Origin: Escherichia phage arall
Length of the DNA stretch: 64,000 bases
Sequence record: MN850584.1
Direction: 5' to 3' (one strand)
The position numbers were made by a program, and so were the translations under genes. Of this stretch, positions 1 through 64,000 are shown one piece after another. Positions within the stretch are counted from its first letter, which is position 1. Each line of letters begins with the position of its first letter. The notes beneath the pieces were generated by a model. The model was not told the origin of the DNA. It saw only the letters and a list, made by a program, of their open reading frames with translations, and made no database searches.

Positions 1-784
1 AGTACGGCAGCACAGGAGAACAGATAATAGGAAGACCCTTTGCACCTGCTTCCAAAATCTTCAAATTGCTTTTACAGTTGTTGAAGTCATTATCTACTAG
101 GGGAGCAATTGCAATACTGTGACCGTCATACACAGACATATACTCACCTAAATTTTTAATAGCTGGTTTATACTGTGCATTTGGAATTTTACGTTTTATT
201 TTAACCCACTCCGCAGTAGTTAGATACTGACTATTATTTCCAACAGGTGCAGAAGGATACACTTCATACCCTGCAATTGTCAATAGTGTATCATCAAATG
301 TATTAGCTACAAGAGATAAATCAGGCTCATGGCTTGCTCCTCCAGCCCAGATAATAGGTGTGTCAGAACTACGGTCTTTTGTCAAAGTAAATTGACCTTC
401 GTCGTAAGGTAGTGCGTTTCTAATAACGACAACATTACGATTTAAATGACGAATTTTGTAAGCTAGGTATTCTGTTGTTACAGTAACCACATCTGCTAAC
501 TTAATCATCTCTACAATAGTCTTTGAGTGATTAGTAAATACGCCAGCCATATAATGTTCAGGATTAAGCGAATAAAAATCATCTAAATCAACAATAATCT
601 TAACACCTTGTGCCTTCAGGCGTTTAACTTCGTCTGATCCACGAGAATACACTCTATTAAAAACTAAAACGTCTTTCTTAGGTTTAAACGTATTTCCAGC
701 AAATGGCATTACAATACGATGGTAATCACAACCACTGCCTAACTTATTATCACACTTAAGTACAGGAGTATTAGGATTTACCAT
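1..784 (-). CDS. Glycosyltransferase-like protein, N-terminal part (gene runs off window start)
   Basis: Open minus-strand frame from ATG at 784-782 to position 1, translated by eye; segment KILEAGAKGLPIICS resembles the GT-B family 1/4 EAxAxGxPVI motif. Not in ORF track because no stop lies in window. Confidence 0.4.
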   Translation of the reverse strand, partial: MVNPNTPVLKCDNKLGSGCDYHRIVMPFAGNTFKPKKDVLVFNRVYSRGSDEVKRLKAQGVKIIVDLDDFYSLNPEHYMAGVFTNHSKTIVEMIKLADVVTVTTEYLAYKIRHLNRNVVVIRNALPYDEGQFTLTKDRSSDTPIIWAGGASHEPDLSLVANTFDDTLLTIAGYEVYPSAPVGNNSQYLTTAEWVKIKRKIPNAQYKPAIKNLGEYMSVYDGHSIAIAPLVDNDFNNCKSNLKILEAGAKGLPIICSPVLPY

Positions 785-1457
785 ATTTTTGAGCCTCCTC
801 ATAAGAGATAAAAGTTTTACCATTGCGAAGATCCTCCAGTGATTGTTTATATTGTTCCCAGTTTACACCAATCCCCTGTTCTTTCTCTTCTTTTGACAGA
901 TTCGCAAAAGGTAAAGGATTATCTCCAAACACATCGTCAGGATGGATAAACGCCATAATTCGAATAGGACATGGTACACCGAGAATGCCTCGGTTCAAAC
1001 CTGCCAGTGGAACGCGCTGAATCCACTCTGCATCTTCATATCCATAACCGTGGGTGTATGAGCGGAAATAGCCAGCTTTCTCAATAACTGCACGGGAATA
1101 CATACCAAACTGGCACATACCTAGTTCCCAAATAACCACCTCCCCTTCAATACCTTTTACTTTATCTTTAAAGTATTCAGGCATACCAAAGAAATCCCAA
1201 CCATTTTCCTTTGCCTGTTTTACAAAATATGTTTCCCACCCTGGAACAACAGGATAGCAATCATCATCAAAAATAAACCAGTAGTCATACCCTTCATCAT
1301 AAAACTTTTTCATCAGTTCATTACGGGCATATGCAACACCTTTTCGTTCACGATCATACTGTACAACAAAAGTAGCATTAGGATCAGTCACAAGATAATC
1401 TTTAAGAGGACGCTTACCTACAGTAATAACACCAACACCAATTTTTGTATTTTCCAA
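771..1457 (-). CDS. GT-A fold glycosyltransferase-like protein
   Basis: 228 aa ORF; FIFDDDC (DxD) and YGYEDAEW motifs typical of GT-A enzymes; TTG start preceded by AAGGAG. Confidence 0.55.
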   Translation of the reverse strand: MENTKIGVGVITVGKRPLKDYLVTDPNATFVVQYDRERKGVAYARNELMKKFYDEGYDYWFIFDDDCYPVVPGWETYFVKQAKENGWDFFGMPEYFKDKVKGIEGEVVIWELGMCQFGMYSRAVIEKAGYFRSYTHGYGYEDAEWIQRVPLAGLNRGILGVPCPIRIMAFIHPDDVFGDNPLPFANLSKEEKEQGIGVNWEQYKQSLEDLRNGKTFISYEEAQKYGKS

Positions 1458-1466
1458 AATAACTCC

Positions 1467-2030
1467 TTAAATAATTTTATTCATGTCTTGACAATGTAAA
1501 AGGTGTGAAACAGCTTTTCTAGGATCATCATTACCTAAACGGTAGGTGTGAAATAAATATAACCCACGTAATAAACCTAGCCTTTTGTTGTTAGCATGTA
1601 ATGCTTTAGAGAAAATTATATCAAACTGTATTGATCTTTCCTCAAAAGGAATTTCATTCCACAGACTCTTACGAAAGAGAAGAAAGAATCCTGCTAAGAT
1701 AGCATCTGTAGGTACTTCCTCTATTGAGTTTCCCCATTCTAGATGTGCTCTTTTTGCAATCTCAATGTGGTGTAATATATTCGGATCTTCACTTCTTTCA
1801 TTATTAAATAATTGATATGTTGATCCCAATCTGTTACAAGATGCACCAAGAACATCAAAATCAGGATTTGAACGGACAATTGATTCCAGCCAAGCAGGTT
1901 GTTCTGGAAGAAGAAACATTGTATCAATGTCTCTTAGGCAAATCCAACTATCTTCTGGTAAGACACTTATTGTGTCATTGATACCTTTTCCAATATCTCC
2001 AGAAAGATAGGGAGTTATGTGAAATATCAT
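1467..2030 (-). CDS. Putative glycosyltransferase (GT-A-like)
   Basis: 187 aa ORF with CLRDID DxD-like motif; third consecutive glycosyltransferase-like gene. Confidence 0.4.
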   Translation of the reverse strand: MIFHITPYLSGDIGKGINDTISVLPEDSWICLRDIDTMFLLPEQPAWLESIVRSNPDFDVLGASCNRLGSTYQLFNNERSEDPNILHHIEIAKRAHLEWGNSIEEVPTDAILAGFFLLFRKSLWNEIPFEERSIQFDIIFSKALHANNKRLGLLRGLYLFHTYRLGNDDPRKAVSHLLHCQDMNKII

Positions 2031-2087
2031 ACTCCCTCCGTATTATTACTTTAGCATTTTTAGACTAAAAAGTCCAAATGGTTTTAC

Positions 2088-2282
2088 CTATTGATTACGT
2101 TTTGCGAGTTCCATTTGGATAGCTAAACTGTGATCTCGTGCTTCCATATACTCTTTATATGTTTCATTAAGATGATCACGACAAACATCACGCAGTTTAA
2201 TCAGTTTATCTGTAGGGATACCACTAAGATCATCCCAAGATTTTACAACTTCACCAGTATCATTGATCCCAATGGTTTTCAT
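2088..2282 (-). CDS. Hypothetical protein
   Basis: 64 aa ORF co-oriented in minus-strand block. Confidence 0.4.
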   Translation of the reverse strand: MKTIGINDTGEVVKSWDDLSGIPTDKLIKLRDVCRDHLNETYKEYMEARDHSLAIQMELAKRNQ

Positions 2283-2490
2283 CTACAACCTCCTTAATTG
2301 CTACAGCACAGTTTTTGCAGATACACTGCCCTTTACCTTTAGAAATCTGGATGTAAGGTTCATTTTCATTTTCGCCCTTACGTGAGTCATATATTACAGT
2401 ATTGAAGCACACAACGCAAATATTTTTTAAGATTGTATACTTATCAACTTTCTTTTTTGTTTTAAAGTTAACTTCAATAACATCAGCCAT
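2260..2490 (-). CDS. Small Cys-rich (zinc-ribbon-like) protein
   Basis: ATG at 2490 overlaps upstream stop (ATGA); CxxC...CxxC pattern (CVVC, CICKNC). Confidence 0.45.
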   Translation of the reverse strand: MADVIEVNFKTKKKVDKYTILKNICVVCFNTVIYDSRKGENENEPYIQISKGKGQCICKNCAVAIKEVVDENHWDQ

Positions 2491-2768
2491 CAGTGTAACA
2501 CTCCCAGTATGTTGTTTTGTGACATAACCATAGAACATTCAACATTATCGTGACTACGTGAAAAACGTTCCCAAACATCTTCATCGACTCGTAAAGCTAT
2601 ACAAGGATAGACGTTATCATTGATCATTTCAATTGAATAAACATCCACATTGTCTTCGTCTTCGATGAACATCATTGCAAACTGTTCTAAATGTTTCCTA
2701 ATGTAATGTACATCCTCTTCTGTAAGACCAATAACAAGATAACTTGCAACGATAACGCCATCTTTCAT
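2490..2768 (-). CDS. Hypothetical acidic protein
   Basis: 92 aa ORF in gene block. Confidence 0.5.
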   Translation of the reverse strand: MKDGVIVASYLVIGLTEEDVHYIRKHLEQFAMMFIEDEDNVDVYSIEMINDNVYPCIALRVDEDVWERFSRSHDNVECSMVMSQNNILGVLH

Positions 2769-2778
2769 CTATATCTCC

Positions 2779-3288
2779 TTAGCGATAGAATTGATGTTCT
2801 TTGTAGCGGTACACTAGAACCATATCTTTTTCCCAGTGTGCTCTTATTGTAGATTTTTTAAAGTATAATGCTCCTTTTGTAATATCTAATGCAATTCGTA
2901 ATTCTGGAAAATGGTTATCGAGATAAAGTAGACGTTCTGCTATAGCTTTAGCGTCTTTCCACTTATCGTGTTCCATAACGTTGAATGTCTTTGTGTAAGA
3001 GAATTGTCCTTTCTGAAACAAAACTTCTTTTATAGTATCAGGGAAATATGAATCTTTAGCCCTATTCAATACTACATTACCAACAGCAGACATACCGCGC
3101 TTTCCTTGATTACGACTTTCTGCATAGATTGCACAAGCTAATAGATTTTCTTTACTATCACGCTTTGTACACTTGTGAACTACTTTAGCAGTTTTTACGT
3201 TTGCAGCTTCGGCTTGCGCCACAACAGGTGTAAATGTAAAAGCAGTTAAGGATAGTAACGCAATTGCGACAAAGGTTTTTATTGACAA
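2779..3288 (-). CDS. Secreted SleB-like cell wall hydrolase
   Basis: N-terminal signal peptide (ALLSLTAFTFTPVVAQA); ACAIYAESRNQ...VGNVVLNRAKD...QKGQFS matches cell-wall hydrolase (Hydrolase_2/SleB) signature. Confidence 0.7.
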   Translation of the reverse strand: MSIKTFVAIALLSLTAFTFTPVVAQAEAANVKTAKVVHKCTKRDSKENLLACAIYAESRNQGKRGMSAVGNVVLNRAKDSYFPDTIKEVLFQKGQFSYTKTFNVMEHDKWKDAKAIAERLLYLDNHFPELRIALDITKGALYFKKSTIRAHWEKDMVLVYRYKEHQFYR

Positions 3289-3380
3289 ACTTGCCTCCTA
3301 TTTTGTTAAACGAACTTTTATTGTAACACAGAAGAGGCTATTTTGCAAGTGGAGGGGGACTATCCCCCTCTTACACTCTG

Positions 3381-3983
3381 TTAGATATTGTAAACCTTTG
3401 TATGAGTTACTACACCATCTTCTACAAAATCAATACGTTCTTGATCCGTGACTAGTGCAGACAACACTTTAAATTTAATTTTTACACGTTCAAAAGCTGG
3501 TTGACCATCTTTAAGATAATTATGTTCGGTTGTCACTGTCTTGTTTACAAAATCAACTTTTGCTTTACCGTTTTCGCGTAGGTGGAATGTTTTTCCTGCT
3601 TTATACACAATTTCAACATTACCTTCGAGAGTAATTCCTTCAAAAAGTTCACCCTCTTCTTCATTTTCTTCGCTTTTGAACAGACGACGAAACTCTTCCA
3701 TATCAAGATAAACAACATCTTCAGAATAACTATCAGTAAGGTATGTCTTACCATCCATTAACCCGAAATATTGCCAGATCGCAGAATAAACATCACTAGT
3801 TGATCCAAGGGTATCTCTGAGTTTAGTTCCACGGATTACTTCATAAACTTCAAAATTGAAACCAGACTGCAAAGCATCAAACAGCACATCACTAACTTCT
3901 AAAGCATAATCTTCATTGTTGTCAATATCTACAAGAAAATTGCCGCTACGAATAAGTTTTTGACCTTCTAAAGTAATACTCAT
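3381..3983 (-). CDS. Hypothetical protein
   Basis: 200 aa ORF in gene block. Confidence 0.55.
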   Translation of the reverse strand: MSITLEGQKLIRSGNFLVDIDNNEDYALEVSDVLFDALQSGFNFEVYEVIRGTKLRDTLGSTSDVYSAIWQYFGLMDGKTYLTDSYSEDVVYLDMEEFRRLFKSEENEEEGELFEGITLEGNVEIVYKAGKTFHLRENGKAKVDFVNKTVTTEHNYLKDGQPAFERVKIKFKVLSALVTDQERIDFVEDGVVTHTKVYNI

Positions 3984-4035
3984 TGTTTTCTCCTCTTCTA
4001 TTTAAAATATGCGCCCCGAAGGGCACTATGATTTA

Positions 4036-4632
4036 TTACTCGAACCAATCGTCGCCAGCGCCAAACGCTTTAACTACATCATAAATGTCAAGTCCAGCTT
4101 TACCTACACCATATGCTTTCAGTTTCCATTCACTATCTTCCCGCACCAGGGAGGCAACGTGGCAAATGGTATTACCTGCAAGTTCTGGAGCCAAGAAGTC
4201 AAAATCCAGCAGTTCAACGTTACGTTCATCATCGAAGATTTTAAGGAAACCTTCGGTAGCGTGACCAAGGCGTTTCTTACCCGTTTCGTCATCAATAGTA
4301 ATTACGAATGCAATTTCCTGTGCTTCAGCAGAGATATTATCCAGTGTAACATCAATCTGCTCCATTTGTCCTACACCGTCACGAACATCTTCACCTGCAA
4401 AAGTAGAACGTTCAGGGTCAAATTTCTGTGCGTAGCATACCAGGTGGCGAGGAGACAACAGTTCCGGCAGACCAGATGCATTGTGTCGGCAAATCAGAGC
4501 ACTAACATCCAGATCCAGTTTTTCGTTAGATTTCCAAGAGAATTCCAGACGAATGCGTTTCAGTGCTGGTGCAATCTTTTTCAGAGAAACTTTTTCGCTA
4601 GAACCTTTTTTCAGGGAAATTTTCTGAGTCAT
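4036..4632 (-). CDS. TerD-domain protein (tellurite resistance TerD/TerE/KlaB family)
   Basis: ISLKKG...VSLKK N-terminus, DLDVSA, AFVITIDD and SEWKLKAYGVGKAGL segments align by eye with E. coli TerD. Confidence 0.8.
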   Translation of the reverse strand: MTQKISLKKGSSEKVSLKKIAPALKRIRLEFSWKSNEKLDLDVSALICRHNASGLPELLSPRHLVCYAQKFDPERSTFAGEDVRDGVGQMEQIDVTLDNISAEAQEIAFVITIDDETGKKRLGHATEGFLKIFDDERNVELLDFDFLAPELAGNTICHVASLVREDSEWKLKAYGVGKAGLDIYDVVKAFGAGDDWFE

Positions 4633-4704
4633 AATTTATTATCTCCTTTGTTGTTAATTTACGTTATCTATTTTACTAATCTTTTCTACAAAGTCAAGCG
4701 TTTT

Positions 4705-5499
4705 TTACGCTTTTGCTCCGAATTTTTTAACCCACTCGCCAAACTCTTCGGATAGCAGTTTATCGTAAAGTTCTTCGTCAGACAAGGACAAATCTGCAAT
4801 ACCGATAAAGTCAACGTTATCGTATTCTTTTGCCAAGTCTTTCAGGAATTTAAAGTTTGCATTACCTACACCAACCATAAACCAGTAAACAGGAGTGTTG
4901 CGGTGTTTGTTCAGCAAACTACGTACTGCTGAAGTATCCATGTTCTCCCCGTCAGTTTGGAAGAAAATCATTGCAGGAGTACGATCAACTTGTGCATCAG
5001 TATCTACAACCTGTTCTACAACAGTACGTGTAACTTCTACAAGTTCTTTTTTACCAGTTAGTTTAGCAAGGAAACCCTTAGCCGGAACTTCTTCATACTC
5101 AACGACTTCGCGTGTAATATTTTTCATAGGTACACTACCGAAGTATGTATCATAGATCTCTTGCATTACTGGAGCATAAGCTGTACCACCATTGATGCAA
5201 ACGTTAGACATACAAGAGCCGACATAATCATCATATACATCAGCCGTAGCAGGAGGCAGTTCAAAAGAAGAACTATTGAAAGCCCACATGTCAATCTGTG
5301 CATTATCATCAAACTTCATACCAAACGGCAGCAGCTTACCTACAAAATCACTAACAGTGCCATCACGATACAGCTCACACATACTACCCGAAATATCTAA
5401 GGCGCTACCGACACGAAGAACAACATCGTTAATCTTTTTCTTACGCAGAGATACGGTAAGAGTTTCTTGACGTTTTTTAAGACTGATTTTATTGGACAT
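4705..5499 (-). CDS. vWA-domain protein (TerY/TerF-like)
   Basis: MIDAS-like LDISGSM motif; TerD-like ISLKK...VSLRKK leader; adjacent to TerD gene. Confidence 0.6.
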   Translation of the reverse strand: MSNKISLKKRQETLTVSLRKKKINDVVLRVGSALDISGSMCELYRDGTVSDFVGKLLPFGMKFDDNAQIDMWAFNSSSFELPPATADVYDDYVGSCMSNVCINGGTAYAPVMQEIYDTYFGSVPMKNITREVVEYEEVPAKGFLAKLTGKKELVEVTRTVVEQVVDTDAQVDRTPAMIFFQTDGENMDTSAVRSLLNKHRNTPVYWFMVGVGNANFKFLKDLAKEYDNVDFIGIADLSLSDEELYDKLLSEEFGEWVKKFGAKA

Positions 5500-5500
5500 A

Positions 5501-5770
5501 TTATTTCTCCTTTCTGAGTGTAATGTTAGTAACTTCTAAATCCACTTCTACCATTTCTGTATCATACGAAATACAGCTAAGTTGACCTCTTTGCGAACCG
5601 TTCAGACACATTGCTTGGTTTGTATTAACTTTAATAAACACTAAGTTTCTGAATGTATCTAAACCAGAATCTTGATAGGCAACATAATATACAAATGTAT
5701 CACCTGCGTCAAGTTCTCCAAAACATTTAGGTTCATCTGATTTGTCGTCTTTGATATTAAATTTAAGCAC
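5501..5770 (-). CDS. Hypothetical protein
   Basis: 89 aa ORF in block. Confidence 0.45.
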   Translation of the reverse strand: MLKFNIKDDKSDEPKCFGELDAGDTFVYYVAYQDSGLDTFRNLVFIKVNTNQAMCLNGSQRGQLSCISYDTEMVEVDLEVTNITLRKEK

Positions 5771-6326
5771 TGTCTTCTCCTTTACCTGCTCTCAAGCCTA
5801 AATAGAAAGCCTCTCTGGTGATCTTTTGCAACTCGTTTAAAGAGATAGTTACAACTAAATCATCTTCAATTTCTAGCTTTGAGTCTTCTTCTGTCTCAAT
5901 GCAAGTATTATGCACTTTGTGGTAAGGATTGTCAACACGTTTAAATTTATTATTTTCAGTGCTGAAGAAGCAATCTGGATCTTCTTCCCCATCACCCCAA
6001 CCCTGGTTAGGATCTTCTTCAGATCTTTCTGTTGGGATCTCGCCTGTAAAGTGCTCTTCTAATACCAGAGCAATCCCATCTCCAAGATCGGAAGAGAACA
6101 TCAAATTACAAACTTCTTCCCAAGGCATAGACCACTTAAATCTTTTACGATTGCCATGTTTATCTTCTTCGTTAGAGAAAACACTACCATAACTATCATA
6201 ATTCCCATACATCTCTTCGACAACCTTACCACCTTTCAAAAGAAATAGGTAGCAAGGAGAGCCATCGAAAGAGGTAGAAAGAGCAGCATTACCAGACTCT
6301 TTGCACAAGAAACTAAAACACCCCAT
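5763..6326 (-). CDS. Hypothetical acidic protein
   Basis: 187 aa ORF in block. Confidence 0.5.
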   Translation of the reverse strand: MGCFSFLCKESGNAALSTSFDGSPCYLFLLKGGKVVEEMYGNYDSYGSVFSNEEDKHGNRKRFKWSMPWEEVCNLMFSSDLGDGIALVLEEHFTGEIPTERSEEDPNQGWGDGEEDPDCFFSTENNKFKRVDNPYHKVHNTCIETEEDSKLEIEDDLVVTISLNELQKITREAFYLGLRAGKGEDSA

Positions 6327-6526
6327 TATACACCAGCCTTAAGATCAATTAAAGCCAAAGTTGTTTCAGAGTGTGTTTGCTCGTCTACAGGTGCAGTCAT
6401 ATGATAATACAAAAAATCTTCGGCATCATACCAATCTGATTCTTGACCTTGTTTCCAACCATCAATGAAAGCATCTTCCATAATGGTTTGCAATTCTTCA
6501 CGAGTTAAGTGAATATCTTTACTCAT
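6326..6526 (-). CDS. Hypothetical protein
   Basis: 66 aa ORF, start/stop overlap with neighbours. Confidence 0.4.
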   Translation of the reverse strand: MSKDIHLTREELQTIMEDAFIDGWKQGQESDWYDAEDFLYYHMTAPVDEQTHSETTLALIDLKAGV

Positions 6527-6759
6527 TACACATTCTCCTCTTTTACCAATTCCATCGTTGAATTGTCAAAACCATCTTTAGAAGAATAGGTATAGACAGA
6601 ACGTAGTTCTCGCAGGACAGTGAATACATTAGGATCATCTAACCAAGCATCCTGGAGGAGAACATAACGATCTTCATTGTCATACTGAACAGCAATCATA
6701 GAACCAGACAGTTTGTAAATTTTAATATTCATAATATATTTCTCCTTAAAGTAGACCAC
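6526..6759 (-). CDS. Hypothetical protein
   Basis: 77 aa ORF in block. Confidence 0.4.
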   Translation of the reverse strand: MVYFKEKYIMNIKIYKLSGSMIAVQYDNEDRYVLLQDAWLDDPNVFTVLRELRSVYTYSSKDGFDNSTMELVKEENV

Positions 6760-7849
6760 GTTTAACAGTTTGAATCATACCATCTTCAAGAGATTGCACT
6801 TCTTGAATGTAATCAATACGAGCAGCACGGGCTTCAGTGTTGATTCGGTTAGTTTCTTCCAACATTTTAACTAAGTTTTCTTGATCACGACGCAATGTTT
6901 CAATATCCAATACTTGACGATTAGCAAGTTGTGTAGCTTCAATCTGGTTTTGTGCAGCCAGATCACTACCCATTGCAATAGCAGCATTAAATTCATTCAG
7001 TACGTTGTTCTGTGTATCGGCTGCTTTCTTCTGGCGTAGACTTTCAATATACATAGAAAAGTTTGCAGAGTAAGCAGGAATAACATTATTCACAATATTA
7101 CGGGCTGATCGCATCAAACTTGCAGATACTTTCTGCATACTTTGTACACGTGGCCCCATCTGAACACATAGTAAGCGTAGGGCTTTCAGGTCTGCAATAC
7201 GAATTTCAAGCAGATCCATAGTATCACGAGTACGTTGACGCTCTTCTACCTCATTTTCAGGTAGTGTATTAAGGCGAATTTCTTCTTTTTCATAAGTAGC
7301 TGTTAGAAGCTCTATATCCCTGTTTAAGCTAAGGGCATATTTTGCAATAGCCTCTTCTAAACGTTGCAGATATCGTAAAGAATCTTCTTCTTTTTTCAAG
7401 TCTGTTTGGAGTGTCTTTACCAAACCTTCAATACGGTTATTGATGGTGTCAAATTCTCCAAACAAATCTTCTTTCATACCTAAAACTTTCTTAACTAGTT
7501 TACCTAAACCTTTAGATTGTTTAATAGAGTTAGGATCAAGTTGCTTTGCTTGCTTAATAAGTGCAGTTAAACGTTCACTCATTTCATCTCCCTGAGATGA
7601 ACGCTGGTGTTTAAGCACTTCAGCATTAAGGTTACGAAGAGTAAGTCCTGCATCAGCACCAACCTGTTCAATCTCTTCACGAGACATTGGAGGCAGCATT
7701 TGTACAGGGCGTGCAACAGCAGGGGCATATACAGGGCTTGCATCCATAGCACTTGGAGCAAACAAAGACTTACTTTTTTCTGTTGTTGCCGTGAATACAC
7801 TCATTTCAGACGGTTTGCTTTTTACGGCACTGATAAAAGGACTGGACAT
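6746..7849 (-). CDS. TelA/KlaA-like toxic-anion-resistance protein (tentative)
   Basis: 367 aa, strongly coiled-coil, size and context match TelA, which pairs with TerD-like KlaB in kilA-type operons; assignment is by context and composition. Confidence 0.4.
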   Translation of the reverse strand: MSSPFISAVKSKPSEMSVFTATTEKSKSLFAPSAMDASPVYAPAVARPVQMLPPMSREEIEQVGADAGLTLRNLNAEVLKHQRSSQGDEMSERLTALIKQAKQLDPNSIKQSKGLGKLVKKVLGMKEDLFGEFDTINNRIEGLVKTLQTDLKKEEDSLRYLQRLEEAIAKYALSLNRDIELLTATYEKEEIRLNTLPENEVEERQRTRDTMDLLEIRIADLKALRLLCVQMGPRVQSMQKVSASLMRSARNIVNNVIPAYSANFSMYIESLRQKKAADTQNNVLNEFNAAIAMGSDLAAQNQIEATQLANRQVLDIETLRRDQENLVKMLEETNRINTEARAARIDYIQEVQSLEDGMIQTVKRGLL

Positions 7850-7917
7850 TCAATTTCCTCCATATTCTTTAGTAGATGGTGATACCTCTGTACCACCATC
7901 ATAACACAAATTAAGTA

Positions 7918-8769
7918 TTAAACAAACATATCTAAATAATTTGTAGTAATAAATGCTCCATCTGCTTCCAGATTAACATAACCCGTGGTATTAGCAGTTA
8001 AGAAATCCAGATCGAAGGACTCTTTAACACCCCGTACCTCAACACGAGAGATATCGAATACAGGTAGTGTAACAGCCTCTTCGTGCAATACCGTACCTTT
8101 GTAGGTTGCCTTAATGATAAACTTGATATTACCTGTTCCAGCATCATATAAAACACTTTCAAACCCTTTGAGAGTATATTTATCACCAGAAGTGAAGTGC
8201 AAAGTTGCTTTGTTTACAGTACGTTTCTTACGAGGAGTTCCTTTCACACATTTATGATCACTACGTTTTTTGTATTTAGGAATGAATACAAACGATACAC
8301 TCTCAAGAAAGGTATCAACATCAAGGATTTTAATATCCTCTGTTGCAGCAAATTTTGAAGTCGTTGCATCAAAATGCTTTTCCCTGCGATCATACATAAA
8401 GATATCAAACCGATCTTCTAAATCAAACAAATTATGTATTTTAATTTCAGAATGCTTGCGCATTGCAGCAACCTTGAACTCTTCAAAACGTGGGTGTTCT
8501 ACAAGTTCTTCAAGTTTTACACCAAAGATAGTATATTGCTTCGAAGTCTTTTCTGGTGTTGGCATTACAGAAGCATAGTCCCCGATTGCGCTCTTAAAGC
8601 AAAATTGTTCTTGACCTGTATTTTTACCAACGAATTTACAGTATTCGTCATCGTGCATACTTTCCTTGGTAGTACCAACAAACTCAAAACCATCTTTATT
8701 CTTCTCAAGGATTTCTTGATTAAAGATCCAACCTTCCAGGCGATATACTTTACCAACTTCTAGTTTCAT
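7918..8769 (-). CDS. Hypothetical protein
   Basis: 283 aa ORF in block. Confidence 0.55.
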   Translation of the reverse strand: MKLEVGKVYRLEGWIFNQEILEKNKDGFEFVGTTKESMHDDEYCKFVGKNTGQEQFCFKSAIGDYASVMPTPEKTSKQYTIFGVKLEELVEHPRFEEFKVAAMRKHSEIKIHNLFDLEDRFDIFMYDRREKHFDATTSKFAATEDIKILDVDTFLESVSFVFIPKYKKRSDHKCVKGTPRKKRTVNKATLHFTSGDKYTLKGFESVLYDAGTGNIKFIIKATYKGTVLHEEAVTLPVFDISRVEVRGVKESFDLDFLTANTTGYVNLEADGAFITTNYLDMFV

Positions 8770-8804
8770 CTGTTTCTCCTTCTTATTTAATCTGTATTAA
8801 ATTA

Positions 8805-9395
8805 TTAACGACGACGTGAGCTACTAAAACTACGTTTCGACGAAGAATAACTTTTCGAAGACTTACTATAAGAGCTAATAGGGCTTGAGTAAGACTTACG
8901 AGCAGAGTAATCACTATTCACTTTTGTTGTTGACGGGCGTGAATACGTTTGTACACTTTGCTGCTTAATTGTGTTTTGTTTAGTGGTTGTATATGTATTT
9001 CCTTGTTTATCATAAAAACTATGCTTTTGTGTTGTATATGCTTTACTGTTAGTTGTAGGAGCAGCGTTGTTATTAATAATTGTTGTGCTGCTACCACCAT
9101 CTCTATAACCGCCACCGCCACTATTACCACTCAACATATGACCAAGAAGCATACCTGTAGCAAACTCACCTACACCAGACGAACCACTGCCGCCTCCTTG
9201 CACAACAACTGTTGAAGGTTGTGCAGGTGCTGCTTGAACAACTTGAGGTGCAGGCTGGTTTACATATTGTTCATCTACCATCTGATTTGGTGTTTGTTGG
9301 TAACGTTGATTTTGTACATTTTCAGAATCATCACAACCTACCAGCAATGCACTACCTAAAACAACTGCAACAATAAAAGATTTAATGTTTTTCAT
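8805..9395 (-). CDS. Lipoprotein with Gly/Ser/Tyr-rich low-complexity region
   Basis: ATG at 9395; signal peptide plus lipobox (LLVGC); glycine-zipper and S/T/Y-rich tail. Confidence 0.55.
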   Translation of the reverse strand: MKNIKSFIVAVVLGSALLVGCDDSENVQNQRYQQTPNQMVDEQYVNQPAPQVVQAAPAQPSTVVVQGGGSGSSGVGEFATGMLLGHMLSGNSGGGGYRDGGSSTTIINNNAAPTTNSKAYTTQKHSFYDKQGNTYTTTKQNTIKQQSVQTYSRPSTTKVNSDYSARKSYSSPISSYSKSSKSYSSSKRSFSSSRRR

Positions 9396-9588
9396 TTGTA
9401 ACCCTCTCATTTAAAGTCTCAACACAATTTTTAAAATCCCTAGAGAAACAATACATCTGTTCTCCGTTCCTGTTGATAGTAATTGTATGGTTATCAATAT
9501 ATGTTGTCAAGATAAAAATCAAACAAAACAACCCTAGAGCAAAACAAATATTTTCAAACAGAATCCAAAGAACACGTAAAACCACCAT
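9382..9588 (-). CDS. Small putative membrane protein
   Basis: 68 aa ORF with hydrophobic N-terminus; overlaps start of downstream gene. Confidence 0.3.
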   Translation of the reverse strand: MVVLRVLWILFENICFALGLFCLIFILTTYIDNHTITINRNGEQMYCFSRDFKNCVETLNERVTNEKH

Positions 9589-9628
9589 CAGATCACCTCA
9601 ACAAAGCCCCCCGAAGGGGCTTAATGAA

Positions 9629-10606
9629 TTAAGCAACAGTCTGGTCTTCTTTTTCAGGGAAGATTAAACTTGCAAGAACACCCAGCCCAAGAGTACCTAA
9701 CACAATATACATACTGATCGTCGGGTCAATGTGTGCTGGCAGGAAACTCATTTTTGCGTGCAGAGTTTCTGCAAACGGATGATACATCAGTTTTACACCA
9801 ACAAATACCAGGACTACGATAACTGCTTTCTCCAGATGAACCAAATACTTCAGTGCAACACTAAGAACAAAGAACAGAGCACGTAAACCTAAGATTGCAC
9901 AGAGCATCGAAGAGAACACCAGCAGAGGTTCTTGTGTCACTGCAATTACTGCTGGAACAGAGTCTACTGCAAAGATTACGTCAACCATTTCCATTACAAA
10001 CACACAAACCAGAGCCGGAGTTGCTACACGAACACCATTTTTTATTGTGAAGAACTTCTCACCATTCATCTGATCAGATACAGGGAACAGCTTACGAACA
10101 ATGCGAGTAGCCCAGTGTTTAGAGTAATCAACTTCTGCATCATCATCCCCAGCGAATACCATTTTAGCCGCACAGAAAAGGATGACAGCACCGAAGAAGA
10201 TATTAACATACCAGCCCAAACTCAACAAGTAAGTACCTACTGCTACAAACACACCTCGGAAGACAATCGCACCTGCAATACCCCAAAGTAGAATTTTGTG
10301 CTGCAAGTGTGTGCTTTTAATACCAAAACTTGCGAAGACTGCCACAAATACTACTAAGTTATCTACAGAAAGAGATTTCTCCAACACATACCCACTCAAG
10401 AACAAGCTCGCAAAATCAGCACCGTGTTGGAAGTATACAAAACCATAGTAGGCTAATGATACCCCAATCCAGAAAATTGACCAGCCAATTGCAGATTTAA
10501 ATGAAATTTCTTTGTTTTCTCTGTGTCCAAAGAAGTCAATACAAATCGACAAGACTAAAATACCCACTAAAACAACCACATCAATAATTGGGAAACCCAG
10601 TTGCAT
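9629..10606 (-). CDS. TerC-family integral membrane protein
   Basis: Multi-pass membrane protein with LSVDNLVVF TerC signature. Confidence 0.8.
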   Translation of the reverse strand: MQLGFPIIDVVVLVGILVLSICIDFFGHRENKEISFKSAIGWSIFWIGVSLAYYGFVYFQHGADFASLFLSGYVLEKSLSVDNLVVFVAVFASFGIKSTHLQHKILLWGIAGAIVFRGVFVAVGTYLLSLGWYVNIFFGAVILFCAAKMVFAGDDDAEVDYSKHWATRIVRKLFPVSDQMNGEKFFTIKNGVRVATPALVCVFVMEMVDVIFAVDSVPAVIAVTQEPLLVFSSMLCAILGLRALFFVLSVALKYLVHLEKAVIVVLVFVGVKLMYHPFAETLHAKMSFLPAHIDPTISMYIVLGTLGLGVLASLIFPEKEDQTVA

Positions 10607-10683
10607 TCTTTTCTCCTCTTTAATGCGGAGGACAATCCTCCGCTCTATGTCTTATACTATAAACTGTTTTTAAAGAAAGTCAA

Positions 10684-10932
10684 CTAGTTCAGTTCTGTAA
10701 TTTTAAGTTTATCTTCTTTGTTAATGATAGGGAAAGCTACAGCATCACCTACGTCATCAATAAAGCAAATAGCAAGACCACCTTCCACTTTGCTAATCTG
10801 ACCATTAAAGGCGTGATACGGGGCAGGAACTTGATCTCCATCTTCAAGGAGAATAGCCTCGTAAACCTTGCCGATAGTACAATCACGAGTGTTTCTAAAT
10901 TTTTCAAGCACTTCAACATTTACTTTACGCAT
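10684..10932 (-). CDS. Hypothetical protein
   Basis: 82 aa ORF in block. Confidence 0.45.
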   Translation of the reverse strand: MRKVNVEVLEKFRNTRDCTIGKVYEAILLEDGDQVPAPYHAFNGQISKVEGGLAICFIDDVGDAVAFPIINKEDKLKITELN

Positions 10933-10946
10933 ATAAAAATCCTCTC

Positions 10947-11153
10947 TTATTTGTTAGATTGAAAGATACCACGGAGTACCGCAAGAATGAACGTCACACA
11001 GACTACACTCCAAAACGTTACAGGAACATGATGCCAGTCTAAGCCGATAATGTCAATCATATAGTTGTATGCTAAAAGCAGTAGCCAACTAGGGATTAAC
11101 ACAATCAAAAACACAACAATAAAACAACCTAATACTGCTAAAACACCTGCCAT
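10947..11153 (-). CDS. Small membrane protein
   Basis: 68 aa, two hydrophobic segments. Confidence 0.45.
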   Translation of the reverse strand: MAGVLAVLGCFIVVFLIVLIPSWLLLLAYNYMIDIIGLDWHHVPVTFWSVVCVTFILAVLRGIFQSNK

Positions 11154-11162
11154 ACTTTCTCC

Positions 11163-11879
11163 TTATTTCAGTTTGTAAACAATTACATTTAAACCTTTGT
11201 TTACTAGAGTTTCTTCGATCATAAGTTTTACAATATTCCAAGAACCTCCAGCCAAACCACAACCAAGCATTGGTAAACCTACAATTTTACCGCCTGAAGA
11301 TACAACATCGTCTCCCATACTATCTAACGCATTGTAGATAGCTTCATAATTCAGGTCACGCTTACCTTCCTCACGACGACTATAACCATATTGTCCATAT
11401 AAATTATAAATTGTCAAATTGTTTTCTGTATACTTAGTAAACGTACCTAATTTTTTATAATCACCACGTTTAGTGGCACAATCTGCTTTAAACGCACCAG
11501 GCCACTTGCTTTTAATTTTTGGTGCAATACCACTACCCATAGTGCAAAAACAGTTACAGCAGTGTGCTATAGCGTCTATATCGCCTCTCTCGGCTGCTGC
11601 TAAAAGATCACCGTATACCTCAATGATACCTGCTAGATAACTTGTTACAATTTCATCTTCCCAGTACATTTGCTCTACACCACCGATCAGTGCAAAGTTT
11701 TGTGTAAGGCGATCATCAATATAGTTAAGACCTGAAACATACACAGCATATTCATCCTGTGCTGTAATACCTTGTACACGAATTCTTAAGACACCATCTT
11801 TATCTGTTGCTACACGCCCAAAATCTTTTTCTGTAATATTGGTGATAGGATCTCCGAAAGTCATTACTTTATTAGACAT
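11163..11879 (-). CDS. Macro-domain protein (putative ADP-ribose binding/hydrolase)
   Basis: ATG at 11879 overlapping upstream stop; GDIDAIAHCCNC...GSGIA...VGLPMLGCGLAGG follows macro-domain motif order. Confidence 0.5.
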   Translation of the reverse strand: MSNKVMTFGDPITNITEKDFGRVATDKDGVLRIRVQGITAQDEYAVYVSGLNYIDDRLTQNFALIGGVEQMYWEDEIVTSYLAGIIEVYGDLLAAAERGDIDAIAHCCNCFCTMGSGIAPKIKSKWPGAFKADCATKRGDYKKLGTFTKYTENNLTIYNLYGQYGYSRREEGKRDLNYEAIYNALDSMGDDVVSSGGKIVGLPMLGCGLAGGSWNIVKLMIEETLVNKGLNVIVYKLK

Positions 11880-12729
11880 AATAATCCCCTTTAACATTAG
11901 ATTTGTTGATAATGTTGCTTTCAAAAAATTGACGTAGGAAATCAAAGTTCTCTTTATATTTTTCAATGTTATTGTAGCCTTCTGCAAGGCAACCAAAGAA
12001 CAGTTGTTCTACATAATACAAAGGAAGCTGTGAAAGTGCAATTTTAAAATCAACTTCGCTTTGACTCATTAGATACTTAATAGGACGAACCAAACATTTA
12101 GCATCAGTTTCTTGCTTAATCATTTTAATAAAAGCTGCCAGGTTATTGATATAGTTGAAGTTAAGTGCAGCTTCGGTATTGGCTTCTGTACCTTCATACT
12201 TTGCAAAGTACAGGAAAAACGTATCGTTTTCAACACCTTCTTTGTCTAAAATTTCAATAAGTTTTTCTTCGTGCGTTCCTGTAATATTAACATCATCAAT
12301 GAAAATCAGAGTTTTATTACCCCAGAAATCACGATTGATAGAGAAAGTGTCACCATCGATCAAAGCCTTACGATCTTCTTTGCTAAGAAATCCATAATCA
12401 TTGATATAGCTCACTTTACGATGAACGATATCCCACTCCACTGCTTTACCTCCTTTGATAGAGATTAGGTAGTTGAGGTGATCTACAAAATGTTCAGATA
12501 ACACTGTAGCTGCATTTTTCACATAGTTATATGGAGATGGAATAACAACAAAACTTTCATTTACCAGTCGTTCTTCATACTTGGAAAAGAAACTTTCAGC
12601 CAGAATGCGTCCCATTCTTTTTGCTGCTTGGTTACTACCAAACTTTAGTTTGGAATAATCTGCAATGTTAAATTTTGCTTCCTTCAGGTTAGTAAAAGTA
12701 TTAGCAAAATGTTGAATTTGATTACGCAT
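11872..12729 (-). CDS. Type I phosphoribosyltransferase-fold protein
   Basis: KTLIFIDDVNITGTHEE matches the PRPP-binding loop of type I PRTases; unusual N- and C-terminal extensions. Confidence 0.55.
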   Translation of the reverse strand: MRNQIQHFANTFTNLKEAKFNIADYSKLKFGSNQAAKRMGRILAESFFSKYEERLVNESFVVIPSPYNYVKNAATVLSEHFVDHLNYLISIKGGKAVEWDIVHRKVSYINDYGFLSKEDRKALIDGDTFSINRDFWGNKTLIFIDDVNITGTHEEKLIEILDKEGVENDTFFLYFAKYEGTEANTEAALNFNYINNLAAFIKMIKQETDAKCLVRPIKYLMSQSEVDFKIALSQLPLYYVEQLFFGCLAEGYNNIEKYKENFDFLRQFFESNIINKSNVKGDYYV

Positions 12730-13378
12730 TAATAAGTTCCTCTTTTTTAAGTTTAGCCAACAAGTCTTCTGGATTAATAATATGACAGAACTTCATCCCT
12801 ATGTCAACAGCTTTTCCATCATAAATCAAACTATCCCCAACGTGTAAAATCTCCTCTGGTGCGAGATCAAACGTTACCATTTCATCAAAAGAGAGTTTAA
12901 AAAACCTAGGATCTGGTTTACACAAGCAAAACTCATCAGAAAAATGCATAAAGTCAAATGGTAATTTTGTCAAGCCAGAATATACAGCTAAGAAACTACC
13001 AGGTACAAAATTGGTATTGCTTTTAATACTCAAAGAATAGGTTGAACTTAGCTCTTCCAACTTCTTGCAAAGTTCAGGGTTTAATATTGGAGGATGTTTT
13101 ATAAACATTGCTAAACAGTCTCTTTTTAACCCATCTACTTTATCAAGATCAATGTTCAAATGAGCAGAAAGTGTTTCCCAAGCATTTCTAGATGTTCCAC
13201 AAATGCCTTTTTCTGCTCTTAAATCCAGGAGAGTTTTTACTTCTTTATATACGGTAGCTGCTTCTACCTCAGAACAAGAGGCATACTCGGCAATAACCTT
13301 GTTGCGTTCTTCTGCATACAAAGGATTAGCAGTAATAAGAGTATTCCATACATCAAAAGAAATATGCTTAACAGTCAT
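12722..13378 (-). CDS. HAD-superfamily hydrolase-like protein
   Basis: ISFDVWNTL (motif I-like), KPDP (motif III), HVGDSLIYDGKA (motif IV); ATG at 13378; overlaps downstream gene. Confidence 0.55.
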   Translation of the reverse strand: MTVKHISFDVWNTLITANPLYAEERNKVIAEYASCSEVEAATVYKEVKTLLDLRAEKGICGTSRNAWETLSAHLNIDLDKVDGLKRDCLAMFIKHPPILNPELCKKLEELSSTYSLSIKSNTNFVPGSFLAVYSGLTKLPFDFMHFSDEFCLCKPDPRFFKLSFDEMVTFDLAPEEILHVGDSLIYDGKAVDIGMKFCHIINPEDLLAKLKKEELINA

Positions 13379-13547
13379 TTTTAATCCTCCGTCCAAAAGA
13401 ATATCATCTGCTTAATTTTATTGATCTCTTGATGTAGTAACTTTCCAGCATGTGATTGATCTTTAATATTGACAGCAAGAATTTCAAGCTCCGTTAGTTT
13501 TTCTTGGATAGCTTTATATTCATCATCTGTAAGCATTTTCTTCCCCT

Positions 13548-13751
13548 TTAGAATGGTAATCTTTGTATGTCACTTATCCCCACACCAAGAAGTCTAGCAA
13601 TATCCTTATCTAAAAGCAACTCTTTTTGTTCTAAAATGTTAATCAGATCTCCTAATACTTCTTTAATGTCACGATCATTTTTAGCAACGTGACCACCTGC
13701 GGTATCAACTTTATCTTTAAAAACAAAATAATGATCCATAATACCCTCCAT
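13548..13751 (-). CDS. Hypothetical protein
   Basis: 67 aa ORF. Confidence 0.4.
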   Translation of the reverse strand: MEGIMDHYFVFKDKVDTAGGHVAKNDRDIKEVLGDLINILEQKELLLDKDIARLLGVGISDIQRLPF

Positions 13752-13785
13752 ATAAATAAAGGAGGCTTTCGCCTCCTTTTATCAC

Positions 13786-14946
13786 TTAGTAAGAACGACC
13801 ACCAAACACATACTCTGTGTAGTTTTTACGTTCTTTGTTTTTAATAACAACTTCAATGTTGTTACCTTTATCATCGGTGAACATAAAGTGATAGCCGTCA
13901 CCACCCATTGTACGAATGTGTTTTTCATCATACGTTAGCAAGATACGGTCTACACCCCAGTAGTAGTCACCTTCTTCATCTTTATCTTCTACGGTAACAA
14001 TCCCTTCCATTTCAGGAAGATGCTCTTCACCTAGTTTATGGTCTACAGCTACAACATAACGATTACCGCTAAACAAACCTTGTGCTGTCATACCGTCAAT
14101 ATCGGTATCTGACGAAACATCTCCTGTACGATCTACACCGTTAACTTTCAGAAGTTTAACCTCTTTTGCAGCATAGCGGTGTTCAGTAATACTGATACCC
14201 ATCAATGCAAGTGCATCAGAGAATTTGTCATTAGGGTAACGGTTAAGTTCTTCTACTAATGACTGAACAATATCAAAGTTCAAATCCACGGAGAGATTAT
14301 AAAGCGTTTCAAAATCTGGTAAGAAGGCTTTGTTCTCCAGATTTTTAGCCAGATAATCATCCATAGTAGCTTTAGGTAGTTTCTTATAGCTAAAACTGTA
14401 GAAAATACGGCTAGGACGATTACGCAAAAATTCTGATACATAACCATCATTTTTAGTCAATACAAACAGTTTGTCGTAGCCACCAACACCATCCAGCAGG
14501 GTAAGCAAACCATCTTGTGCATCTTTTTCAGCATACAGTTTATCAAATTCATCGATCATAATCATCACAGGTTGTGTGATTTTAGACATAAAATTGATAA
14601 AGCCTTCACCATTAAAAGCACTACCGATAGAAATAGTAGGAATACCCATTTCACGAAGAGCAGAAGACAGCATTTTAGCTTGCAAAGTTTTACCGCTACC
14701 TTTCGTACCTTCAAGGAGAACACCTGTGTTTTTACCTTTGCGGCTAAGGAACGTTTTGATAATACGTTCTGATTTATCATCAGTATCACCGTATGTTACT
14801 GAAGGGACTTCCATATCGTTTTTAGGATACAGGAAGAACTCACCACTTTGAGTAACACCTACACCAAAAGTTCCTGCTGGAATTTCTTCAATATCTGTAC
14901 CAGATTTCTGACGCAGAAAGATTTGATTGCCGAATACTGTAAACAT
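13786..14946 (-). CDS. AAA+/P-loop ATPase-like protein (paralog of 30965-32092)
   Basis: Walker A GTKGSGKT and Walker B MIMIDEFD; clearly alignable with the plus-strand ORF at 30965-32092. Confidence 0.6.
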   Translation of the reverse strand: MFTVFGNQIFLRQKSGTDIEEIPAGTFGVGVTQSGEFFLYPKNDMEVPSVTYGDTDDKSERIIKTFLSRKGKNTGVLLEGTKGSGKTLQAKMLSSALREMGIPTISIGSAFNGEGFINFMSKITQPVMIMIDEFDKLYAEKDAQDGLLTLLDGVGGYDKLFVLTKNDGYVSEFLRNRPSRIFYSFSYKKLPKATMDDYLAKNLENKAFLPDFETLYNLSVDLNFDIVQSLVEELNRYPNDKFSDALALMGISITEHRYAAKEVKLLKVNGVDRTGDVSSDTDIDGMTAQGLFSGNRYVVAVDHKLGEEHLPEMEGIVTVEDKDEEGDYYWGVDRILLTYDEKHIRTMGGDGYHFMFTDDKGNNIEVVIKNKERKNYTEYVFGGRSY

Positions 14947-14966
14947 AGTTTTCTCCTCTATTTAAT

Positions 14967-15437
14967 TTAGTCAGATTCCCAAATGTTGTCTTTCTTAACC
15001 CACATTCGTTGATTATCTGAACCTCTATAACGTTTCGTTGTTGGTTGATTCATATCATACTTACCATCTATCACTATGTCAACCAGTTTTTTAATTTTCT
15101 CTGGAATTTCTTCAAAAAGATATCCTGTATATAAGACAATATCTTTTTTGTTTCCAAAACAATCTCTTACCTTCTCAAGAACATACTCTACAGTGTCAAT
15201 GTTCTCTTTGTCAAGAGGTTCACCACCTAAAACTGTTAATCCTTTAATGAAAGGTCGAGATAAATCTTCCAAGATAAGATCTAATGTTTCAGCAGTGAAC
15301 TCTTGTCCGTAGTTATACGACCAGGCTTTCTGGTTAAAGCAGCCACGGCAACCGTGGCTACAACCGCTCACCCACAAAGAGCATCTTACACCGTCACCGT
15401 TGAGCATGTCAACAGGTTCATATCCGGCGTAATTCAA
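14967..15437 (-). CDS. nrdG: Anaerobic ribonucleotide reductase activating protein (radical SAM)
   Basis: CSHGCRGC cysteine motif, about 156 aa, immediately downstream of nrdD. Confidence 0.85.
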   Translation of the reverse strand: MNYAGYEPVDMLNGDGVRCSLWVSGCSHGCRGCFNQKAWSYNYGQEFTAETLDLILEDLSRPFIKGLTVLGGEPLDKENIDTVEYVLEKVRDCFGNKKDIVLYTGYLFEEIPEKIKKLVDIVIDGKYDMNQPTTKRYRGSDNQRMWVKKDNIWESD

Positions 15438-16375
15438 AAGTGTTTCTCCCTTTCTAGTACCTCTTGCATTTTACCTTTATTATAAGGGCGAGAGTTAGGG
15501 GCAGAAAGGTATCCTGACACTCTTCTGATCACAGATATGGATTCTTCTTCGTGATTACCGCAACTTGGACACTCGAAGCCTTTAGCTGTTGCCTTAAATT
15601 CACCATGAAAACCACATTTGAAACACTGATCTACAGGTTGGTTCACGCCAAAATAAGGGATTTTGTTGTAGGCATAATCTACAAGAGTTTCCAGTGCTTG
15701 CAAGTTATTTTTAAGGTTCGGTGTTTCTACATAACCTATGTTCCCACCATTACTAATTTGTGCAAAACCTTCCTCATAATCCCACTTTTGGAACGGGGTA
15801 GTGTGCATCCATACAGGTTGATGGAAAGAGTTTGTCAAGTAGTCACGATCAATAGAGCCAGGATAGCGATCATTTAACGCTTTGGCAAATTTATAGCACA
15901 AGGATTCTGCTGGTGTTCCATACAAACTAAAAGCTAAACCAGAACGTTCTTTAAATGTGCAACAGATATCCTTCATATATTGAAGGATGTTTTTACCCAT
16001 TGCTTTTGGATTGGTGTTACCTGGGTATAAAATCTCCATAGCTTCTGCTAAACCTACATAACCGATACTAATAGAGGCATAACCACCTTCGAATAGCTTA
16101 CCAATCTCTTCATTAGCTTCTAGTCGAGCTAAAGCCCCTTCCATAAACAATGTAGGGTTTTGAGATGCTTTGGTATGTCTAATACGGTTAACACGTAGCA
16201 TATGTGCCTTATACGCCATCTCCATATGTTGTTCCAACAGTTCAGTAAATAAGATGCCCTTTTCACGGGACTCTGCTGCAATGATAGGTAAGTTTAAAGA
16301 AACTACGCCTAAGTTGAAACGACCATCATATTTTTCACCTTGCTCTGTTGCATAGTATGACAAGAAACTTCTACA
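15434..16375 (-). CDS. nrdD: Anaerobic ribonucleoside-triphosphate reductase, exon 2
   Basis: Begins CRSFL..., contains C-terminal zinc-ribbon cysteines (CFKCG...CPSCG) and ends with the RVSGYL glycyl-radical-region motif; upstream part of the track ORF is intron sequence. Confidence 0.85.
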   Translation of the reverse strand, partial: CRSFLSYYATEQGEKYDGRFNLGVVSLNLPIIAAESREKGILFTELLEQHMEMAYKAHMLRVNRIRHTKASQNPTLFMEGALARLEANEEIGKLFEGGYASISIGYVGLAEAMEILYPGNTNPKAMGKNILQYMKDICCTFKERSGLAFSLYGTPAESLCYKFAKALNDRYPGSIDRDYLTNSFHQPVWMHTTPFQKWDYEEGFAQISNGGNIGYVETPNLKNNLQALETLVDYAYNKIPYFGVNQPVDQCFKCGFHGEFKATAKGFECPSCGNHEEESISVIRRVSGYLSAPNSRPYNKGKMQEVLEREKHF

Positions 16376-17144
16376 CATTATGTTCAAAGTGGCTCGCAAG
16401 GCCACTCCCGCACCATTACGTGCTGCTGCATGTCACCATGCAGATCAGACTATATCTTCATGCTTAAAGCATGTCTACCATTTGGGGTGTCATAGGCTTA
16501 CACCCTACGCTGCTACATTCATCACAGCTAGTCGTTAGGCATTTCGTAACAGAACTCATAATCATAATTATTTGGTGCTCCGCGCTTTAAGATTGCAGAT
16601 ATTCTTTTTCTGTCCAACCCTAAAGCGTCAGCACAACATCTCAGACTTTTAAAGTAAAAAACTTCACCAGTAGCCTTATGAGTAGCTTTTACACTGTGAC
16701 ACCTTGTGTAGAAAGCATAACAGTTATTATCGTAACCCTCTTGCGTGTTGTCTGGACAAGATCCCCACTCAAGATTGTATACACTGTTGTCTTTCCTATT
16801 GTCACCTTTATGCTTCACATAAGGTAAATTGTCTGGATTGGGTAAAAACGCTTCAGCTACAAGTCTGTGCACCCGAAAGCAAACAGTTTTCTTGTTTTTA
16901 CGTATTCTGACAAGTTGGTATCCTGTGTTTATTTCTTCCCACGAGCGAAGGATTCTTTCATCCTTATACCTGGTACAATAAACATTTCCAAGCTCGTCAA
17001 TTTCATACCCTTCAAAATCACGAATTTGTTTTCTCATACCAGTACCCCCTTCTTCTGTGTTGGGAGTTCTGTTACGTTTAGCACGGGATTGTCTCGTTGA
17101 GAGTTCCCCCGTTTAGGCAGATTTTACATGAGCAGTTATAGTTT
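16376..17144 (-). mobile_element. Group I intron interrupting nrdD, carrying an HNH endonuclease ORF
   Basis: Exon 1 frame stops 2 codons after ...VTSMG; exon 2 resumes CRSFL; intron has the group I core recalled from T4 td-type introns (CTAAACGGGG...GACAATCCCGTGCTAAA), exon ends in U, intron ends in G. Confidence 0.75.
16528..17037 (-). CDS. HNH homing endonuclease (intron-encoded)
   Basis: VHRLVAEAF...VKHKGDNRKDNSVYNLEW matches the HNH_3 motif; lies inside the nrdD intron. Confidence 0.8.
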   Translation of the reverse strand: MRKQIRDFEGYEIDELGNVYCTRYKDERILRSWEEINTGYQLVRIRKNKKTVCFRVHRLVAEAFLPNPDNLPYVKHKGDNRKDNSVYNLEWGSCPDNTQEGYDNNCYAFYTRCHSVKATHKATGEVFYFKSLRCCADALGLDRKRISAILKRGAPNNYDYEFCYEMPND

Positions 17145-18002
17145 ACCCATGCTTGTGACGCGACCATCTGAAGATCCTGTAACTTCTTTGTTTAAAGGTA
17201 CAGAGATAAAATCAGGATAAATGCGTTCAGCACAACACTCCATTGCCAGTTGCTTCAAATCATAGTTTGGATCGCCAGCTTTCATGTTAACACCATCTTC
17301 CAAGAAGAAGATAACTTTAGGAAACACAGGAGTTACCCTATCTTTTCCTAATCCTTGTTTGTGCACCATTAGGTAGTTTTTAGTGATCATTCTACCAAAA
17401 GCAGAGGTATCCAAACCTAAACTAATTGTTATAAAAGGTGACTGACCATTTACACTCATTAGAGTGTTCACCTGGTAGATTAAAGTTTGCATTGCATCAT
17501 AGACCTGTTTATCTACCATACGCATAGCAATATCATAATCGCCAACATCGGCATATATTTTATTAAAACTTGCTTTAACGTATTGACTAAGCCCAGTATC
17601 AACATGTGCACAAGTTTGTCCACCATATTGGCTAGAAGCTACTGCTTGAATAATTTGAGTTAGGACAGTAGTCGCTACACCGATAGATTTTGGTTTTTCA
17701 ATATGTGCATTACCAATACGGAAACCGTTCTCAAGCATATCTTGGTAATTTACCAGGCAACAATTAGTTAAAGGTGAGAGTAAATAATCTAAATCGTGAA
17801 TGTGACCATACCCACTTTTATGCCATTCTGCCAGATCTTCCGGTAAAATATGGGTCATTGCCATGTGCTTGCTTAGGATACCTGCTAGTAAGTCTCGGTG
17901 AGTATTAACAATCATTGCAGGTTTGTTTGCATTTTCACGAGTAAATTCTTCGGATGTTTGTTCGAGGAATCCGATTACATCCTCATATAGTTTTTGGGTC
18001 AT
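17145..18002 (-). CDS. nrdD: Anaerobic ribonucleoside-triphosphate reductase, exon 1
   Basis: 286 aa N-terminal NrdD portion ending ...EVTGSSDGRVTSMG; exon1+exon2 about 600 aa, typical NrdD size. Confidence 0.85.
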
Positions 18003-18091
18003 TAATCCTCCGTGGAAAATAAAAGCCAGCTTAATGCTGGCTTTAGGGTGGATCTTTATTTTAAATCTTTTTCGTAAGATTGTCCTTGATC

Positions 18092-19042
18092 TTAGTCAAG
18101 GTTTTTGGTAATACGTGTACAACCGTCAGAAGTCAAACCGTCAACTTGAGTTTCCCAAGTGCCATGAATATTTCGGAACAATGTTGTTACACCTTTTGGT
18201 TCATTAATAATGATTGCCATAACAAGTTTAGGATCGATAACAGACATAATCTTTTCCTCAATACCCTCTGTAATAACATTATTGCGCACAATATTAATTG
18301 CATCTTCTTGTACAGTAAGAGCACTTACATTCTTAAGAGTATATACCTGCTGTGTAGTGTAAATGATACGAACATAGCTTACAGAACGAGTAGGCACAGG
18401 TTTACGCGGTCGGCGAAAACGTGGTTTTGGTGAAGATTCAGTCTTACTTTCATTTTTTGAATAATACTCCTCAAACAGTTTAGTAAATGTTTTTACATCA
18501 ACTACAAACCGATCTTTCCTATATGGAGAATTCTTATGTGCACCATTAATACCACTGTTTTCATCGAAGAAAGTAATGTTTTCTTCAGTTGAATACATTA
18601 GATAATGATCTGCATTTTTCCAATGTGGTTGTGGACAACGAGGATTACAAACGGAAAGCAGATAACTAATATCTTCTTCCGTGGCATCAGTATCCAGGAA
18701 ACACGTATTATGCACAGTCAGTTGTACTTTTTCAGCCATATCTTTTTCTTTATCCTCTTTAGCAAGATATTCAGTACGAATAATCTCCAGAAAACCTTCA
18801 GGTGTTACTTCCATAAATTTATATTCAGGATGAAGCTCCATATATTCAAATCCACAACCATCTAATTGCTGTAGGAAGTTAGGGTAGAAGAACAAATCAT
18901 TAACACTGTGAATCAGATCATTGATTTCTGCTTCAGTTGTGTAACCAAAACTCTTGTGAATTGCTTCGTTAAGAATATGCAGGATACCCATCTCTTCTGC
19001 TGCTTTTTTAACTTCCAGTTTATTAGCGTAAAATGCAATCAT
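18092..19042 (-). CDS. Hypothetical protein
   Basis: 316 aa ORF. Confidence 0.55.
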   Translation of the reverse strand: MIAFYANKLEVKKAAEEMGILHILNEAIHKSFGYTTEAEINDLIHSVNDLFFYPNFLQQLDGCGFEYMELHPEYKFMEVTPEGFLEIIRTEYLAKEDKEKDMAEKVQLTVHNTCFLDTDATEEDISYLLSVCNPRCPQPHWKNADHYLMYSTEENITFFDENSGINGAHKNSPYRKDRFVVDVKTFTKLFEEYYSKNESKTESSPKPRFRRPRKPVPTRSVSYVRIIYTTQQVYTLKNVSALTVQEDAINIVRNNVITEGIEEKIMSVIDPKLVMAIIINEPKGVTTLFRNIHGTWETQVDGLTSDGCTRITKNLD

Positions 19043-19059
19043 TATGTTCTCCTTCTAAA

Positions 19060-19494
19060 TTAGTTTAAAATTTCTTTGGCAATGGTAGAAGCAAGTTTTC
19101 CATCATATTGATTAGGATACTCTGCTTTAAGGTGTTTCATCATATCTGGCATTTTCTTGCCTGTCAAGGCAAATTCTTCAGCAATCGCTCGAAGGTCATC
19201 TTCAGATAGCATTTCTGGTAAATATTTTTCCAGGGTGGTGATATCCCGCATAGCTCGCTCACATTTGCTAATGGAGGCATTAACTTTCTTAAGCGAGTCT
19301 AGTTCCTCTTTAGCGTGTGCAATACCAATCTTAACAATGTTAATCATAATATCATCTTCTGATTTATTCAGATTTGCCTTTTGAGTACGAGCAAGGTCAA
19401 ACTCACCAATAATATTAGTTAACAAAGCAAAAGCACCCTTATCGGTTGTACGTGCTAAGATACGATCTGCTTTCATTTGTGTCACAATAGACAT
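19060..19494 (-). CDS. GatB/YqeY-domain protein
   Basis: 144 aa; YLPEMLSEDDLRAIAEE...DGKLASTIAKEIL resembles YqeY-family C-terminus. Confidence 0.55.
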   Translation of the reverse strand: MSIVTQMKADRILARTTDKGAFALLTNIIGEFDLARTQKANLNKSEDDIMINIVKIGIAHAKEELDSLKKVNASISKCERAMRDITTLEKYLPEMLSEDDLRAIAEEFALTGKKMPDMMKHLKAEYPNQYDGKLASTIAKEILN

Positions 19495-19506
19495 TCTATT
19501 CTCCTC

Positions 19507-20079
19507 TTATTTGCCAATGCTTTGAATCTTATTTACAACACGGTTTATTGCCAGTGAAGCCCTAGGCTCCGCAATACCTGTTGCATAGATATAAGGATGA
19601 CCTTTTGGAGACTCCCTCATACCGAATGAACCTAATTCTAAACCATATTCATCCTCTACGTCAACCCCAATATTAGTGGGTACTAAATATGTTTTAACTC
19701 CATAATAAGTAGAGAAGAAACAGCGCATAGAGTTAGCATACTCTTCAATTGTAGCATCAGGGTAGAACTCAATCAACTCCAATTTCAAGAAAATATTAAA
19801 ATGGGTATCATCTAAATTTTCTTCTGTACGGTAACATGGCGTTAGTGCCATATACGGATTACCTGCTGCAAATTCAAAACCATCCTTCTCCATTTGCAGG
19901 AAAGATTGTTCTGCACTAGCTACATAGTATTTACCGTTAGGATGCCCTAATGGGCGATCCTCTTTATTTTCTGGTAGTGTGTACGCCAGTATATCAGCAT
20001 CCACGAGATATGGAACTTCTAACATTTGTGCAAATCGACCATAGTACTCAATAGCTTGAGCTATTACTGCAACATTCAT
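19507..20079 (-). CDS. Hypothetical protein
   Basis: 190 aa ORF. Confidence 0.55.
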   Translation of the reverse strand: MNVAVIAQAIEYYGRFAQMLEVPYLVDADILAYTLPENKEDRPLGHPNGKYYVASAEQSFLQMEKDGFEFAAGNPYMALTPCYRTEENLDDTHFNIFLKLELIEFYPDATIEEYANSMRCFFSTYYGVKTYLVPTNIGVDVEDEYGLELGSFGMRESPKGHPYIYATGIAEPRASLAINRVVNKIQSIGK

Positions 20080-20327
20080 GATCGACCTCCATTGCGGAAT
20101 GCACGTTTAGTAATGTTTGACATAGTGATCAAATCTTGAAGCGTCATATCAGGAAAATGCTGTTCAAGAACACCTTCAACAGCGCCTACAATATCTGATA
20201 ACTCAATAAGTTGCATCAGCTTGCAATCTTGATCAATAGCATCTTGAAGTTCATAAAGCTCTTCTTGAATCTTAGCAACAGAACCATATTCCTCTTTGCT
20301 AATCTCCTTCAAATGATACCCTGCCAC
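20076..20327 (-). CDS. Small acidic helical protein (possibly MazG-like NTP pyrophosphatase)
   Basis: 83 aa; EELYELQDA...ELSDIVGAVE resembles the EExxE...D pattern of all-alpha NTP-PPases; weak. Confidence 0.35.
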   Translation of the reverse strand: MAGYHLKEISKEEYGSVAKIQEELYELQDAIDQDCKLMQLIELSDIVGAVEGVLEQHFPDMTLQDLITMSNITKRAFRNGGRS

Positions 20328-20337
20328 TTTAACCCCC

Positions 20338-23112
20338 TTAGTTTACCAGTTTATTTATATCTGGTAAAAGATTTATTTCACCTAAGAAATCACCTTCACC
20401 TTCCTCTAGCCAACTCTCATATGCTTGTGCATGATTATAGTTACCATCAAAAGAATCTGCAACAAATTTTTCTACAGTTTTTCGAGATGTGCCAGCGCCA
20501 AATACACCAAGTTTAATACCATTGATCGGTAAAGTGGTGCTTGTGGGTACTTTCTCTGTTGCAACACGGTTGATATCTATAATCTCCTGTACGGTTGTAT
20601 TCCATTGTAAGCATTTAACACAACGGGTGTGCGCTACATACAGTAGGTTTCGCTCTGCCTCTTCCAGTCCTACCCATTCACCAGTCTTTTTATCATAGTT
20701 GGAAGGAAAATCATTAGCAACAATAACCTGATCCCACTCCAAACCTTTAGACTTGTGTGCTGTAGTAAGTGTGACTTTTGCTGTAGGAGAATTTCTATGC
20801 GTTCTAAGTGTATGTGCTATAGTGTTTGCCTTACCAGAAACTACGATGTTTAACAAGCGTTTAGCATCTGGATCAGCCTCTGCACACTCAACAAATTCAT
20901 CCCAGTCTGCGTAAGGTAATACAGTTTCATGTTTTACTTTCTCAATATCTCCTCTCCGAAGAGCATTAACACTATCTACCATAGAGATAAAATCCCTGGT
21001 ATCTACGTTAATAATAATTTCTTCCCCATCTGCAATACGATCCATTGCCTCCATAAGCAAGGTTAAATTCTTGCGAAAGATGATAGTGTAAGGTTTTGTA
21101 TAGTCTACAACATCTGATTTGTAGCTACCTACTACAGTATCAAAGCCTTTACCAACCAAAGGGTGACGCAAAGGTTCTTTATCGCTTAAAATCATATTGG
21201 CAATGTTTGCCACTTTGGGGCCAAAACGGAAGCAAGCAGTTAATGGAAGCTCTGCCCCATACTTAGCTGTTTCAATCATCATATTAGAGCTACCTCTAAA
21301 TTGATAAATGCAGTTGTGGCTAAGAATTTCATTGCCAAAGAAGTTAGCAGTATCCTCTACTTCAATATCATAATAGATACCCTCACTATCTACAATGTCC
21401 ACAATCTCTTCTGCCGTTACAGTATCACCATCTTTTACCAACACAGACATGCCTTTAAACAAACCCGCTGCCGGAATTAAGTTATATTTGGCACTGTTCA
21501 CAGAGGACATGCATTCTTTTAAAGATGCAAACGGAACTATTTCAAGGATCTTTTGTGCAAAACTCAATGCTTCACGATAAGAATTGAAATATTTACGTAC
21601 ACGGTAACGACCTTCCAATTTAGCAGCACTTACGCTTACACCTGCTTTAATCAGTGAAGAATAGATCGGCATTTCACTTTCTGTCCACTCAAAACTAACT
21701 TGTGTTCCTTTACAACTTTGTGCTCGCAAAGTCACTGTTAGCATTTTTCTTTCATCTACTGCACAATTGATGCTGTGCCAGTGTGGATAAGCAAAATGAT
21801 AATCTTTATCCTCTAAAAGTTTAAAACCATTTTGTCCGAATTGTTCAAAGATGTTATTGATCCTTTCTTGATTAATGCCGCGTGAACTTGCTTCAAATAC
21901 ACAAGTAGGAATGCCATATTGTAAACTGTATGCCATTTCTTTTTCCATAGCAGCTTCACGGTTTTCAACAATATCCAACACCCATAATTTCTGTGCTTTT
22001 TCAGAACGTGTACGTTGCCCCAGTTTAGAAAAACCTTCTTTATCATCGAATTTGTTAGTGATCCCTACTCGGAAACCTAAATCTTTCCTCCACATTAGGT
22101 ATACCACCATCTGATCATCTTTCAGAACATAGGATGAAGCCCAAATACGATGGTTATGTGTCATATCTAAAGTTTTACCTGTGGCAGTAATAATATTCCT
22201 ACCTTTTGTACGTGTAGATAAAGTCTTATTTGTTACTTTTCTAAATGTAACTTTACCATTAGAGTAAGACTCTACCTTATCACCGATTTGCAGGTCTTTC
22301 ATTGTAACCTGACCATTCTCGGTATTAAGTACCGTGTTTTCCGACACACATTGGAATTCATCGCCCACTACCACAATTTGTTTTGCAGATTTAGCATTTC
22401 GCAGAATAGACAAGAATGCAGGGTTAACATCCTGGAATTCATCACCAAAAATAATATCATAACCAAGATCAGCACCAGACAATTCAAACAATTTTACATA
22501 GGTGTCATGCGTCATCAAAGTATCTGTATTAGGATCAATGCGCTCTCGCCACAATTGTTTTGCATACTTAACTACTTCTGTAATTAGTTTGTGTTCGTTA
22601 ATACCTTTTCTTTTAATATCTGCAAGATGTACACTAGGAAAATGTTTACGGCTGATAAAAGGATCATCCGAAAATTCAAACTTACCTACGGTTTGTTTGA
22701 TCATTAAACCAATCATAGCACGAGTTAACAGTGTTTTCCCTCGTTTATCAATAAGATTATTAATCTTAAATTTCTTTGCTATCTCGCTACCTGTACCTGC
22801 AACGTTAACATACTGTCCTTCTGGTCGTGACAGTTTTGCACGTAAACGATGATCCAGGAATTGATAGCAAATAGAATGCAATGTACGGCATTCTACATTT
22901 AGTGGCATCTTACGTCGTGCTTCTTCTGCCATGCTTTTATTGAAAGCTAAGTAAAGAATGCGATCTTCTGTACTGTTAGCCAGCAAATAAAGTGTTGACG
23001 TTTTGCCTGATCCAGATTTAGCTTGGATAGTTAAAAAGCGATGGTCTGGAAAAGCCTCCTTAATAGCTGTTTGCTCTTCTGTTGGAGTGAAGCTCAACTC
23101 TTTCTTAGCCAT
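20338..23112 (-). CDS. UvrD/Rep-like SF1 DNA helicase interrupted by an intein
   Basis: Walker A AKSGSGKTS, motif II FGDEFQD, motif III VGDEFQ|CIYQFRG split by insert, motif VI TTAHKSKGLEWD; likely ATG start at 23112. Confidence 0.8.
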   Translation of the reverse strand: MAKKELSFTPTEEQTAIKEAFPDHRFLTIQAKSGSGKTSTLYLLANSTEDRILYLAFNKSMAEEARRKMPLNVECRTLHSICYQFLDHRLRAKLSRPEGQYVNVAGTGSEIAKKFKINNLIDKRGKTLLTRAMIGLMIKQTVGKFEFSDDPFISRKHFPSVHLADIKRKGINEHKLITEVVKYAKQLWRERIDPNTDTLMTHDTYVKLFELSGADLGYDIIFGDEFQDVNPAFLSILRNAKSAKQIVVVGDEFQCVSENTVLNTENGQVTMKDLQIGDKVESYSNGKVTFRKVTNKTLSTRTKGRNIITATGKTLDMTHNHRIWASSYVLKDDQMVVYLMWRKDLGFRVGITNKFDDKEGFSKLGQRTRSEKAQKLWVLDIVENREAAMEKEMAYSLQYGIPTCVFEASSRGINQERINNIFEQFGQNGFKLLEDKDYHFAYPHWHSINCAVDERKMLTVTLRAQSCKGTQVSFEWTESEMPIYSSLIKAGVSVSAAKLEGRYRVRKYFNSYREALSFAQKILEIVPFASLKECMSSVNSAKYNLIPAAGLFKGMSVLVKDGDTVTAEEIVDIVDSEGIYYDIEVEDTANFFGNEILSHNCIYQFRGSSNMMIETAKYGAELPLTACFRFGPKVANIANMILSDKEPLRHPLVGKGFDTVVGSYKSDVVDYTKPYTIIFRKNLTLLMEAMDRIADGEEIIINVDTRDFISMVDSVNALRRGDIEKVKHETVLPYADWDEFVECAEADPDAKRLLNIVVSGKANTIAHTLRTHRNSPTAKVTLTTAHKSKGLEWDQVIVANDFPSNYDKKTGEWVGLEEAERNLLYVAHTRCVKCLQWNTTVQEIIDINRVATEKVPTSTTLPINGIKLGVFGAGTSRKTVEKFVADSFDGNYNHAQAYESWLEEGEGDFLGEINLLPDINKLVN
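21313..22350 (-). mobile_element. Intein (about 346 aa) within helicase motif III
   Basis: Insert starts with Cys (CVSENTVL...), has block B TxxH (MTHNH) and ends ...FFGNEILSHN followed by Cys; flanks rejoin as GDEFQ-CIYQFRG. Confidence 0.7.
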
Positions 23113-23113
23113 T

Positions 23114-23590
23114 TCAACCTCTCTTAATTTGTTTAACAAGCATAGGAACAAAATCTCGTTTTAAAATTTGTTCAATAATATGATCAGGTAGCTGTTGGAA
23201 ATTATAATTAAAAGCTACTGTCTCACCTTTAGGTGTTTCTACCCGCACATATAACATGTTACGAAGTTTATCCACTTGTGCTGTGTATTCTAAACCATGT
23301 AATTGATGCATTGCAAACATCAAATCATCAGTTTCAGTTTGGAATCTATCATTTGCTTGCATTAAGGACAAGGTAAAAGGTAGATTTTCCCTAAGAGCCA
23401 CCTTCTTAGGAACTAGTGAAGGAAAATACTCACCAATAACTTCCTGTGTAAGCTGGATACACTCTTTTTCAAGTTGGTTTTGTTCCTTAAGTTCACAAAC
23501 ACTTTTTTGTAAAGTGTTAACCTCTTTTTGCAAAGCTGCTAGTTGAGCACTTAACTTTCTTTTTTGATTACGACCAAAACGTTTAGACAT
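23114..23590 (-). CDS. Hypothetical coiled-coil protein
   Basis: 158 aa ORF. Confidence 0.5.
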   Translation of the reverse strand: MSKRFGRNQKRKLSAQLAALQKEVNTLQKSVCELKEQNQLEKECIQLTQEVIGEYFPSLVPKKVALRENLPFTLSLMQANDRFQTETDDLMFAMHQLHGLEYTAQVDKLRNMLYVRVETPKGETVAFNYNFQQLPDHIIEQILKRDFVPMLVKQIKRG

Positions 23591-23598
23591 ATTTCCCC

Positions 23599-24114
23599 CT
23601 AGTAAAACCCTTTAACAATCTGTATTAACTCGGCACAACGGTTGACCAACTTTTCCTCATACAATACACGTTGTGGCATATGTTGTATAATATACTCCAT
23701 TTGCTCATGCCATGTCCACTTTTCTTTTTTGTCCGGGATAACATCACTAGCACGAGAATTATCTTTTAATGTTTGTATAATCCAATTGCTTGGAAAGTGC
23801 TCTCCACCTTTCTTAAATGGTTTATAGTGGCCTAGAGTGAATTGAGAATCCCCTGTTAGAGCACCCAATTTATTTAGATGGATAATCAAACTACGAAACA
23901 CATAGTATTCATAGATGTTATCCACCGTATAGCAAGCATAATATTTCAAGATGCCCTTATCTCGCGGATACTTACCAACATCCAGATTGCACCAGTTGAC
24001 ATTTTCTGGATCATAGTGGTGTTCCTTAAGCCATATTTCTCTTTCATCAAAGTCTGGATATATTACCGCTCTGCTTACAGAGTCAACAAGTGGAGATTGA
24101 GCATCAAAAAACAT
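23599..24114 (-). CDS. Hypothetical protein
   Basis: 171 aa ORF. Confidence 0.5.
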   Translation of the reverse strand: MFFDAQSPLVDSVSRAVIYPDFDEREIWLKEHHYDPENVNWCNLDVGKYPRDKGILKYYACYTVDNIYEYYVFRSLIIHLNKLGALTGDSQFTLGHYKPFKKGGEHFPSNWIIQTLKDNSRASDVIPDKKEKWTWHEQMEYIIQHMPQRVLYEEKLVNRCAELIQIVKGFY

Positions 24115-24135
24115 TATATTTTCCTTATTGGTTTG

Positions 24136-24501
24136 TTAAACGTTTTCTAAATCTTTTAAGGCATTACCCAACGTTAGAACAATAACATCGTTTGCTGCCT
24201 CTTCCCCATTGATATTGGTGAAATTTGGTGTGACAAAAGTAACCATATAAAACTCGTCCACCTGGAAGATAGCAATAACACCATCCATCTTAACATCTTG
24301 ACGAAAGGAAAAACCAAGCATCTTCTCTTGCAAAGGCATATCCCCTTCCTTCATTACTGCCAGGGAGTTTTCAGGAATGTTATATTTATCTGCTCCGATG
24401 TAGATGTACGTAATGTTATCTTTATCGTGATGATACAGGGTTGCTTTTTCCATATCTAAACCTGACAGATCAAATACGTTAATTTCTTGTGTAGTCTTCA
24501 T
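24136..24501 (-). CDS. Hypothetical protein
   Basis: Internal ATG (MKTTQEINVF) chosen to limit overlap with upstream gene. Confidence 0.45.
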   Translation of the reverse strand: MKTTQEINVFDLSGLDMEKATLYHHDKDNITYIYIGADKYNIPENSLAVMKEGDMPLQEKMLGFSFRQDVKMDGVIAIFQVDEFYMVTFVTPNFTNINGEEAANDVIVLTLGNALKDLENV

Positions 24502-24865
24502 AAATATCCTCCCAAATCCAATAATCATCTGTGTAAGTAGGATGCCTTTTATCCCACTCTGTTCTAGCCCAAGCAACCGCTGCTACCAACACATCACCAT
24601 GACAAGGTTGAGGTGCGCAGAAGCAAACTAAGTCTTTCCCTTCTAATTCTAACAAATCCTCAAGAGTGATTTTACCACAACGAATTTGTTCCCACAACCA
24701 CTCTTTATATCTTTGTATAGTTGATCCTCGTGGTTCATCATCCTTTAACTTAAAAGGATTTGCAAACTTTGAGGCTTTTAACCCCATATGAGGCATAGCT
24801 CTGCCAATGTAAACTGCACCTTCAGGTATTACTTTACCTAAGTGGTAAAAATTTAATACTTTCAT
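24479..24865 (-). CDS. DUF4326-like protein
   Basis: MKVLNFYHLGK...ANPF...CFCAPQPCHGDVL pattern; ATG at 24865. Confidence 0.5.
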   Translation of the reverse strand: MKVLNFYHLGKVIPEGAVYIGRAMPHMGLKASKFANPFKLKDDEPRGSTIQRYKEWLWEQIRCGKITLEDLLELEGKDLVCFCAPQPCHGDVLVAAVAWARTEWDKRHPTYTDDYWIWEDIYEDYTRN

Positions 24866-24866
24866 A

Positions 24867-25217
24867 TTAACCCAAACACATCTGTGCAATCAAGCCCTGT
24901 ATAAATTTATTAGCTTCTTTACTGTCGTAGTCAGTCTCTTCTGGATATCCATCTTCATCGTACACAACTGTACCTTCAATATACCCTGCCTCAATTAAGG
25001 CGCGGATCATATCAAATTGCCAGCATGAGTTACCAAATGGACGTTTACCATTAAAACACTCTTCTTCTCTCCATAACGTAGAGAGTAGTTGTCGGAAATA
25101 TTCCCGTACAGTGACAGTACCAAGATCTGAATCCTCAAACATAACATCCAGGGCATCAGGATTGCTTTTCTCTACATAAGGGATATATTTAACACCGTTA
25201 ATAGTTACATCAAGCAT
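24867..25217 (-). CDS. Hypothetical protein
   Basis: 116 aa ORF. Confidence 0.5.
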   Translation of the reverse strand: MLDVTINGVKYIPYVEKSNPDALDVMFEDSDLGTVTVREYFRQLLSTLWREEECFNGKRPFGNSCWQFDMIRALIEAGYIEGTVVYDEDGYPEETDYDSKEANKFIQGLIAQMCLG

Positions 25218-25580
25218 TTATTTCTCCTTATCATCATATTCTAAGAACATATCTGCACGATATGCTTTACGCTCTTCAAACTTAGCAGGATCTACAACAA
25301 TAAGCAATACAAGGTTAATATCTAAATACTTCTTAACAAATAGAAATAAATCTTTTCCACAGTTAAAACCTACACCAGTATAGGCATCCCCATATTGATC
25401 TACTGATTTAATCTTCTTACTAACCGTACACTCTATGCTATTCTTTTCTTCTTGGTATAAGGCTTTCCCACCCCAATATGTAAAGAATTTAGTACCGTCA
25501 GCACCAAGTTTAAAACCCTCTGTTGCATGTCCCGCAAATGAAAGTAAGCATAACCAAGTGATCATCAGGTACTTTAGCAT
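25218..25580 (-). CDS. Putative secreted protein
   Basis: ATG at 25580 gives N-terminal signal peptide (MLKYLMITWLCLLSFAGHA). Confidence 0.5.
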   Translation of the reverse strand: MLKYLMITWLCLLSFAGHATEGFKLGADGTKFFTYWGGKALYQEEKNSIECTVSKKIKSVDQYGDAYTGVGFNCGKDLFLFVKKYLDINLVLLIVVDPAKFEERKAYRADMFLEYDDKEK

Positions 25581-25581
25581 T

Positions 25582-26064
25582 TTAACCACCCAATTGCAAA
25601 TGTTTAGAAAGAACAATATCCCACTGATCACCACAACCGTTATCTATGCGGAACATAATGTACGTATCATCTTCTTCTACGACATATAATACCTCATAGG
25701 AATTACAACAGCCTTCCCAATTTTTAACAGCTTCTGGTGTATCATGTGTAAAAATTTCATTACCATCATATGACCAAAACAAAGGGGTAAGGTTTTCGAA
25801 GGTCAGTGAAGTAGGGTTTACTTCATCTTTAACTGCTTCCTCATATTCTTTATGCGTTTGTACTGCTTTAGTTAGTGTACTCATGTCTATCTCCTTTTCT
25901 CCTTCTTGACTATGGAGGATAGCAAACTCTCTAAACTCCACTTCACGCCATGTTTTCAGGTAGTGCTTTATAATTTTATCAACATCTGCCTGTTCAACAT
26001 TACTTTTCAAGCAATAGTAATCATGGTCTTCGCCCATTCTACCCCATATGCTATACATTGTCAT
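25582..26064 (-). CDS. Hypothetical protein
   Basis: 160 aa ORF. Confidence 0.5.
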   Translation of the reverse strand: MTMYSIWGRMGEDHDYYCLKSNVEQADVDKIIKHYLKTWREVEFREFAILHSQEGEKEIDMSTLTKAVQTHKEYEEAVKDEVNPTSLTFENLTPLFWSYDGNEIFTHDTPEAVKNWEGCCNSYEVLYVVEEDDTYIMFRIDNGCGDQWDIVLSKHLQLGG

Positions 26065-26332
26065 CTGATTGATCCTTTACATTGTTCTTGGCATACACAG
26101 GAATAACATCGTCGTGATCTTTATTACTTTCATCTGTTAAAGCCCAAAACAATTTACCTGCTGGATGTTTAAAGATGTAAGCAATAGGTTCCTCTTCCTG
26201 GGCTTCTTTGCTACGGATACCATCCCGCCAGGCAAGCCAAGTGTAGATCATCACTTCTTGACGTTCTTCTTCGTTAGGCCACATATGTGGTGGAAAGTTT
26301 TTATCAAACCATTGCTTAAATTCTTCAGTCAT
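26051..26332 (-). CDS. Hypothetical protein
   Basis: 93 aa ORF. Confidence 0.45.
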   Translation of the reverse strand: MTEEFKQWFDKNFPPHMWPNEEERQEVMIYTWLAWRDGIRSKEAQEEEPIAYIFKHPAGKLFWALTDESNKDHDDVIPVYAKNNVKDQSDDNV

Positions 26333-26342
26333 AGTCTACTCC

Positions 26343-26507
26343 TTAACGTACAAAGTTAACCTCTGCTTCTTTCAGCTTTGACACTTCTACATAACCACCA
26401 TGATCATCTTTAATCCATTCTTTTCCTTTACGGATGATAACAGGATATGTAGAGTGAGTAAGTTTAGGTACAGATCTTTTTGTTTTAGTGATAGAAATGT
26501 TTTGCAT
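26343..26507 (-). CDS. Small hypothetical protein (about 54 aa)
   Basis: ATG preceded by AAGGAG at 6 nt spacing; below ORF-track size cutoff; translated by eye. Confidence 0.35.
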   Translation of the reverse strand: MQNISITKTKRSVPKLTHSTYPVIIRKGKEWIKDDHGGYVEVSKLKEAEVNFVR

Positions 26508-26567
26508 AGTAGTCTCCTTAGTAAATTTTACAAAGAGTCTAGATTATTTAGTAGATAGAGTCAATAA

Positions 26568-26834
26568 CTAATTACTGTTAGATCTGTATTCTGTCTTCCA
26601 TTCACAATGGTAAACTTCAACAGGTTCTAACTTCCAATGTTCAGGAACTAATTCAGGACAATATCTACAAAAGAGAAATAGATAGATAACTAAGACAGGT
26701 ATTAAATAGTAAAATGGTATACGATCATAACCATACTTACGAGATAACATGTAGACGTATAGATAGGGTATAACAATTAATCCTATAACTATAAGTAAGA
26801 AGAGAAGTATAAACCTTAGTGTAGTAACATCCAT
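26568..26834 (-). CDS. Small membrane protein
   Basis: 88 aa, two hydrophobic helices. Confidence 0.45.
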   Translation of the reverse strand: MDVTTLRFILLFLLIVIGLIVIPYLYVYMLSRKYGYDRIPFYYLIPVLVIYLFLFCRYCPELVPEHWKLEPVEVYHCEWKTEYRSNSN

Positions 26835-26998
26835 AGTATTCTCCTATACAGTAATATACTCTGTTCCTGCCCCTCCATGAGTGACAGGAACAATATCTAT
26901 AGAGAATACTAACTCGCTTCGCTCGTCACCTTTCAGGTTTAGGGTAGCATGTTTTTCTGAAAAAGTCAATACTCTCCACAAAACTTTACAAAATACTT

Positions 26999-27271
26999 TT
27001 ACATAGGTACAACAGAGTCTGTTTTGAAGTCGTACATATGATTTACACCTGTGATTTTTGACATAGAGATTGCACGTTTAGCACCTGCAATTACCTGGTC
27101 TGTCTTCTTAATCTCTTCACGGAACTTACGTACAGTTAAAGAGAAGAAACGATGATCCATCCATTGACGATTCACACGATCACGCTTGAAGTGACGGAAA
27201 TCTTCAATCTGTTTATTGCGCAATCGGCGCAGTACATGCAATAGTTGATAGTAAGGGTGTTTATTTTTCAT
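26999..27271 (-). CDS. Hypothetical basic protein
   Basis: 90 aa ORF. Confidence 0.45.
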   Translation of the reverse strand: MKNKHPYYQLLHVLRRLRNKQIEDFRHFKRDRVNRQWMDHRFFSLTVRKFREEIKKTDQVIAGAKRAISMSKITGVNHMYDFKTDSVVPM

Positions 27272-27274
27272 AAA

Positions 27275-27703
27275 TTATTCTCCAAATCGAAAATCGTCAA
27301 TATCATCAAACCATACACAATGGCGAGTCCTTTCTTTTTCTGTTGCAGACATTGTTTCAACAGCTTTAGGACTAAGCACAACAGGAATGTAACGAACAGG
27401 TCGTTCATAATAGTAGCCATACTTTTCTGTATTAGCTGCCTCAAAGACTTTACGGCGTTCTTCAAGATCTTCTATGGTGAATCCTACCATATAACCATCA
27501 TGTTTGCTACCCCATCCTTCCTCACTTTCAACAATCGGGATATAAAAGCCGTTACGAGTCCCTGACACTGGTTTTTCTTGAGCCTGAAGGCAAGCCTCCC
27601 ATCCTGCTTTAAAGACGTTATAGAGCGATTTACGCACATTATGAGTGCCGCTTTCGCTTGCTGGATATAGTTCATTAAATTTGTCTTGAATTTGTTGTGT
27701 CAT
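27275..27703 (-). CDS. Hypothetical protein
   Basis: 142 aa ORF. Confidence 0.5.
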   Translation of the reverse strand: MTQQIQDKFNELYPASESGTHNVRKSLYNVFKAGWEACLQAQEKPVSGTRNGFYIPIVESEEGWGSKHDGYMVGFTIEDLEERRKVFEAANTEKYGYYYERPVRYIPVVLSPKAVETMSATEKERTRHCVWFDDIDDFRFGE

Positions 27704-27846
27704 ACTCGCCCCTTAGTGATTATTTGACCAGCTAAACAAATAGCTTGTAGTACAATAAAGAAGTAGCCTAATTTTACACTACCCAATACCCAAAATGCAA
27801 TGTTTGCAAACAAACAAAAAGCAATATTAAGTCTAAAGAATAACAT

Positions 27847-28047
27847 TTAATCCCCTTCATATTTAGGTAAAGGCATATATGCCACAATAGGAGGGTAATC
27901 AAAGTGAAAATGATGGTTCACCACAATAATCTTACCAGACATACTTTTATGCACTTCACAATACCCTTTTTCACCATCTTCCATTACCACCACATACTCA
28001 CCTAGTGGGATATCGTATGGATCTTCTACTTTTACCCATTCTGTCAT
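27847..28047 (-). CDS. Hypothetical protein
   Basis: 66 aa ORF. Confidence 0.4.
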   Translation of the reverse strand: MTEWVKVEDPYDIPLGEYVVVMEDGEKGYCEVHKSMSGKIIVVNHHFHFDYPPIVAYMPLPKYEGD

Positions 28048-28058
28048 TTTGGAAACAC

Positions 28059-28313
28059 CTATTGTCCATCTTCATGCATTTGTAGTAAAGTTTCACAGAT
28101 TTCATACACATCTTGGTATGTTACAACTGAGAGATCAGAGTCTTGATCTTCGACAAGCATAGCACAAAGAGCTTTAATATCAATACCTTTACAATGTTCC
28201 GTAGCTATACGGTACATTTCACCATCCTCCCAAACAATTGGTTGCGGAAGCAAAACGTCTGTACCATCTTCACAAGTTACAATGTAATCTGCAATATTAT
28301 CACGAATTTTCAT
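28059..28313 (-). CDS. Hypothetical acidic protein
   Basis: 84 aa ORF. Confidence 0.4.
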   Translation of the reverse strand: MKIRDNIADYIVTCEDGTDVLLPQPIVWEDGEMYRIATEHCKGIDIKALCAMLVEDQDSDLSVVTYQDVYEICETLLQMHEDGQ

Positions 28314-28567
28314 TGTACTACCCCCTTAAATCCAGATGTGCTGCCAGTTTTAACTTTTGCTTTAAGATGTTCCAACTCTACCATAGGTGTTGCTACTTGT
28401 ATAGGATTTTCCTCAACCTTATGAATATAATATTCATAATAAGCATACTTACCAATAGAGTGCAGATACTTAATTGCATGTTCAGGCGAATCTGCTTCGA
28501 CATACCCTAAATCTTTTGTGGTACGACCTTCGCAATCACCTTCGGTAGTTACATGATAAAGTGTCAT
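28310..28567 (-). CDS. Hypothetical protein
   Basis: 85 aa ORF. Confidence 0.4.
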   Translation of the reverse strand: MTLYHVTTEGDCEGRTTKDLGYVEADSPEHAIKYLHSIGKYAYYEYYIHKVEENPIQVATPMVELEHLKAKVKTGSTSGFKGVVQ

Positions 28568-28716
28568 AAAACCTCCTCATAGTAAGGTAAAGCCTTGATC
28601 AGTTGTTCTGAAGTGCCATTTTGCACCCACGTAACCCCGTTGTCAACAGAAACATACCCTTTTTTGTCAATAAATTTACGCAGACAGCCAGTGAACTTAT
28701 TTTTGTAGATAACCAT
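28564..28716 (-). CDS. Small hypothetical protein (about 50 aa)
   Basis: ATG with AAGGAG 5 nt upstream; stop overlaps next ATG (ATGA); translated by eye. Confidence 0.35.
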   Translation of the reverse strand: MVIYKNKFTGCLRKFIDKKGYVSVDNGVTWVQNGTSEQLIKALPYYEEVL

Positions 28717-28728
28717 GTTCACTCCTTG

Positions 28729-29082
28729 TTACATCCACAGATTATGAAAATACTTAGCAAACAAAATGCGACCTTCTAAACGATCTTGCCGCTGTTTTTC
28801 ATTAACCTCTTCTGGTGGAGTTGAGTCCTTAAAAGAAGACTCCATTTTTTCAAGAATTTCTAACCAGTGTTCTGCTGCTCGTTCTTCCATATAAGGTAGA
28901 TAGTCACCTTTAGCGTGTGGGTACATCCGACGAAGTAACCCACTAGGAATTTTAACATTGTTTGTGGCTATCACTTTTGCACGATATGCAGAAAGTGCAT
29001 TGTAGATCAGTTTACTTAGTGTCACATCTAGATCAAGAAGATCACTCTCTTCAAATTGAATTTCATCGTGTACAATTTTCAT
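28729..29082 (-). CDS. Hypothetical protein
   Basis: 117 aa ORF. Confidence 0.45.
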   Translation of the reverse strand: MKIVHDEIQFEESDLLDLDVTLSKLIYNALSAYRAKVIATNNVKIPSGLLRRMYPHAKGDYLPYMEERAAEHWLEILEKMESSFKDSTPPEEVNEKQRQDRLEGRILFAKYFHNLWM

Positions 29083-29093
29083 ATCACTCTCCT

Positions 29094-29384
29094 TTATAGT
29101 AAAACACGTTTTGCACTGCTTGGTGCATTGTCGAACATGTTTATCACTTTGTCAAGTTTGTGTATTAACTCGTTCGTAATGTTCCACTCTTTGTATGATC
29201 TCCATTGTTTCTTATTCTCACCTACCTGGTGTAAAACTTTGATGGGTGCATTCAAACGTACATTGCGTTCTTTGTCCTCTTCAAAAGAGGCTAACCATTT
29301 TTCGTTATGCCCATGAACAGCAATAATAATGCCAAAACCATCAAAAGTTTCTGTAATATTCTTAGTTGCTAGTGTGATGTTCAT
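29094..29384 (-). CDS. Hypothetical protein
   Basis: 96 aa ORF; first gene of the minus block at the strand-switch. Confidence 0.45.
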   Translation of the reverse strand: MNITLATKNITETFDGFGIIIAVHGHNEKWLASFEEDKERNVRLNAPIKVLHQVGENKKQWRSYKEWNITNELIHKLDKVINMFDNAPSSAKRVLL

Positions 29385-29443
29385 ATCTAACCTCTTTTGT
29401 TACGATGCACACAGAGTACCAGAAATTAATTTCAGATCAAGTA

Positions 29444-29471
29444 TTGACATACTGTTTTATTGTGCTAATCT
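29444..29471 (+). promoter_or_regulatory. Sigma70-like promoter (TTGACA-16-TAATCT) at the divergent strand-switch
   Basis: Read from sequence; drives plus-strand block starting 29504. Confidence 0.4.
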
Positions 29472-29503
29472 TAATGCATACACAAATGAGAGGAGATAAA
29501 CGA

Positions 29504-30055
29504 ATGCAAAACACCAATCTGACTTGGATAGAAGCCAAAGAAGCAATGTTAAAAGGCAAACGCGTTAAACATAAATACTTTTGCGAAGGAGAATGGTTTG
29601 AAATGCGTAACCGATCCCTTGTAGATGAAAAAGGGAATGACATGGAACAATGGTTCAAAAATGAAATTTGGCAGGGGACAGGTTGGTCTATAGTTGAAGA
29701 GCAGCCTAGCCCAAGCGCACTGTTTAGCCCTATTATGTATCGCGTTATCGGTGCTTTAGTTGTTGATCACGGAATTGCAGTGGAAAAAGAATGCTGGGAA
29801 AAGGTATCTTTTTTCAACCTGGCTTCTTATGCAAAAAGCCATATGCACTTGTTTGAAGAAGGGGATGAATTTGTTCTTCGTATGCGATATGGCAAAGAAT
29901 TCAGATTACCACTTGATAATGATGTAGACACTGTTGTAAAATGGTTAGCAGAGCATTACGCTTACGATGCAATTTGTGGTCGCAGCTTCGGCAACGAACG
30001 CTGGGACATGATTTGTGAAAAATATGATTTTGAGCCAGAGTACGGAGTTTTATAA
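29504..30055 (+). CDS. Hypothetical protein with possible N-terminal DUF2829 (Tad2-like) segment
   Basis: ATG at 29504 with GAGGAG upstream; LTWIEAKEAMLKGKRVKHKYFCEGEWF resembles the W-x-EA-x-K-G-K-x-V-R pattern of DUF2829; weak. Confidence 0.5.
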   Translation: MQNTNLTWIEAKEAMLKGKRVKHKYFCEGEWFEMRNRSLVDEKGNDMEQWFKNEIWQGTGWSIVEEQPSPSALFSPIMYRVIGALVVDHGIAVEKECWEKVSFFNLASYAKSHMHLFEEGDEFVLRMRYGKEFRLPLDNDVDTVVKWLAEHYAYDAICGRSFGNERWDMICEKYDFEPEYGVL

Positions 30056-30306
30056 TGTTAAGTATCAAACCTAAAATGATAACAGAAGACGAAGCAGACT
30101 TTATTTTCAAATGTGGACGTGTATGGAGAGAATTCACAAAAGGGAATGAAGTGGTTGTTGTTGTCGAACACAAGATATCTATCCAGGATCTGTTTGGACA
30201 ATATGTTGATGTTATTAAATTAGGTATTGACAAGGGTTTAGTTGAGGTGTTAACATTAGATCAAGTTGAAGCAGAGCACCTCGATAAAGTGGTGGTTGAA
30301 TTTTAA
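30055..30306 (+). CDS. Hypothetical protein
   Basis: 83 aa ORF. Confidence 0.45.
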   Translation: MLSIKPKMITEDEADFIFKCGRVWREFTKGNEVVVVVEHKISIQDLFGQYVDVIKLGIDKGLVEVLTLDQVEAEHLDKVVVEF

Positions 30307-30326
30307 AATACAGACGGGAGAAAGGT

Positions 30327-30500
30327 ATGAGTTTCTTTGTTACAGTATTTATGGCTATCTGGATTGTAGTCTCACTCGTTCTTTTCCTGGTGGGTTGTCT
30401 GGAAGAGATTAAGAAAGCGGTTATTTGCGGTTTCTTTGGCTTTATTATCTCTCCTGCCTGGATGTGGTTCTTCATTATGATTGGTTTCCTTAAAAGGTAA
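30327..30500 (+). CDS. Small membrane protein (57 aa)
   Basis: ATG after AGGT; two hydrophobic segments; below track cutoff. Confidence 0.35.
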   Translation: MSFFVTVFMAIWIVVSLVLFLVGCLEEIKKAVICGFFGFIISPAWMWFFIMIGFLKR

Positions 30501-30514
30501 GTGAGGAATAAAGA

Positions 30515-30952
30515 ATGAGTAAAACAAACGCAATCGCAGATAAAGCAACGGATGTACTTCTGAACATGGTTAACGTCACTATTCAAACAATGAGTGATGT
30601 TGTGGAGTTTGGAAAACAACAAATTCCAGAAGTAATCCATCAATTATTAGTGTGGAAAGCAGTATCCGCAGGTTTATGGCAACTTTTTAGTATTTGCTTT
30701 ATGTTTATTACTTTTATTGCTGTGCGGAACCTCGTAAAAGCAATTAAAGATAAAGAATGCCTGTGGTCACGAGATCGCTATGGTGAAGTATCTGCTTTAC
30801 CTATTGTTGGTCTTGTTGTCTGTGCTTTCTTTTTCTTTTTAGGATTTGTTATTTTCTTTTCGAATTTTGATTGGCTAAAAATTATTATTGCACCAAAAGT
30901 GTATCTGATTGAATTTGCTGCTGATTTAATTCGTTCATCTCAACAAAGATAA
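30515..30952 (+). CDS. Membrane protein
   Basis: 145 aa with two long hydrophobic helices. Confidence 0.5.
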   Translation: MSKTNAIADKATDVLLNMVNVTIQTMSDVVEFGKQQIPEVIHQLLVWKAVSAGLWQLFSICFMFITFIAVRNLVKAIKDKECLWSRDRYGEVSALPIVGLVVCAFFFFLGFVIFFSNFDWLKIIIAPKVYLIEFAADLIRSSQQR

Positions 30953-30964
30953 AAGGGGGTTAAA

Positions 30965-32092
30965 ATGAAATACACGATTTATGGTGATATTGTAAGTGTA
31001 AATAAAGATATGGGCGTGGAATCTAACTATCTTCCACCTGGATTCTATACTGTTAGTCGTGATCCCCTTGGCAATTACTTTTTAAGCCGTGGTAATCTAA
31101 CAGGTGTACCGGATGTTCTGTATGGTGAAACAGAAAAACGAGCAAATCACGTTATTCGTACATTCCATCGCCGGAGTGCACAAGGTAAAAATACAGGTTT
31201 GCTCCTGACAGGAACTAAGGGCAGTGGTAAAACTATGTTAGCCAAACTCATTAGTCGTGACCTTGTAGAAGAAGGTATTCCAACTATTATGGTTACTCAA
31301 GCCTACAGTGATGCTAATTTCATTGAACTTATTAGCAAGATCACAGACAAAGCAGTCATTATTTTTGACGAGTTTGATAAAGTATATGAGAAGAAACAAG
31401 ATCAAGAAGCACTTCTCACTTTGTTAGATGGTACTGGCAGTGGTAATAAACTGTTTATTCTGACTAAAAACAGTGGTTTTATCTCTGAATTCTTTTTAAA
31501 TCGTCCTAGTCGTGTGTTTTATAATTTTAATTATGATAAAATCTCACTAGAAACTATGATTGACTATTTAGATAAAAACCTGGATAACAAAGCACACTTT
31601 GATAATTTCCAAAGACTTTGGGATGTAAGTTTAGAGTTGTCCTTTGATGTGATCCAAGGTATAGTAGAAGAACTTAATTTCTATCCTGATTTATCCTTTA
31701 AAGAATGCATCTCTATGATGGGCGTTTCTTTGGGTGGTGGTAATAAATGGGATATCAGCAGCGTTGTTATTAATGGAAAACTTCAGAAAGTTAGCTGGGT
31801 ATCTAGTTGGCATAACTTCACACCTGCAATCTTTTTAGGTGGTTCGTGCACACTAGACGTGTACTTGTCATCTCCAAGTGATGCAGACTCTAAAGAAGCC
31901 CTTGCTAATAGCTCTTACGTGGTTTTTGATGATGAAGGCGATGCTCGAATTCCATTGAATGCGACAAAAATGAAAGCAGATCTTATTACAGGCGGTAAAA
32001 TCGTTGTGTTTAGTGATGATCCAGAAGATTCTTTCCGTATTGTTCTGGAACCAACTATCACCAATGGTGCAACTTTGGCAAGTGTGTTTTAA
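30965..32092 (+). CDS. AAA+/P-loop ATPase-like protein (paralog of 13786-14946)
   Basis: Walker A GTKGSGKT, Walker B IIFDEFD; collinear similarity to minus-strand paralog. Confidence 0.6.
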   Translation: MKYTIYGDIVSVNKDMGVESNYLPPGFYTVSRDPLGNYFLSRGNLTGVPDVLYGETEKRANHVIRTFHRRSAQGKNTGLLLTGTKGSGKTMLAKLISRDLVEEGIPTIMVTQAYSDANFIELISKITDKAVIIFDEFDKVYEKKQDQEALLTLLDGTGSGNKLFILTKNSGFISEFFLNRPSRVFYNFNYDKISLETMIDYLDKNLDNKAHFDNFQRLWDVSLELSFDVIQGIVEELNFYPDLSFKECISMMGVSLGGGNKWDISSVVINGKLQKVSWVSSWHNFTPAIFLGGSCTLDVYLSSPSDADSKEALANSSYVVFDDEGDARIPLNATKMKADLITGGKIVVFSDDPEDSFRIVLEPTITNGATLASVF

Positions 32093-32106
32093 GTAAGCCA
32101 GCAAAT

Positions 32107-32131
32107 AAAAACCCGCTTCGGCGGGTTTTCT
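32107..32131 (+). terminator. Rho-independent terminator
   Basis: AACCCGC-TTCG-GCGGGTT hairpin followed by TTTTCTTG; identical hairpin recurs at 57026. Confidence 0.6.
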
Positions 32132-32166
32132 TGCATTAATGCCAGATTTAATAAGAGGAGTAGTAG

Positions 32167-33360
32167 ATGGCAGCACCAAAATCATGGGAACAATATAAAG
32201 AAGAGTGTCAACCTATTGCGAATAATAAAGGGATTGAGATCCTAGGATATGTTGAACCGTTTATAGGTTGTGATACGAAAATGATTCTACGCTGTAGGCA
32301 GGAACATGAATGGAAGACTTGTAGTATTAGTAATTTCAAGCACGGTAACAGTTGTCCTATCTGTTCTGGTAAGAAGCCGTTAACATGGGAAACAGAATTG
32401 CCGATCTTGGAAGAGATAGCACAGAAGAAGGGGTATCAGGTGTTAGGGTACGTTGGAGAATGGAAAGGGAATAAAACAAAACTTGATTTGTTGTGCCATT
32501 GTGGGAATAGATGGCAAAGTACAGCAATTCATCAATTTAAAGGCGGTCGAGGTTGTCCACAATGTAGGGGGGAGAATACAAGGAAGGCACTAACAATGTC
32601 CGACGATCAACATATTGCAGATTTCTTTTCTACAGGGAAATTTAAGGAAGGCACTATCTTCACTAACACAGGAACACGGAGTAAAGGATGCAGGCATAGT
32701 ATCTGGATGGTTGAATGTCCTGTTTGCTCTCATGATGAATATGTTCAAGCAGGTGTTTGTGATGGTAAATTTTACTCTGAAGGAAATAACCTTAAACGAG
32801 GGTGCATTCCGTGTCGTTGTGGGAACTATCGGTATACAGAAGACCAGATCACCTATAGGGTAAAAAAGGAAGTAGAAGGGCAAGGGTATGTCTGGGTAGG
32901 TTGGATCGGTAAACCGTCTAGAAGTCACGGTAAGTTTAAATATCTTTGTCTTGTGCATGGGGAACAGACAGGGAGGGCTAATAACTTATTAAGCCTCGGT
33001 CAAGGTTGTCCACAGTGTGCTGGTCATAATCAACAGCAATTATATATTAATATTGTTAAAGATAATGATATTATAGTGGCTCTTAAGTTTGGTATAGCTA
33101 AAGATAGTGATAGGCGATTAAATAGTCAAAATAGTTGTAATATGTTTTTTATGGAGCGTATTTGTTTATATGATTTTAGCACAGTGAAACAATGTAAGGC
33201 TGCTGAAAGAGCTATAAAGAAAAAATTAAAAACTGGTATTTTAACGGAAAGAGAGTTGAAAGACGGTTATACAGAAACAGTAAGTGTTTCTGATTTGGAA
33301 AATCTTCAAGAAATTATTACACAACATGGTGGCAAATTAGTATATAATAAGGAGATGTAA
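32167..33360 (+). CDS. Zinc-ribbon repeat protein with C-terminal T5orf172/GIY-YIG-like domain (putative free-standing homing endonuclease)
   Basis: Four repeated modules each ending in a CPxC zinc ribbon (CPICSG, GCPQCRG, CPVCSH, GCPQCAG); C-terminal YINIVKDNDIIVALKFGIAKD...RR resembles T5orf172 domain. Confidence 0.45.
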   Translation: MAAPKSWEQYKEECQPIANNKGIEILGYVEPFIGCDTKMILRCRQEHEWKTCSISNFKHGNSCPICSGKKPLTWETELPILEEIAQKKGYQVLGYVGEWKGNKTKLDLLCHCGNRWQSTAIHQFKGGRGCPQCRGENTRKALTMSDDQHIADFFSTGKFKEGTIFTNTGTRSKGCRHSIWMVECPVCSHDEYVQAGVCDGKFYSEGNNLKRGCIPCRCGNYRYTEDQITYRVKKEVEGQGYVWVGWIGKPSRSHGKFKYLCLVHGEQTGRANNLLSLGQGCPQCAGHNQQQLYINIVKDNDIIVALKFGIAKDSDRRLNSQNSCNMFFMERICLYDFSTVKQCKAAERAIKKKLKTGILTERELKDGYTETVSVSDLENLQEIITQHGGKLVYNKEM

Positions 33361-33912
33361 ATGCGGATTACTGATAAGTATGTGTTCTTCTTTTCGGCAA
33401 AAGATGAATTTAGCAACTGGTATCTATCATCTTTTATTGAACCTTTAGCTCCCAAGTATAATAATTCTATCACAAGTTCTGTCGAATTTACTTGTGTGGA
33501 ACAATATATGATGTGGAGAAAAGCATGTTTGTTTTATGATTACAATATTGCATCTTCTATTTTAACCGGAGATCTAAGATATACAGGAGAAAAAGAACAA
33601 GCATATTATAAGCGACTAGGTAGATTAGTTAAAGATTATGATGAAGACACCTGGACTTCTTTACGGGAGAAGATTGTCAAACGTGGTTTGTATCTTAAAT
33701 ACACACAAAATGAAGATCTCAAAAATAAACTTATTGCTTACGCAGATAAGGAGTTCGTAGAGGCAAGCCCTTATGATTCTATTTATGGTATCAAAATGGG
33801 GATGTGGGATCGGGACGTGGAAAATAAGGATTGTTGGAAAGGACAAAATCTTTTAGGAAAATGGCATACAGACCTTGCTGTTTATCTAAAAACACAATCT
33901 GATATTTCCTGA
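33361..33912 (+). CDS. NADAR (DUF1768, YbiA-like) domain protein
   Basis: FFFS..DEFSNWY...EQYMMWRKA...EASPYDSIYGIKMG follows the NADAR pattern. Confidence 0.7.
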   Translation: MRITDKYVFFFSAKDEFSNWYLSSFIEPLAPKYNNSITSSVEFTCVEQYMMWRKACLFYDYNIASSILTGDLRYTGEKEQAYYKRLGRLVKDYDEDTWTSLREKIVKRGLYLKYTQNEDLKNKLIAYADKEFVEASPYDSIYGIKMGMWDRDVENKDCWKGQNLLGKWHTDLAVYLKTQSDIS

Positions 33913-34130
33913 TATTTTGAAAATTTTTATTTTTATAAAAAGGGGTGTGGTTTCATGTACGGAAATCCACCCTCTGAATAATATATCCAGAGTAAATATT
34001 ATTCTGTACTCTGTTAATAAAGTATTTAATTTGTTTGTTGGACTATGGTATCTGATCTTTAAAAGGTATACTATCTCTTAACTACTACTTATAACAGAAC
34101 AGTAAAATCATTTTTATAAAAAGGATAAAA

Positions 34131-34330
34131 TTATTTAAAGTTTTTACAGATTTTTGGATACAAATTTTGAAAATGAAAAGTTCAAGTTTGGTCAAAATTA
34201 TTTAAAGTTTTTGTACGTATTTCTATCCAGATTTTGAAAATGAAAACTTCAATTTTTTAAAAATTCCCCAGTTTATTTAAAGTTTTTTTGCCTTTTTCCG
34301 TAGAAAAATCAAAAATGAAAAGTTCAATTT
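34131..34330. repeat. Three iteron-like direct repeats (period about 66-75 bp)
   Basis: Each unit has TTATTTAAAGTTTTT followed by (A)TTTTGAAAATGAAAAGTTCAA-like motif (34164-34185, 34231-34252, 34308-34327). Confidence 0.6.
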
Positions 34331-34350
34331 CGTGTTTTTATGGGTGTGCG

Positions 34351-34412
34351 GATGATAATCATTCTCACTAAGAGAATGAGAATCATTAGCAAATGAGAAT
34401 TTTTCTCATTTA
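34351..34412. promoter_or_regulatory. Nested palindromes including two Fur-box-like sites
   Basis: GATGATAATCATTCTCAC and GAGAATGAGAATCATTAGC resemble the Fur consensus GATAATGATAATCATTATC; plus perfect palindrome AAATGAGAA-TTT-TTCTCATTT. Confidence 0.4.
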
Positions 34413-34429
34413 GAGAATAACGCGCAGGG

Positions 34430-34641
34430 GTGGTGTTTGTCTCGCGCTCCCGTGTCCCCTCGCCATACAATAAGAATAGCATAACCAACAACAAAAGCAA
34501 GCGATTATTTTTATCTTTACATTTCTTTACAAATTTATTTTAGACGAGCTACCGGCGATCAACCTTCCAACCAGTGCCCCCTGGTATGTTAGCCCCGCCT
34601 TTACGCCGTGGGGGTGGCGTTTCCTCTTCTGTATGTAAAAC
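34430..34641 (-). ncRNA. Candidate structured non-coding RNA downstream of a minus-strand promoter
   Basis: GC-rich segment in AT-rich context, no ORF, directly downstream of TTGACA-17-TATACT; speculative. Confidence 0.2.
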
Positions 34642-34670
34642 AGTATAAGCCCGATCCCTGGGCTTGTCAA
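34642..34670 (-). promoter_or_regulatory. Sigma70-like promoter (TTGACA-17-TATACT), minus strand
   Basis: Consensus -35 and near-consensus -10; spacer contains GC hairpin AAGCCC-AGGGATC-GGGCTT. Confidence 0.45.
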
Positions 34671-34672
34671 GA

Positions 34673-34939
34673 TTATTTTTTGTTTTCTTGCCAGGATAGG
34701 ACACCTAACCAAAAATACATGTCGCCCCGCGCCCCTGGCGGGATCTTGCTTTCCCCGCCGCCACTGCAAGCCCATAGATAACCATTTACGAACGTATCAA
34801 AGTGATCTATCTCTTCCACCTTATGATTGCCCAGGTTGAGAACGGTTTCAACCTTTAAGCCCGTTGCGCTTGCTACCTGGTGCACCGTGCCGCCTTGCCA
34901 GCCCAATGAGTGCATGAGGTGTAAAGTAGTATTTGTCAT
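34673..34939 (-). CDS. Hypothetical protein (88 aa) in GC-rich island
   Basis: ATG with AAAGGGCG SD-like sequence; own promoter and 5' hairpin upstream; local GC content higher than surroundings. Confidence 0.5.
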   Translation of the reverse strand: MTNTTLHLMHSLGWQGGTVHQVASATGLKVETVLNLGNHKVEEIDHFDTFVNGYLWACSGGGESKIPPGARGDMYFWLGVLSWQENKK

Positions 34940-34961
34940 GGTATCGCCCTTTCTTTGATGT

Positions 34962-34977
34962 GCGCCCTGGTTGGCGC
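34962..34977 (-). promoter_or_regulatory. 5'-UTR hairpin (GCGCC-AACCAG-GGCGC) of minus-strand gene
   Basis: Inverted repeat between promoter and start codon. Confidence 0.35.
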
Positions 34978-34986
34978 GGTAGAAAG

Positions 34987-35015
34987 ATAATAGCCCTTTC
35001 CTTTATAGATAGCAA
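34987..35015 (-). promoter_or_regulatory. Sigma70-like promoter (TTGCTA-17-TATTAT), minus strand
   Basis: Back-to-back with plus promoter at 35056; shared A-tract (35016-35050) could act as UP element for both. Confidence 0.45.
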
Positions 35016-35055
35016 GCAAAAAAAAAGAAATGAAAAAAAGATTAAAAAAAAGGGG

Positions 35056-35084
35056 TTGACGTTCCTCACCTGGTAGCGTATTAT
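35056..35084 (+). promoter_or_regulatory. Sigma70-like promoter (TTGACG-17-TATTAT), first plus-strand early promoter
   Basis: Preceded by long A-tract. Confidence 0.5.
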
Positions 35085-35211
35085 TCATCTTGTCGAGGGG
35101 GGCGAGGCACAACGACAATAAACAAAAGGAGGGCGCAATGTAGGACGGGCAAAGGTGAGGATCTCCATAATCCACCGTCACAATAACATTACTTATAAAA
35201 GGTTGATAACG

Positions 35212-35307
35212 ATGATCAAGAAAGAAAACAGCTTGACGGTTGGAACGATTAACGCTATCATTCTAGCCGTTCCATTTTGGGTTGTAGTAGCGGTTATTAT
35301 CTTTTAA
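35212..35307 (+). CDS. Small hydrophobic peptide (31 aa)
   Basis: ATG 9 nt after AAGG; single TM-like segment; low confidence. Confidence 0.25.
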   Translation: MIKKENSLTVGTINAIILAVPFWVVVAVIIF

Positions 35308-35315
35308 AAATATTC

Positions 35316-35343
35316 TTGACAACGTTTTTTAATCTGATAAGAT
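35316..35343 (+). promoter_or_regulatory. Sigma70-like promoter (TTGACA-16-TAAGAT)
   Basis: Upstream of hairpin and gene 35396. Confidence 0.45.
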
Positions 35344-35353
35344 GTATCACATA

Positions 35354-35373
35354 GGGCGGCAATAGTGCCGCTC
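35354..35373 (+). promoter_or_regulatory. Conserved 5'-UTR hairpin (family member 1)
   Basis: CATAGG-GCGGCA-ATAG-TGCCGC; 40-nt element identical to copy at 38448-38487. Confidence 0.6.
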
Positions 35374-35395
35374 ATAACAGAAGAGAGAAATAATC

Positions 35396-35668
35396 ATGGC
35401 ATCATATAGCGCATCAATGATCGTAATGGGTATCACTGGTAAACCTATGCGCGGTGGCGGATCTTTCGCTAACATCAATATTGATGGGCGTTTATCCCTG
35501 GATGCAGCGATCACCGTGGCACGGGAAACATTTAAAAAAGAATGTAATTTCAATAAACAAGATTATCTCGGTTTCGCTATTGAAAAAACCGCGCGCTTTG
35601 TTGATTATAAAAGCCCGAAAATGGTTGATACTACACTAAAAGCGCAAGATGTAGCATTTTTGCTTTAA
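35396..35668 (+). CDS. Hypothetical early protein
   Basis: 90 aa ORF, ATG start. Confidence 0.55.
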   Translation: MASYSASMIVMGITGKPMRGGGSFANINIDGRLSLDAAITVARETFKKECNFNKQDYLGFAIEKTARFVDYKSPKMVDTTLKAQDVAFLL

Positions 35669-35671
35669 GGC

Positions 35672-35701
35672 TTGACACTGAAAAATAATTTGGTAATATA
35701 T
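35672..35701 (+). promoter_or_regulatory. Sigma70-like promoter (TTGACA-17/18-AATATA)
   Basis: Upstream of hairpin and gene 35755. Confidence 0.45.
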
Positions 35702-35710
35702 ACTACATAG

Positions 35711-35732
35711 GGCGGGGAAATGGTTTCCCGCC
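35711..35732 (+). promoter_or_regulatory. Conserved 5'-UTR hairpin (family member 2)
   Basis: GGCGGGGAA-ATGG-TTTCCCGCC, 9-bp stem. Confidence 0.6.
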
Positions 35733-35754
35733 AAATCAAAGAAAGGGTAACACA

Positions 35755-36117
35755 ATGAGCAAGCAAATCAATACTATCATGTTAAACCTGGTATCTTTCC
35801 GCGACGACGTGAAAAATCTTCCACGTGATGCAGTGGATGCACGTATCGAAAGCTATCGCTCACAGATCGCAACGCTACCGCTAAAACGTGATCAACATGC
35901 CGCTAATATGATGCTTAATGCTATGCTTAAAAAGATGATTCAATGTGATCTTACCCTGGCTTATGAATATGCTGGCGATCTCTTTGTAACATATAGCAAG
36001 CCCGTACCAGGTATGAGCACAACCGAAGAATTGCATGCCTTAAATCTGCGACAAGATGCATGGGATAACATGCGCCGTGTTATGGTATGGGTAGAAAGCG
36101 GTAAAATTTACGAATAA
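35755..36117 (+). CDS. Hypothetical early protein
   Basis: 120 aa ORF. Confidence 0.55.
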   Translation: MSKQINTIMLNLVSFRDDVKNLPRDAVDARIESYRSQIATLPLKRDQHAANMMLNAMLKKMIQCDLTLAYEYAGDLFVTYSKPVPGMSTTEELHALNLRQDAWDNMRRVMVWVESGKIYE

Positions 36118-36123
36118 AAACGG

Positions 36124-36151
36124 TTGACATTGCACTAAAACCTGATAAGCT
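36124..36151 (+). promoter_or_regulatory. Sigma70-like promoter (TTGACA-16-TAAGCT)
   Basis: Upstream of hairpin 36158. Confidence 0.4.
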
Positions 36152-36157
36152 ATCTTA

Positions 36158-36178
36158 AAGCGGGAATAGTTCCCGCTT
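36158..36178 (+). promoter_or_regulatory. Conserved 5'-UTR hairpin (family member 3)
   Basis: AAGCGGGAA-TAG-TTCCCGCTT, 9-bp stem, 3-nt loop. Confidence 0.6.
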
Positions 36179-36195
36179 ACATAGGATAAAACTTT

Positions 36196-36342
36196 ATGAA
36201 ACAATATGTAATGAGTATTCACACCAAAAACGGCGCTACTGTTACGACTCCGGCACGGTTTGCACTTGTAAACCGTTGCAAGAGACTAAAACGAGAGCTA
36301 AAAAACAACCGTGCAACGGGCTTTAAACGCTGGGGAGGATAA
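36196..36342 (+). CDS. Small basic protein (48 aa)
   Basis: ATG downstream of hairpin; below track cutoff. Confidence 0.4.
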   Translation: MKQYVMSIHTKNGATVTTPARFALVNRCKRLKRELKNNRATGFKRWGG

Positions 36343-36344
36343 TC

Positions 36345-36605
36345 TTGTTTTTTCTAAAAGTTTTTGATAATGTGATCGCTTTTGAACATGCTGCAACGTT
36401 CAACCTGGCGAGATACGCTATCAGGTTTAAAGATAATGTTTATCCCCGTGCTGGTGGCGGTTACACTATCTTTAATCATCGTAACGCTCAATTAACGGAT
36501 ATAACGAATCCAGATCCTGGAGTGTATCGCATAGGTTGGCTACCGTCAAAAGACGCGGCAAGCATGTTTAAGGTATGTAAACTACTAACAGAAGAGGCAA
36601 ATTAG
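36345..36605 (+). CDS. Hypothetical protein (start uncertain, TTG or GTG)
   Basis: 86 aa ORF with no in-frame ATG near 5' end. Confidence 0.4.
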   Translation: MFFLKVFDNVIAFEHAATFNLARYAIRFKDNVYPRAGGGYTIFNHRNAQLTDITNPDPGVYRIGWLPSKDAASMFKVCKLLTEEAN

Positions 36606-36606
36606 C

Positions 36607-37161
36607 ATGGGGCGTGAGTATGTGATCCAGTCCTGGGTAAAGCATGACGCTAATGATCCGCGCATAATACCAGATGACATGATCGATCACATGGTAGGGT
36701 ATAGCGGGGAGCAGATAGGAAATCGAGCGGCAAAGAGCAACGGCAACACAAAGGCGCGATCCGTTCGCCCTGGTTGGCTGGCAAATGGTAACGCTGACAT
36801 TACAAGCGCCGCAGATCCAAGCGATGACGCTAAAAATAATCCCTTATACAGCATTGATCCGGCTTTTAAGGTGTTAGAAGAATATCCCGCTAAATTAGCC
36901 GCACTAGATAAAGCATACGAAGAAAAACGGGTGGCATGGACTGTATACAACACCGCTAAAATGGTGCTAGATGCAAAATTGATTAAAGCCCAGGAGAAGA
37001 TCAATAAACTTGTTACCATAGCGCAAGAGGAAGACCAGGACGACCAGGAGGAAGAGGAAGAAATCATGCCTATCCTGGAAGAGGAAGAGATCCAGCCATA
37101 CATGCCGACGGAAGAGGAAAAAAGACAAGCCTTAAAAAATTACGAAAATTGTATTGTGTAA
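36607..37161 (+). CDS. Hypothetical protein with acidic C-terminal tail
   Basis: 184 aa ORF. Confidence 0.55.
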   Translation: MGREYVIQSWVKHDANDPRIIPDDMIDHMVGYSGEQIGNRAAKSNGNTKARSVRPGWLANGNADITSAADPSDDAKNNPLYSIDPAFKVLEEYPAKLAALDKAYEEKRVAWTVYNTAKMVLDAKLIKAQEKINKLVTIAQEEDQDDQEEEEEIMPILEEEEIQPYMPTEEEKRQALKNYENCIV

Positions 37162-37164
37162 GGC

Positions 37165-37193
37165 TTGACATATGCAAACAAGCCCCGTAATAT
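37165..37193 (+). promoter_or_regulatory. Sigma70-like promoter (TTGACA-17-TAATAT), first of tandem pair
   Basis: Followed by hairpin but no ORF before second promoter. Confidence 0.4.
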
Positions 37194-37207
37194 GTACCAC
37201 ATAAAGC

Positions 37208-37220
37208 GGGGCAACGCCCC
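37208..37220 (+). promoter_or_regulatory. 5'-UTR-type hairpin (family member 4)
   Basis: GGGGC-AAC-GCCCC. Confidence 0.4.
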
Positions 37221-37242
37221 ATAAGGTGAAATAAAAAATCAC

Positions 37243-37270
37243 TTGACACCTGAAATCAGTAAGCTATAAT
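37243..37270 (+). promoter_or_regulatory. Consensus sigma70 promoter (TTGACA-16-TATAAT)
   Basis: Perfect -35 and -10 hexamers. Confidence 0.6.
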
Positions 37271-37307
37271 GCTTATATAAATTAAAGCGTTACTAAGGAA
37301 TAAAATC

Positions 37308-37673
37308 ATGGCTAAAAATATCAATGTTTCTGCTTATGCTACCCTGGCTAACACTGCTAAAATTGAACTATCCAGCATTGAAGCGGTACATATTAGCGCC
37401 CGTCGCTGGTTTCAAAAGTCTTATGGTAATACTTATTTCTCTTTGATGGTTGACGTTGAGATCGGCGGTAAATTGGTCGAAGTGGTTAACGTTCCGTTTC
37501 AATATGGTTATGGTGATCATTTTGATACCGTCGCCCTGGAAGAGTTTAGCAAGGTTATCAACCTGGAAGGTAAAGACTTTTCAAATTATGCTTACCTTTC
37601 CCGTTTTTGCCGTGACAATGGGATCGCTGTATACAGTCATGCAAGCGATGTTAAACGTAAAAAAGATTTATAA
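37308..37673 (+). CDS. Hypothetical early protein
   Basis: 121 aa ORF. Confidence 0.55.
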   Translation: MAKNINVSAYATLANTAKIELSSIEAVHISARRWFQKSYGNTYFSLMVDVEIGGKLVEVVNVPFQYGYGDHFDTVALEEFSKVINLEGKDFSNYAYLSRFCRDNGIAVYSHASDVKRKKDL

Positions 37674-37679
37674 AAAGCA

Positions 37680-37707
37680 TTGACAGCACGAATAAAAAGC
37701 ATATAAT
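37680..37707 (+). promoter_or_regulatory. Consensus sigma70 promoter (TTGACA-16-TATAAT)
   Basis: Perfect hexamers. Confidence 0.6.
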
Positions 37708-37720
37708 ACTTATATCGAGA

Positions 37721-37737
37721 GCGGGAATAGTTCCCGC
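37721..37737 (+). promoter_or_regulatory. Conserved 5'-UTR hairpin (family member 5)
   Basis: GCGGGAA-TAG-TTCCCGC. Confidence 0.6.
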
Positions 37738-37761
37738 CTCACTGAAAAAGAGATTAACATC

Positions 37762-38001
37762 ATGGCTAAATCTAAAATGTACAACGGTCACAAAAATAAA
37801 ACTCATTGGAATGTAAGCCTTTGGATCAACAACGATGAAGGTTTTTATAATCTTGCGCGTGAATTTATCGCAGCTAACACCAATAAGAATGACGCAGCGC
37901 GTGATATGATGTTATTTCTTGAAAGTATGGATCAAGATAAAACGCCAGACGGATTCAAGTTCAGTAAAACCGCGATCCGTGCCGCTATGGTTGGAATGTA
38001 A
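37762..38001 (+). CDS. Hypothetical early protein
   Basis: 79 aa ORF. Confidence 0.5.
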   Translation: MAKSKMYNGHKNKTHWNVSLWINNDEGFYNLAREFIAANTNKNDAARDMMLFLESMDQDKTPDGFKFSKTAIRAAMVGM

Positions 38002-38014
38002 AGGAGACATAAAA

Positions 38015-38095
38015 ATGAAACATCGTTCGACCTATCTCACAAAACGTTTTAGCTTAGATCATAAATTGGGCTACTACGGAAGAAATAGAAAATAA
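38015..38095 (+). CDS. Small basic peptide (26 aa)
   Basis: AAGGAG 8 nt upstream of ATG; very short. Confidence 0.25.
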   Translation: MKHRSTYLTKRFSLDHKLGYYGRNRK

Positions 38096-38096
38096 T

Positions 38097-38124
38097 TTGA
38101 CAACGTTTTAAATTAGTGTAAGAT
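38097..38124 (+). promoter_or_regulatory. Sigma70-like promoter (TTGACA-16-TAAGAT)
   Basis: Upstream of hairpin 38136. Confidence 0.45.
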
Positions 38125-38135
38125 ATATCACATAA

Positions 38136-38156
38136 GGCGGGAAATGGTTTCCCGCC
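38136..38156 (+). promoter_or_regulatory. Conserved 5'-UTR hairpin (family member 6)
   Basis: GGCGGGAA-ATGG-TTTCCCGCC; near-identical to member 2. Confidence 0.6.
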
Positions 38157-38178
38157 AAATCAAAGAAAGGTTATAATT

Positions 38179-38406
38179 ATGGCTATCGTTATTGTTCGCG
38201 TATCCGGTACGGTTGGAAGCTCCCAGGTAGTAGCAGTTATCACAGAGAAGAAAGGGGATGATCTTCACTCTTCCTTGAATAGCTGGGCGGTCGCTAATTT
38301 TGGTCAGTGGTCGAGCGTCGAGTATATCGAATCCTACCAGGTGCCAACGATTAGCCTGACCGATCTCAACGTTGATCGTCTGTTATGCCTGGATGAATTA
38401 ATCTGA
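38179..38406 (+). CDS. Hypothetical early protein
   Basis: 75 aa ORF. Confidence 0.5.
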   Translation: MAIVIVRVSGTVGSSQVVAVITEKKGDDLHSSLNSWAVANFGQWSSVEYIESYQVPTISLTDLNVDRLLCLDELI

Positions 38407-38415
38407 AAAAGATTG

Positions 38416-38443
38416 TTGACACGGGAAAGAAAAAGAGTAAACT
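38416..38443 (+). promoter_or_regulatory. Sigma70-like promoter (TTGACA-16-TAAACT)
   Basis: Upstream of hairpin 38454. Confidence 0.4.
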
Positions 38444-38453
38444 GTATTACATA

Positions 38454-38473
38454 GGGCGGCAATAGTGCCGCTC
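38454..38473 (+). promoter_or_regulatory. Conserved 5'-UTR hairpin (family member 7)
   Basis: Identical to member 1. Confidence 0.6.
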
Positions 38474-38496
38474 ATAACAGAAGAGAGATTATCACG

Positions 38497-38712
38497 ATGG
38501 CTAATATCCGCACACTGTTAAAAAATGCAAAGCAAGTTTTATTTTCAGATGACGAATATTTTAATAAAGATATCACAGGCGTGAAAAATCTTAAAGATGT
38601 GAAAGATGTGATAGGTATTCGCGGATCTTTACGTAAAGGTGACACATACGGTAACAAGGTGCAATATAAGTTAGATCAGTTTTATGATTTTACTTTGACA
38701 ATTATTTCATAA
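38497..38712 (+). CDS. Hypothetical early protein
   Basis: 71 aa ORF. Confidence 0.5.
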   Translation: MANIRTLLKNAKQVLFSDDEYFNKDITGVKNLKDVKDVIGIRGSLRKGDTYGNKVQYKLDQFYDFTLTIIS

Positions 38713-38718
38713 AACCGC

Positions 38719-38746
38719 TTGCAATCTTAATAAAATAAAGTAAACT
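38719..38746 (+). promoter_or_regulatory. Sigma70-like promoter (TTGCAA-16-TAAACT)
   Basis: Upstream of hairpin 38757. Confidence 0.35.
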
Positions 38747-38756
38747 AAATTCATCA

Positions 38757-38780
38757 AGGCGGTGGAATAGCCCACCGCCT
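38757..38780 (+). promoter_or_regulatory. Conserved 5'-UTR hairpin (family member 8)
   Basis: AGGCGGTGG-AATAGC-CCACCGCCT, 9-10 bp stem, different stem sequence. Confidence 0.55.
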
Positions 38781-38803
38781 AACAAAGAGAAGAGGAAAAT
38801 ATC

Positions 38804-38974
38804 ATGATCACTTTCGCCACCCGTGAAGCCGCTCGCAACGTTGCACGTAAAGTTAACGCCGCCAACCTGGGCGCTACGCTTAAAGCCCCGGTGAAAGATG
38901 AATCAGGTAAATGGATCTTCCCTGGTCTGCGTCACGCTGATAAGCTGGGAACGTTAACGCTAAAAAATAAATAA
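38804..38974 (+). CDS. Small hypothetical protein (56 aa)
   Basis: ATG after AGAGGAAAA; below track cutoff. Confidence 0.45.
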   Translation: MITFATREAARNVARKVNAANLGATLKAPVKDESGKWIFPGLRHADKLGTLTLKNK

Positions 38975-38981
38975 GATCCGC

Positions 38982-39010
38982 TTGACAGTAGCATCATTTA
39001 TAAGTAAAGT
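38982..39010 (+). promoter_or_regulatory. Sigma70-like promoter (TTGACA-17-TAAAGT)
   Basis: Upstream of hairpin 39020. Confidence 0.4.
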
Positions 39011-39019
39011 AACAACAAC

Positions 39020-39040
39020 GGCGGGAAATGGTTTCCCGCC
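39020..39040 (+). promoter_or_regulatory. Conserved 5'-UTR hairpin (family member 9)
   Basis: GGCGGGAAA-TGG-TTTCCCGCC. Confidence 0.6.
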
Positions 39041-39060
39041 ATCAATAAAGAGATAAAATC

Positions 39061-39420
39061 ATGAAATCAGTAAAAGCAATTAAAACCTACATTGTGTCGG
39101 CTATTTCTTTTGAAGGTACTACAACAGAAAAAGAAAAGATCACCGAACTGATGCGCCGTTTTAACTCTGAATACTGGTATCCCGATAATCAAAAACGTTA
39201 CAATTATAACGTGATCAAGGCGATAGCCTCATGGTTACAAGGTTTACCGTCAGACATTAACATCGCCTTTGATTATAACGAGATTGATCATTTATTAATT
39301 GAATGGAAGTACATAAAAGAAACAAGCAAAGAAACAACCGTTACCCGTGAGCGGGAAAATTATTGGTTATATATTGCAAGCATGATCGTAATCCTGGCAA
39401 AACAGCATAACGTGGCGTAA
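39061..39420 (+). CDS. Hypothetical early protein
   Basis: 119 aa ORF. Confidence 0.55.
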   Translation: MKSVKAIKTYIVSAISFEGTTTEKEKITELMRRFNSEYWYPDNQKRYNYNVIKAIASWLQGLPSDINIAFDYNEIDHLLIEWKYIKETSKETTVTRERENYWLYIASMIVILAKQHNVA

Positions 39421-39435
39421 TTAAGAGGAAGAAAC

Positions 39436-39573
39436 ATGAACGCATCACAGCAGATCGAAAAATTCAACCGCAGCAAGGCGCGTAAAGATTGGAACGAAGA
39501 GATCACCAAAAAAGGCGACAAGCGGAACAAAACAAAGAGAGATCGCAGCACAAAAAGATACTGGAACGAATAA
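39436..39573 (+). CDS. Small highly basic protein (45 aa)
   Basis: AAGAGGA SD; Lys/Arg-rich; followed by terminator. Confidence 0.4.
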   Translation: MNASQQIEKFNRSKARKDWNEEITKKGDKRNKTKRDRSTKRYWNE

Positions 39574-39574
39574 C

Positions 39575-39602
39575 AAAAAAGGGCGCAATAAGCGCCCTTT
39601 TA
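39575..39602 (+). terminator. Rho-independent terminator
   Basis: AAAAAAGGGCGC-AATAA-GCGCCCTTTT. Confidence 0.65.
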
Positions 39603-39612
39603 GCTTATATAG

Positions 39613-39654
39613 AGGCTTGTTACCCATAGGCAATGGTAACGCCAGGATAAGCCT
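39613..39654 (+). promoter_or_regulatory. Nested inverted repeats upstream of gene 39693
   Basis: AGGCTT-GTTACC-cataggcaat-GGTAAC-gccaggata-AGCCT. Confidence 0.3.
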
Positions 39655-39692
39655 ATAAATCAACGTTAAACGGCTTTACAGGAGCTTTAAAA

Positions 39693-39875
39693 ATGAAATT
39701 AGACGAAATAAGCAAGGCACTAGCCCAGGGGCAAAGGTTATGCGCCCGATATCGTGATCAATATGGCTTCATAACTAGCGGCGTGATCCTGGGGATTGAA
39801 GGCAATAAGATTTTTATTGACACGTTGAAAAACGTTGTATATAGTGACAATATAATCTCAATAAAACATATATGA
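39693..39875 (+). CDS. Hypothetical protein
   Basis: 60 aa ORF, GGAG SD. Confidence 0.45.
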   Translation: MKLDEISKALAQGQRLCARYRDQYGFITSGVILGIEGNKIFIDTLKNVVYSDNIISIKHI

Positions 39876-39883
39876 GGCAAGAA

Positions 39884-40285
39884 ATGAAAAAATTATTGAT
39901 CGCTGGTTTAATCTCTTTTGGCATGGTTGGAACATCTAGCGCGGCGATATCCTCCACAGTAGCAGAATTAAGCGCCGTTGATGCAATGGAAAACGTCATG
40001 CTTATTAATAATGCGATCCCCGATGAAATCATGGAGGATTCACACATGATCGCTTATGGTGCTGTTACACAACTAACGGCAAAAATAGATAAATCTATTG
40101 TTAACGGCTTAAATGAAGATGTGCCATGTGAAATTATTACCAGTGTGCTGACTACTCAAAATTTTACGCCGTGGTTAAAAAGTATTCAAAAAGTACACAG
40201 TACAGCCGCAGATCGTAGCAATGAAAAACTAGTGTCAGCACTTGCAACGTATACCCTAGCAAAATGCACCGAGATAAAAGATTGA
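39884..40285 (+). CDS. Putative secreted/periplasmic protein
   Basis: Signal peptide MKKLLIAGLISFGMVGTSSA; ATG at 39884 (alternative 39872 overlaps upstream stop). Confidence 0.55.
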   Translation: MKKLLIAGLISFGMVGTSSAAISSTVAELSAVDAMENVMLINNAIPDEIMEDSHMIAYGAVTQLTAKIDKSIVNGLNEDVPCEIITSVLTTQNFTPWLKSIQKVHSTAADRSNEKLVSALATYTLAKCTEIKD

Positions 40286-40310
40286 CAACATAGAAAGCAC
40301 GTTATAAGAT
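40282..40310 (+). promoter_or_regulatory. Sigma70-like promoter (TTGACA-17-TAAGAT)
   Basis: No hairpin in this 5' UTR. Confidence 0.45.
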
Positions 40311-40332
40311 ACACACAACAAAGGAGAACTAC

Positions 40333-40635
40333 ATGAACGGCATAGCTAAAACGTTTTTTCTTTTTTCTGGTGTAAATGATCCATCAATAAAAGTCGATAG
40401 TGTAAAAGAAAACAATACTATCACCGCTAAATTGTTTCAAGATGAAACAAATAACGTGCTAATCATTAATCTTAAAGAAATAACGAAAGGTTATTATACT
40501 ATTGCTTACCATGCGATCTATCATGCGGGTACTAGTGAGGAAGTGCAAACAAGCAACAACGAAAGCGCGGCGCTACCTGGTGATCTGGTGCTGGGCGTTA
40601 TCAGTTTAATTGTCAATGATTTTTTTAAGGAGTAA
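40333..40635 (+). CDS. Hypothetical protein
   Basis: 100 aa ORF, AAGGAG SD. Confidence 0.5.
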   Translation: MNGIAKTFFLFSGVNDPSIKVDSVKENNTITAKLFQDETNNVLIINLKEITKGYYTIAYHAIYHAGTSEEVQTSNNESAALPGDLVLGVISLIVNDFFKE

Positions 40636-40639
40636 AACC

Positions 40640-40735
40640 ATGCCCTATTTACATTTATTTTTCGGTATCTTATTGACAGGATCTTTTTTCTTCTGTATGC
40701 TTGTTTCTATTGTAAACCACGTTTTAAGACATTAA
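40640..40735 (+). CDS. Small hydrophobic peptide (31 aa)
   Basis: AAGGAG 7 nt upstream. Confidence 0.3.
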   Translation: MPYLHLFFGILLTGSFFFCMLVSIVNHVLRH

Positions 40736-40744
40736 GGAAACAGC

Positions 40745-40864
40745 ATGAAAATTATTCCCGTACAGTATAGCGTAATAAATCCAGCATATGAGGAAGGAAG
40801 GAAAACAAGCATGGCTTTATGTTGTATTGCTACTATAGCCATGTTGTTATATATTGTGTTTTAA
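40745..40864 (+). CDS. Small hydrophobic peptide (39 aa)
   Basis: AAGGAA upstream; C-terminal TM segment. Confidence 0.3.
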   Translation: MKIIPVQYSVINPAYEEGRKTSMALCCIATIAMLLYIVF

Positions 40865-40964
40865 TAGGTTTTATAGTTGTACGCTTTAAAGGCTTGACAA
40901 TTTTTTGTTATGCTTTAAAATATATCTTGAAAACGGCAAAGGCCGCAAACAAAAGGGTAAAATT

Positions 40965-41288
40965 ATGAAATCTGTGATCGGTGTTTATTTGGATAACTCT
41001 GATTTTTTCTATCATCGCGCTCGTTTCCTTGATGCGATTGAAATGATAGAATCAGGCTTTAAAGAGTATCGCCTTGCACATGATGACCTAGAAGCATTAC
41101 AGGGCAATAGTGTTTTTACATTGCAAGCGAAAGCACTATGCAAAAGCCGGATCGACATTGCGAGCAAAAAGATAGAACGCGGCATGTCCTGGTTACGCAC
41201 CGCAGAAATCAACATGGGGCAATGGTACGGCGAAAACTTAGAAAATAAACGCACTTTTGTAAATGTAGAAAATCTTAAAGATTATTGA
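40965..41288 (+). CDS. Hypothetical protein
   Basis: ATG at 40965 (track start 40905 is inside the promoter). Confidence 0.5.
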   Translation: MKSVIGVYLDNSDFFYHRARFLDAIEMIESGFKEYRLAHDDLEALQGNSVFTLQAKALCKSRIDIASKKIERGMSWLRTAEINMGQWYGENLENKRTFVNVENLKDY

Positions 41289-41317
41289 TTGACAGCACAC
41301 CTAACAGATAGTATATT
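41289..41317 (+). promoter_or_regulatory. Sigma70-like promoter (TTGACA-17-TATATT)
   Basis: Upstream of hairpin 41330. Confidence 0.5.
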
Positions 41318-41329
41318 GTATCTCATAGA

Positions 41330-41350
41330 GCGGGGAAATGGTTTCCCCGC
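41330..41350 (+). promoter_or_regulatory. Conserved 5'-UTR hairpin (family member 10)
   Basis: GCGGGGAAA-TGG-TTTCCCCGC. Confidence 0.6.
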
Positions 41351-41370
41351 CTTAACAGAAGAGATAAGCT

Positions 41371-41655
41371 ATGAAGATCACAAAAGCACTTTCCAACTAT
41401 GCAGCACGTCGCGGATTATGTTTAACCGTTGAAAATTTAGGGAAAGAAGATTTTTTGTGCTTTTGGGAGCTTGAGAATGATAATGAGTGGATCTTCTCTT
41501 ATTCTATCTGCGAAGATCAAAACGGTTGTTTATTAACCTGGCGCGGTAATATCTATCTACCGGAAGAAATCAAAGAAGAATTACCAGGCACGATCATGAC
41601 TGAGAAACAGCTTAAGGAAGTGATCAATTTTGTAGGGCAAAACATTAAAAAATAA
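41371..41655 (+). CDS. Hypothetical early protein
   Basis: 94 aa ORF. Confidence 0.5.
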   Translation: MKITKALSNYAARRGLCLTVENLGKEDFLCFWELENDNEWIFSYSICEDQNGCLLTWRGNIYLPEEIKEELPGTIMTEKQLKEVINFVGQNIKK

Positions 41656-41656
41656 T

Positions 41657-41685
41657 TTGACACTAGGCAAACAACGTAGTAAAGT
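41657..41685 (+). promoter_or_regulatory. Sigma70-like promoter (TTGACA-17-TAAAGT)
   Basis: Upstream of hairpin 41696. Confidence 0.45.
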
Positions 41686-41695
41686 TTATCACATA

Positions 41696-41718
41696 GGGCG
41701 GGAAATGGTTTCCCGCTC
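41696..41718 (+). promoter_or_regulatory. Conserved 5'-UTR hairpin (family member 11)
   Basis: GCGGGAAA-TGG-TTTCCCGC. Confidence 0.6.
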
Positions 41719-41739
41719 ACAACAGAAGAGAAACAAATC

Positions 41740-41910
41740 ATGATCCCAACTATGTTTTATGTATCGCGCAAAGGTCACAATATTTTTTGGTCTGAAGATT
41801 TAAATGAAGCCATGACGTTTGCCCGTGATCGTGTTGCTATCGGTGGCGTTAACATTACTGTAACCGATGAAAACGGCATTGAATACTATAACGGCGACGA
41901 TGAAGAGTAA
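41740..41910 (+). CDS. Small hypothetical protein (56 aa)
   Basis: ATG after hairpin; below track cutoff. Confidence 0.45.
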   Translation: MIPTMFYVSRKGHNIFWSEDLNEAMTFARDRVAIGGVNITVTDENGIEYYNGDDEE

Positions 41911-41917
41911 TTAATGA

Positions 41918-41939
41918 GGCGGGGGGAGTATTCCCCGCC
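41918..41939 (+). promoter_or_regulatory. Hairpin (family member 12) between co-transcribed genes
   Basis: GGCGGGGGG-AGTA-TTCCCCGCC directly after stop codon, no promoter of its own. Confidence 0.5.
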
Positions 41940-41958
41940 GTCAATAAAGAGGTAAATC

Positions 41959-42228
41959 ATGAAAATATCATTGGACGTTGCAATCAAGGCCATCGAATCC
42001 GGTTACACCCTGGTAAAAGATGATAAGGCTAAAATAGTGCATCATGTTAACAAGGAAACAGGCGAAAGCATGATCACATATAAAGCCGCCTACTTTCTCC
42101 AATCAGTAGCAGATCCGCGCGTACAACGCCAGGTTACAGCGGCTATTGCTAAAAAATTATGTGCTTTACAGGGCACAAGTTTTAACGAGATCGCCCCGTG
42201 TTTTGACTGGTCGAGCTTGAAAAAATAG
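41959..42228 (+). CDS. Hypothetical early protein
   Basis: 89 aa ORF. Confidence 0.5.
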   Translation: MKISLDVAIKAIESGYTLVKDDKAKIVHHVNKETGESMITYKAAYFLQSVADPRVQRQVTAAIAKKLCALQGTSFNEIAPCFDWSSLKK

Positions 42229-42229
42229 T

Positions 42230-42257
42230 TTGATAATATGCTGTTATCTGGTAAAGT
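42230..42257 (+). promoter_or_regulatory. Sigma70-like promoter (TTGATA-16-TAAAGT)
   Basis: Upstream of hairpin 42268. Confidence 0.35.
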
Positions 42258-42267
42258 GTACGACATA

Positions 42268-42291
42268 GGGCGAGGCAATAAGGCAACGCCC
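42268..42291 (+). promoter_or_regulatory. 5'-UTR hairpin variant (family member 13, large loop)
   Basis: GGGCG-(14 nt)-CGCCC. Confidence 0.35.
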
Positions 42292-42310
42292 ATTAATGAG
42301 GGGTAGAATC

Positions 42311-42415
42311 ATGTTAGAGAAAATTTTCACGGTTGTAATAGTGGGCCTGGCGTTATCGGTTGGATTGGTTGCAACTATGGCTAACATGATCCTATCTTCC
42401 CACGGTATCGGCTAA
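42311..42415 (+). CDS. Small membrane peptide (34 aa)
   Basis: Single hydrophobic helix. Confidence 0.3.
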   Translation: MLEKIFTVVIVGLALSVGLVATMANMILSSHGIG

Positions 42416-42429
42416 AAGAGAAACACAAC

Positions 42430-42594
42430 ATGAAAACAGAAATCATTATTGAAATCATCAACGGTTATAAAGAAGCCTTTATTTTTGCCGAACCAGCGAC
42501 GGATAACAATGGGGAATATATTGAGAATCTAGACGATTATGATTTTTCTCCTAGCGCCCTGAAATATACACTACTAACACCGCCAACCGTTTAA
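42430..42594 (+). CDS. Small acidic protein (54 aa)
   Basis: ATG after AAGAG; below track cutoff. Confidence 0.35.
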   Translation: MKTEIIIEIINGYKEAFIFAEPATDNNGEYIENLDDYDFSPSALKYTLLTPPTV

Positions 42595-42671
42595 CTGATG
42601 CAGCTAAATTAATGCCATCGGTGCATGCTTACATTGGTGAAGATAATTTGATTTATATTGAATAAAAAGTA

Positions 42672-42699
42672 TTGACACCGATCCCCAATATGTTATTAT
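42672..42699 (+). promoter_or_regulatory. Sigma70-like promoter (TTGACA-16-TATTAT)
   Basis: Upstream of hairpin 42710. Confidence 0.5.
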
Positions 42700-42709
42700 T
42701 TACCACGTA

Positions 42710-42730
42710 AGCGGGAAATGGTTTCCCGCT
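42710..42730 (+). promoter_or_regulatory. Conserved 5'-UTR hairpin (family member 14)
   Basis: AGCGGGAAA-TGG-TTTCCCGCT. Confidence 0.6.
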
Positions 42731-42753
42731 AGGTAATCAAAAAGGTAAATACT

Positions 42754-43143
42754 ATGCGCAACCTGGTTTCTGTTTCTAACGTTGAAAAATTCCAATCTTT
42801 ACATGGTATCGTTAACAACGTGGCGCCTTTTTTAGTAAACGGCTTGATTGCAAAGATGAAAAATAAACATCATGCGGCATGGTCTGCTTACTGCTTTGAT
42901 AATGATGAAAAAGCGGCTGAAATGATGTTAAATATGCTGTTAGACAGTGTAGAATCATCTTTACCGGAAAACATCGCAGAAGAGATCACCTATCGTTATA
43001 ATATGGCGATCACTTACCAGGAGGTTGCGCAATTCAATATGATGGACGATGACGAACAACAGGATCAGGAAATGTTTTGGGAGTATGCAGATCGTAAATC
43101 GGCTTTTGATGAAAAGTTAGCGATGTATTATAACGAATATTAA
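42754..43143 (+). CDS. Hypothetical early protein
   Basis: 129 aa ORF. Confidence 0.55.
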   Translation: MRNLVSVSNVEKFQSLHGIVNNVAPFLVNGLIAKMKNKHHAAWSAYCFDNDEKAAEMMLNMLLDSVESSLPENIAEEITYRYNMAITYQEVAQFNMMDDDEQQDQEMFWEYADRKSAFDEKLAMYYNEY

Positions 43144-43156
43144 TACACGGTAAAAG

Positions 43157-43184
43157 AAAGGGGCGCACTAAGCGCCCTTTTTTG
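43157..43184 (+). terminator. Rho-independent terminator
   Basis: AAAGGGGCGC-ACTA-AGCGCCCTTTTTT. Confidence 0.65.
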
Positions 43185-43528
43185 TATTCTTTTTTCACAA
43201 TGGAAGCGACACGTAAAGAATAGGCGTAAAGGTGGCGTAAAACCATCTAAAACCGACTGTAACCGCTTAAACAAGGTAGGAATGATTAATCACCTTACCA
43301 GGATGAAAAAGCTGTTATAAAGCTATCTAGGGCGTTTAAAGCACATAGGAAATAATTTGCTTTTTATCTTGCCTTTTATCCTGCTTTTGATTATTATTAT
43401 GGAACGGGCGGCACCTGGGGACAGGGGAAGATAATCACCGGAAGATCCCGCTATATATTAATAGCTAATACCTATTAAACAACAAAACATCAAAGGTATA
43501 AACTATCAAATCTTTACAATTCTACCTA

Positions 43529-43557
43529 TTGACACCGGATCACGCTTACACTATTAT
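43529..43557 (+). promoter_or_regulatory. Sigma70-like promoter (TTGACA-17-TATTAT)
   Basis: No hairpin here. Confidence 0.5.
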
Positions 43558-43603
43558 TTATCACGTAGGGCAAATCATTTTAAACGGTAAACGAGGAATC
43601 ACC

Positions 43604-43987
43604 ATGAGCAATATCATCAACCTGGCAGCGACTGTAAACGGTAAAGATTTTAACGGCGCTGTAGATCGTGATCCTATGTGGTGCTTATCAGTGTTTAAAG
43701 GCGATCTGGTTGAAGTTAGAACAACCGAAGGTTATAGCGACGATTATAAATGCGAGATCCATTTACATAACTGGTACACGGGTAAAACTTATGCGCTGAA
43801 TCATGCGTTTATCGGGAAAATTGAATATCGCGAGATGATCGACGAAGAAACCGGGCAAGATTTTAGCGAAAACGTTTATATTCGTTCAGAAACATTAGCC
43901 GAACGTTTGATCGAGAAAATGAAAGCAAAAAATAAAATTAATTTAACTCATTGGATTGATATAACAAACGATCCAGCTTATCAGTAA
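43604..43987 (+). CDS. Hypothetical protein
   Basis: ATG at 43604 (track start 43529 is the TTG of the -35 hexamer). Confidence 0.55.
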   Translation: MSNIINLAATVNGKDFNGAVDRDPMWCLSVFKGDLVEVRTTEGYSDDYKCEIHLHNWYTGKTYALNHAFIGKIEYREMIDEETGQDFSENVYIRSETLAERLIEKMKAKNKINLTHWIDITNDPAYQ

Positions 43988-44001
43988 ATAACATTCCATA
44001 C

Positions 44002-44029
44002 AAGGGCGCACAAAGCGCCCTTTCTTTTT
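44002..44029 (+). terminator. Rho-independent terminator
   Basis: AAGGGCGC-ACAAA-GCGCCCTTTCTTTTT. Confidence 0.65.
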
Positions 44030-44233
44030 ACCTCAATAAAGATGATAGCTTTTACCTATCAAAAACGTTCACCGAAAAAAGTGAATAGATCGCGGTATCG
44101 AGCTAATCAAGGAGCAGATGAATAACCATACCATGAAGATCATAAGGCGCTTACAACGTGTTTTAGACCGCTTATTTTTAATTTCTTCATGCAACTATCT
44201 GGCAAAAACAGCCTTTTTCTTGTCTTTCCTCTT

Positions 44234-44250
44234 AAATGATAATCATTCTT
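44234..44250. promoter_or_regulatory. Fur-box-like site
   Basis: AAATGATAATCATTCTT; core AATGATAATCATT matches Fur consensus. Confidence 0.35.
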
Positions 44251-44290
44251 ATTTATAGCTGATTATTTATGCAATAAACTGCATAATTCA

Positions 44291-44308
44291 ATAATGATAA
44301 TCATTCTT
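44291..44308. promoter_or_regulatory. Fur-box-like site
   Basis: ATAATGATAATCATTCTT. Confidence 0.35.
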
Positions 44309-44329
44309 AACTTATGACCATCTAACCTA

Positions 44330-44640
44330 TAAAATAATAAGTTATCTAACTAAATTAAAACTAATTATCTTACTTTTATTTATAACTTACTGTTACTATC
44401 TCATTGATAACCTTATATTAAACAACAATAACTAATATAAATCATTACTAAGCTAACTATAATCTATCTAACCCTTAAAACTACAACTATAATCTATCGA
44501 ATTGTTGCACAAAGTAACTATTAAATTGTTAGTAACATTGCTAAATAATTAATATCCTATCTATTTATGATCTAATCTTTACCTTCCTATTTATTACCTA
44601 ACTAATCATTTCATACAGTAATCATTGCATACAGTAACTA
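44330..44640. repeat. G-depleted AT-rich repeat tract
   Basis: Plus strand almost lacks G; repeated CTAACT/AACTATAATCTATC (44454-44467, 44486-44499) and AATCATT-CATACAGTAA (44605-44640) motifs. Confidence 0.5.
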
Positions 44641-44676
44641 TGACAAGAAATATAATTCGCAAGCGTATCATTAGCA

Positions 44677-44845
44677 GCCTATGCCGGACACATAGGCGGC
44701 TAATATTAACGCAACTACACACCCCACATAATAACCATCGGTGATGGTTATTATTTGTGTTTATGTAGCTTGCAACAATTGCAAGCGCAACAATATACAT
44801 GGTATATTGTATTCCCTTACATTGTTGCGGTGCGTTAATATTAGC
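44677..44845. repeat. Cluster of perfect palindromes flanked by an 18-bp inverted repeat
   Basis: Hairpin GCCTATG-ccggaca-CATAGGC (44677-44697); flanking IR GGCTAATATTAACGCAAC / GTTGCG(gtgc)GTTAATATTAGC; internal palindromes ATAACCATC-ggt-GATGGTTAT (44731-44751), CTTGCAA-caa-TTGCAAG (44769-44785), CAATATAC-atg-GTATATTG (44791-44809). Confidence 0.6.
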
Positions 44846-45112
44846 TAATGTTTAGAACATTGGCTATAATATAAGCTGCATATAATAAGCTATACAATAA
44901 TAAACATGGTGAATAATGACCCTGATGATCATAATGCGCCACCCTCCAGGGGGCGCTATGTGTACACAAAAAATCTTTCTTGTCAAGAAAATATTAACAC
45001 TATTGCGCAAAATTATTTACAACTGAATAGATGATTTTTCATACTATTGCCCCTATAACATACCTCATTTGTTGAGCCTACTTTCTTAAAAGCGCAATAA
45101 ATCAGAATTATC

Positions 45113-45141
45113 TTGATTTTTAGGGCGTTTTATAGTATAGA
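45113..45141 (+). promoter_or_regulatory. Candidate promoter (TTGATT-17-TATAGA) with Fur box at predicted start site
   Basis: Weak hexamers; Fur-like 19-mer immediately downstream. Confidence 0.25.
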
Positions 45142-45147
45142 AAATAT

Positions 45148-45166
45148 GCAAATGATAATCATTATC
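45148..45166. promoter_or_regulatory. Fur-box-like operator (best match)
   Basis: GCAAATGATAATCATTATC vs Fur consensus GATAATGATAATCATTATC, 17/19. Confidence 0.45.
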
Positions 45167-45330
45167 AGCTATCTTCCACGGGTGGCACTATTTCACGCCA
45201 GATCATTTCATTTGGCAAGGTGTATATAGATGTTTAGACTTGCCAAGCCATTGATTTACTTAGAATTTATCTGTTTTGTTGTGAGTAGTACCTTTCTTGC
45301 TTAGAAAATAATCAAAAGTCTTATAAGTCA

Positions 45331-45365
45331 TTGAATGATAATGCAAATGATAATTATTCTCATTG
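45331..45365 (+). promoter_or_regulatory. Candidate promoter overlapped by tandem GATAAT Fur-like repeats
   Basis: TTGAATGATAATGCAAATGATAATTATTCTCATTG; -35-like TTGAAT, AT-rich -10 region. Confidence 0.35.
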
Positions 45366-45445
45366 ATATTTGAGGGGGACGGTCGGCAGAAATCGGGGGG
45401 CGCTGAAAATCGCGTTAAGCACCTCTCGCAAGCGAGCAGTGTTTT
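45366..45445 (+). ncRNA. Candidate small RNA (about 80 nt) between Fur-like operator and terminator-like hairpin
   Basis: GC-rich segment with no ORF, ending in CACCTCTCGC-AA-GCGAGCAGTG hairpin followed by TTTT (45420-45445); speculative. Confidence 0.25.
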
Positions 45446-45809
45446 GCGGCAAGTTATTGATATTATTGACTTTACGCTTATGAAAAGGGGGTGTGTCGAA
45501 ATAAATCGGGTATACCGGAAAATTTTTGTGGCATAGATATTTATTTGTCTATATTATGTACAAAGGGGTGTATTAAAAATAATAGGTATATATAGAATAA
45601 TTGATAGGGAAATCCTATACTAAATCCTTCATTAATGATGTTCCTATGTTGCTGTTCTTGTAACAGATGAAAAGACGCTATATGATGTGTGGCATGAGAC
45701 GTAAATTTATAAGATGCAAATAATGCTTGCATTGAATAGAAATGTCTATACACTGTGTTTCATAAGATATGCAATATCGCGCATAACAAACTACTAATGA
45801 GAGGTGTAA

Positions 45810-46127
45810 ATGAGAACCTTAGCTTTGTATATTGATCCTCACTCCATTCGAGAAATGCGAGATGTACAACAGGATTACGAATTCTACCCAGAAATTTGTG
45901 AACGCTATGAAACTATTCTTAGTTCTGTAGAAGATCCAGATACTAGTGAAACAGGTGCTTCCCACTTACTGTGGATGTTGAATGAAATTCAGGATGTGTG
46001 TAATGGTATGTCTGAAACCAAACACCATCGTTGGCTAGGCTATATTCAGGGTGTTATGGTTATGAAAAACCTTATTACAGTGAACGATGAACGTAATGCT
46101 ACACGCCCCGTCTTTAATGGAGCATAA
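45810..46127 (+). CDS. Hypothetical protein
   Basis: 105 aa ORF, ATG with GAGAGG SD. Confidence 0.55.
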   Translation: MRTLALYIDPHSIREMRDVQQDYEFYPEICERYETILSSVEDPDTSETGASHLLWMLNEIQDVCNGMSETKHHRWLGYIQGVMVMKNLITVNDERNATRPVFNGA

Positions 46128-46128
46128 C

Positions 46129-46344
46129 ATGAAAAGCATTCAGGTGTGTATTGAAAATAATTGTGGTTATCTGGGATTGACACACGTTGCTTTCCCTCTT
46201 ATGTTAGATGCCGATATCGCTTACAGCGGAGTTGCTTATGTGTCATTCAAGACAATGAGCCAAGTACCTGGCTGGAAGTGGGGAGTAGTTGATGTTGTTG
46301 AAGGAGAAGATTATGTTTTCCTTCCACACGAATATACTGTTTAA
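46129..46344 (+). CDS. Hypothetical protein
   Basis: ATG at 46129 with GGAG upstream. Confidence 0.5.
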   Translation: MKSIQVCIENNCGYLGLTHVAFPLMLDADIAYSGVAYVSFKTMSQVPGWKWGVVDVVEGEDYVFLPHEYTV

Positions 46345-46359
46345 AGAGAGGAAAAGAAG

Positions 46360-46530
46360 ATGGATAAACAAACTACTGTGTACTTAGTAACAAAGAATAC
46401 CCCAGGCTGGAGCCAATGCAGCACTGTCCCTTACAAGATCTGTGCAACACTAGCACAACGTGCAGAAGCAGAAGTGAATGCCATGCAATACAGCTATGGT
46501 GAGATCATTCCTTTTACTCTTGAACAATAA
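46360..46530 (+). CDS. Small hypothetical protein (56 aa)
   Basis: ATG after GAGAGGAAAAG; below track cutoff. Confidence 0.4.
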   Translation: MDKQTTVYLVTKNTPGWSQCSTVPYKICATLAQRAEAEVNAMQYSYGEIIPFTLEQ

Positions 46531-46541
46531 GGAGTTGTGTA

Positions 46542-46994
46542 ATGTTTGAAATTGGTAAAGTGTATCGTTTTAAGAACGCATCTTATATCCGTAAGTTTGC
46601 TAATGTGTCTGAGTGCAATAGCAGGATTGCTTCTTTCTTAGGTGATTCCTATTTTCGTGTATTAGATGTGGATGACTGGTATGGTGTCACTGCTTTGCAA
46701 TCCTTAGCAGGAGAACAAGAAATTATCGCTCAAAATGAAGGAGACTTTCTTCAGTGTTACACGTTACTTGCAAAAAGTGAGTTTGAGTATTTTGTAGAAG
46801 TCTTAGAGGAAGCACCAAAAAGTAAACACGAAGAGAAATACCTGCTTGTAGTGGATGGAGTTCCGATCATGGAAACCATCTCCCGTGAGGAAGTTGAAAA
46901 AGAGGCAAAACGTTACAAGCTGGATCGTACACAGAGTGTAGTTGAAGTCTATTCTCTTGTTGGTGTTGCAGATATTAATGTGACCATTGTATAA
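46542..46994 (+). CDS. Hypothetical protein
   Basis: 150 aa ORF. Confidence 0.55.
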   Translation: MFEIGKVYRFKNASYIRKFANVSECNSRIASFLGDSYFRVLDVDDWYGVTALQSLAGEQEIIAQNEGDFLQCYTLLAKSEFEYFVEVLEEAPKSKHEEKYLLVVDGVPIMETISREEVEKEAKRYKLDRTQSVVEVYSLVGVADINVTIV

Positions 46995-46997
46995 TAT

Positions 46998-47210
46998 ATG
47001 TGTAATGACAGATACATTCTTCGTGTATCTGATAAGTCTCCTATGTTTGACTGGCGGGGCTGGTGGCTACTAGCTCCGATGCAAGGTCTGACAGACGTGG
47101 AAAAGGAGGCTTATGTGTATACAAAAGAAGAGATAGAAGATAACCTTTATTTGACAGATAACATTAAGAATGGTATCTTTGAGTGTAAATTGAAAGGAGA
47201 GGAAGAATGA
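46998..47210 (+). CDS. Hypothetical protein
   Basis: 70 aa ORF. Confidence 0.45.
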   Translation: MCNDRYILRVSDKSPMFDWRGWWLLAPMQGLTDVEKEAYVYTKEEIEDNLYLTDNIKNGIFECKLKGEEE

Positions 47211-47506
47211 CTATTACAGAAAAACTGCGCTGTATTGCAAAGCAAAGTGGAGAAGGTTTATGGTTTCCTATTGAGGAAATTATTCAGGACTGTTATGATC
47301 AGGCTAAGACTGGCAAATACTCCAAAGCATTTAAACCATCTGTTTTCGGTTTGGATGATTATCCAAAAAATAAACAAGCAAAGAAACGCCAAGTTGATTT
47401 GATTGATCTTGCTATGGAAGCACTACGAGAGCGTGGACTTAGTAAGGTGTATGCTTTAAACACCAAAGAGGGTTTTGTAGATTCAGTGATCGTAGATTGG
47501 CATTAA
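47207..47506 (+). CDS. Hypothetical protein
   Basis: 99 aa ORF, ATGA overlap with upstream. Confidence 0.5.
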   Translation: MTITEKLRCIAKQSGEGLWFPIEEIIQDCYDQAKTGKYSKAFKPSVFGLDDYPKNKQAKKRQVDLIDLAMEALRERGLSKVYALNTKEGFVDSVIVDWH

Positions 47507-47515
47507 GGAGAAACC

Positions 47516-47884
47516 ATGCAAGAGAATAGTAAAGTGTGTAGCATGAAAAGCAGCCCCTATTTGCTACAATTTTATGAGTGGTGGTTAGAACAAGAAGATA
47601 CAAACTTTAGCAAAAAGCATTATGGTCTTTGCACGTGTCTTGTAGACTTTTTGTACAATATTGCTTGGATAAAAGATGTTGAGAATGTATCAAAGCTCCA
47701 ATCCTCTGTACGAGAGGAAATGAAGGAACAATTTAAGAAAGCGGGTTTGAACCATTTACATCCGTTTAATACGGATTTCTCGCACTACTTTACGGAAACA
47801 GAACTAGGCATTGCACACCTTAATAAAGAACGTGTACAATGGGTGATTGATCGTATTCGTGATATGGAGGAATACAATGGTTAA
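47516..47884 (+). CDS. Hypothetical protein (paralog of 48794-49378)
   Basis: Shared LLQFY...HPFN...HLN..R..WV..R pattern with 48794 ORF. Confidence 0.55.
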   Translation: MQENSKVCSMKSSPYLLQFYEWWLEQEDTNFSKKHYGLCTCLVDFLYNIAWIKDVENVSKLQSSVREEMKEQFKKAGLNHLHPFNTDFSHYFTETELGIAHLNKERVQWVIDRIRDMEEYNG

Positions 47885-48086
47885 GTTTAAAACTTTCTGT
47901 GCAATCACTGTTTGTCTTATTCTTGCATACGTGTTATTCTCTAGTATCATTCGTTTAGGTGAGTATATGGCAAGAGAAGCTCGTGAAAGTGAAGCTAAAA
48001 AAGAACAGTGCATCGTGTTAAAGCACCAAAGGGATGCTGAAAAATTTCTTGAACAGGATTGTGGGCGCTATGTGAATTATAATTAG
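47877..48086 (+). CDS. Small membrane-anchored protein (paralog of 52875-53099)
   Basis: ATG at 47877 with GGAGG SD; N-terminal TM; shared KE(K/Q)CI(I/V)LKH...AE.FL...C..Y(I/V).Y with 52875 ORF. Confidence 0.5.
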   Translation: MVKFKTFCAITVCLILAYVLFSSIIRLGEYMAREARESEAKKEQCIVLKHQRDAEKFLEQDCGRYVNYN

Positions 48087-48095
48087 GAGGGAAGT

Positions 48096-48344
48096 ATGTT
48101 AGATATTTTTACCTTTGATCGTGTTGGTACACCGATTACCGAAGAAGAACGTACCAAAATTGAACAAGAATTGGATGCTTTACGTGCGTCTCTTACAGAC
48201 ACAGCCTCACTACAACGTGAAGCTGCACATCTCACAGAGATCACTGGTATTCAGTGGAGCACGGAGTGGGTTGTAATTACAATTGAAGCGGATATTTGGG
48301 GACATGAAGAGACGCTACGTACCGGAGTAGTAACGGTTTGGTGA
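48096..48344 (+). CDS. Hypothetical protein
   Basis: 82 aa ORF. Confidence 0.5.
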   Translation: MLDIFTFDRVGTPITEEERTKIEQELDALRASLTDTASLQREAAHLTEITGIQWSTEWVVITIEADIWGHEETLRTGVVTVW

Positions 48345-48390
48345 TAGATGTTATTCTTTTGTGTTTCTTGATATATAAATAGGAGGGTTT

Positions 48391-48615
48391 ATGGTAAAAC
48401 GTCTGGAATGGGATGCGTGTACTGCTCACGCTTGCCACTGTGATATTGTTGAAGATCCTAATGGAGAGATGGTGTATTATGAAGATTACGAAGCATTGCA
48501 CAATGCTGTGATTGCTTTACTGGATGATATTAGCTCACGCTATCCAGGACAACAATTCACGTGTCCACATATCCAACTATTAGCCGAACTTACGGAGTAT
48601 CCAAGTGTTCCATAA
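48391..48615 (+). CDS. Hypothetical protein
   Basis: 74 aa ORF. Confidence 0.5.
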   Translation: MVKRLEWDACTAHACHCDIVEDPNGEMVYYEDYEALHNAVIALLDDISSRYPGQQFTCPHIQLLAELTEYPSVP

Positions 48616-48793
48616 TATGGGTGTCCCTGAACAACTGCTCTTTATTGTAGGATTAGTAGGCTTATTGGCGGCTGGCGCTAAAGCCGCTTCTCACACGCAT
48701 CACATAATGTTAAGATTTCTGTTCCTACTCCCTTCTATCCTTGTATTATTAGTCATATTGATTGATAACATTTTTCACAATTAAGGAGAGGTT

Positions 48794-49378
48794 ATGAATA
48801 AAATTATACCAAGCAGTTATGAATTATTGCAGTTTTATGTATATTACTTAGACTGGGTTAATAGATCGAATGTTAAAGACAATGCGATGTTTAGTAAAAA
48901 CATCTGTTTAACAGAAAGTATCTTCCGTTATTGGCACACAGGTAGAAAGTGTACACACAGTGAAGCTATGCGCATTGTAGGAGAATATCTGGAGCAATTG
49001 CAAAAAGCAGAGCTACCTGTCCTTCACCCATTCAATGAATCTAAAGAAGAATTAGAACAAGAGTGTAGAGAAGGTAAGTGCCATTTGAATGAAAAACGTA
49101 TCGAATGGGTGAGGCAACGTTTAGCCGATGCAGGAAAGCCTCCTAGTGACTCTGACTATACGTGGTATGATGTAGAGGGTTTAGTTCAAGGTTTTGAGGC
49201 TTGTGCTATAGATAATACCAACTTTGCCAAAGTTTTATGTGAGGCTTATGATCTGGCAGATAAAATCCGAAATCACGGATGGAAACAAGAGCATAAAGAA
49301 TCATATGAACGCCTTGACAAGATTTTCAAACAGATCTATTCTAACCACAAGAAGATGTTCCAAATGGAGGATGTGTAA
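48794..49378 (+). CDS. Hypothetical protein (paralog of 47516-47884)
   Basis: 194 aa ORF. Confidence 0.55.
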   Translation: MNKIIPSSYELLQFYVYYLDWVNRSNVKDNAMFSKNICLTESIFRYWHTGRKCTHSEAMRIVGEYLEQLQKAELPVLHPFNESKEELEQECREGKCHLNEKRIEWVRQRLADAGKPPSDSDYTWYDVEGLVQGFEACAIDNTNFAKVLCEAYDLADKIRNHGWKQEHKESYERLDKIFKQIYSNHKKMFQMEDV

Positions 49379-50064
49379 TGAAAGAGATTATGTTTGAAGG
49401 GCATTGTTACGAAGTTCCAGACAATGCAAATTTCATGGCTCGTGATATCACTGGAGATGTGTTCTGGTTTGAAGATGAACCTATGTTTTCTTCGAACAAA
49501 CACTGGTTTTCACAACAATCTTCTTCGGAAAATATGACTTTTGGCTACGTAGAGCCTAAAGTGCGCTGCAAAGCAGCTTCTTCTTTGGTAAAAATTTCCC
49601 AAGATGATCAAGAAAATACTCAAGATGTTGTTAGTGCGCTACTGAAGTACATTGCAGAACTTGAGAAGAAAATTAAAGAAGCAGAAACTAAGGTGAAAGC
49701 ACGATCAGCAATCATCGAAGCCATGTCTGAACGTATTTTAGAACTAGAAGATTTGTGTGGAGAGGCTTATCAAGTGGTTGGTGCGCTGGCTTGTGAAGCA
49801 CAAATGTTTGAAACTTCAGAACAAGTTTCACATATGTTAGATAATTTGAGTGAATGTAAAATGATTCATGATGATGTATTGCCATTTTGTTGCAATGTTA
49901 ACAAAACAGAGCAAACACAAGATTCAGAAACAGTTTATGTTCCGCTAATGTGTGTTCCAGATCATCTAAAAGGTGTATTCTCTTGTAAATGGTCGCTGTT
50001 GAGCGTTACTAATTGTGGTGAAAACTATTCTGCCAACATTGAATTGCTAAAACACGTTAAATAA
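49378..50064 (+). CDS. Hypothetical protein
   Basis: 228 aa ORF, ATG overlapping upstream stop. Confidence 0.55.
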   Translation: MKEIMFEGHCYEVPDNANFMARDITGDVFWFEDEPMFSSNKHWFSQQSSSENMTFGYVEPKVRCKAASSLVKISQDDQENTQDVVSALLKYIAELEKKIKEAETKVKARSAIIEAMSERILELEDLCGEAYQVVGALACEAQMFETSEQVSHMLDNLSECKMIHDDVLPFCCNVNKTEQTQDSETVYVPLMCVPDHLKGVFSCKWSLLSVTNCGENYSANIELLKHVK

Positions 50065-50074
50065 GGAGAGTAAT

Positions 50075-50479
50075 ATGTGGTCTGTTAAAATCAAATATAA
50101 TGCGCAGTATTATGGTGGAAAGCCTTACGAAGTTGTTATTTGTGACTGTATCTCTAAAGAAGTTGCACAGCTTTGTGGCGCTGGTGTTAGTGAAGCTATG
50201 AACAAAATGCATAACTCTACTGTGCGTTACCTGGATCAAGATATTCCAGAAGATGTAAATGACTATGCTTACGAAATTATTTACAGTGAAGGTAAAAAGC
50301 TCTCTATTGAAGATGCACTTAAAGCACTACCTGCTATGTGCAACCCGACACCAGAAGCAGTTAAAGAGATTTTACCAGAATCCAACCCCGATGAATATGC
50401 CTCTATGGTTGCTTCAGATATGTGGAATCTCTGTCGAGAAACTATGATTAAAAATCTGGTGGAAATGGCGCATGAGTAA
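50075..50479 (+). CDS. Hypothetical protein
   Basis: 134 aa ORF. Confidence 0.55.
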   Translation: MWSVKIKYNAQYYGGKPYEVVICDCISKEVAQLCGAGVSEAMNKMHNSTVRYLDQDIPEDVNDYAYEIIYSEGKKLSIEDALKALPAMCNPTPEAVKEILPESNPDEYASMVASDMWNLCRETMIKNLVEMAHE

Positions 50480-50690
50480 AACGCACTTTATACATCCGTT
50501 TGATCCAAAGAACAAGGCGGTTATACACCGCCGTTGGACTGAAACGCGCATTACAAAATGTCCTGTGCCAGCAGCACAGGAATATAACAAAACATATAAA
50601 GCAGAATTTGTGGAGTACACCTTTGTAAATAACAAAGGGAAGGAGGTTTATGTTCCAGAATACTGCCTTTGGATAAAATGGGAGGAATAA
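50472..50690 (+). CDS. Hypothetical protein
   Basis: 72 aa ORF. Confidence 0.45.
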   Translation: MSKTHFIHPFDPKNKAVIHRRWTETRITKCPVPAAQEYNKTYKAEFVEYTFVNNKGKEVYVPEYCLWIKWEE

Positions 50691-50857
50691 TGCAAACATT
50701 TTTTATCGACAAGTTTAATAAAAATATGAACACGTGGATGGCAACATTCACTATGCAATTTGCGTCATTTAAAGAGGCTCAAGAATGGTGCGATCAGCAC
50801 AAGGATTTTGATTTTTACTATCAAATTAATACAAATCTTTCTCCAGAGGATAAATAA
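50690..50857 (+). CDS. Small hypothetical protein
   Basis: ATG at 50690 with GGGAGG SD, overlapping upstream stop. Confidence 0.45.
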   Translation: MQTFFIDKFNKNMNTWMATFTMQFASFKEAQEWCDQHKDFDFYYQINTNLSPEDK

Positions 50858-50858
50858 T

Positions 50859-51203
50859 ATGTTGGCTGATATTGAAATCCTTATGTACCGCCAAGGTATG
50901 ATCAAAATGTGGCTGGATTCTTTTAGCAACATATACTGCACAGTGCGATCAGCAGAGGAGCGTAAAACGCTTATTTTATCTGCTATTGTTGATAAACAAC
51001 GTTTCTTCAAAGAAGTTTTGCAAACAGGCTTCTCCGATGCAGGAGTAGAGATTGCAACTCTTAGTCTTGGGGTGCTGTCTTACTTGGAATCCGTTGTTTT
51101 ATATGTCTTCTCTTTAGAAGAACACTTGCAATTTGAAGCATTAAAACTTATCTTAGACGCTGCAATTGACATAGAACAAAATCGAATTGATTCTTTTGAA
51201 TAA
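50859..51203 (+). CDS. Hypothetical protein
   Basis: ATG at 50859 just after upstream stop. Confidence 0.5.
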   Translation: MLADIEILMYRQGMIKMWLDSFSNIYCTVRSAEERKTLILSAIVDKQRFFKEVLQTGFSDAGVEIATLSLGVLSYLESVVLYVFSLEEHLQFEALKLILDAAIDIEQNRIDSFE

Positions 51204-51219
51204 AAATAAGGAGAAAACC

Positions 51220-51678
51220 ATGCAAGAGGTTAAACATTATCCACATGGTCGTAGTTTTGTAGCTGTATGGCATGTTCCTGCTCGTAATGAACTGTTTTGT
51301 GCATCTTTTCATTACAAAGATGGACAATATTTCACCTATGACGAGACGATGGATGATTTTATCCCAGAGTGCGATCATGGGTATACACCAATGTTCTTTA
51401 AACGTATGAAAGCTCGTTTCTTCGTTACAGATGTTGATGGTGAACCTACTTGGCACATCGAAGAAGATTGGCAAGATTCTGTGGATATTAAAGAAGCCCC
51501 AGAATGGGCTACACTACTGGTACACGTGAAAACCCCTACCCTTGACATTATGGCGTGGGTTAATCATGATGATACCCATTACCAATACATAAACAGTAGC
51601 ACAGAGATTTCTGGTGAGATTATTGGTCGTTGGAAGCCTACGAATCAGGTTGCTATTGTCGGATATAAGACAGTATAA
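51220..51678 (+). CDS. Hypothetical protein
   Basis: ATG at 51220 with AAGGAG SD. Confidence 0.55.
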   Translation: MQEVKHYPHGRSFVAVWHVPARNELFCASFHYKDGQYFTYDETMDDFIPECDHGYTPMFFKRMKARFFVTDVDGEPTWHIEEDWQDSVDIKEAPEWATLLVHVKTPTLDIMAWVNHDDTHYQYINSSTEISGEIIGRWKPTNQVAIVGYKTV

Positions 51679-51679
51679 T

Positions 51680-51874
51680 ATGAAAAGTAGCGTAGATTGG
51701 GATGATTTATCCGCTTTTGAAAAATGGTTCTTAGGTAGTGGTTGTTATGCAGATGGGGATCTCGAAAGAGATCCTTCTGGAAACTACATTATGCCATTAA
51801 CCCAAGGTTTTTATGAGTGCTGGTGCGCAGCACAAAACAACGTACTGAATAAGGAGACAACACAATGCAATTAA
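51680..51874 (+). CDS. Small hypothetical protein
   Basis: ATG at 51680. Confidence 0.45.
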   Translation: MKSSVDWDDLSAFEKWFLGSGCYADGDLERDPSGNYIMPLTQGFYECWCAAQNNVLNKETTQCN

Positions 51875-52104
51875 ACATCGGACAACCAATTTTTGATGCA
51901 GATACTGGTCAATATGCAGTGATTGTTGCTCGTATGAGCGGTGATGACTTTATTGTTTCAGAACTACTGGAATCAGATCCGCAACTGCGTGTGGTTTGTG
52001 ACCTATATCTTCGAGACGAAAGTGATCGCATTGCACTGAAAGAAGATGGTATGCTTTACTACACCTGGACTAGAGATCCTGGTGTAAAGGAGGTAGAGGT
52101 ATAA
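51865..52104 (+). CDS. Hypothetical protein
   Basis: 79 aa ORF. Confidence 0.5.
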   Translation: MQLNIGQPIFDADTGQYAVIVARMSGDDFIVSELLESDPQLRVVCDLYLRDESDRIALKEDGMLYYTWTRDPGVKEVEV

Positions 52105-52403
52105 TGGTAAGGAATAGGGGTTTACATAAAAGAAGACACCTTACTTACTGGCATCGCAAAGTACATGAACCTGTATCAAAGAAAGAATGGCAATACCTTC
52201 CTTATGGAAAGGAGCGAAGGAAGTATTTGTTAGCTCATTTAAGGGTACATGGTTCGCTTCCTGTTAACAGTAAGTGGCAATTGCAAACAGCTTATGACGA
52301 AGATATGAAATATCTGTTAAAGAGAGGCATTATTTGCCTTGTTAAGATAGGACGATGGAAATCTCGTCAATCTTATATCGTACTTAAACAGGAGAAACGA
52401 TGA
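52104..52403 (+). CDS. Basic protein (possible nucleic-acid binding)
   Basis: 99 aa, Arg/Lys/His-rich. Confidence 0.5.
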   Translation: MVRNRGLHKRRHLTYWHRKVHEPVSKKEWQYLPYGKERRKYLLAHLRVHGSLPVNSKWQLQTAYDEDMKYLLKRGIICLVKIGRWKSRQSYIVLKQEKR

Positions 52404-52651
52404 ATATCAAAGATGTTGTAGCATACGTAGAAGATGAAGTTAAAAACCATACAAGTTTACTGAAAGTAATGGTTGTGGTTAAAGATGGTATTGGACAAGT
52501 AAACGTACAACATGTCTTATCTGACACTGTATATAATGTGTTTGAATGTAAAGAAACACCTCATGGAGTACGTGTGGTTTATATTGATAACAATTTCAAA
52601 GAATGTGTGAGACATACCTTAGAAAATGAACTAAGGATCACAATCTTATGA
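52400..52651 (+). CDS. Hypothetical protein
   Basis: 83 aa ORF. Confidence 0.5.
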   Translation: MNIKDVVAYVEDEVKNHTSLLKVMVVVKDGIGQVNVQHVLSDTVYNVFECKETPHGVRVVYIDNNFKECVRHTLENELRITIL

Positions 52652-52821
52652 GTTATTATGTTGTACCTTATGCCAATAAGTGGAGAGTAAGAGAAACTTG
52701 TTTTCTGTTCTCCTGGTGGGCTACATTCGGAGATGGCTGTGGAAATGATACAGGGAAGCCTGTAGAGTATGACACAAAAGAAGAATGTGAACAGTGGATA
52801 AAATTAACACAAAGATGTTGA
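52648..52821 (+). CDS. Small hypothetical protein (57 aa)
   Basis: ATGA overlap with upstream gene. Confidence 0.35.
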   Translation: MSYYVVPYANKWRVRETCFLFSWWATFGDGCGNDTGKPVEYDTKEECEQWIKLTQRC

Positions 52822-52846
52822 CACGATCTTAACTTCTTGTTAGTAT
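52818..52846 (+). promoter_or_regulatory. Sigma70-like promoter (TTGACA-17-TAGTAT)
   Basis: Upstream of gene 52875. Confidence 0.45.
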
Positions 52847-52874
52847 CAATGTGTACTAACGATAAGGAGGGTTT

Positions 52875-53099
52875 ATGAAGTCTGTAAACAAGTTGCAACA
52901 ATTTTTGTTATCAACAGCAATCTTTTTGCTTTTGTTAATTGGTATTCTGTATGGTGCATCTAACTTATACAATCTACATAATGATGTAGAACAGAATAAA
53001 GAGAAGTGCATCATTCTAAAACACAAGAAACAAGCAGAAGATTTCTTAAAGAATAAGTGTTACAACTACATTGATTATGAGGAGACAAACAATGATTAA
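52875..53099 (+). CDS. Small membrane-anchored protein (paralog of 47877-48086)
   Basis: N-terminal TM; conserved C-terminal motif. Confidence 0.5.
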   Translation: MKSVNKLQQFLLSTAIFLLLLIGILYGASNLYNLHNDVEQNKEKCIILKHKKQAEDFLKNKCYNYIDYEETNND

Positions 53100-53334
53100 A
53101 GAATTAGGTATGCGAGTATACAGTGAGTGGACTCCAAGCAATGGCCCAGGAGTTGTTGCAGCTAAATGTATCAATGGTCGTATTGAGTACCTGGAAGGGT
53201 ATGAAGATAATGAAGAATTAGTAGATTATGCTAAATCTTTTATTGAAGATGATACAGACTTTATTGTATTATATGATACAGGAGAGTTAGAGTATGGATA
53301 TGATGGAGATGGGGATATCTTTGAACTTCAATAA
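53092..53334 (+). CDS. Hypothetical acidic protein
   Basis: ATG at 53092 with GAGGAG SD. Confidence 0.5.
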   Translation: MIKELGMRVYSEWTPSNGPGVVAAKCINGRIEYLEGYEDNEELVDYAKSFIEDDTDFIVLYDTGELEYGYDGDGDIFELQ

Positions 53335-53352
53335 GAGTAGTAAGTAAGGTAT

Positions 53353-53416
53353 AAAGAGTATATAGTTAGTTATAGAGTTAGTAACATTACATATACTCTT
53401 TCCATGTATAACATGG
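53353..53416. repeat. Inverted repeat plus near-palindrome in intergenic gap
   Basis: AAGAGTATAT...ATATACTCTT (10-bp arms) followed by CCATGTATAACATGG. Confidence 0.4.
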
Positions 53417-53541
53417 AATATTCTCTACCTCGCTATCGCTCGGTATATAAGATTAGGGTAGCATGTTTTTTACGAAAAGTAAAACTGTTTATACCGATTG
53501 ATAGCAGGTTTTTAATAGATTCTATCTGTGAGGAGTAGAAA

Positions 53542-53760
53542 GTGTACAAATTATATAAAGGAAAAGATAAGTTTACGGGTAATACATCTGGTTTCTATGT
53601 AACACCACGCGGCGTTGCCGTATTTGATTGGATTCCTGGTACTCCAGATCGTGAAATGATCTCTCTTGTAAAACTGTCGGAACAAGAGTACACTTACGGT
53701 GACATTACAACATTCTATTCTCGTGCAGAAAATCCAAAACTGATTGCGGAGTGGGAATAA
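53542..53760 (+). CDS. Hypothetical protein (GTG start)
   Basis: GAGGAG SD upstream of GTG. Confidence 0.45.
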   Translation: MYKLYKGKDKFTGNTSGFYVTPRGVAVFDWIPGTPDREMISLVKLSEQEYTYGDITTFYSRAENPKLIAEWE

Positions 53761-54023
53761 TGGTTACACGATATGATTTAGAGGTGTACAGCCAAGGTGC
53801 TGCTGGTCAATGTGATATTGTACCAGATCCAGAAGGAGACTATGTTCTTCTTGCTGATTACAACAAGCTAGAAGAAAGACTTCTGGCTGTGTATGCTAAA
53901 GAGAACAAAACAATCTGTCCTTATTGCAATGGAATGGGTTGGGTGGTTGCAGATGTTGGACAAATGTATGAGTGTGTACCTTGTAAAACCACAGGCTTTA
54001 TTGAAAAGGATACTGACAAATGA
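53760..54023 (+). CDS. Cys-containing hypothetical protein
   Basis: ATG at 53760; CPYCNG...CVPC motif suggests zinc ribbon. Confidence 0.5.
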   Translation: MVTRYDLEVYSQGAAGQCDIVPDPEGDYVLLADYNKLEERLLAVYAKENKTICPYCNGMGWVVADVGQMYECVPCKTTGFIEKDTDK

Positions 54024-54268
54024 CTGTAGCAGATAAAATGAGAGAACTGGCAGAAAACGCAGAACTTAACAAAGCAAAGGAGAGTTTACAAAACATCTAC
54101 GCGTATATTGAAAGAGCAGCTAAAGATGGAGACAGAGAAGCCGCTATATACACGCTTTATCCAACTTTTGTAAAAGTTAGTTTGGATGCTGAAGGTTTTT
54201 CAACTTTTATTGATACAGAAACATCTCATTACGATGAAAACTTTACTCGAATAGTTATTCGATGGTAA
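54020..54268 (+). CDS. Hypothetical protein
   Basis: 82 aa ORF. Confidence 0.5.
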   Translation: MTVADKMRELAENAELNKAKESLQNIYAYIERAAKDGDREAAIYTLYPTFVKVSLDAEGFSTFIDTETSHYDENFTRIVIRW

Positions 54269-54373
54269 ATTTCTGATATTTATGCGCCCTGGCTACCTGG
54301 GCGTAATAAATTCAGCTTATATTTGATCCGCGCCTTCGGCGCTTAGGCAAAGCCACGCCACATAGGAGAGTTT

Positions 54374-54784
54374 ATGTTCAAATGGTTAAAAGAGTTTCTA
54401 ACATCTTTGGCAGAACCTAAGCAAGATGTTATTAAAAGCTCTATCACAGGAAAACCGCTTGTTATAGTTACAGGCGTCTTTGGTCATGGGTTTTCTCTTA
54501 AACAAACAGACATAGGTTTACAGGGATGTTTGATTAGTTTTAGAATCACTCAATTAGGAGATAATAGACAAACAATCTTAGACCTTTTCAATGGGGAGTT
54601 TGATGATTATTTATCTAAGAGTGGTAAAGAACGTCTGATCGAACATATAAAACACCGCTATGAGCATGGTGGTTACTACTTAGATACAAAACGTAATGCA
54701 CAAGGTGATCTTGACATAGTTCGTATAGCGTGGGATAATGAATTTAAAACTAAACTTGGTAAACTTCTGGAGGAGTTGTGGTAA
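54374..54784 (+). CDS. Hypothetical protein
   Basis: 136 aa ORF. Confidence 0.55.
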   Translation: MFKWLKEFLTSLAEPKQDVIKSSITGKPLVIVTGVFGHGFSLKQTDIGLQGCLISFRITQLGDNRQTILDLFNGEFDDYLSKSGKERLIEHIKHRYEHGGYYLDTKRNAQGDLDIVRIAWDNEFKTKLGKLLEELW

Positions 54785-54960
54785 ATATTAAAACAGGTGA
54801 TATTGTACGTCTTGCCAGTGAAGAAATGTTAATGACTGTAATGGTATCTACCTATGATACTTGCGAAGTGGTATGGTTTGATGTTAATGAACAACTACAG
54901 AAAGCTACATTTGATAAACGTATGCTTCGTAAAGTTGAAGAAGTGAAGGAGGAAGAATAA
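54778..54960 (+). CDS. Small hypothetical protein (GTG start)
   Basis: 60 aa ORF. Confidence 0.4.
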   Translation: MVNIKTGDIVRLASEEMLMTVMVSTYDTCEVVWFDVNEQLQKATFDKRMLRKVEEVKEEE

Positions 54961-54961
54961 T

Positions 54962-55174
54962 ATGACAATGTTGCTTCGTATGTTTGTGTTTCTTATGTTC
55001 TGGATTATCGTTGGTAACGGTATTGTGTTTTTGATTTTTCCTGAAGTAATGACAGGTAATGAAAATAAGGCAGTGCCTTACATTATGCTTATCGGTTACG
55101 GTATTGGTACACTCGGATTACTGTTTGCTGACTGGTTAGTCAATACTTTGTTCTCTAAGTACAGGAACAACTAA
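54962..55174 (+). CDS. Small membrane protein
   Basis: 70 aa, two TM helices. Confidence 0.45.
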   Translation: MTMLLRMFVFLMFWIIVGNGIVFLIFPEVMTGNENKAVPYIMLIGYGIGTLGLLFADWLVNTLFSKYRNN

Positions 55175-55175
55175 T

Positions 55176-55448
55176 ATGTCGGAAAAATTACCTAATGTTT
55201 TCTTTTGTTTTGTAGATTGTGTTACACAAGAAATTATAGTTGACGAAGAAGGTATGTTTACTTATTTTGCATCTGAAGAAGAGGCAAAACTGTCAGCTAT
55301 GAAATGTATAAGCCAATTGTCAGTACCTGCTGTCAACAGGTTCGGTATTGCACAGGTGTATAAAACAGTAACAGAGTTTACACCAGATCGAAAACTAACT
55401 TTTCTTAACGTTCACTTTGTTTGTAAGTTTAGTGAACTACGACATTAA
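55176..55448 (+). CDS. Hypothetical protein
   Basis: 90 aa ORF. Confidence 0.5.
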   Translation: MSEKLPNVFFCFVDCVTQEIIVDEEGMFTYFASEEEAKLSAMKCISQLSVPAVNRFGIAQVYKTVTEFTPDRKLTFLNVHFVCKFSELRH

Positions 55449-55461
55449 ATCAGGAGTGAAA

Positions 55462-56061
55462 ATGAAAGAATATTGGAGTGGTGAGAAGGGCTTACTAAAG
55501 CCAGGAATGCTTTTGCGAGTAAAGAACATGTTGATCACACAGGATTACATAATGCCTAATCCTGGGGCATTAGTAGAATTCCTTACTGCACGAGATCAAC
55601 CTGGGGTTGGTGAAATGTGGATTGTAACGTGGATATCTCTTGATGGTAAGTTGCGCGTTGCTCCTATCGACCCAAAACATTTGGAATCTCCTTACGCCAG
55701 CATTGATTCTCGGATCATAGATTTGGCTAGAGTTTATAAGGCTAGGACTGGTGTAGAATTAGATGTAGAAATTTTAAATCAATGTATTGACTTCTTACCT
55801 GAAAAAGTGCATAATGCACAACAAGAAGATAGCGGTTTAGAAGTTATTCTTCTGAATGATGGGATGTTCTCTGGTTTGGCATCTGTAGATTTTCCAATAA
55901 CATTAAGATTGTTACCTGGGGAATACGTACTGGATGAAACAACTATTGCTATATCCTCTAAAATTTTAGAACTCATTCCAGGTGCAAGGTGTGTTGGTGA
56001 TACCTCTTCCTTGCTGTTTACTCTGAATGAAGAAGCCATTATAGTTAAAAAGGAGAAGTAA
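55462..56061 (+). CDS. Hypothetical protein
   Basis: ATG at 55462 with AGGAG SD. Confidence 0.55.
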   Translation: MKEYWSGEKGLLKPGMLLRVKNMLITQDYIMPNPGALVEFLTARDQPGVGEMWIVTWISLDGKLRVAPIDPKHLESPYASIDSRIIDLARVYKARTGVELDVEILNQCIDFLPEKVHNAQQEDSGLEVILLNDGMFSGLASVDFPITLRLLPGEYVLDETTIAISSKILELIPGARCVGDTSSLLFTLNEEAIIVKKEK

Positions 56062-56166
56062 ATGATGACGTTTATTGTTGGTGTTGTTGTTGGTTATTTT
56101 GGTCACAAGTACCAGGATGTTATCATCGCTAAAGTTGACGAAGTAATCGAAAAATTTAAACACTAA
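56062..56166 (+). CDS. Small peptide (34 aa)
   Basis: ATG immediately after upstream stop; hydrophobic N-terminus. Confidence 0.3.
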   Translation: MMTFIVGVVVGYFGHKYQDVIIAKVDEVIEKFKH

Positions 56167-56176
56167 TTTTCTAAAA

Positions 56177-56196
56177 GGCTGTACTATTGTGCAGCC
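56177..56196 (+). terminator. Possible terminator hairpin
   Basis: GGCTGTAC-TATT-GTGCAGCC followed by TATCTTT; weak U-tract. Confidence 0.3.
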
Positions 56197-56217
56197 TATC
56201 TTTCAAAGGAGAGTAAA

Positions 56218-56391
56218 ATGTTCAAAGATACCAATTATAAATGTGTACATTGTGGTAAATCTTTTGGTGATCACCAAGCTAAAACATTCAATTGTCCACG
56301 AAAAGGGCGAGGTAGCTTTAAAGGTTTTAATCCATCCCACGTTTATTCTCCCAACTACGAGAAACCAGAAGAAGAAAAATTTGTAATCTGA
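56218..56391 (+). CDS. Small zinc-ribbon-like protein (57 aa)
   Basis: AAGGAGAG SD; CVHCG...CPRKG cysteine pairs. Confidence 0.4.
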   Translation: MFKDTNYKCVHCGKSFGDHQAKTFNCPRKGRGSFKGFNPSHVYSPNYEKPEEEKFVI

Positions 56392-56400
56392 GGAGGCAAT

Positions 56401-56688
56401 ATGGAACTAGTACAAGAAGTTTATGAAAAACTAAAAGAAGAGAATCTTGATTGGCCTGAACATGCTCTTATTGTCGTCAAAGATACTAATGGTGAAATAA
56501 AATTCTCAAGTGTAAGTGAAGACGATGTTGTTTTAAGTCCTACAGGATATTATATGAGAGGTGTTACGTGCCTATTCAACACCAAAGTGTATCCTGAAGT
56601 TAAACTTAGTTACGGTGAACCTGATCATCCAGAAATCGTTACACGTAATGAATATGAAAATTATTATTTTGCTCGTGAAAGCAAATAA
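56401..56688 (+). CDS. Hypothetical protein
   Basis: 95 aa ORF. Confidence 0.5.
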   Translation: MELVQEVYEKLKEENLDWPEHALIVVKDTNGEIKFSSVSEDDVVLSPTGYYMRGVTCLFNTKVYPEVKLSYGEPDHPEIVTRNEYENYYFARESK

Positions 56689-56696
56689 GGAAAGCT

Positions 56697-57020
56697 ATGC
56701 AAAAAATAAACACTGGTTCTCGTCCTAAACAGAAGCAAACAAAAGCAAGGGTATCTTATGTTGACAACTCTTGTTATAATTTCAAAAATGTTAAAGAAGT
56801 TATCATTGATGAAAAAGAAGGTTTGATTCACATTTCATCTGAACGTTTGAAAGGTAGTGTTACTCTTCGTGAGAATGTATCTATACCTATGAAAGTTGTG
56901 GCTACACTCTGTGTTGATAAACCAGATGTTGTTAACTACTATGTGTTCCGTGATAGTTGTATTTCATTACATAATAAGATTTTTAAATCTTCGCACGTTA
57001 AAACAAAACACATTGTATAA
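56697..57020 (+). CDS. Hypothetical protein
   Basis: 107 aa ORF. Confidence 0.5.
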   Translation: MQKINTGSRPKQKQTKARVSYVDNSCYNFKNVKEVIIDEKEGLIHISSERLKGSVTLRENVSIPMKVVATLCVDKPDVVNYYVFRDSCISLHNKIFKSSHVKTKHIV

Positions 57021-57025
57021 CACAT

Positions 57026-57047
57026 AAACCCGCTTCGGCGGGTTTTC
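57026..57047 (+). terminator. Rho-independent terminator
   Basis: AAACCCGC-TTCG-GCGGGTTTTCTTG; same hairpin as 32107. Confidence 0.6.
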
Positions 57048-57094
57048 TTGTATGTGTGTTTTTATTTGTCTTAGCATAAACAATAGGAGGTATT

Positions 57095-57316
57095 ATGTCT
57101 GTAGTTGTAGAAGGTAGTATTGGTTTCTTAGTAGATAACCCTCACCCTTTCGTGGTTAAGGTTCATATTCAAGAAAAGGTAAGCAACAATACGTGGTTGT
57201 GCTTGTTAGATAGTAAGATACACTCTTATACAGAGGTTTATCTTCACACTTGGCAAATTGGTACGATAACAGCAGAGGATGAATTGATAATTGAACTATA
57301 TGAACGAGATCTGTAG
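57095..57316 (+). CDS. Hypothetical protein
   Basis: 73 aa ORF; last gene of plus block. Confidence 0.5.
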   Translation: MSVVVEGSIGFLVDNPHPFVVKVHIQEKVSNNTWLCLLDSKIHSYTEVYLHTWQIGTITAEDELIIELYERDL

Positions 57317-57397
57317 ATGACTTTATTAGAGAGTATCGTAGTGTTAATCATCTTTATCATTGTTGTCATAGGATATTTTACAGAAGACTAAAATAAA

Positions 57398-57430
57398 GCC
57401 CCTAGAATCGCTTCTAGGGGCTTTTGTTTG
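57398..57430. terminator. Bidirectional rho-independent terminator at convergence point
   Basis: 11-bp perfect stem AGCCCCTAGAA-tcgc-TTCTAGGGGCT with T-runs on both strands. Confidence 0.6.
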
Positions 57431-57491
57431 CATTAGATAGGGAAACGTATTACTAAAATAAAAAGTGCGTTAGAATGCGTTACAGGAGGTT

Positions 57492-57749
57492 TTAAGAATG
57501 CATAAAATCTTCTTCAGGGCAGGTTGAGAGATAAGAGATGCACGTTGGGACAACAACAACATTATCTTTAAGGTTTGCAACCAAGCCTTTTGTGATTCCA
57601 GCCACTGCCCCGTTAATATCTGCTTGACGGATACCAAAACCTTGTTGTGCGGATAGATAACAAAATCCCTCACCTTTCTGTTGATTATTATTGAAGTAAT
57701 AAACGTAGTGCATCATAAAATGGTCTTTAACGATTTGTTCTGTGGTCAT
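57492..57749 (-). CDS. Hypothetical protein
   Basis: 85 aa ORF. Confidence 0.45.
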   Translation of the reverse strand: MTTEQIVKDHFMMHYVYYFNNNQQKGEGFCYLSAQQGFGIRQADINGAVAGITKGLVANLKDNVVVVPTCISYLSTCPEEDFMHS

Positions 57750-57792
57750 AATATTCTCCTATAAGAAAAGGGGCTTTCGCCCCTTGGTCAAG

Positions 57793-58605
57793 TTACTTAG
57801 TCAAATGATCTTCTATCATTTTTATGAAAGCAGGATTGCTAAAAGCATCTGCTGCCTTTTCTCTGTAAACAAAGACTCCTCTATCTTCGTAAAGAAGAGT
57901 TTCTTCGTAATTAATTCCTGGGTTAACAACAATCATTTTTGTACCCATATTAAGTGCAGGGAATAATTCCCAATTAAAATTGATAACTTGGTTTGAACAT
58001 CCTACTACAACAACCAAATCTTGCATGGTCAAAGTATCAAACAAGTGAGCCATATCTGCATACAAAGGTGCAGCCTCACCAAAAAATACAACATTAGGCT
58101 TCACCCAGTTATAATCATCTATGTTTATACTATTGTAACCAATATCTACCAGTGTTTTGTAATCTCCAGGATGCATACGGTAAACTACTTCAGGAAGATA
58201 CCCGTGCACGTGAATAACAGAATCCCTGTCCACACCTGCTCGCTCTAGTAGATCATCAACGTTTGTTGTCAAGTTTACTACTTGGTTAGGATATTCCTTA
58301 AACCACTTTGCTATTTGAATATGTGCAGCATTAGGTTGTACATCTTTAAGCTCAACACGTCTTTTGTTATAAAATTCGTGTGTTTTGGCATACAAGTCCA
58401 TACCGTTCTCGTCTACACCACCGACCACTGGAAGATCTGGAGATGTTCTCACACGATAACCTGCTTGGAAAGCTCCAATATCGCAGACCTCTTCTAAGTC
58501 ATATTCTTCCCATAAGGCACGACCACTATCTGTGTCTGTTCGGAACGTTCGAATCCCACTGTCTGCACTTAAACCTGCGCCACTAACAAAAATTACTCTT
58601 CGCAT
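57793..58605 (-). CDS. Sir2-family (sirtuin-like) protein lacking the zinc-binding module
   Basis: GAGLSADSGIRTFR, TTNVDDLLERAG, VHG, KPNVVFFGE and VVGCS motifs in sirtuin order; no CxxC...CxxC. Confidence 0.75.
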   Translation of the reverse strand: MRRVIFVSGAGLSADSGIRTFRTDTDSGRALWEEYDLEEVCDIGAFQAGYRVRTSPDLPVVGGVDENGMDLYAKTHEFYNKRRVELKDVQPNAAHIQIAKWFKEYPNQVVNLTTNVDDLLERAGVDRDSVIHVHGYLPEVVYRMHPGDYKTLVDIGYNSINIDDYNWVKPNVVFFGEAAPLYADMAHLFDTLTMQDLVVVVGCSNQVINFNWELFPALNMGTKMIVVNPGINYEETLLYEDRGVFVYREKAADAFSNPAFIKMIEDHLTK

Positions 58606-58616
58606 TCAATATCCTC

Positions 58617-59147
58617 TTAGTAATCATCATCCCAAGAAGATGCGTCGTAACGCTCTTCCTCTTCGAAATCCCAATTAATTTCTACTCCAAAATCTAAAAA
58701 CAATTTAACAATGTTTTCTGTAGAGTAGTATTTATCATAAGCATTAGCTAGTTCCCAATACTTGTCACTCAATTTTTTATATTTAGGATCATTATAGTCA
58801 TAATCTACTTTATAACCATAATCATACATCTCTTGTTTAGCTTTAAGCATAGCTTCTGGTGTAAGAAGATTAGGGAACGGACGATTTCTTTCTTTTAACT
58901 TAGAAGCAATCCAGTTTGCAACATTCGCCACTTCACCATCTCGATTATCACCTAAACAACTTGCATAATCTCCATCTTCGTAAGTGCCTAAATCCCCACA
59001 GACCACATGTACAATACTTGAATACGATCCACACGTTTCACAATCTGAAAAAGTGTCTACTGTTGTAATATCAATAGATAAAACTGGTAAAGCCATAGCT
59101 TCTTTCACACAAGCCTCCTCATATAATAACATATCATCAAAACCCAT
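58617..59147 (-). CDS. Hypothetical acidic protein
   Basis: ATG at 59147 with GGAGG upstream (track start is TTG). Confidence 0.5.
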   Translation of the reverse strand: MGFDDMLLYEEACVKEAMALPVLSIDITTVDTFSDCETCGSYSSIVHVVCGDLGTYEDGDYASCLGDNRDGEVANVANWIASKLKERNRPFPNLLTPEAMLKAKQEMYDYGYKVDYDYNDPKYKKLSDKYWELANAYDKYYSTENIVKLFLDFGVEINWDFEEEERYDASSWDDDY

Positions 59148-59201
59148 ATATCCTCCACACAAATAAAGCCCCTGATTGGGGCTTTGGTTAAGTTTTATGG
59201 A

Positions 59202-59813
59202 TTATACCAGACTTTTAAGGTACTTGTCAAGGGCTTCTTGATCACCTTGACAAACATAGCAACGGAAGTCTTGAGCAGAAGGTTCTTTGTCCTCGTCCCA
59301 ATCCCAATAAACAGTACCTTTATAACGTGAACCTGGGAACTCGAAATATGCCACATGAGTAATATGGTGTGGGCCACCCCAAAATTCTGTAAAAGTAAAT
59401 TGAGGATACGCTGCTTTAACTGTATTCTCAAACCAAGTTTTACGATCTAATGCTTCGTTTATAAAATAAGCATGGCGTTCCATTTCATCCCAATCTTTCC
59501 AAACGCATTTTTCATCCAGAGAAAAAACAAAATCTTCACTGTTAAAATCGTCTGTATCTGATTCCAAAATATCATAATCATGTGCACTAGGTATCCACCA
59601 TCCAGCTTCTAATAGTGCTTTTGCAGGTACAAAACCTTTTTCAGCATATTGATCAAATTCTTTTACTCTACGTACAGTGCAGTATTCATCTTCACCACCA
59701 ATGTCCAGCAGACAAGCACCTTTGCGTCTTGCTGCAAGACCATGTGTATCAAAAACTACAACACTACCTTCACCATCTTCACGATCTACTTGATATGCAA
59801 CTTTTTGAGTCAT
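59202..59813 (-). CDS. Hypothetical protein
   Basis: 203 aa ORF. Confidence 0.5.
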   Translation of the reverse strand: MTQKVAYQVDREDGEGSVVVFDTHGLAARRKGACLLDIGGEDEYCTVRRVKEFDQYAEKGFVPAKALLEAGWWIPSAHDYDILESDTDDFNSEDFVFSLDEKCVWKDWDEMERHAYFINEALDRKTWFENTVKAAYPQFTFTEFWGGPHHITHVAYFEFPGSRYKGTVYWDWDEDKEPSAQDFRCYVCQGDQEALDKYLKSLV

Positions 59814-59936
59814 ATTACCCCCAATGTATATGGGAAATTAACCAAAAGATAAATTCCCAAAAACACCAACCAAGAAAAGTTAATGGAATTATAAAAGCTA
59901 TCAGAGCAGTCTTCCAGCCTTTCCACAATGTTTCCA

Positions 59937-60926
59937 CTATTCCTCCATACATTTAAGAATATGTGCAATGACAGGTATAGTCCAACCGTTGCCTAACATC
60001 TTATATGCTTGTGTGTTACTACTCACTTTAAAGTAATCATCTGGAACACCTTGTAAGCGGCAACACTCTTTAACCGTTAACTTTCTGTAATGTACGCCTT
60101 CACTCAATTTTTCAAAGGCATCTAGATATCTTCCAGGTGGAATGTAAGCTAATAGTACGTCTTTCGGCACAGTCGTGAGGCAACGAGTTTTTTCACTGTC
60201 CTGAACTTCCAAACAATGTACCAAACGATCAGTTTTAGATGTACTACGTTTGCCATTCTCATTAATTCTACGCCCATATATTGCTGCCGGATAAAAAACC
60301 AGTTGTCTGCGACTCTTTTCAAAATACTGTTCTATATTACCACCTTTGGCATAATTTGCATCTATGCAATAAGCCTTATCTCTGTCTACAATACTATCAT
60401 CTTCAATAATATCTTGCAACACTTCATTGGTAATCTCCCAGGGTTTTATTTCCCAGTTGCACCAGTATAAACGTTGTCTATTCTGTGCCGTGAAATCTGC
60501 GGAGTTAATGAATACGGGATCAACACCTAAGTAACTTGTGATCACGTTTTCCCACTCCACTTTCATCTTAACGTTTTCAAGCATGAACTTAACATTAGGA
60601 TTAAACTTTTTAATATGTTCAAGAATTTCAACATATTCGAAGAATAGCTTAGATCGCGGATCTTGAAAGTTCAAACCCTTACCAGAAGAAGAGAAGCCTT
60701 GACACGGACTACCACCTAACAAAAGATCAATTTCTCCCCACGGGATATCCCATTCTCTCCATTTTGTAACATCACCTAACTGAATAATATCTGGAAAATT
60801 TGCTTGGCTTTCAGCTATGGCAAATTTGTCTAATTCTGAAGCATAATATGTATCTACTTCAATACCTGCACTTTTTAGCGCAAGCATTCCTCCTGACATA
60901 CCATCAAAAAGACTTAAAACTTTCAT
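59937..60926 (-). CDS. DNA (cytosine-5)-methyltransferase
   Basis: Motif I LSLFDGMSGG, motif IV GGSPCQGFS, motif VI ENV, motif X GNGWTIPV. Confidence 0.85.
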   Translation of the reverse strand: MKVLSLFDGMSGGMLALKSAGIEVDTYYASELDKFAIAESQANFPDIIQLGDVTKWREWDIPWGEIDLLLGGSPCQGFSSSGKGLNFQDPRSKLFFEYVEILEHIKKFNPNVKFMLENVKMKVEWENVITSYLGVDPVFINSADFTAQNRQRLYWCNWEIKPWEITNEVLQDIIEDDSIVDRDKAYCIDANYAKGGNIEQYFEKSRRQLVFYPAAIYGRRINENGKRSTSKTDRLVHCLEVQDSEKTRCLTTVPKDVLLAYIPPGRYLDAFEKLSEGVHYRKLTVKECCRLQGVPDDYFKVSSNTQAYKMLGNGWTIPVIAHILKCMEE

Positions 60927-60928
60927 TA

Positions 60929-61339
60929 TTACTTCTTCTCCTTAACACTAGCTGGTAATTCTGCCTTGAGGCAGAAGTTTAAACGGTAAGCCTCATTCTC
61001 ATTTAAAAGTACAGATTCACACGATAACCAGAACAAGAGATCCTCAATACCAGGGCTGTTAAGCCAACAGTGCAGAAGAGAATGTTGTTCTATATCAATG
61101 TAATTTAGTAACAAGGCTTGTAAGGCGTAACTAGTTCCTGTCGTTTTTGCTTTTTCAAGGATGATATTGTGTTTACTAACAACTTTCTTCTTAAGACCAA
61201 ACCATTTATTAACAACAACAGTCTCTTCTTGTAGTTGTTTTCTTATTTTCTCACATTCTTTAACTACAATCTGCATCTTATCCACTGCTGATTGAAGTTG
61301 TTCTTTTGTTGGGTTTACAAAATAGTCACTATAGTACAT
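60929..61339 (-). CDS. Hypothetical protein
   Basis: 136 aa ORF. Confidence 0.5.
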   Translation of the reverse strand: MYYSDYFVNPTKEQLQSAVDKMQIVVKECEKIRKQLQEETVVVNKWFGLKKKVVSKHNIILEKAKTTGTSYALQALLLNYIDIEQHSLLHCWLNSPGIEDLLFWLSCESVLLNENEAYRLNFCLKAELPASVKEKK

Positions 61340-61398
61340 GCTAATCTTCTCCTCTTCTGTTTTTCTGTAGTTTATTCGAAAAAACTGGTGTTGTCAAC

Positions 61399-61421
61399 AA
61401 AAAACCCGCCGAAGCGGGTTT
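61399..61421 (-). terminator. Rho-independent terminator (minus strand)
   Basis: On minus strand AACCCGC-TTCG-GCGGGTTTTTTG; same stem as plus-strand terminators at 32107 and 57026. Confidence 0.55.
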
Positions 61422-61424
61422 ATA

Positions 61425-61682
61425 TTATTCTACAGGAACTTCTTCACCAAGAGAAACTTCTAAACGGAATGCTTTACTTTCAATACACTCACTACCTTTT
61501 AGAAAATCAAATTGCACTATAGACTGACTTAATAGGATAGATAGAATCACATCACAATCTTCACTAGGAGCTAGATGTTTGTATTCTTCCTTCAAGGTAA
61601 CATCATAAAAACATAAATCCCCTACTCCTAGTTCATCCCATCCTTCCCACGCATCTACAAAGTTAAACTCTAAACCTTTCAT
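61425..61682 (-). CDS. Hypothetical protein
   Basis: 85 aa ORF. Confidence 0.45.
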   Translation of the reverse strand: MKGLEFNFVDAWEGWDELGVGDLCFYDVTLKEEYKHLAPSEDCDVILSILLSQSIVQFDFLKGSECIESKAFRLEVSLGEEVPVE

Positions 61683-62203
61683 ACAACCTCCTCGTAGTTG
61701 TTATTGTGTTTTACTGTCTCAACATACAATAAAGATTCCATCTGTAATACATTACCAGAAATAATAAACCCGTAAGCCATTTCAGATGTGTCTATATCAT
61801 ATGCCCCGTCTTCCGGTTTAGCAAAGTGTAAAACTATTTCATCTGGGTTTTCTTCATCCCATAGTTTAGAAATTTTCCGAACCAGAATGTTAGCTAAAAT
61901 AGTTGACATTCGGGATAAAGCTGTATCCTCGTATCTTTTAAAACCTAACCAATAGAGGTTAAGAATTTCTACTTCTTCTTGTGTTAAGTTTTTGTCTAAA
62001 GTAATCAGATCTGTAGGATACATCGTTTTTGTTGAACCTACTGTTACAAAACCTGGAGTGTTATGAAAAACAATCTTAACTTTATCACGTATAAAGTTTA
62101 AACCTTGTGCCTCAACTATATATTGTATTGTAGGTACAATATCGTTTGTTACATCAATAAAACTATCTTTAATGACGCTTATATTATTTCTGGACAAGAC
62201 CAT
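61679..62203 (-). CDS. Hypothetical protein
   Basis: 174 aa ORF. Confidence 0.5.
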   Translation of the reverse strand: MVLSRNNISVIKDSFIDVTNDIVPTIQYIVEAQGLNFIRDKVKIVFHNTPGFVTVGSTKTMYPTDLITLDKNLTQEEVEILNLYWLGFKRYEDTALSRMSTILANILVRKISKLWDEENPDEIVLHFAKPEDGAYDIDTSEMAYGFIISGNVLQMESLLYVETVKHNNNYEEVV

Positions 62204-62762
62204 TCTCCTCTAAAATAGGCTTAATAAATTCGAAAATTTGTTTTTTACTTTTATCTCGAATATTAAAACAAGGAACATTAAACTTTTTAGCCAACATCCA
62301 AGCTGTTCTTGTACCACCTAAAGGATCTCCATTTTTATCTGTATTTGCACAAGCTAAAAGAAAACAAGATGGTTTTGGATTCTCAAGATCTCTTCCAAGA
62401 ACTTGGTGGATATTTCTTTGATGTAATTTTTTAGCACCTTGAGATAATCTGTCCCAAGCTGGATGCAATTCTTTTGCATATTGCAAGGTTAGAGCATAGT
62501 TTACACTATCTGGTCTGTCAAGAACAATAACCTCTCCCTCTATTTCATTACCTTTAAACGAGAGCCAAGGGATGTATATTTCTTTCTTTGTATTGTTCCC
62601 ACTATCATATACCCCGCATTCAAATGCGGAATCTGCACCTTCTGCTTTACCAGATCGCAAAATGAACCATGTAGATAACCATTTTGCAACAGATACCATA
62701 GTATCCCATTCTTCGTCTGTAATATCTCTGCTACCAACACCTGTGTAGAATAAATCGCTCAT
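62184..62762 (-). CDS. SLOG-superfamily (DprA/Smf-like) Rossmann-fold protein (tentative)
   Basis: ATG at 62762; YTGVGSRDIT...SGKAEGADSAFE resembles the GSR...G.A.G.D pattern of DprA/SLOG domains; weak. Confidence 0.35.
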   Translation of the reverse strand: MSDLFYTGVGSRDITDEEWDTMVSVAKWLSTWFILRSGKAEGADSAFECGVYDSGNNTKKEIYIPWLSFKGNEIEGEVIVLDRPDSVNYALTLQYAKELHPAWDRLSQGAKKLHQRNIHQVLGRDLENPKPSCFLLACANTDKNGDPLGGTRTAWMLAKKFNVPCFNIRDKSKKQIFEFIKPILEENGLVQK

Positions 62763-62772
62763 GGTTTTCTCC

Positions 62773-63093
62773 TTAACAAGTAATATTGGGAGTAACAATT
62801 GGATTAACAATTGGAGTAATAGGGTACGTAAACCAAGGGCTTCCAATTTCCCAAGGATAATAAGGTCTACGAGGATCGTATGGAGGAGTTACTTCAGGCT
62901 TTTTCCAAATCTCCGCTAATTGTTTCTTCCATTTATCCCTTGCTGTCTCATTATCTTCATCCAACTGTTCATCATTATCTTTTATTTCTGGTTTTGGAAA
63001 TAAAAGCTCTTTGACTAATTCAACATCTTCCGTCTCAATAGTAGTTTCTTTCGTAAGTTCTCCTACTGTTTCTTTAATTGTGATTTTATACAT
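62773..63093 (-). CDS. Pro-rich hypothetical protein
   Basis: 106 aa ORF. Confidence 0.4.
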   Translation of the reverse strand: MYKITIKETVGELTKETTIETEDVELVKELLFPKPEIKDNDEQLDEDNETARDKWKKQLAEIWKKPEVTPPYDPRRPYYPWEIGSPWFTYPITPIVNPIVTPNITC

Positions 63094-63836
63094 TAGTCCT
63101 CCTCTAAAGTAGAATAAAATTGTAACGTATTTGAATCATCAAAATATGCAAAGGTTAAATTACCATTGAAGCAAGATCCTGTGTCCATATATACCCTATT
63201 ACTGCTAATCACAGGTTTAGGAACATAAGAATGCCCGTGAAATACATAATCTACTCCTGAAACCCTAGGAAGAAGAATCCCTTCAAGTGCGCAATCTATC
63301 ATATCACGATCCCACATTAAAGATTCTGTGAATTGAGAAACTTGCTCTTTATTCATATTCAAACAAAATGGCAAAACTTCTGTCACTGGTAAATGTTCCA
63401 AAACTGAAGGATACCCACCGTGAATAAAGCCTAGTTTCATATTACGATAATTGACAACAAGTACAACAGGTAAATCTTCTAGCATCAAAGCAAGAGCAGT
63501 TGCACCCTCTTCTCCACACTCGTCTAGAACTGTATGGCCTCCGTTCTGAAACCAACATTCGTAATATCGTCTATCACCTTCTAACAACCCTTTAATCATC
63601 ATATCTTCATGATTTCCACGAATACCATAACGATTTAGCTTTCTGGTGAATTCAACAACACAACGAAAATTCTGCTTGCCGCGATCTGTAAGATCTCCTA
63701 AAGATACAACAACATCTTGATCTCGGATACCTAAAGTATTAACACCTTTCTGGTACAAATCAAAGCAACCATGTAAATCACCAATAATAAACAGGTCTTG
63801 ATCATCTTTTACACTAATTTCTTGATATACTAACAT
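63093..63836 (-). CDS. PPP-family metallophosphatase (Ser/Thr protein phosphatase-like)
   Basis: GDLHGC, GDLTDRG and GNHE motifs in canonical order; ATG at 63836. Confidence 0.8.
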   Translation of the reverse strand: MLVYQEISVKDDQDLFIIGDLHGCFDLYQKGVNTLGIRDQDVVVSLGDLTDRGKQNFRCVVEFTRKLNRYGIRGNHEDMMIKGLLEGDRRYYECWFQNGGHTVLDECGEEGATALALMLEDLPVVLVVNYRNMKLGFIHGGYPSVLEHLPVTEVLPFCLNMNKEQVSQFTESLMWDRDMIDCALEGILLPRVSGVDYVFHGHSYVPKPVISSNRVYMDTGSCFNGNLTFAYFDDSNTLQFYSTLEED

Positions 63837-64000
63837 CAACTCTCCTCAAAATCCATAAGTATAAAGATATTAACTTTACCTTCTATATTATGTTCTACAA
63901 CAAGATCTGCAAATTCTTTGTAGGCTTTTTCTTCTATTTGTTCAATGTGAGACGCTACATCTTTGTATATAGCGTCACCATCTACTTTAACAAGGAGGAA
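63836..64000 (-). CDS. Hypothetical protein, C-terminal fragment (gene starts beyond window end)
   Basis: Open minus-strand frame ending at TGA overlapping downstream ATG (ATGA). Confidence 0.35.
   Translation of the reverse strand, partial: FLLVKVDGDAIYKDVASHIEQIEEKAYKEFADLVVEHNIEGKVNIFILMDFEES

What the first reader, a model, noticed from the sequence alone, without database searches (positions are those of the whole stretch)
34131..34412. Iteron-like direct repeats followed by nested palindromes
Three copies of a 66-75 bp unit (TTATTTAAAGTTTTT ... TTTTGAAAATGAAAAGTTCAA) lie just downstream of the NADAR gene and are followed by overlapping palindromes, two of them Fur-box-like. Such arrays are typical binding-site clusters for a replication initiator, partition protein or transcription factor. 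Each unit also happens to start a tiny MKSS... ORF, which is probably coincidental.
Basis: seen in the sequence. Interest (0 to 1): 0.5.

Follow-up and report, generated by a model that had tools for sequence, protein, structure and literature searches.

The report
Phage iterons beside Fur-box array
A gene-free stretch of a phi92-like E. coli phage carries three conserved direct repeats next to a row of binding sites for the host iron regulator Fur, which suggests that this family of virulent phages ties a replication or control site to the host's iron status.

Summary
Three direct repeats (34127-34189, 34194-34256, 34269-34331; spacing 67 and 75 bp) lie in 20%-GC DNA inside a 760-bp gene-free gap of a phi92-like (Justusliebigvirus) phage. 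Three Fur-type 7-1-7 palindromes follow (34353-34408).

Both features are conserved. All 12 relatives examined, from Stephanstirmvirinae and Vequintavirinae, have three repeats (four in A5-4) at the same place. The repeat sequence differs by lineage, yet the first-to-third distance is 138-143 bp in nine of eleven. All carry 1-5 Fur boxes, and the last one always abuts a conserved hairpin downstream of a conserved leftward sigma70 promoter. Fifty-six records hold at least 80% of the array. Among 15 close relatives it is 4.6-fold less variable than the neighbouring spacer. The MKSS mini-ORFs are not conserved.

I read the locus as a cis-acting protein-binding site. The repeats would bind an unidentified phage protein, and the Fur array would gate leftward transcription into them. 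A transcription-activated replication origin is the most likely role (about 0.38). A transcriptional switch and a repeat-containing RNA are rivals. No initiator gene, DnaA or IHF sites, or GC-skew switch support the origin reading. I found no description of Fur-box arrays in virulent phages.

The parts
33900..33917 (+). Two copies of TGATATTT at the left edge of the non-coding locus, overlapping the NADAR stop codon.
   Evidence: TRF period 10. The motif (T)GATATTTG is present 2-4 times at the same edge in Tr1, phAPEC8, PVP-SE1, CR3, phiTE, KB57, A5-4 and Kashira, although the upstream genes differ (read from the sequences).
33936..33970 (-). Terminator-like hairpin followed by CCCCUUUUUAU on the minus strand. 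It is a possible end point for leftward transcripts that cross the repeats.
   Evidence: Fold of the minus strand, z = -2.4. A hairpin plus T-run is also visible in Tr1. It is not conserved in phAPEC8-like phages or Vequintavirinae, so the evidence is weak.
34127..34189 (.). Iteron unit 1 (block A 34131-34145, variable spacer, block B 34165-34185).
34194..34256 (.). Iteron unit 2 (block A 34198-34212, block B 34232-34252).
34269..34331 (.). Iteron unit 3 (block A 34273-34287, block B 34307-34327). It is invariant in 15 Justusliebigvirus sequences.
34353..34418 (.). Fur operator array: 7-1-7 sites at 34353-34367, 34377-34391 and 34394-34408, plus an in-phase GAGAAT hexamer at 34413-34418. The window has lost a 52-nt segment carrying two more sites that phi92, alia and inny retain.
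34416..34466 (-). GC-rich hairpin that would form the 5' leader of the leftward P3 transcript. It abuts the Fur array in every lineage.
   Evidence: Alignment fold on the minus strand with compensatory pairs. On this helix the minus strand gives 26 G-U cells and 10 mismatches; the plus strand gives 6 and 30. Caveat: the structure was predicted on the minus strand.
34473..34500 (-). Promoter P3 (TTGCTT, 16-nt spacer, TATTCT), reading leftward toward the Fur array and the repeats.
   Evidence: The hexamers are kept in all 18 sequences tabulated while the spacer is hypervariable: TTGCAA-17-TATATT, TTGATC-16-TATTAT, TTGACC-16-TAATAT. In L018 and A5-4 the script's best-scoring hexamers were offset from the conserved pair. 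The promoter is inferred; no start site has been mapped.
34516..34530 (-). GTAAAGAAATGTAAA, an exact match to the CpxR consensus GTAAA-N5-GTAAA, 15 nt upstream of the P3 -35 hexamer.
   Evidence: It is the only exact match in the window, but 28% of shuffles give at least one. Fifteen of 18 sequences carry an exact tandem GTAAA-N5-GTAAA (Kashira keeps one half, A5-4 none). The box ends 5 or about 15 nt before the -35, a difference of one helical turn. Motif taken from PMC9600279. This is a lead, not a demonstrated site.
34540..34635 (-). The most conserved stretch of the locus (about 84% identity in distant genera). It holds a hairpin (ACCAG 34570-34574 / CTGGT 34581-34585) and a pseudoknot-like motif (34593-34619: CCCC..CGCC..GGGG..GGCG). 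The functional strand is not settled; minus is assigned because promoter P2 reads it.
   Evidence: One column pair covaries perfectly, AT x7 and GC x9. The pseudoknot stem has three compensated variants: CCCC/GGGG, CCAG/CTGG and CCAA/TTGG. No Rfam family matches.
34642..34670 (-). Promoter P2 (TTGACA, 17-nt spacer, TATACT), reading leftward. The GC hairpin in its spacer also serves as the terminator-like hairpin after the gp224-like gene.
   Evidence: 11 of 12 consensus positions. It scores 9-12 of 12 in all 18 sequences tabulated, with the spacer hairpin varying in sequence.
34673..34939 (-). Homologue of phi92 gp224 (88 aa, helix-turn-helix-like stretch GGTVHQVASATGLKVETV). It neighbours the locus and is probably not the repeat-specific binder.
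   Evidence: phrog_19316, function unknown; no Pfam family. The helix-turn-helix-like stretch is nearly identical in lineages whose repeat boxes differ.

Best explanation
The repeats and palindromes are two modules of a conserved, roughly 750-bp non-coding control locus found in phi92-like and rV5-like phages.

(1) Repeats. The three repeats are DNA binding sites (iterons) for a sequence-specific phage-encoded protein that has not been identified. They sit in some of the most AT-rich DNA of the window, and their outer copies are held about 140 bp apart. This fits a defined nucleoprotein complex on easily melted DNA.

(2) Palindromes. These form an operator array for the host iron repressor Fur. 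The array lies between the repeats and two conserved leftward sigma70 promoters (P3 at 34500-34473, P2 at 34670-34642). Its proximal site abuts the hairpin leader of the P3 transcript in every lineage. When iron-loaded Fur occupies the array, it would limit transcription running leftward into the repeats.

(3) Role. The most likely role is an origin of replication, or initiation zone, that depends on transcription entering the AT-rich repeats, as in the T7 and T4 origins. Initiation would then be coupled to host iron status; the phage itself encodes ribonucleotide reductase genes.

Shown: the sequence features, their conservation and their geometry. Inferred: Fur binding, promoter activity, the existence of a phage binder, and the replication role.
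For: Genome and setting. The window is a Justusliebigvirus, 97-98% identical to phi92 relatives. The locus lies between the NADAR gene and the gp224 homologue.

Conserved architecture. Tr1, Klebsiella phi1_175008, phAPEC8, L031, PVP-SE1, CR3, phiTE, KB57, A5-4 and Kashira show the same order of modules.

Repeat geometry. Each lineage has three repeats, four in A5-4. Spacings are 67+75, 67+76, 61+81, 48+90, 75+67, 78+63, 74+66 and 67+65. The core box differs by lineage: TTATTTAAAG, CTCGATCG or AACTTGAGAG. This is the pattern expected for sites that co-evolve with a phage-encoded binder. The neighbouring Fur sites keep one consensus across all lineages.

Uniqueness. The repeat blocks occur only at this locus in the 64-kb window, and none is found in phi92 1-50 kb.

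Conservation within the genus. Fifty-six records hold at least 80% of the 225-nt array; every one of them listed covers it fully at 91-99.6% identity. Among 15 Justusliebigvirus sequences, 9 of 215 array positions vary against 26 of 156 in the adjacent spacer (Fisher p = 1e-4).

Base composition. The 200-nt windows from 34061-34101 are 20-21% GC, second-lowest in the window.

Fur sites. The 19-mer consensus with up to 3 mismatches gives 5 hits against 0.04 expected. The 7-1-7 motif with up to 2 mismatches gives 8 hits against 0.98 expected, with 0 of 100 shuffles reaching 8. Every lineage has 1-5 sites, and the site nearest the hairpin is always kept. Fur clusters of 19-142 bp are typical of real E. 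coli operators (PMC2189734).

Promoters. P2 and P3 keep their hexamers across lineages while their spacers diverge.

Iron link. The phage carries ribonucleotide reductase and NrdD-like genes.

General principle. Repeats plus AT-rich DNA mark phage and plasmid origins (PMC7145576).
Against: - No gene for an initiator or any repeat-binding protein was found. The gp224 homologue is excluded as the lineage-specific binder, and the upstream neighbour genes differ between subfamilies.
- There is no enrichment of DnaA boxes or IHF cores in any lineage.
- The cumulative GC-skew minimum and the switch in gene orientation lie near 29 kb, not 34 kb. Skew in these phages follows transcription (PMC3606486), so this is a weak argument.
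- Units of 63-75 bp are much longer than classical 17-22-bp iterons.
- The Fur sites lie downstream of P3 rather than over a strong promoter. In E. coli, Fur clusters between promoter and gene repress only weakly (PMC2189734).
- A rightward promoter overlapping the last Fur box (TTGAAT-N18-CAGAAT) is plausible in some Vequintavirinae but weak in the window and poor in phiTE and KB57 (and the sequences).
- No transcript, binding or replication data exist.
Confidence: 0.38

Rival explanations
1. Transcriptional switch only. The repeats are operator or enhancer-like sites for a phage regulator. Together with host Fur, and possibly CpxR, they set the output of promoters P2, P3 and perhaps a rightward promoter at the boundary between two transcription units. 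Replication is not involved.
For: The locus is dense in promoter-like and host-regulator-like elements: P2 and P3 are conserved, Fur sites are present, and there is a CpxR-consensus box. A small protein gene with a helix-turn-helix-like stretch sits next to it. Strong sigma70-like promoters and a run of small early-type ORFs begin just to the right. Fur boxes paired with promoter-like modules recur at the genome terminus. The locus has no origin-specific host sites.
Against: The repeats lie 100-170 bp or more from any predicted promoter, and that distance varies with the number of Fur boxes. In contrast the internal geometry of the array, about 140 bp between outer copies, is held. No sigma70-like promoter is conserved inside the units (my reading of the sequences). 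A 750-bp gene-free locus is large for a simple switch in a compact phage genome.
Confidence: 0.27
2. The repeats act as RNA. They are three modules of a long leftward non-coding RNA that starts at P3 or P2, crosses the Fur array and ends at the hairpin plus U-run near 33940. The modules would bind or sequester a protein or RNA, and Fur would control the RNA's abundance.
For: The conserved leftward promoters point into the repeats. A terminator-like hairpin with a U-run lies on the minus strand beyond them. The 5' hairpin shows a G-U versus A-C asymmetry favouring a minus-strand RNA. The adjacent element has covarying helices and a pseudoknot-like motif. A related phage, phiTE, uses a repeat RNA (pseudo-ToxI) against a host defence system (PMC3475682).
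Against: Within the genus the substitutions tend to fall in the intra-unit spacers while the two sequence blocks stay fixed (3 of 108 against 6 of 57, p = 0.065). This suggests sequence recognition rather than base pairing. I saw no covarying helix inside the units. An RNA gives no reason to hold the outer copies about 140 bp apart while the middle copy shifts by up to 17 bp. The downstream terminator is not conserved outside Justusliebigvirus and Tr1. The units are not head-to-tail 34-36-nt repeats like ToxI, and the phiTE pseudo-ToxI locus is elsewhere, at 106.7 kb.
Confidence: 0.13
3. Fur decoy (this concerns the palindromes and is compatible with the other readings). As phage DNA multiplies, its Fur boxes titrate host Fur. 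The Fur regulon is derepressed and iron uptake rises, to the benefit of phage nucleotide synthesis.
For: There are several near-consensus sites per genome: 3-5 at this locus and at least 4 in the terminal region, two of them inside the 343-bp terminal repeat and therefore present twice per virion genome. Multicopy Fur boxes are known to derepress the regulon; this is the principle of the Fur titration assay (my own knowledge). The phage encodes ribonucleotide reductase genes.
Against: PVP-SE1 and A5-4 keep only one site at this locus, and it is always the one at a fixed position next to the P3 leader hairpin. That points to local regulation rather than bulk titration. The window itself has lost two of five boxes.
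Confidence: 0.1
4. The repeats encode three small MKSS peptides, or they are a neutral local triplication with no function.
For: Each unit contains ATGAAAAGTTCA or ATGAAAACTTCA. The longest of the three mini-ORFs is 18 aa as read from the sequence; one search lists it from an upstream TTG as a 27-aa ORF.
Against: The ATG is replaced by ACC, AGC or ACT in the homologous units of Tr1, Klebsiella phi1_175008, phAPEC8 and L031. No Shine-Dalgarno sequence precedes it. The third ORF runs into the Fur array, where a 52-nt indel (not a multiple of 3) separates relatives. Neutrality is contradicted by conservation of three copies across two subfamilies and by the 4.6-fold lower variability.
Confidence: 0.04

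Closest known systems
[quoted passage not shown]
   Same: Several direct repeats in one orientation within a gene-free, AT-rich region. The sequence is specific to each replicon lineage while number and layout are kept. RSF1010 oriV likewise has about three iterons next to GC-rich and structured single-strand initiation elements (my own knowledge). PLE repeats in a non-coding region were shown to bind RepA (PMC7145576).
   Different: The units here are 63-75 bp with two conserved blocks, not 17-22-bp iterons at about 22-bp spacing. No initiator gene lies next to the locus or has been identified. There is no enrichment of DnaA or IHF sites. A Fur operator array sits directly beside the repeats. 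Replication from this site has not been shown.
Transcription-activated phage origins (T7 primary origin; T4 oriF/ori(uvsY) and oriG/ori(34))
   Same: One or two promoters are followed downstream by an AT-rich unwinding region (my own knowledge). Here P2 and P3 both read into the AT-rich repeat array.
   Different: Those origins have no iterons and no host repressor sites between promoter and AT-rich DNA. Here 130-330 bp, including a hairpin leader and a Fur array, separate P3 from the repeats.
E. coli Fur operator clusters (e.g. iucA, fhuF, fepA-fes)
   Same: Near-consensus 7-1-7 / 19-bp Fur boxes in clusters of several sites covering tens to more than 100 bp (PMC2189734).
   Different: These are in a virulent phage genome. 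No strong promoter overlaps them in the window. Centre-to-centre spacings are 17-29 bp (my count from the sequences), not overlapping sites 3 or 6 bp apart. The locus has no homologue in E. coli chromosomes or plasmids.
phiTE pseudo-ToxI repeat RNA (anti-ToxIN)
   Same: A repeat-containing non-coding locus in a phage of the same wider group (PMC3475682).
   Different: It is a different locus (phiTE 106.7 kb; the homologue of this locus is at about 39.6 kb). Its repeats are 36-nt head-to-tail units related to ToxI. No sequence similarity and no toxin partner apply here.

Membership tests
Iteron-type replication origin | Three or more direct repeats in the same orientation at regular spacing | tested here: met
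   Three copies at 67- and 75-bp spacing; three copies in nearly all related lineages. Unit length is atypically long.
Iteron-type replication origin | AT-rich, easily melted DNA at or next to the repeats | tested here: met
   20-21% GC for 200-nt windows starting 34061-34101, second-lowest in the 64-kb window.
Iteron-type replication origin | A cognate initiator protein that binds the repeats, usually encoded nearby | tested here: inconclusive
   No candidate was found. The helix-turn-helix-like stretch of the gp224 homologue does not vary with repeat type. The upstream genes (NADAR, CapR/T5orf172, AAA ATPase) are not shared with Vequintavirinae. The rest of the genome was not screened.
Iteron-type replication origin | Host-factor sites (DnaA boxes, IHF) common in such origins | tested here: not met
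   0-1 DnaA box (up to 1 mismatch) and 0-2 IHF cores per locus in 11 lineages, against expectations of 0.14-0.35. None is positionally conserved.
Iteron-type replication origin | Replication starts there (marker frequency, 2D gels, autonomous or phage-dependent replication of the cloned site) | not testable with these tools
   No experimental data. The GC-skew minimum is at about 29 kb, not here, but skew follows transcription in these phages.
Fur operator (Fur box) | Match to the 19-bp consensus GATAATGATAATCATTATC or the 7-1-7 motif TGATAATnATTATCA | tested here: met
   34372-34390 matches 16/19 and 34348-34366 matches 15/19. The 7-1-7 sites have 1, 2 and 3 mismatches.
Fur operator (Fur box) | More sites than chance allows, and clustered | tested here: met
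   5 against 0.04 expected; 8 against 0.98 expected, 0 of 100 shuffles. Three adjacent sites here, five in phi92. Every related lineage has at least one at the same position.
Fur operator (Fur box) | Overlap with the -35/-10 region of the regulated promoter | tested here: inconclusive
   No promoter at 9 of 12 or better overlaps the array in the window. A weak rightward candidate exists, better in some Vequintavirinae (TTGAAT-N18-CAGAAT). The array lies about 48 nt downstream of the inferred P3 start.
Fur operator (Fur box) | Binding by Fur and iron-dependent regulation | not testable with these tools
   Needs gel shift or footprinting, a Fur titration assay, and delta-fur infections.
CpxR-activated promoter | GTAAA-N5-6-GTAAA box upstream of the -35 hexamer | tested here: inconclusive
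   Exact match at 34516-34530, but 28% of shuffles give at least one in the window. An exact tandem box is present in 15 of 18 sequences, 5 or about 15 nt from the P3 -35. That conservation could equally reflect a phage factor or RNA. Motif from PMC9600279.
ToxI-like / pseudo-ToxI repeat RNA | Head-to-tail 34-36-nt repeats with an adjacent or cognate toxin | tested here: not met
   Units are 63-75 nt with variable spacers, no toxin gene is adjacent, and the phiTE pseudo-ToxI locus is elsewhere.
Any Rfam RNA family | Covariance-model match at the gathering score | tested here: not met
   0 matches in the whole window. Only chance-level hits (E of 0.2 or higher, far below the gathering scores) in 33900-35400.
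Small-peptide genes (MKSS ORFs) | Start codon and reading frame conserved in relatives | tested here: not met
   The ATG is absent from the homologous units of four other Stephanstirmvirinae. A 52-nt indel lies within the third ORF.

The most novel reading that the evidence does not exclude
Virulent phages of two subfamilies (Stephanstirmvirinae and Vequintavirinae) read the host's iron status through conserved arrays of Fur operators. One array gates transcription into a three-iteron initiation site. Others sit in the terminal repeat, next to promoter-like modules. Replication or early gene expression would therefore be tuned to iron availability. The same locus carries an undescribed structured element with a pseudoknot-like motif that is about 84% conserved across genera.
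Probability: 0.3. Interest if true: 0.8.

Novelty: new variant of a known kind. Interest (0 to 1): 0.6.

Why it matters
Origins and master control regions of rV5-like and phi92-like phages are unknown. Skew analysis failed to define an origin for rV5 (PMC3606486). These phages are widely isolated against pathogenic and multidrug-resistant enterobacteria.

This locus is conserved, unique in the genome and modular, so it gives a concrete site to test for replication initiation and to use in engineering.

If the Fur boxes are functional, they would show a strictly lytic phage wiring a host metal-sensing repressor into its own programme. That bears on phage performance in iron-limited settings such as the infected host. 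A search of the paper library for 'Fur box' together with 'lytic phage' returned one unrelated review. The locus has no homologue in E. coli genomes or plasmids.

Tried and rejected
- Sigma70 promoters inside the repeat units. I checked both strands by eye and with the scan. No -35/-10 pair is conserved among copies or lineages.
- MKSS mini-ORFs. Rejected.
- The gp224 homologue as the repeat binder. Rejected, because its helix-turn-helix-like stretch is the same in lineages with different boxes.
- Upstream genes as a conserved initiator. The AAA ATPase is not homologous to the Vequintavirinae neighbour proteins, and no homologue of those proteins is found in the window.
- DnaA and IHF sites. 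None enriched.
- GC-skew origin signal. Not at this locus.
- Genome end or packaging site. The phi92 terminal repeat maps to window 45075-45417, 10.7 kb away. phiTE is reported as circularly permuted.
- Pseudo-ToxI. A different locus.
- Rfam. Nothing.
- Host or plasmid origin of the sequence. No match.
- A gapped three-box pattern scan of viral contigs. It returned only chance hits in AT-rich giant-virus and other contigs and was useless.
- NADAR-based locus retrieval. It gave only 5 loci.
- Literature searches for a described origin, Fur site or transcriptome in this phage group. Nothing relevant was found.
- A rightward Fur-controlled promoter P1. It remains uncertain: its -10 lacks the conserved A2 in phiTE and KB57.
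- AA/TT helical periodicity. Only a weak 11-bp peak (p about 0.014, uncorrected).
Full report
**What is there**

Window 33913-34672 is a 760-bp stretch with no credible ORF. It lies between a NADAR-family gene (33361-33912, plus strand; Pfam E = 2.5e-36) and an 88-aa minus-strand gene (34673-34939). The window is a phi92-like phage (Justusliebigvirus, Stephanstirmvirinae), 97-98% identical over this region to EmilieFrey, PHB05 and phi92, and the two flanking genes correspond to phi92 gp223 and gp224. Some depositors have marked a bare 'repeat_region' here (phages alia and inny). Nothing else is annotated.

**Checking the repeats**

The repeat finder returns one family of three 63-nt direct copies at 34127, 34194 and 34269, with 83% and 71% identity to the first. 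TRF sees the first two copies. Each copy has block A (TTATTTAAAGTTTTT, exact three times) and block B (TTTTGAAAATGAAAAGTTCAA) at a fixed 34-nt offset, separated by a spacer that differs between copies.

In the 64-kb window both blocks occur only here at 0-1 mismatch. A 12-mer present three times arises in 0.1% of Markov nulls of the region.

**Checking the palindromes**

The palindromes at 34347-34411 are three Fur 7-1-7 sites at 34353, 34377 and 34394, followed by an in-phase GAGAAT hexamer at 34413. The classical 19-mer Fur consensus with up to 3 mismatches hits the window 5 times against 0.04 expected. The 7-1-7 motif with up to 2 mismatches hits 8 times against 0.98 expected, and 0 of 100 shuffles reach 8.

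**Conservation within the genus**

A distant-mode search with the 225-nt repeat array finds 56 records that hold at least 80% of it. Every one of them in the listed sample covers it fully, at 91-99.6% identity. The 14 Justusliebigvirus relatives I aligned all keep three copies.

In an alignment of 15 Justusliebigvirus sequences (14 relatives plus the window), 26 of 156 positions vary in the non-coding spacer just upstream (33971-34126). Only 9 of 215 vary in the array (34127-34341), a 4.6-fold difference (Fisher p = 1e-4). Six of the nine fall in the intra-unit spacers. The three inside blocks are a change at the edge of a block, a one-base change in T-run length, and a substitution that converts unit 2 toward the consensus. 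Unit 3 and the linkers are invariant.

The Fur array is more plastic. phi92, alia and inny carry an extra 52 nt with two more Fur sites. That gives five 7-1-7 sites in phi92 and four within 3 mismatches in alia. The window has lost this segment by what looks like recombination between two copies of TGATAATCATTCTCA. It is the only one of the 15 aligned sequences lacking it, and single-piece matches suggest JLBYU50 and Eryne share the short form.

**Conservation beyond the genus**

A distant-mode search shows that the right part of the gap (34391-34639, especially 34514-34639) is kept at about 84% identity in Phapecoctavirus, Seunavirus (PVP-SE1), Certrevirus (CR3, phiTE), Mydovirus (KB57, Mydo) and others, always unannotated. 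I read the loci of Tr1, Klebsiella phi1_175008, phAPEC8, L031, PVP-SE1, CR3, phiTE, KB57, A5-4 and Kashira. They share one architecture, in this order:

1. 2-4 copies of (T)GATATTTG at the end of whatever gene lies upstream.
2. A spacer of about 230-300 bp.
3. Three direct repeats (four in A5-4).
4. 1-5 Fur sites.
5. A GC-rich hairpin.
6. A conserved element.
7. A strong minus-strand promoter.

The repeat families differ by lineage: TTATTTAAA(G/C) in Stephanstirmvirinae; (G)GTTCTCGATCG in the PVP-SE1, CR3, phiTE, KB57 and Kashira group; GAACTTGAGAGG in A5-4. The geometry is nevertheless held. Start-to-start spacings are 67+75, 67+76, 61+81, 48+90, 75+67, 78+63, 74+66 and 67+65. The outer copies are therefore 138-143 bp apart in nine of the eleven genomes measured, while the middle copy shifts by up to 17 bp.

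The combination matters. The repeat sequence is lineage-specific but number and span are fixed, and right beside the repeats the Fur sites keep the same consensus in every lineage. This is what one expects if the repeats are read by a co-evolving phage protein and the palindromes by a conserved host protein.

An alignment of 15 Stephanstirmvirinae units gives the consensus TTATTTAAAG-TTTTT-N19-AAAAcCAAAATtTAAAGTTT.

**The neighbourhood of the Fur array**

Fur-site counts (up to 3 mismatches) between the last repeat and the conserved element are as follows.

| Phage | Fur sites |
|---|---|
| window | 3 |
| phi92 | 5 |
| alia | 4 |
| Tr1 | 3 |
| Klebsiella phi1_175008 | 4 |
| phAPEC8 | 2 |
| L031 | 3 |
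| PVP-SE1 | 1 |
| CR3 | 4 |
| phiTE | 4 |
| KB57 | 2 |
| A5-4 | 1 |
| Kashira | 2 |

The site that is always kept abuts ..TTTGCAGAAT(A/G)nCGnGCAGG, the base of a GC-rich hairpin.

Two minus-strand sigma70 promoters are conserved:

- **P2** (window 34670-34642, TTGACA-17-TATACT, 11 of 12) scores 9-12 of 12 in all 18 sequences tabulated.
- **P3** (window 34500-34473, TTGCTT-16-TATTCT) keeps its -35 and -10 hexamers in all of them while the 16-17-nt spacer is hypervariable. That pattern is the mark of a real promoter.

Directly upstream of the P3 -35 lies TGTAAAGAnnTGTAAAGA. [quoted passage not shown] In the window the match alone is not significant, since 28% of shuffles give at least one. I treat it as a lead.

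P3 transcripts would begin with the hairpin (34466-34416), then cross the Fur array and enter the repeats. On this helix, which has Watson-Crick covariation at two pairs, the minus strand gives 26 G-U cells and 10 mismatches, and the plus strand gives 6 and 30. This favours a minus-strand RNA, with the caveat that the structure was predicted on that strand.

A terminator-like hairpin with a U-run for leftward transcripts lies at 33970-33936 but is conserved only in Justusliebigvirus and Tr1.

A rightward promoter overlapping the last Fur box (TTGAAT-N18-CAGAAT) is plausible in several Vequintavirinae. It is weak in the window (GCAAAT..GAGAAT), and it lacks the key A2 of the -10 in phiTE and KB57 (and the sequences). 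The promoter on which Fur acts is therefore not settled.

**The conserved element (34540-34635)**

No Rfam family matches. A hairpin (ACCAG/CTGGT) has one column pair that covaries perfectly, AT in 7 sequences and GC in 9, plus compensatory changes in Kashira.

All 17 sequences can form CGCC..GGCG together with a second 4-bp stem between the loop and the downstream sequence. That second stem appears in three compensated versions: CCCC/GGGG, CCAG/CTGG (Tr1) and CCAA/TTGG (A5-4). This is a pseudoknot-like arrangement. These pairs are symmetric between strands, so they do not fix the strand.

**Genome context**

- Genes run leftward up to about 29 kb and rightward from 29.4 to 57 kb. The cumulative GC-skew minimum is at about 29 kb.
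- The leftward block holds a DNA helicase and ribonucleotide reductase genes.
- phi92 is annotated with a 343-bp direct terminal repeat, which maps to window 45075-45417. The window's second large gene-free region (43990-45800) is therefore the genome terminus.
- That second region has the lowest GC of the window (19.5%). It contains four more Fur sites, two of them inside the terminal repeat, arranged as repeated modules of promoter-like sequence plus a Fur box.
- No repeat blocks occur in phi92 1-50 kb. Fur sites are thus concentrated in two non-coding loci, and the repeats are unique to this one in the roughly 96 kb examined.

**Interpretation**

I hold three things with good confidence:

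- The palindromes are Fur operators (about 0.8).
- The repeats are selected cis-acting sites read as DNA by a phage factor (about 0.65).
- The two belong to one conserved control locus.

The role is inferred. An origin, or initiation zone, activated by transcription entering AT-rich iterons fits the following: unique site, lowest-GC DNA, lineage-specific repeats with fixed span, promoters pointing in, and structured elements beside it. This resembles the T7 and T4 origins and RSF1010 oriV, and it agrees with the general rule cited in PMC7145576.

Against it:

- No initiator was found. The gp224 homologue is excluded and the neighbour genes are not shared between subfamilies.
- There are no DnaA or IHF sites.
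- There is no skew switch at this locus.
- The unit length is atypical.
- Fur sites downstream of a promoter are expected to repress only weakly (PMC2189734).

The rivals are a purely transcriptional switch, a repeat-containing leftward RNA, and Fur titration. The last is compatible with the other readings but is weakened by lineages that keep a single, positionally fixed site.

**Novelty**

Searches of the paper library found no description of this locus, of an origin for this phage group, or of Fur boxes in lytic phages. The rV5 paper only notes that skew analysis did not define an origin and draws a 'non-coding' box. The locus has no homologue in E. coli genomes or plasmids. I class it as a new variant of known kinds: an iteron array plus a Fur operator cluster, in an unusual host (a virulent phage) and an unusual combination.

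Noticed in passing
window 43990-45800: This second large gene-free region is the genome terminus: the phi92 343-bp direct terminal repeat maps to 45075-45417. It has the lowest GC of the window (19.5% near 44.24 kb). It holds four more Fur 7-1-7 sites (44237, 44295, 45153 which is a perfect match, and 45348), two of them inside the terminal repeat. They are arranged as repeated modules of promoter-like sequence plus a Fur box, followed by GC-rich sequence.
   Followed up: partly
window 34540-34635: An unannotated element kept at about 84% identity across distant genera (Phapecoctavirus, Seunavirus, Certrevirus, Mydovirus). It has a covarying hairpin and a pseudoknot-like motif in three compensated variants. 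No Rfam family matches.
   Followed up: partly
window 34516-34530 (minus strand): GTAAAGAAATGTAAA is an exact match to the CpxR consensus. An exact tandem box is present in 15 of 18 sequences, just upstream of the -35 of the conserved leftward promoter P3, 5 or about 15 nt away.
   Followed up: partly
window 33900-33917: The motif (T)GATATTT(G), repeated 2-4 times, marks the left edge of the non-coding locus in every lineage, although the upstream genes differ.
   Followed up: partly
window 34352/34353 (indel relative to L001-L003): The window lacks a 52-nt segment carrying two Fur boxes that phi92, alia, inny and all 14 other aligned relatives have. The deletion lies between two copies of TGATAATCATTCTCA.
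   Followed up: yes
window 34673-34939 (minus strand): Small protein (phi92 gp224 family, phrog_19316, no Pfam family) with a conserved helix-turn-helix-like stretch LGWQGGTVHQVAxxTGLxVxxVL. KB57 and PVP-SE1 have an unrelated small ORF at this position instead.
   Followed up: partly
L007-L010, L012 repeat regions (e.g. L010 1094-1296): In lineages with the CTCGATCG box, each repeat unit carries one or two GATC (Dam) sites about 20-23 bp apart. That gives 6-9 GATC per locus against about 3 expected. The window's own repeats contain none.
   Followed up: partly
L006 2130-2190, L031 2720-2765, L010 950-1075: Another short motif, TTATCTCAAA, occurs two or three times between the left edge and the first repeat in phAPEC8, L031 and KB57 (my reading).
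   Followed up: no
L025 (Raoultella phage Ro1), about 230 nt upstream of the anchor motif: The conserved element is interrupted just after the TTTGTAAA motif by what looks like the start of a minus-strand gene, possibly a mobile insertion.
   Followed up: no
window 15434-16378 and 17136-18002 (minus strand): Two separate ORFs match different parts of one NrdD-like anaerobic ribonucleotide reductase family (phrog_487 positions 393-713 and 102-392). This suggests a split gene or an intervening element.
   Followed up: no
window 13786-14946 (minus strand) and 30965-32092 (plus strand): Two paralogous AAA ATPases of the same family (phrog_2376). The second has weak similarity to clamp-loader and DnaC-like helicase-loader families.
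   Followed up: no
hits H54, H124, H132, H133 (records MG065689, MG065639, MG065645): Records labelled 'Campylobacter phage' A110a, A150 and A145 are roughly 92-98% identical to E. coli Justusliebigvirus over this locus. Their host labels look doubtful.
   Followed up: no

What the first reader, a model, noticed from the sequence alone, without database searches (positions are those of the whole stretch)
34430..35084. GC-rich island with divergent strong promoters, an 88-aa gene and a possible non-coding RNA
Around 34.4-35.0 kb the sequence is clearly more GC-rich than its surroundings. It contains a minus-strand gene with its own TTGCTA-17-TATTAT promoter and 5' hairpin, then a second minus-strand promoter (TTGACA-17-TATACT) reading into an ORF-free GC-rich stretch (34430-34641). 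The minus-strand promoter at 35015 and the plus-strand promoter at 35056 flank a shared A-tract.
Basis: seen in the sequence. Interest (0 to 1): 0.45.

Follow-up and report, generated by a model that had tools for sequence, protein, structure and literature searches.

The report
Unannotated structured small RNA gene in phage
The "ORF-free GC-rich stretch" holds a previously unannotated small RNA gene with its own strong promoter and a pseudoknotted fold, conserved in about 230 large phages of enterobacteria and Aeromonas. Its function is unknown.

Summary
The window is a phi92-like E. coli phage (Justusliebigvirus). There is a GC-rich island (48.7% against 37.4%, the richest in the window). 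There is a real, conserved 88-aa minus-strand gene (phi92 gp224 family) with its own promoter and 5' hairpin. There are divergent promoters around an A-tract, and a near-consensus minus-strand promoter (TTGACA-17-TATACT) that reads into non-coding DNA.

That non-coding DNA is the interesting part. It is 70-99% conserved across Stephanstirmvirinae and Vequintavirinae, and its core also occurs in Aeromonas Plateaulakevirus phages. It is almost never annotated.

Forty-seven distinct sequences support an ~90-nt RNA ("RNA1", about 34635->34539, minus strand). It has a hairpin P1, a pseudoknot between the P1 loop and NNGG, a variable bulged hairpin P2 that is often GNRA-capped, and a near-invariant 3' tail AAGGUNNAUCGCCGGUAG. 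Ten of its 15 pairs show compensatory changes. It matches no Rfam family.

A second conserved promoter and a ~55-nt element ("RNA2") follow. After them come three Fur-box-like palindromes and AT-rich repeats.

The function is not established. My best guess is an early, trans-acting structured sRNA. A replication-origin primer role is the main rival.

The parts
35056..35084 (+). Sigma-70-type promoter TTGACG-17-TATTAT, the first of several tandem promoters that start the rightward block of small early-type genes (others at 35233 and 35316)
   Evidence: 10/12. Conserved in phi92 and ESCO13, and with changed hexamers in Kashira.
35016..35052 (.). A-tract (A-rich spacer) between the two divergent promoters
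   Evidence: Read directly. TRF reports an A-rich 11-12-bp period. Conserved but variable in length.
34987..35015 (-). Promoter of the 88-aa gene, TTGCTA-17-TATTAT
   Evidence: 9/12. Both hexamers are kept in phi92 and ESCO13. In Kashira the equivalent sites read TTGACT and TATAAT by my reading of the alignment.
34962..34977 (-). 5'-UTR hairpin GCGCC-AACCAG-GGCGC of the 88-aa gene's mRNA
   Evidence: Identical in phi92 and ESCO13, not kept in Kashira.
34673..34939 (-). 88-aa protein gene (phi92 gp224 family, phrog_19316). All-helical orphan fold with a helix-turn-helix-like N-terminal motif GGTVHQVASATGLKVETVLNL.
   Evidence: ORF. phrog_19316 at E = 4.7e-58. 21 homologues at 41-99% identity with 18 invariant residues. 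AF2 model pLDDT 93. No Pfam family and no structural neighbour.
34647..34665 (-). Terminator-like hairpin AAGCCC-AGGGATC-GGGCTT followed by ATACTGTTTT. It probably ends the 88-aa gene's mRNA and lies inside the spacer of the RNA1 promoter.
   Evidence: Spacer hairpins with different sequences, several GNRA-capped, are seen in phiTE, Kashira, FBKp34, L020 and L037 (read).
34642..34670 (-). RNA1 promoter TTGACA-17-TATACT
   Evidence: 11/12. Of 40 distinct relatives, 39 keep >=9/12, a 17-18 bp spacer and a -10 end lying 8-14 nt before the model match.
34539..34635 (-). RNA1, a structured small RNA. The 5' end is inferred at ~34635. The covariance-model match is 34627->34539. The 3' end is not defined in this phage.
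   Evidence: cmsearch 100.6 bits, E = 7e-32, single copy in the window. Covariation.
34604..34619 (-). RNA1 hairpin P1 (CGCC / GGCG) with the loop ACCCCCAC
   Evidence: 97.9% of cells paired. Two pairs have compensatory changes, only in the Aeromonas-type sequences.
34593..34612 (-). RNA1 pseudoknot. P1-loop nucleotides (34612-34609) pair with GGGG (34596-34593), which lies just 5' of the invariant GGCU.
   Evidence: Pair 18-33 is C-G in 35 sequences and A-U in 10. Pair 19-32 is A-U, U-A, C-G or G-C in the minority types. There is one exception, L316.
34567..34589 (-). RNA1 hairpin P2, with a one-nucleotide bulge. It varies in length among relatives and is often closed by a GNRA loop.
   Evidence: 6 of 7 pairs show changes on both sides. 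P2-segment length 15-25 nt.
34549..34566 (-). RNA1 near-invariant 3' tail AAGGUUGAUCGCCGGUAG (consensus AAGGUNNAUCGCCGGUAG)
   Evidence: The tail was part of the search pattern. It is equally conserved in the BLAST-found phage records aligned.
34514..34531 (-). Two copies of TGTAAAGA upstream of the RNA2 promoter. A related ATGTAAGGATGCTTGC precedes the RNA1 promoter of Aeromonas phages.
   Evidence: It is not a general motif of the window.
34473..34500 (-). RNA2 promoter TTGCTT-16-TATTCT. Relatives have TTGATC or CTTGCA paired with TATTAT or TATATT.
   Evidence: Alignments. Coordinates. It falls below the threshold of the scan.
34413..34468 (-). RNA2, a second conserved element. It has a closing stem AUGGCG / CGUUAU and the invariant GAGACAAACACC (34443-34432).
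   Evidence: 93.8% of cells paired against 34-56% when slid, and 3 pairs with changes on both sides.
34353..34408 (.). Three Fur-box-like palindromes (TGATAATCATTCTCA, TGAGAATCATTAGCA, TGAGAATTTTTCTCA). Relatives carry 2-5 copies.
   Evidence: 11 sites in the window against 2.2 expected. (19-mer Fur consensus with <=3 mismatches: 5 against 0.04). Alignments.
34127..34331 (.). Three ~67-bp AT-rich direct repeats (21% G+C) downstream of the leftward transcription units
   Evidence: GC content.

Best explanation
Window 34635->34539 (minus strand) is an independent, unannotated gene for a structured small RNA, RNA1. It is read by host sigma-70 RNA polymerase from a near-consensus promoter of the same class as the phage's early promoters. 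It is therefore probably made from the first minutes of infection.

The RNA folds into a compact core:
- hairpin P1;
- an H-type pseudoknot between the P1 loop (CCNN) and NNGG, reached through an A-rich linker;
- a bulged hairpin P2 of variable length;
- a near-invariant ~18-nt 3' segment (AAGGUNNAUCGCCGGUAG) for which no conserved pairing partner was found within the RNA.

I infer that the fold serves to present this invariant segment, together with the invariant GGCU junction, to a partner that is conserved across the whole phage group. That partner would be a protein or RNA of the phage or of gamma-proteobacterial hosts. On this reading RNA1 acts in trans, as a regulator, a decoy or the RNA subunit of an RNP.

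A second, weaker promoter follows, with a ~55-nt conserved element (RNA2, ~34466->34413). After it come Fur-box-like palindromes, which may stop or regulate leftward transcription.

The 'GC-rich island' is simply the sum of the RNA helices and the conserved 88-aa gene (gp224 family), which is transcribed in the same direction just upstream.

Shown: conservation, promoter, covariation, lack of coding potential, no Rfam match.
Inferred: transcription, early timing, the 5' end, action in trans.
Unknown: the partner, the phenotype and the 3' end.

The confidence given (0.75) is for 'a real, promoter-driven structured RNA gene'. For the further step 'acts in trans on a conserved partner' I would give about 0.4.
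For: Identity of the window: phi92-like phage, 96-98% identical to many Justusliebigvirus records.

Conservation: the non-coding stretch 34400-34672 matches 236 phage records at 69-99% identity. These include Phapecoctavirus, Seunavirus, Certrevirus, Mydovirus, Henunavirus and unclassified Serratia and Klebsiella phages, and nearly all carry no annotation at the match. The core also occurs in Aeromonas Plateaulakevirus phages.

Promoter: kept in 39 of 40 distinct upstream regions at a fixed distance.

Structure, on 47 distinct sequences (A8): 82.6% of cells are paired, against 25-46% when the 3' partners are slid. Ten of 15 pairs have changes on both sides. No shuffle out of 500 reaches the observed covariation score. 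The MAFFT alignment, which was not fitted to the model, gives the same picture.

Rival pairings: two alternatives that use the tail's CGCC have no compensatory change, and they break exactly where sequences vary.

Strand: G-U pairs are present (for example 8 at the base of P2), and the promoter direction fixes the minus strand.

Non-coding: P2-segment length varies from 15 to 25 nt in steps that are not multiples of three.

Independent gene: in Aeromonas phage 2L372D the motif sits in a 310-bp gap, antisense to both flanking genes. It has its own TTGCTT-17-TATAAT promoter and an intrinsic terminator about 30 nt after the motif. No palindromes or AT-rich repeats were seen in the flanks read. 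Some Aeromonas variants carry three extra hairpins inserted between P1 and the pseudoknot strand, a pattern typical of structured RNAs.

Copy number and known families: one copy in the window. No Rfam family matches the window or five relatives. No tRNA or tmRNA is found.
Against: No transcript data were available, so expression, the 5' end and above all the 3' end are inferred. In the enterobacterial phages no intrinsic terminator follows RNA1. It may therefore be the 5' part of a longer transcript that runs into RNA2 and the palindromes.

The single-sequence fold is no more stable than shuffles (z = 0.0 to 0.2).

P1 covariation rests on only two Aeromonas-type sequences. One sequence (L316) breaks two pseudoknot pairs. 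The model-based alignment leans towards the structure it was built from.

Many of the 47 sequences were retrieved with a pattern that includes the tail, so the tail's invariance is partly by construction. The BLAST-retrieved records show the same conservation.

No target was found. There is no complementary site in the 64-kb window. Complementarity to E. coli 16S, 23S and 5S rRNA and tRNA-Glu is no better than for shuffled tails. Action in trans is therefore an inference from anatomy, not a result.
Confidence: 0.75

Rival explanations
1. The leftward promoters and their transcripts belong to a transcription-activated origin of DNA replication. RNA1 and RNA2 would be primer or activator transcripts that run into the palindromes and the AT-rich ~67-bp repeats, which would act as the unwinding element. 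This would resemble T4 oriF/oriG, the T7 primary origin or ColE1 RNA II.
For: Two tandem promoters, three in KB57- and SSE121-type phages, all point at a 21%-G+C region with three ~67-bp direct repeats. No protein gene lies downstream of them before the convergent NADAR gene ends at 33912. RNA1 has no terminator in the enterobacterial phages. Conserved palindromes could bind an initiator. The whole ~760-bp block is conserved in order.
Against: RNA1 also occurs in Aeromonas phages without RNA2. There no palindromes or AT-rich repeats were seen in the flanks read, and RNA1 is bounded by its own terminator. Its conservation therefore does not depend on the putative origin. The compensatory changes concern a compact fold with GNRA loops and a pseudoknot, which is more than a primer needs. 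A second, larger AT-rich ORF-poor region with the same palindromes lies at 44.0-45.5 kb and is at least as good an origin candidate. There is no GC-skew switch at 34 kb.
Confidence: 0.12
2. RNA1 is a cis-acting leader, riboswitch- or attenuator-like. Its fold would decide whether transcription continues into RNA2, the palindromes and the repeats.
For: The H-type pseudoknot with an A-rich linker and highly conserved junction nucleotides resembles small riboswitch aptamers. The conserved CGCC in the tail could compete with the CGCC of P1 for GGCG. No terminator separates RNA1 from what follows in this phage.
Against: Nothing that could be regulated lies downstream, since there is no coding gene. 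The competing pairings show no covariation and fail in the variable sequences. RNA2 has its own promoter. In Aeromonas phages a constitutive-looking terminator follows directly. No riboswitch family is matched.
Confidence: 0.08
3. The conservation is at the DNA level only, for example protein-binding sites, promoters acting as insulators against read-through from the rightward operon, or a packaging signal. The apparent RNA structure would then be incidental.
For: The tail, the TGTAAAGA repeats and the palindromes are conserved as sequence rather than as pairs. The thermodynamic z-score is about 0.
Against: Ten of 15 pairs keep pairing through changes on both sides, and the hairpin length varies while pairing is kept. 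G-U pairs would be A-C mismatches on the other strand. A near-consensus promoter sits at a fixed distance in 39 of 40 relatives.
Confidence: 0.04
4. The stretch encodes a small protein, for example the mechanical 82-aa or 51-aa minus-strand ORFs.
For: ORFs 34527-34775 (82 aa) and 34549-34704 (51 aa) exist on the minus strand. A few phage records annotate 'hypothetical protein' over the match.
Against: Indels that are not multiples of three occur throughout the family. The 82-aa ORF overlaps the end of the conserved gp224 gene in another frame. Variation follows base-pairing, not codons. Most records annotate nothing here.
Confidence: 0.01

Closest known systems
Small non-coding RNAs of virulent phages made early from host-type promoters (for example T4 RNAs C and D, or the sRNAs seen in transcriptomes of Pseudomonas phages such as PAK_P3 and phiKZ). 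These examples are from my own knowledge. The transcriptome papers PMC10914365 and PMC8244752 were listed but were not read.
   Same: A short, promoter-driven, non-coding transcript of a lytic phage, placed among or next to early genes, with an unknown or poorly known role.
   Different: No sequence or structural relationship. RNA1 has comparative support for a defined pseudoknotted fold across three phage lineages, which most of those sRNAs lack. Unlike them, RNA1 has no expression data.
Type III antitoxin RNAs and the pseudo-ToxI decoy of Pectobacterium phage phiTE (PMC3475682)
   Same: phiTE carries RNA1, and the same phage is the textbook case of a phage non-coding RNA that neutralises a host defence protein. 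ToxI units also fold as pseudoknots (my own knowledge). A decoy role is one plausible reading of RNA1.
   Different: [quoted passage not shown] RNA1 is a single copy, not a tandem 36-nt repeat. No ToxI-like sequence occurs in the locus. No toxin gene is adjacent.
H-type pseudoknot aptamers and ribozymes with an A-rich linker (preQ1 and SAM-II riboswitches, pistol ribozyme). This is a resemblance from memory.
   Same: A hairpin whose loop pairs with a downstream segment reached through an A-rich linker. Conserved junction nucleotides and variable peripheral hairpins closed by GNRA loops.
   Different: No covariance-model match even at E <= 10. RNA1 is not upstream of a gene, and no cleavage-site or ligand-pocket consensus is recognisable. 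I tested the resemblance only with Rfam.
Primer or activator transcripts of replication origins (T4 oriF/oriG, T7 phi1.1A/B, ColE1 RNA II). Named from my own knowledge.
   Same: Tandem strong promoters reading into an AT-rich, repeat-bearing non-coding region.
   Different: RNA1 also exists without any such region (Aeromonas phages). No origin function has been mapped in this phage group.
Fur boxes of Enterobacteria (19-bp GATAATGATAATCATTATC, or the 7-1-7 form TGATAATnATTATCA). The consensus is from my own knowledge.
   Same: The palindromes next to RNA2 and at 44-45 kb match the consensus closely. One copy at 45153 and the 4MG copy are perfect 7-1-7 sites.
   Different: Binding by Fur is untested. 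The family consensus here is TGAGAATnATTCTCA, with G/C at the fourth position of each half-site. They could bind a phage protein or act as AT-rich hairpins.

Membership tests
Any described RNA family (Rfam 15, 4227 models) | Covariance-model match at or near the gathering score | tested here: not met
   Window 30-40 kb at E <= 1: nothing in the region. Window 34380-34700 at E <= 10: only ohsC at 16 bits against a gathering score of 50. Five relatives including the Aeromonas phages: nothing at the locus.
tRNA / tmRNA | Cloverleaf or tmRNA detected by ARAGORN | tested here: not met
   No genes in the whole window.
Independent sRNA gene | Own promoter, conserved in position | tested here: met
   11/12 match in the window. 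39 of 40 relatives keep >=9/12, a 17-18 bp spacer and a fixed distance.
Independent sRNA gene | Defined 3' end (intrinsic terminator) | tested here: inconclusive
   No terminator follows RNA1 in the window. A terminator is present about 30 nt after the motif in Aeromonas phage 2L372D.
Independent sRNA gene | Detected transcript | not testable with these tools
   No transcriptome data are accessible, and no paper on transcription in this phage group was found.
Structured RNA | Helices kept by compensatory changes | tested here: met
   P2 has 6 of 7 pairs, the pseudoknot 2 of 4 and P1 2 of 4 with changes on both sides. 82.6% of cells are paired, against <=46% when slid. The result is independent of model fitting.
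Type III antitoxin / pseudo-ToxI | Tandem ~36-nt repeats similar to ToxI, next to or mimicking a toxIN locus | tested here: not met
   Single copy. No ToxI-like sequence within 3 mismatches. Pseudo-ToxI lies elsewhere in phiTE.
Riboswitch / cis-regulatory leader | Lies in the 5' UTR of a regulated gene | tested here: not met
   No conserved ORF lies downstream on the minus strand before the convergent gene end at 33912. In Aeromonas phages the flanking genes are on the other strand.
Transcription-primed replication origin | Promoter(s) reading into an AT-rich unwinding element with repeats | tested here: met
   Met in the window and in the enterobacterial relatives.
Transcription-primed replication origin | The association holds wherever the RNA occurs, and initiation maps there | tested here: not met
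   The Aeromonas phages have RNA1 without the repeats and palindromes. Initiation itself cannot be tested here.
Fur box | Match to the 19-bp or 7-1-7 consensus, in excess over chance | tested here: met
   7-1-7 class with <=2 mismatches: 11 sites against 2.2 +/- 1.6 expected. 19-mer with <=3 mismatches: 5 against 0.04.
Fur box | Bound by Fur-Fe2+ and iron-dependent in effect | not testable with these tools
   Needs EMSA, ChIP or a reporter assay.
Helix-turn-helix DNA-binding protein (for the 88-aa gp224) | Match to an HTH family or fold | tested here: not met

The most novel reading that the evidence does not exclude
RNA1 is the founding member of a new class of phage functional RNA. Its pseudoknotted core and invariant AAGGUNNAUCGCCGGUAG segment would form a specific binding site for a conserved protein or small molecule, or possibly a catalytic site. 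On this reading it would be an anti-defence decoy, the RNA subunit of a phage RNP, or an aptamer or ribozyme that these large myoviruses need on hosts from Escherichia to Aeromonas. The neighbouring Fur-box-like arrays would tie leftward transcription, or host iron regulation, to infection.
Probability: 0.3. Interest if true: 0.8.

Novelty: new variant of a known kind. Interest (0 to 1): 0.62.

Why it matters
Phi92-, phAPEC8-, PVP-SE1- and phiTE-type phages are widely isolated, and my understanding is that they are often proposed for therapy. Yet about 230 deposited genomes carry this locus with essentially no annotation.

A compact RNA whose fold is held by compensatory changes, and whose 18-nt tail is almost unchanged from Escherichia phages to Aeromonas phages, implies a strongly selected molecular interaction that nobody has described.

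The locus gives a concrete and easily tested object: an ~90-nt RNA, a defined promoter and defined pairs to mutate. It could serve to study what structured RNAs do for virulent phages, a field with very few worked examples.

The locus also flags two other features as conserved parts of the early control region of these phages: a linked orphan protein (gp224) and arrays of Fur-box-like sites.

Tried and rejected
- Known RNA families: three Rfam scans, including permissive ones on the short region and on relatives, found nothing. ARAGORN found nothing.
- Pseudo-ToxI link, because phiTE carries the motif: rejected. The escape locus is at 106.7 kb and there is no ToxI-like sequence here.
- Host origin of the GC-rich island: RNA1 has no match in 5,426 E. 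coli genomes even at E <= 10.
- Target search for the invariant tail: no complementary site in the window. Complementarity to E. coli 16S, 23S and 5S rRNA and tRNA-Glu is not above shuffled controls. An anti-Shine-Dalgarno mimic was considered and dropped, because the positions that would matter are the variable ones.
- Alternative helices, namely the P1 3' strand or the linker GGCG pairing with the tail CGCC (proposed by RNAalifold and by the MFE fold): no covariation, and both break where sequences vary.
- A closing helix between the leader and the 3' flank is seen in the Aeromonas and 4MG sequences. It is not conserved, and in most phages it lies upstream of the inferred start.
- Thermodynamic stability as evidence: z-scores are about 0.
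This wasted two scans.
- TGTAAAGA as a general promoter element of the phage: it does not recur in the window.
- rV5 itself (88-138 kb, which holds its early region and a 2.6-kb non-coding gap): no RNA1. The rest of that genome was not searched.
- Literature: five searches found no description of this RNA. The catalogue of 8,495 anonymous candidate phage RNAs (PMC10690425) could contain it, but its supplementary files are not held.
Full report
**What the window is.** Window 34000-35400 is 96-98% identical to many Escherichia phages of the genus Justusliebigvirus (phi92, alia, Nernie and others). In phi92 the finding lies between gp223 and gp225. The only annotated feature inside it is the hypothetical protein gp224. 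To the left, a long block of plus-strand genes ends at 33912 with a CapR/T5orf172-type endonuclease gene and a NADAR-domain gene. To the right, from 35056, a block of small plus-strand genes begins, each preceded by sigma-70-type promoters.

**Check of the observation.**
- Window 34430-35000 has 48.7% G+C, against a window mean of 37.4% (sd 2.8% for windows of that size). That is the top 0.08%. The GC-richest 200 bp of the whole window starts at 34721, and the region directly to the left is among the AT-richest, at 21%.
- The promoter scan lists TTGACA-17-TATACT (34670->34642, minus, 11/12), TTGCTA-17-TATTAT (35015->34987, minus) and TTGACG-17-TATTAT (35056->35084, plus), on either side of the A-tract.
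- The hairpin GCGCC-AACCAG-GGCGC lies at 34977-34962, in the leader of the 88-aa gene.
- Promoter-like hits are not by themselves in excess (9 against 5.1 +/- 1.9). Their conservation is what counts, as shown below.

**The 88-aa gene.** ORF 34673-34939 (minus) matches phrog_19316 over its full length (E = 4.7e-58). It has 21 homologues down to 41% identity, on ~140-150-kb phage contigs and in Serratia phage Kashira, with 18 invariant residues. Most of these lie in the N-terminal stretch T-LHLMHSLGWQGGTVHQVASATGLKVETVLNL. phiTE_079 is a homologue whose annotated start is probably about 50 codons too far upstream.

**The non-coding stretch is the conserved part.** BLAST of 34400-34672 finds 236 phage records, 159 of them covering at least 80% of the query. 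The hits extend far beyond the genus: Phapecoctavirus (~91%), Klebsiella FBKp34 (77%), Salmonella SSE121 (75%), Serratia Kashira (73%), Erwinia pEp_SNUABM_01 (69%), and the core alone in phiTE, KB57, CR9 and Hena1 (76-86%). Most records list no annotated feature under the match, and the rest mostly only 'hypothetical protein'.

An alignment of eleven of these phages, read on the minus strand, shows the following order:
1. a promoter;
2. a conserved ~90-nt segment (RNA1);
3. a TGTAAAGA repeat;
4. a second promoter;
5. a conserved ~55-nt segment with the invariant GAGACAAACACC (RNA2);
6. an invariant palindrome AATGAGAATGATTCTCATT.

**RNA1: collecting members.** Scans of IMG/VR and of metagenome contigs used patterns built on the most conserved 18-nt segment (the metagenome pattern also required the upstream GGCU junction). 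The hits were filtered by profile and covariance-model searches. With the phage records, this gave 47 distinct sequences. They come from ~140-153-kb contigs of the rV5/phi92 type and from Aeromonas phages of the genus Plateaulakevirus (2L372D, 2L372X, 4L372D, 4L372XY). The window holds exactly one copy, at 34627->34539 (100.6 bits).

**RNA1: promoter.** Of 40 distinct upstream regions, 39 have a sigma-70 match of at least 9/12 with a 17-18-bp spacer. The -10 hexamer ends 8-14 nt before the model match. The 5' end is therefore inferred at about 34635.

**RNA1: structure.** The fold I propose is as follows:
- a purine-rich leader;
- P1 (CGCC/GGCG) with a 7-8-nt loop;
- an A-rich linker;
- a pseudoknot in which four loop nucleotides pair with NNGG, just 5' of an invariant GGCU;
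- P2, a hairpin with a one-nucleotide bulge and a variable upper part (the segment between the GGCU junction and the tail is 15-25 nt), often closed by GAAA, GCAA, GAAG or GGAG;
- the tail AAGGUNNAUCGCCGGUAG.

On the model-based alignment A8, 82.6% of cells are standard pairs, against 25-46% when the 3' partners are slid by 1-3 columns. Ten of 15 pairs show changes on both sides. No shuffle out of 500 reaches the observed covariation score or the observed count of doubly changed cells. The MAFFT alignment A3, which was not fitted to any structure, gives the same result (80.7% paired, 8 pairs with changes on both sides).

Support differs by helix:
- P2 is the best supported, with 6 of 7 pairs.
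- In the pseudoknot, pair 18-33 is C-G in 35 sequences and A-U in 10. Pair 19-32 is A-U, U-A, C-G or G-C in the minority types and unpaired (A.G) in the majority type. One sequence (L316) breaks two pseudoknot pairs.
- P1 varies only in the two Aeromonas-type sequences, where it is kept as GGAC/GUCU and AGAC/GUCU.

RNAalifold and the single-sequence MFE fold propose instead that GGCG pairs with the CGCC of the tail. Neither helix has a compensatory change, and each breaks in exactly the sequences that differ. I therefore treat the tail as unpaired or engaged in tertiary contacts. Some Aeromonas variants carry three extra hairpins between P1 and the pseudoknot strand, with the loop CCAA still matching UUGG.

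Thermodynamic z-scores are about zero. The evidence is comparative, not energetic.

**RNA1 is its own gene.** In Aeromonas phage 2L372D the motif sits in a 310-bp gap between two genes of the opposite strand. It has a TTGCTT-17-TATAAT promoter and a hairpin-plus-T-run terminator about 30 nt after the motif. RNA2 is absent, and no palindromes or AT-rich repeats were seen in the flanks I read. In the window, RNA1 likewise runs against the direction of both large flanking gene blocks.

In the enterobacterial phages I found no terminator after RNA1. Its 3' end may be made by processing, or the transcript may continue into RNA2 and end at the palindromes.

A terminator-like hairpin for the upstream 88-aa gene lies inside the RNA1 promoter spacer (34665-34647). 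Relatives have hairpins of different sequence at the same place.

**RNA2 and what follows.** The second promoter (TTGCTT-16-TATTCT, 34500-34473) is weaker than the first. The element that follows has a closing stem AUGGCG/CGUUAU. In that stem 93.8% of cells pair, against 34-56% when slid, and three pairs show changes on both sides. It also has many G-U pairs, which are strand-specific. Its interior is not resolved. I regard RNA2 as probable but less secure than RNA1.

Below it lie three palindromes of the class TGAKAATnATTMTCA (34353-34408). Relatives have two to five copies, and in phage 4MG one copy is TGATAATGATTATCA, a perfect 7-1-7 Fur box. In the window the class occurs 11 times against 2.2 expected. 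The 19-bp Fur consensus with at most three mismatches occurs 5 times against 0.04 expected. The remaining copies cluster in a second AT-rich, ORF-poor region at 44.0-45.5 kb. Whether Fur or a phage protein binds them is untested.

Further left are three ~67-bp direct repeats at 21% G+C.

**Mechanism.** Five things are shown:
1. a conserved promoter of the phage's early, host-polymerase class;
2. a fold maintained by selection;
3. an invariant ~18-nt segment with no conserved partner inside the RNA;
4. independence from the neighbouring elements in one lineage;
5. no coding potential.

From this I infer an early, stable, trans-acting RNA whose fold presents the invariant segment to a conserved partner. 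I could not identify that partner. The window holds no complementary site, and E. coli rRNAs and tRNA-Glu are no better matched than by shuffled tails.

The main rival is a role in a transcription-activated replication origin. That fits the local architecture here. It does not fit the Aeromonas loci, and it competes with a better-looking candidate region at 44-45 kb. A cis-regulatory leader is unlikely because nothing regulated lies downstream.

**Comparison with what is known.** No Rfam family matches the window or the relatives, and there is no tRNA or tmRNA. The pseudo-ToxI RNA of phiTE is a different locus. Five literature searches found no description. A 2023 catalogue of 8,495 anonymous candidate structured RNAs from IMG/VR (PMC10690425) may include it, but I could not check that.

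I therefore class it as a new family within a known kind, the structured small RNAs of virulent phages. The RNA was not detected in the 88-138-kb part of rV5 itself.

**Verdict.** Two corrections apply: there are two transcription units, and there is no sign of foreign origin. Function remains open.

Noticed in passing
window 34353-34408; also 44237-44251, 44295-44309, 45153-45167, 45348-45362: Fur-box-like palindromes (TGAKAATnATTMTCA) occur in two clusters: 11 sites against 2.2 expected, and 5 matches to the 19-bp Fur consensus against 0.04 expected. The site at 45153 is a perfect 7-1-7 Fur box. Relatives keep 2-5 copies next to RNA2.
   Followed up: partly
window ~44000-45540: A second large, ORF-poor, very AT-rich region, holding the 200-bp GC minimum of the window (19.5% at 44241). 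It has short direct repeats, hairpins, promoter-like sites and four of the palindromes. It is a candidate replication origin or regulatory hub.
   Followed up: no
window 34127-34331: Three ~67-bp direct repeats at 21% G+C, each containing TTTAAAGTTTTT and GAAAATGAAAAGTTCAA. Phage alia annotates the equivalent region only as 'repeat_region'.
   Followed up: partly
window 35126-35143: A strong Shine-Dalgarno sequence (AAGGAGGG) is followed by ATG TAG, a start-stop mini-ORF in the leader of the rightward early transcript. phi92 has a 6-codon ORF at the same place.
   Followed up: no
window 32167-33912: The two genes to the left are a CapR/T5orf172-type zinc-ribbon endonuclease (397 aa, PHROG 'endonuclease') and a NADAR-domain protein (183 aa). 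NADAR domains are, to my knowledge, linked to reversal of ADP-ribosylation.
   Followed up: no
L001 (phi92) ~3100-3450: phi92 carries an insertion of roughly 350 bp relative to the window in the palindrome region, with additional copies of the Fur-box-like palindrome.
   Followed up: no
L013, L057, L061 (Aeromonas phages 4L372XY, 4L372D): This RNA1 variant has three extra hairpins inserted between P1 and the pseudoknot strand. The covariance model misaligns its P1.
   Followed up: partly
L003 1662-2093 (phiTE_079): The annotated 143-aa ORF is a gp224 homologue only from about residue 51 onward, so the annotated start is probably too far upstream.
   Followed up: partly
phage records MG065645 and MG065689 ('Campylobacter phage A145 / A110a'): MG065645 (A145) is ~98% identical to this E. 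coli phage at the locus. MG065689 (A110a) matches the same locus. Both are ~146 kb. The host label looks doubtful.
   Followed up: no
L336 16015-18618 (rV5 104.0-106.6 kb): rV5 has a 2.6-kb stretch without annotated genes where its rightward and leftward gene blocks meet. RNA1 is not detected there (best hit E = 0.57).
   Followed up: no
window 39561-39606: A weak Rfam hit to STnc320 (25 bits, E = 0.33). It is simply a GC-rich terminator hairpin.
   Followed up: no
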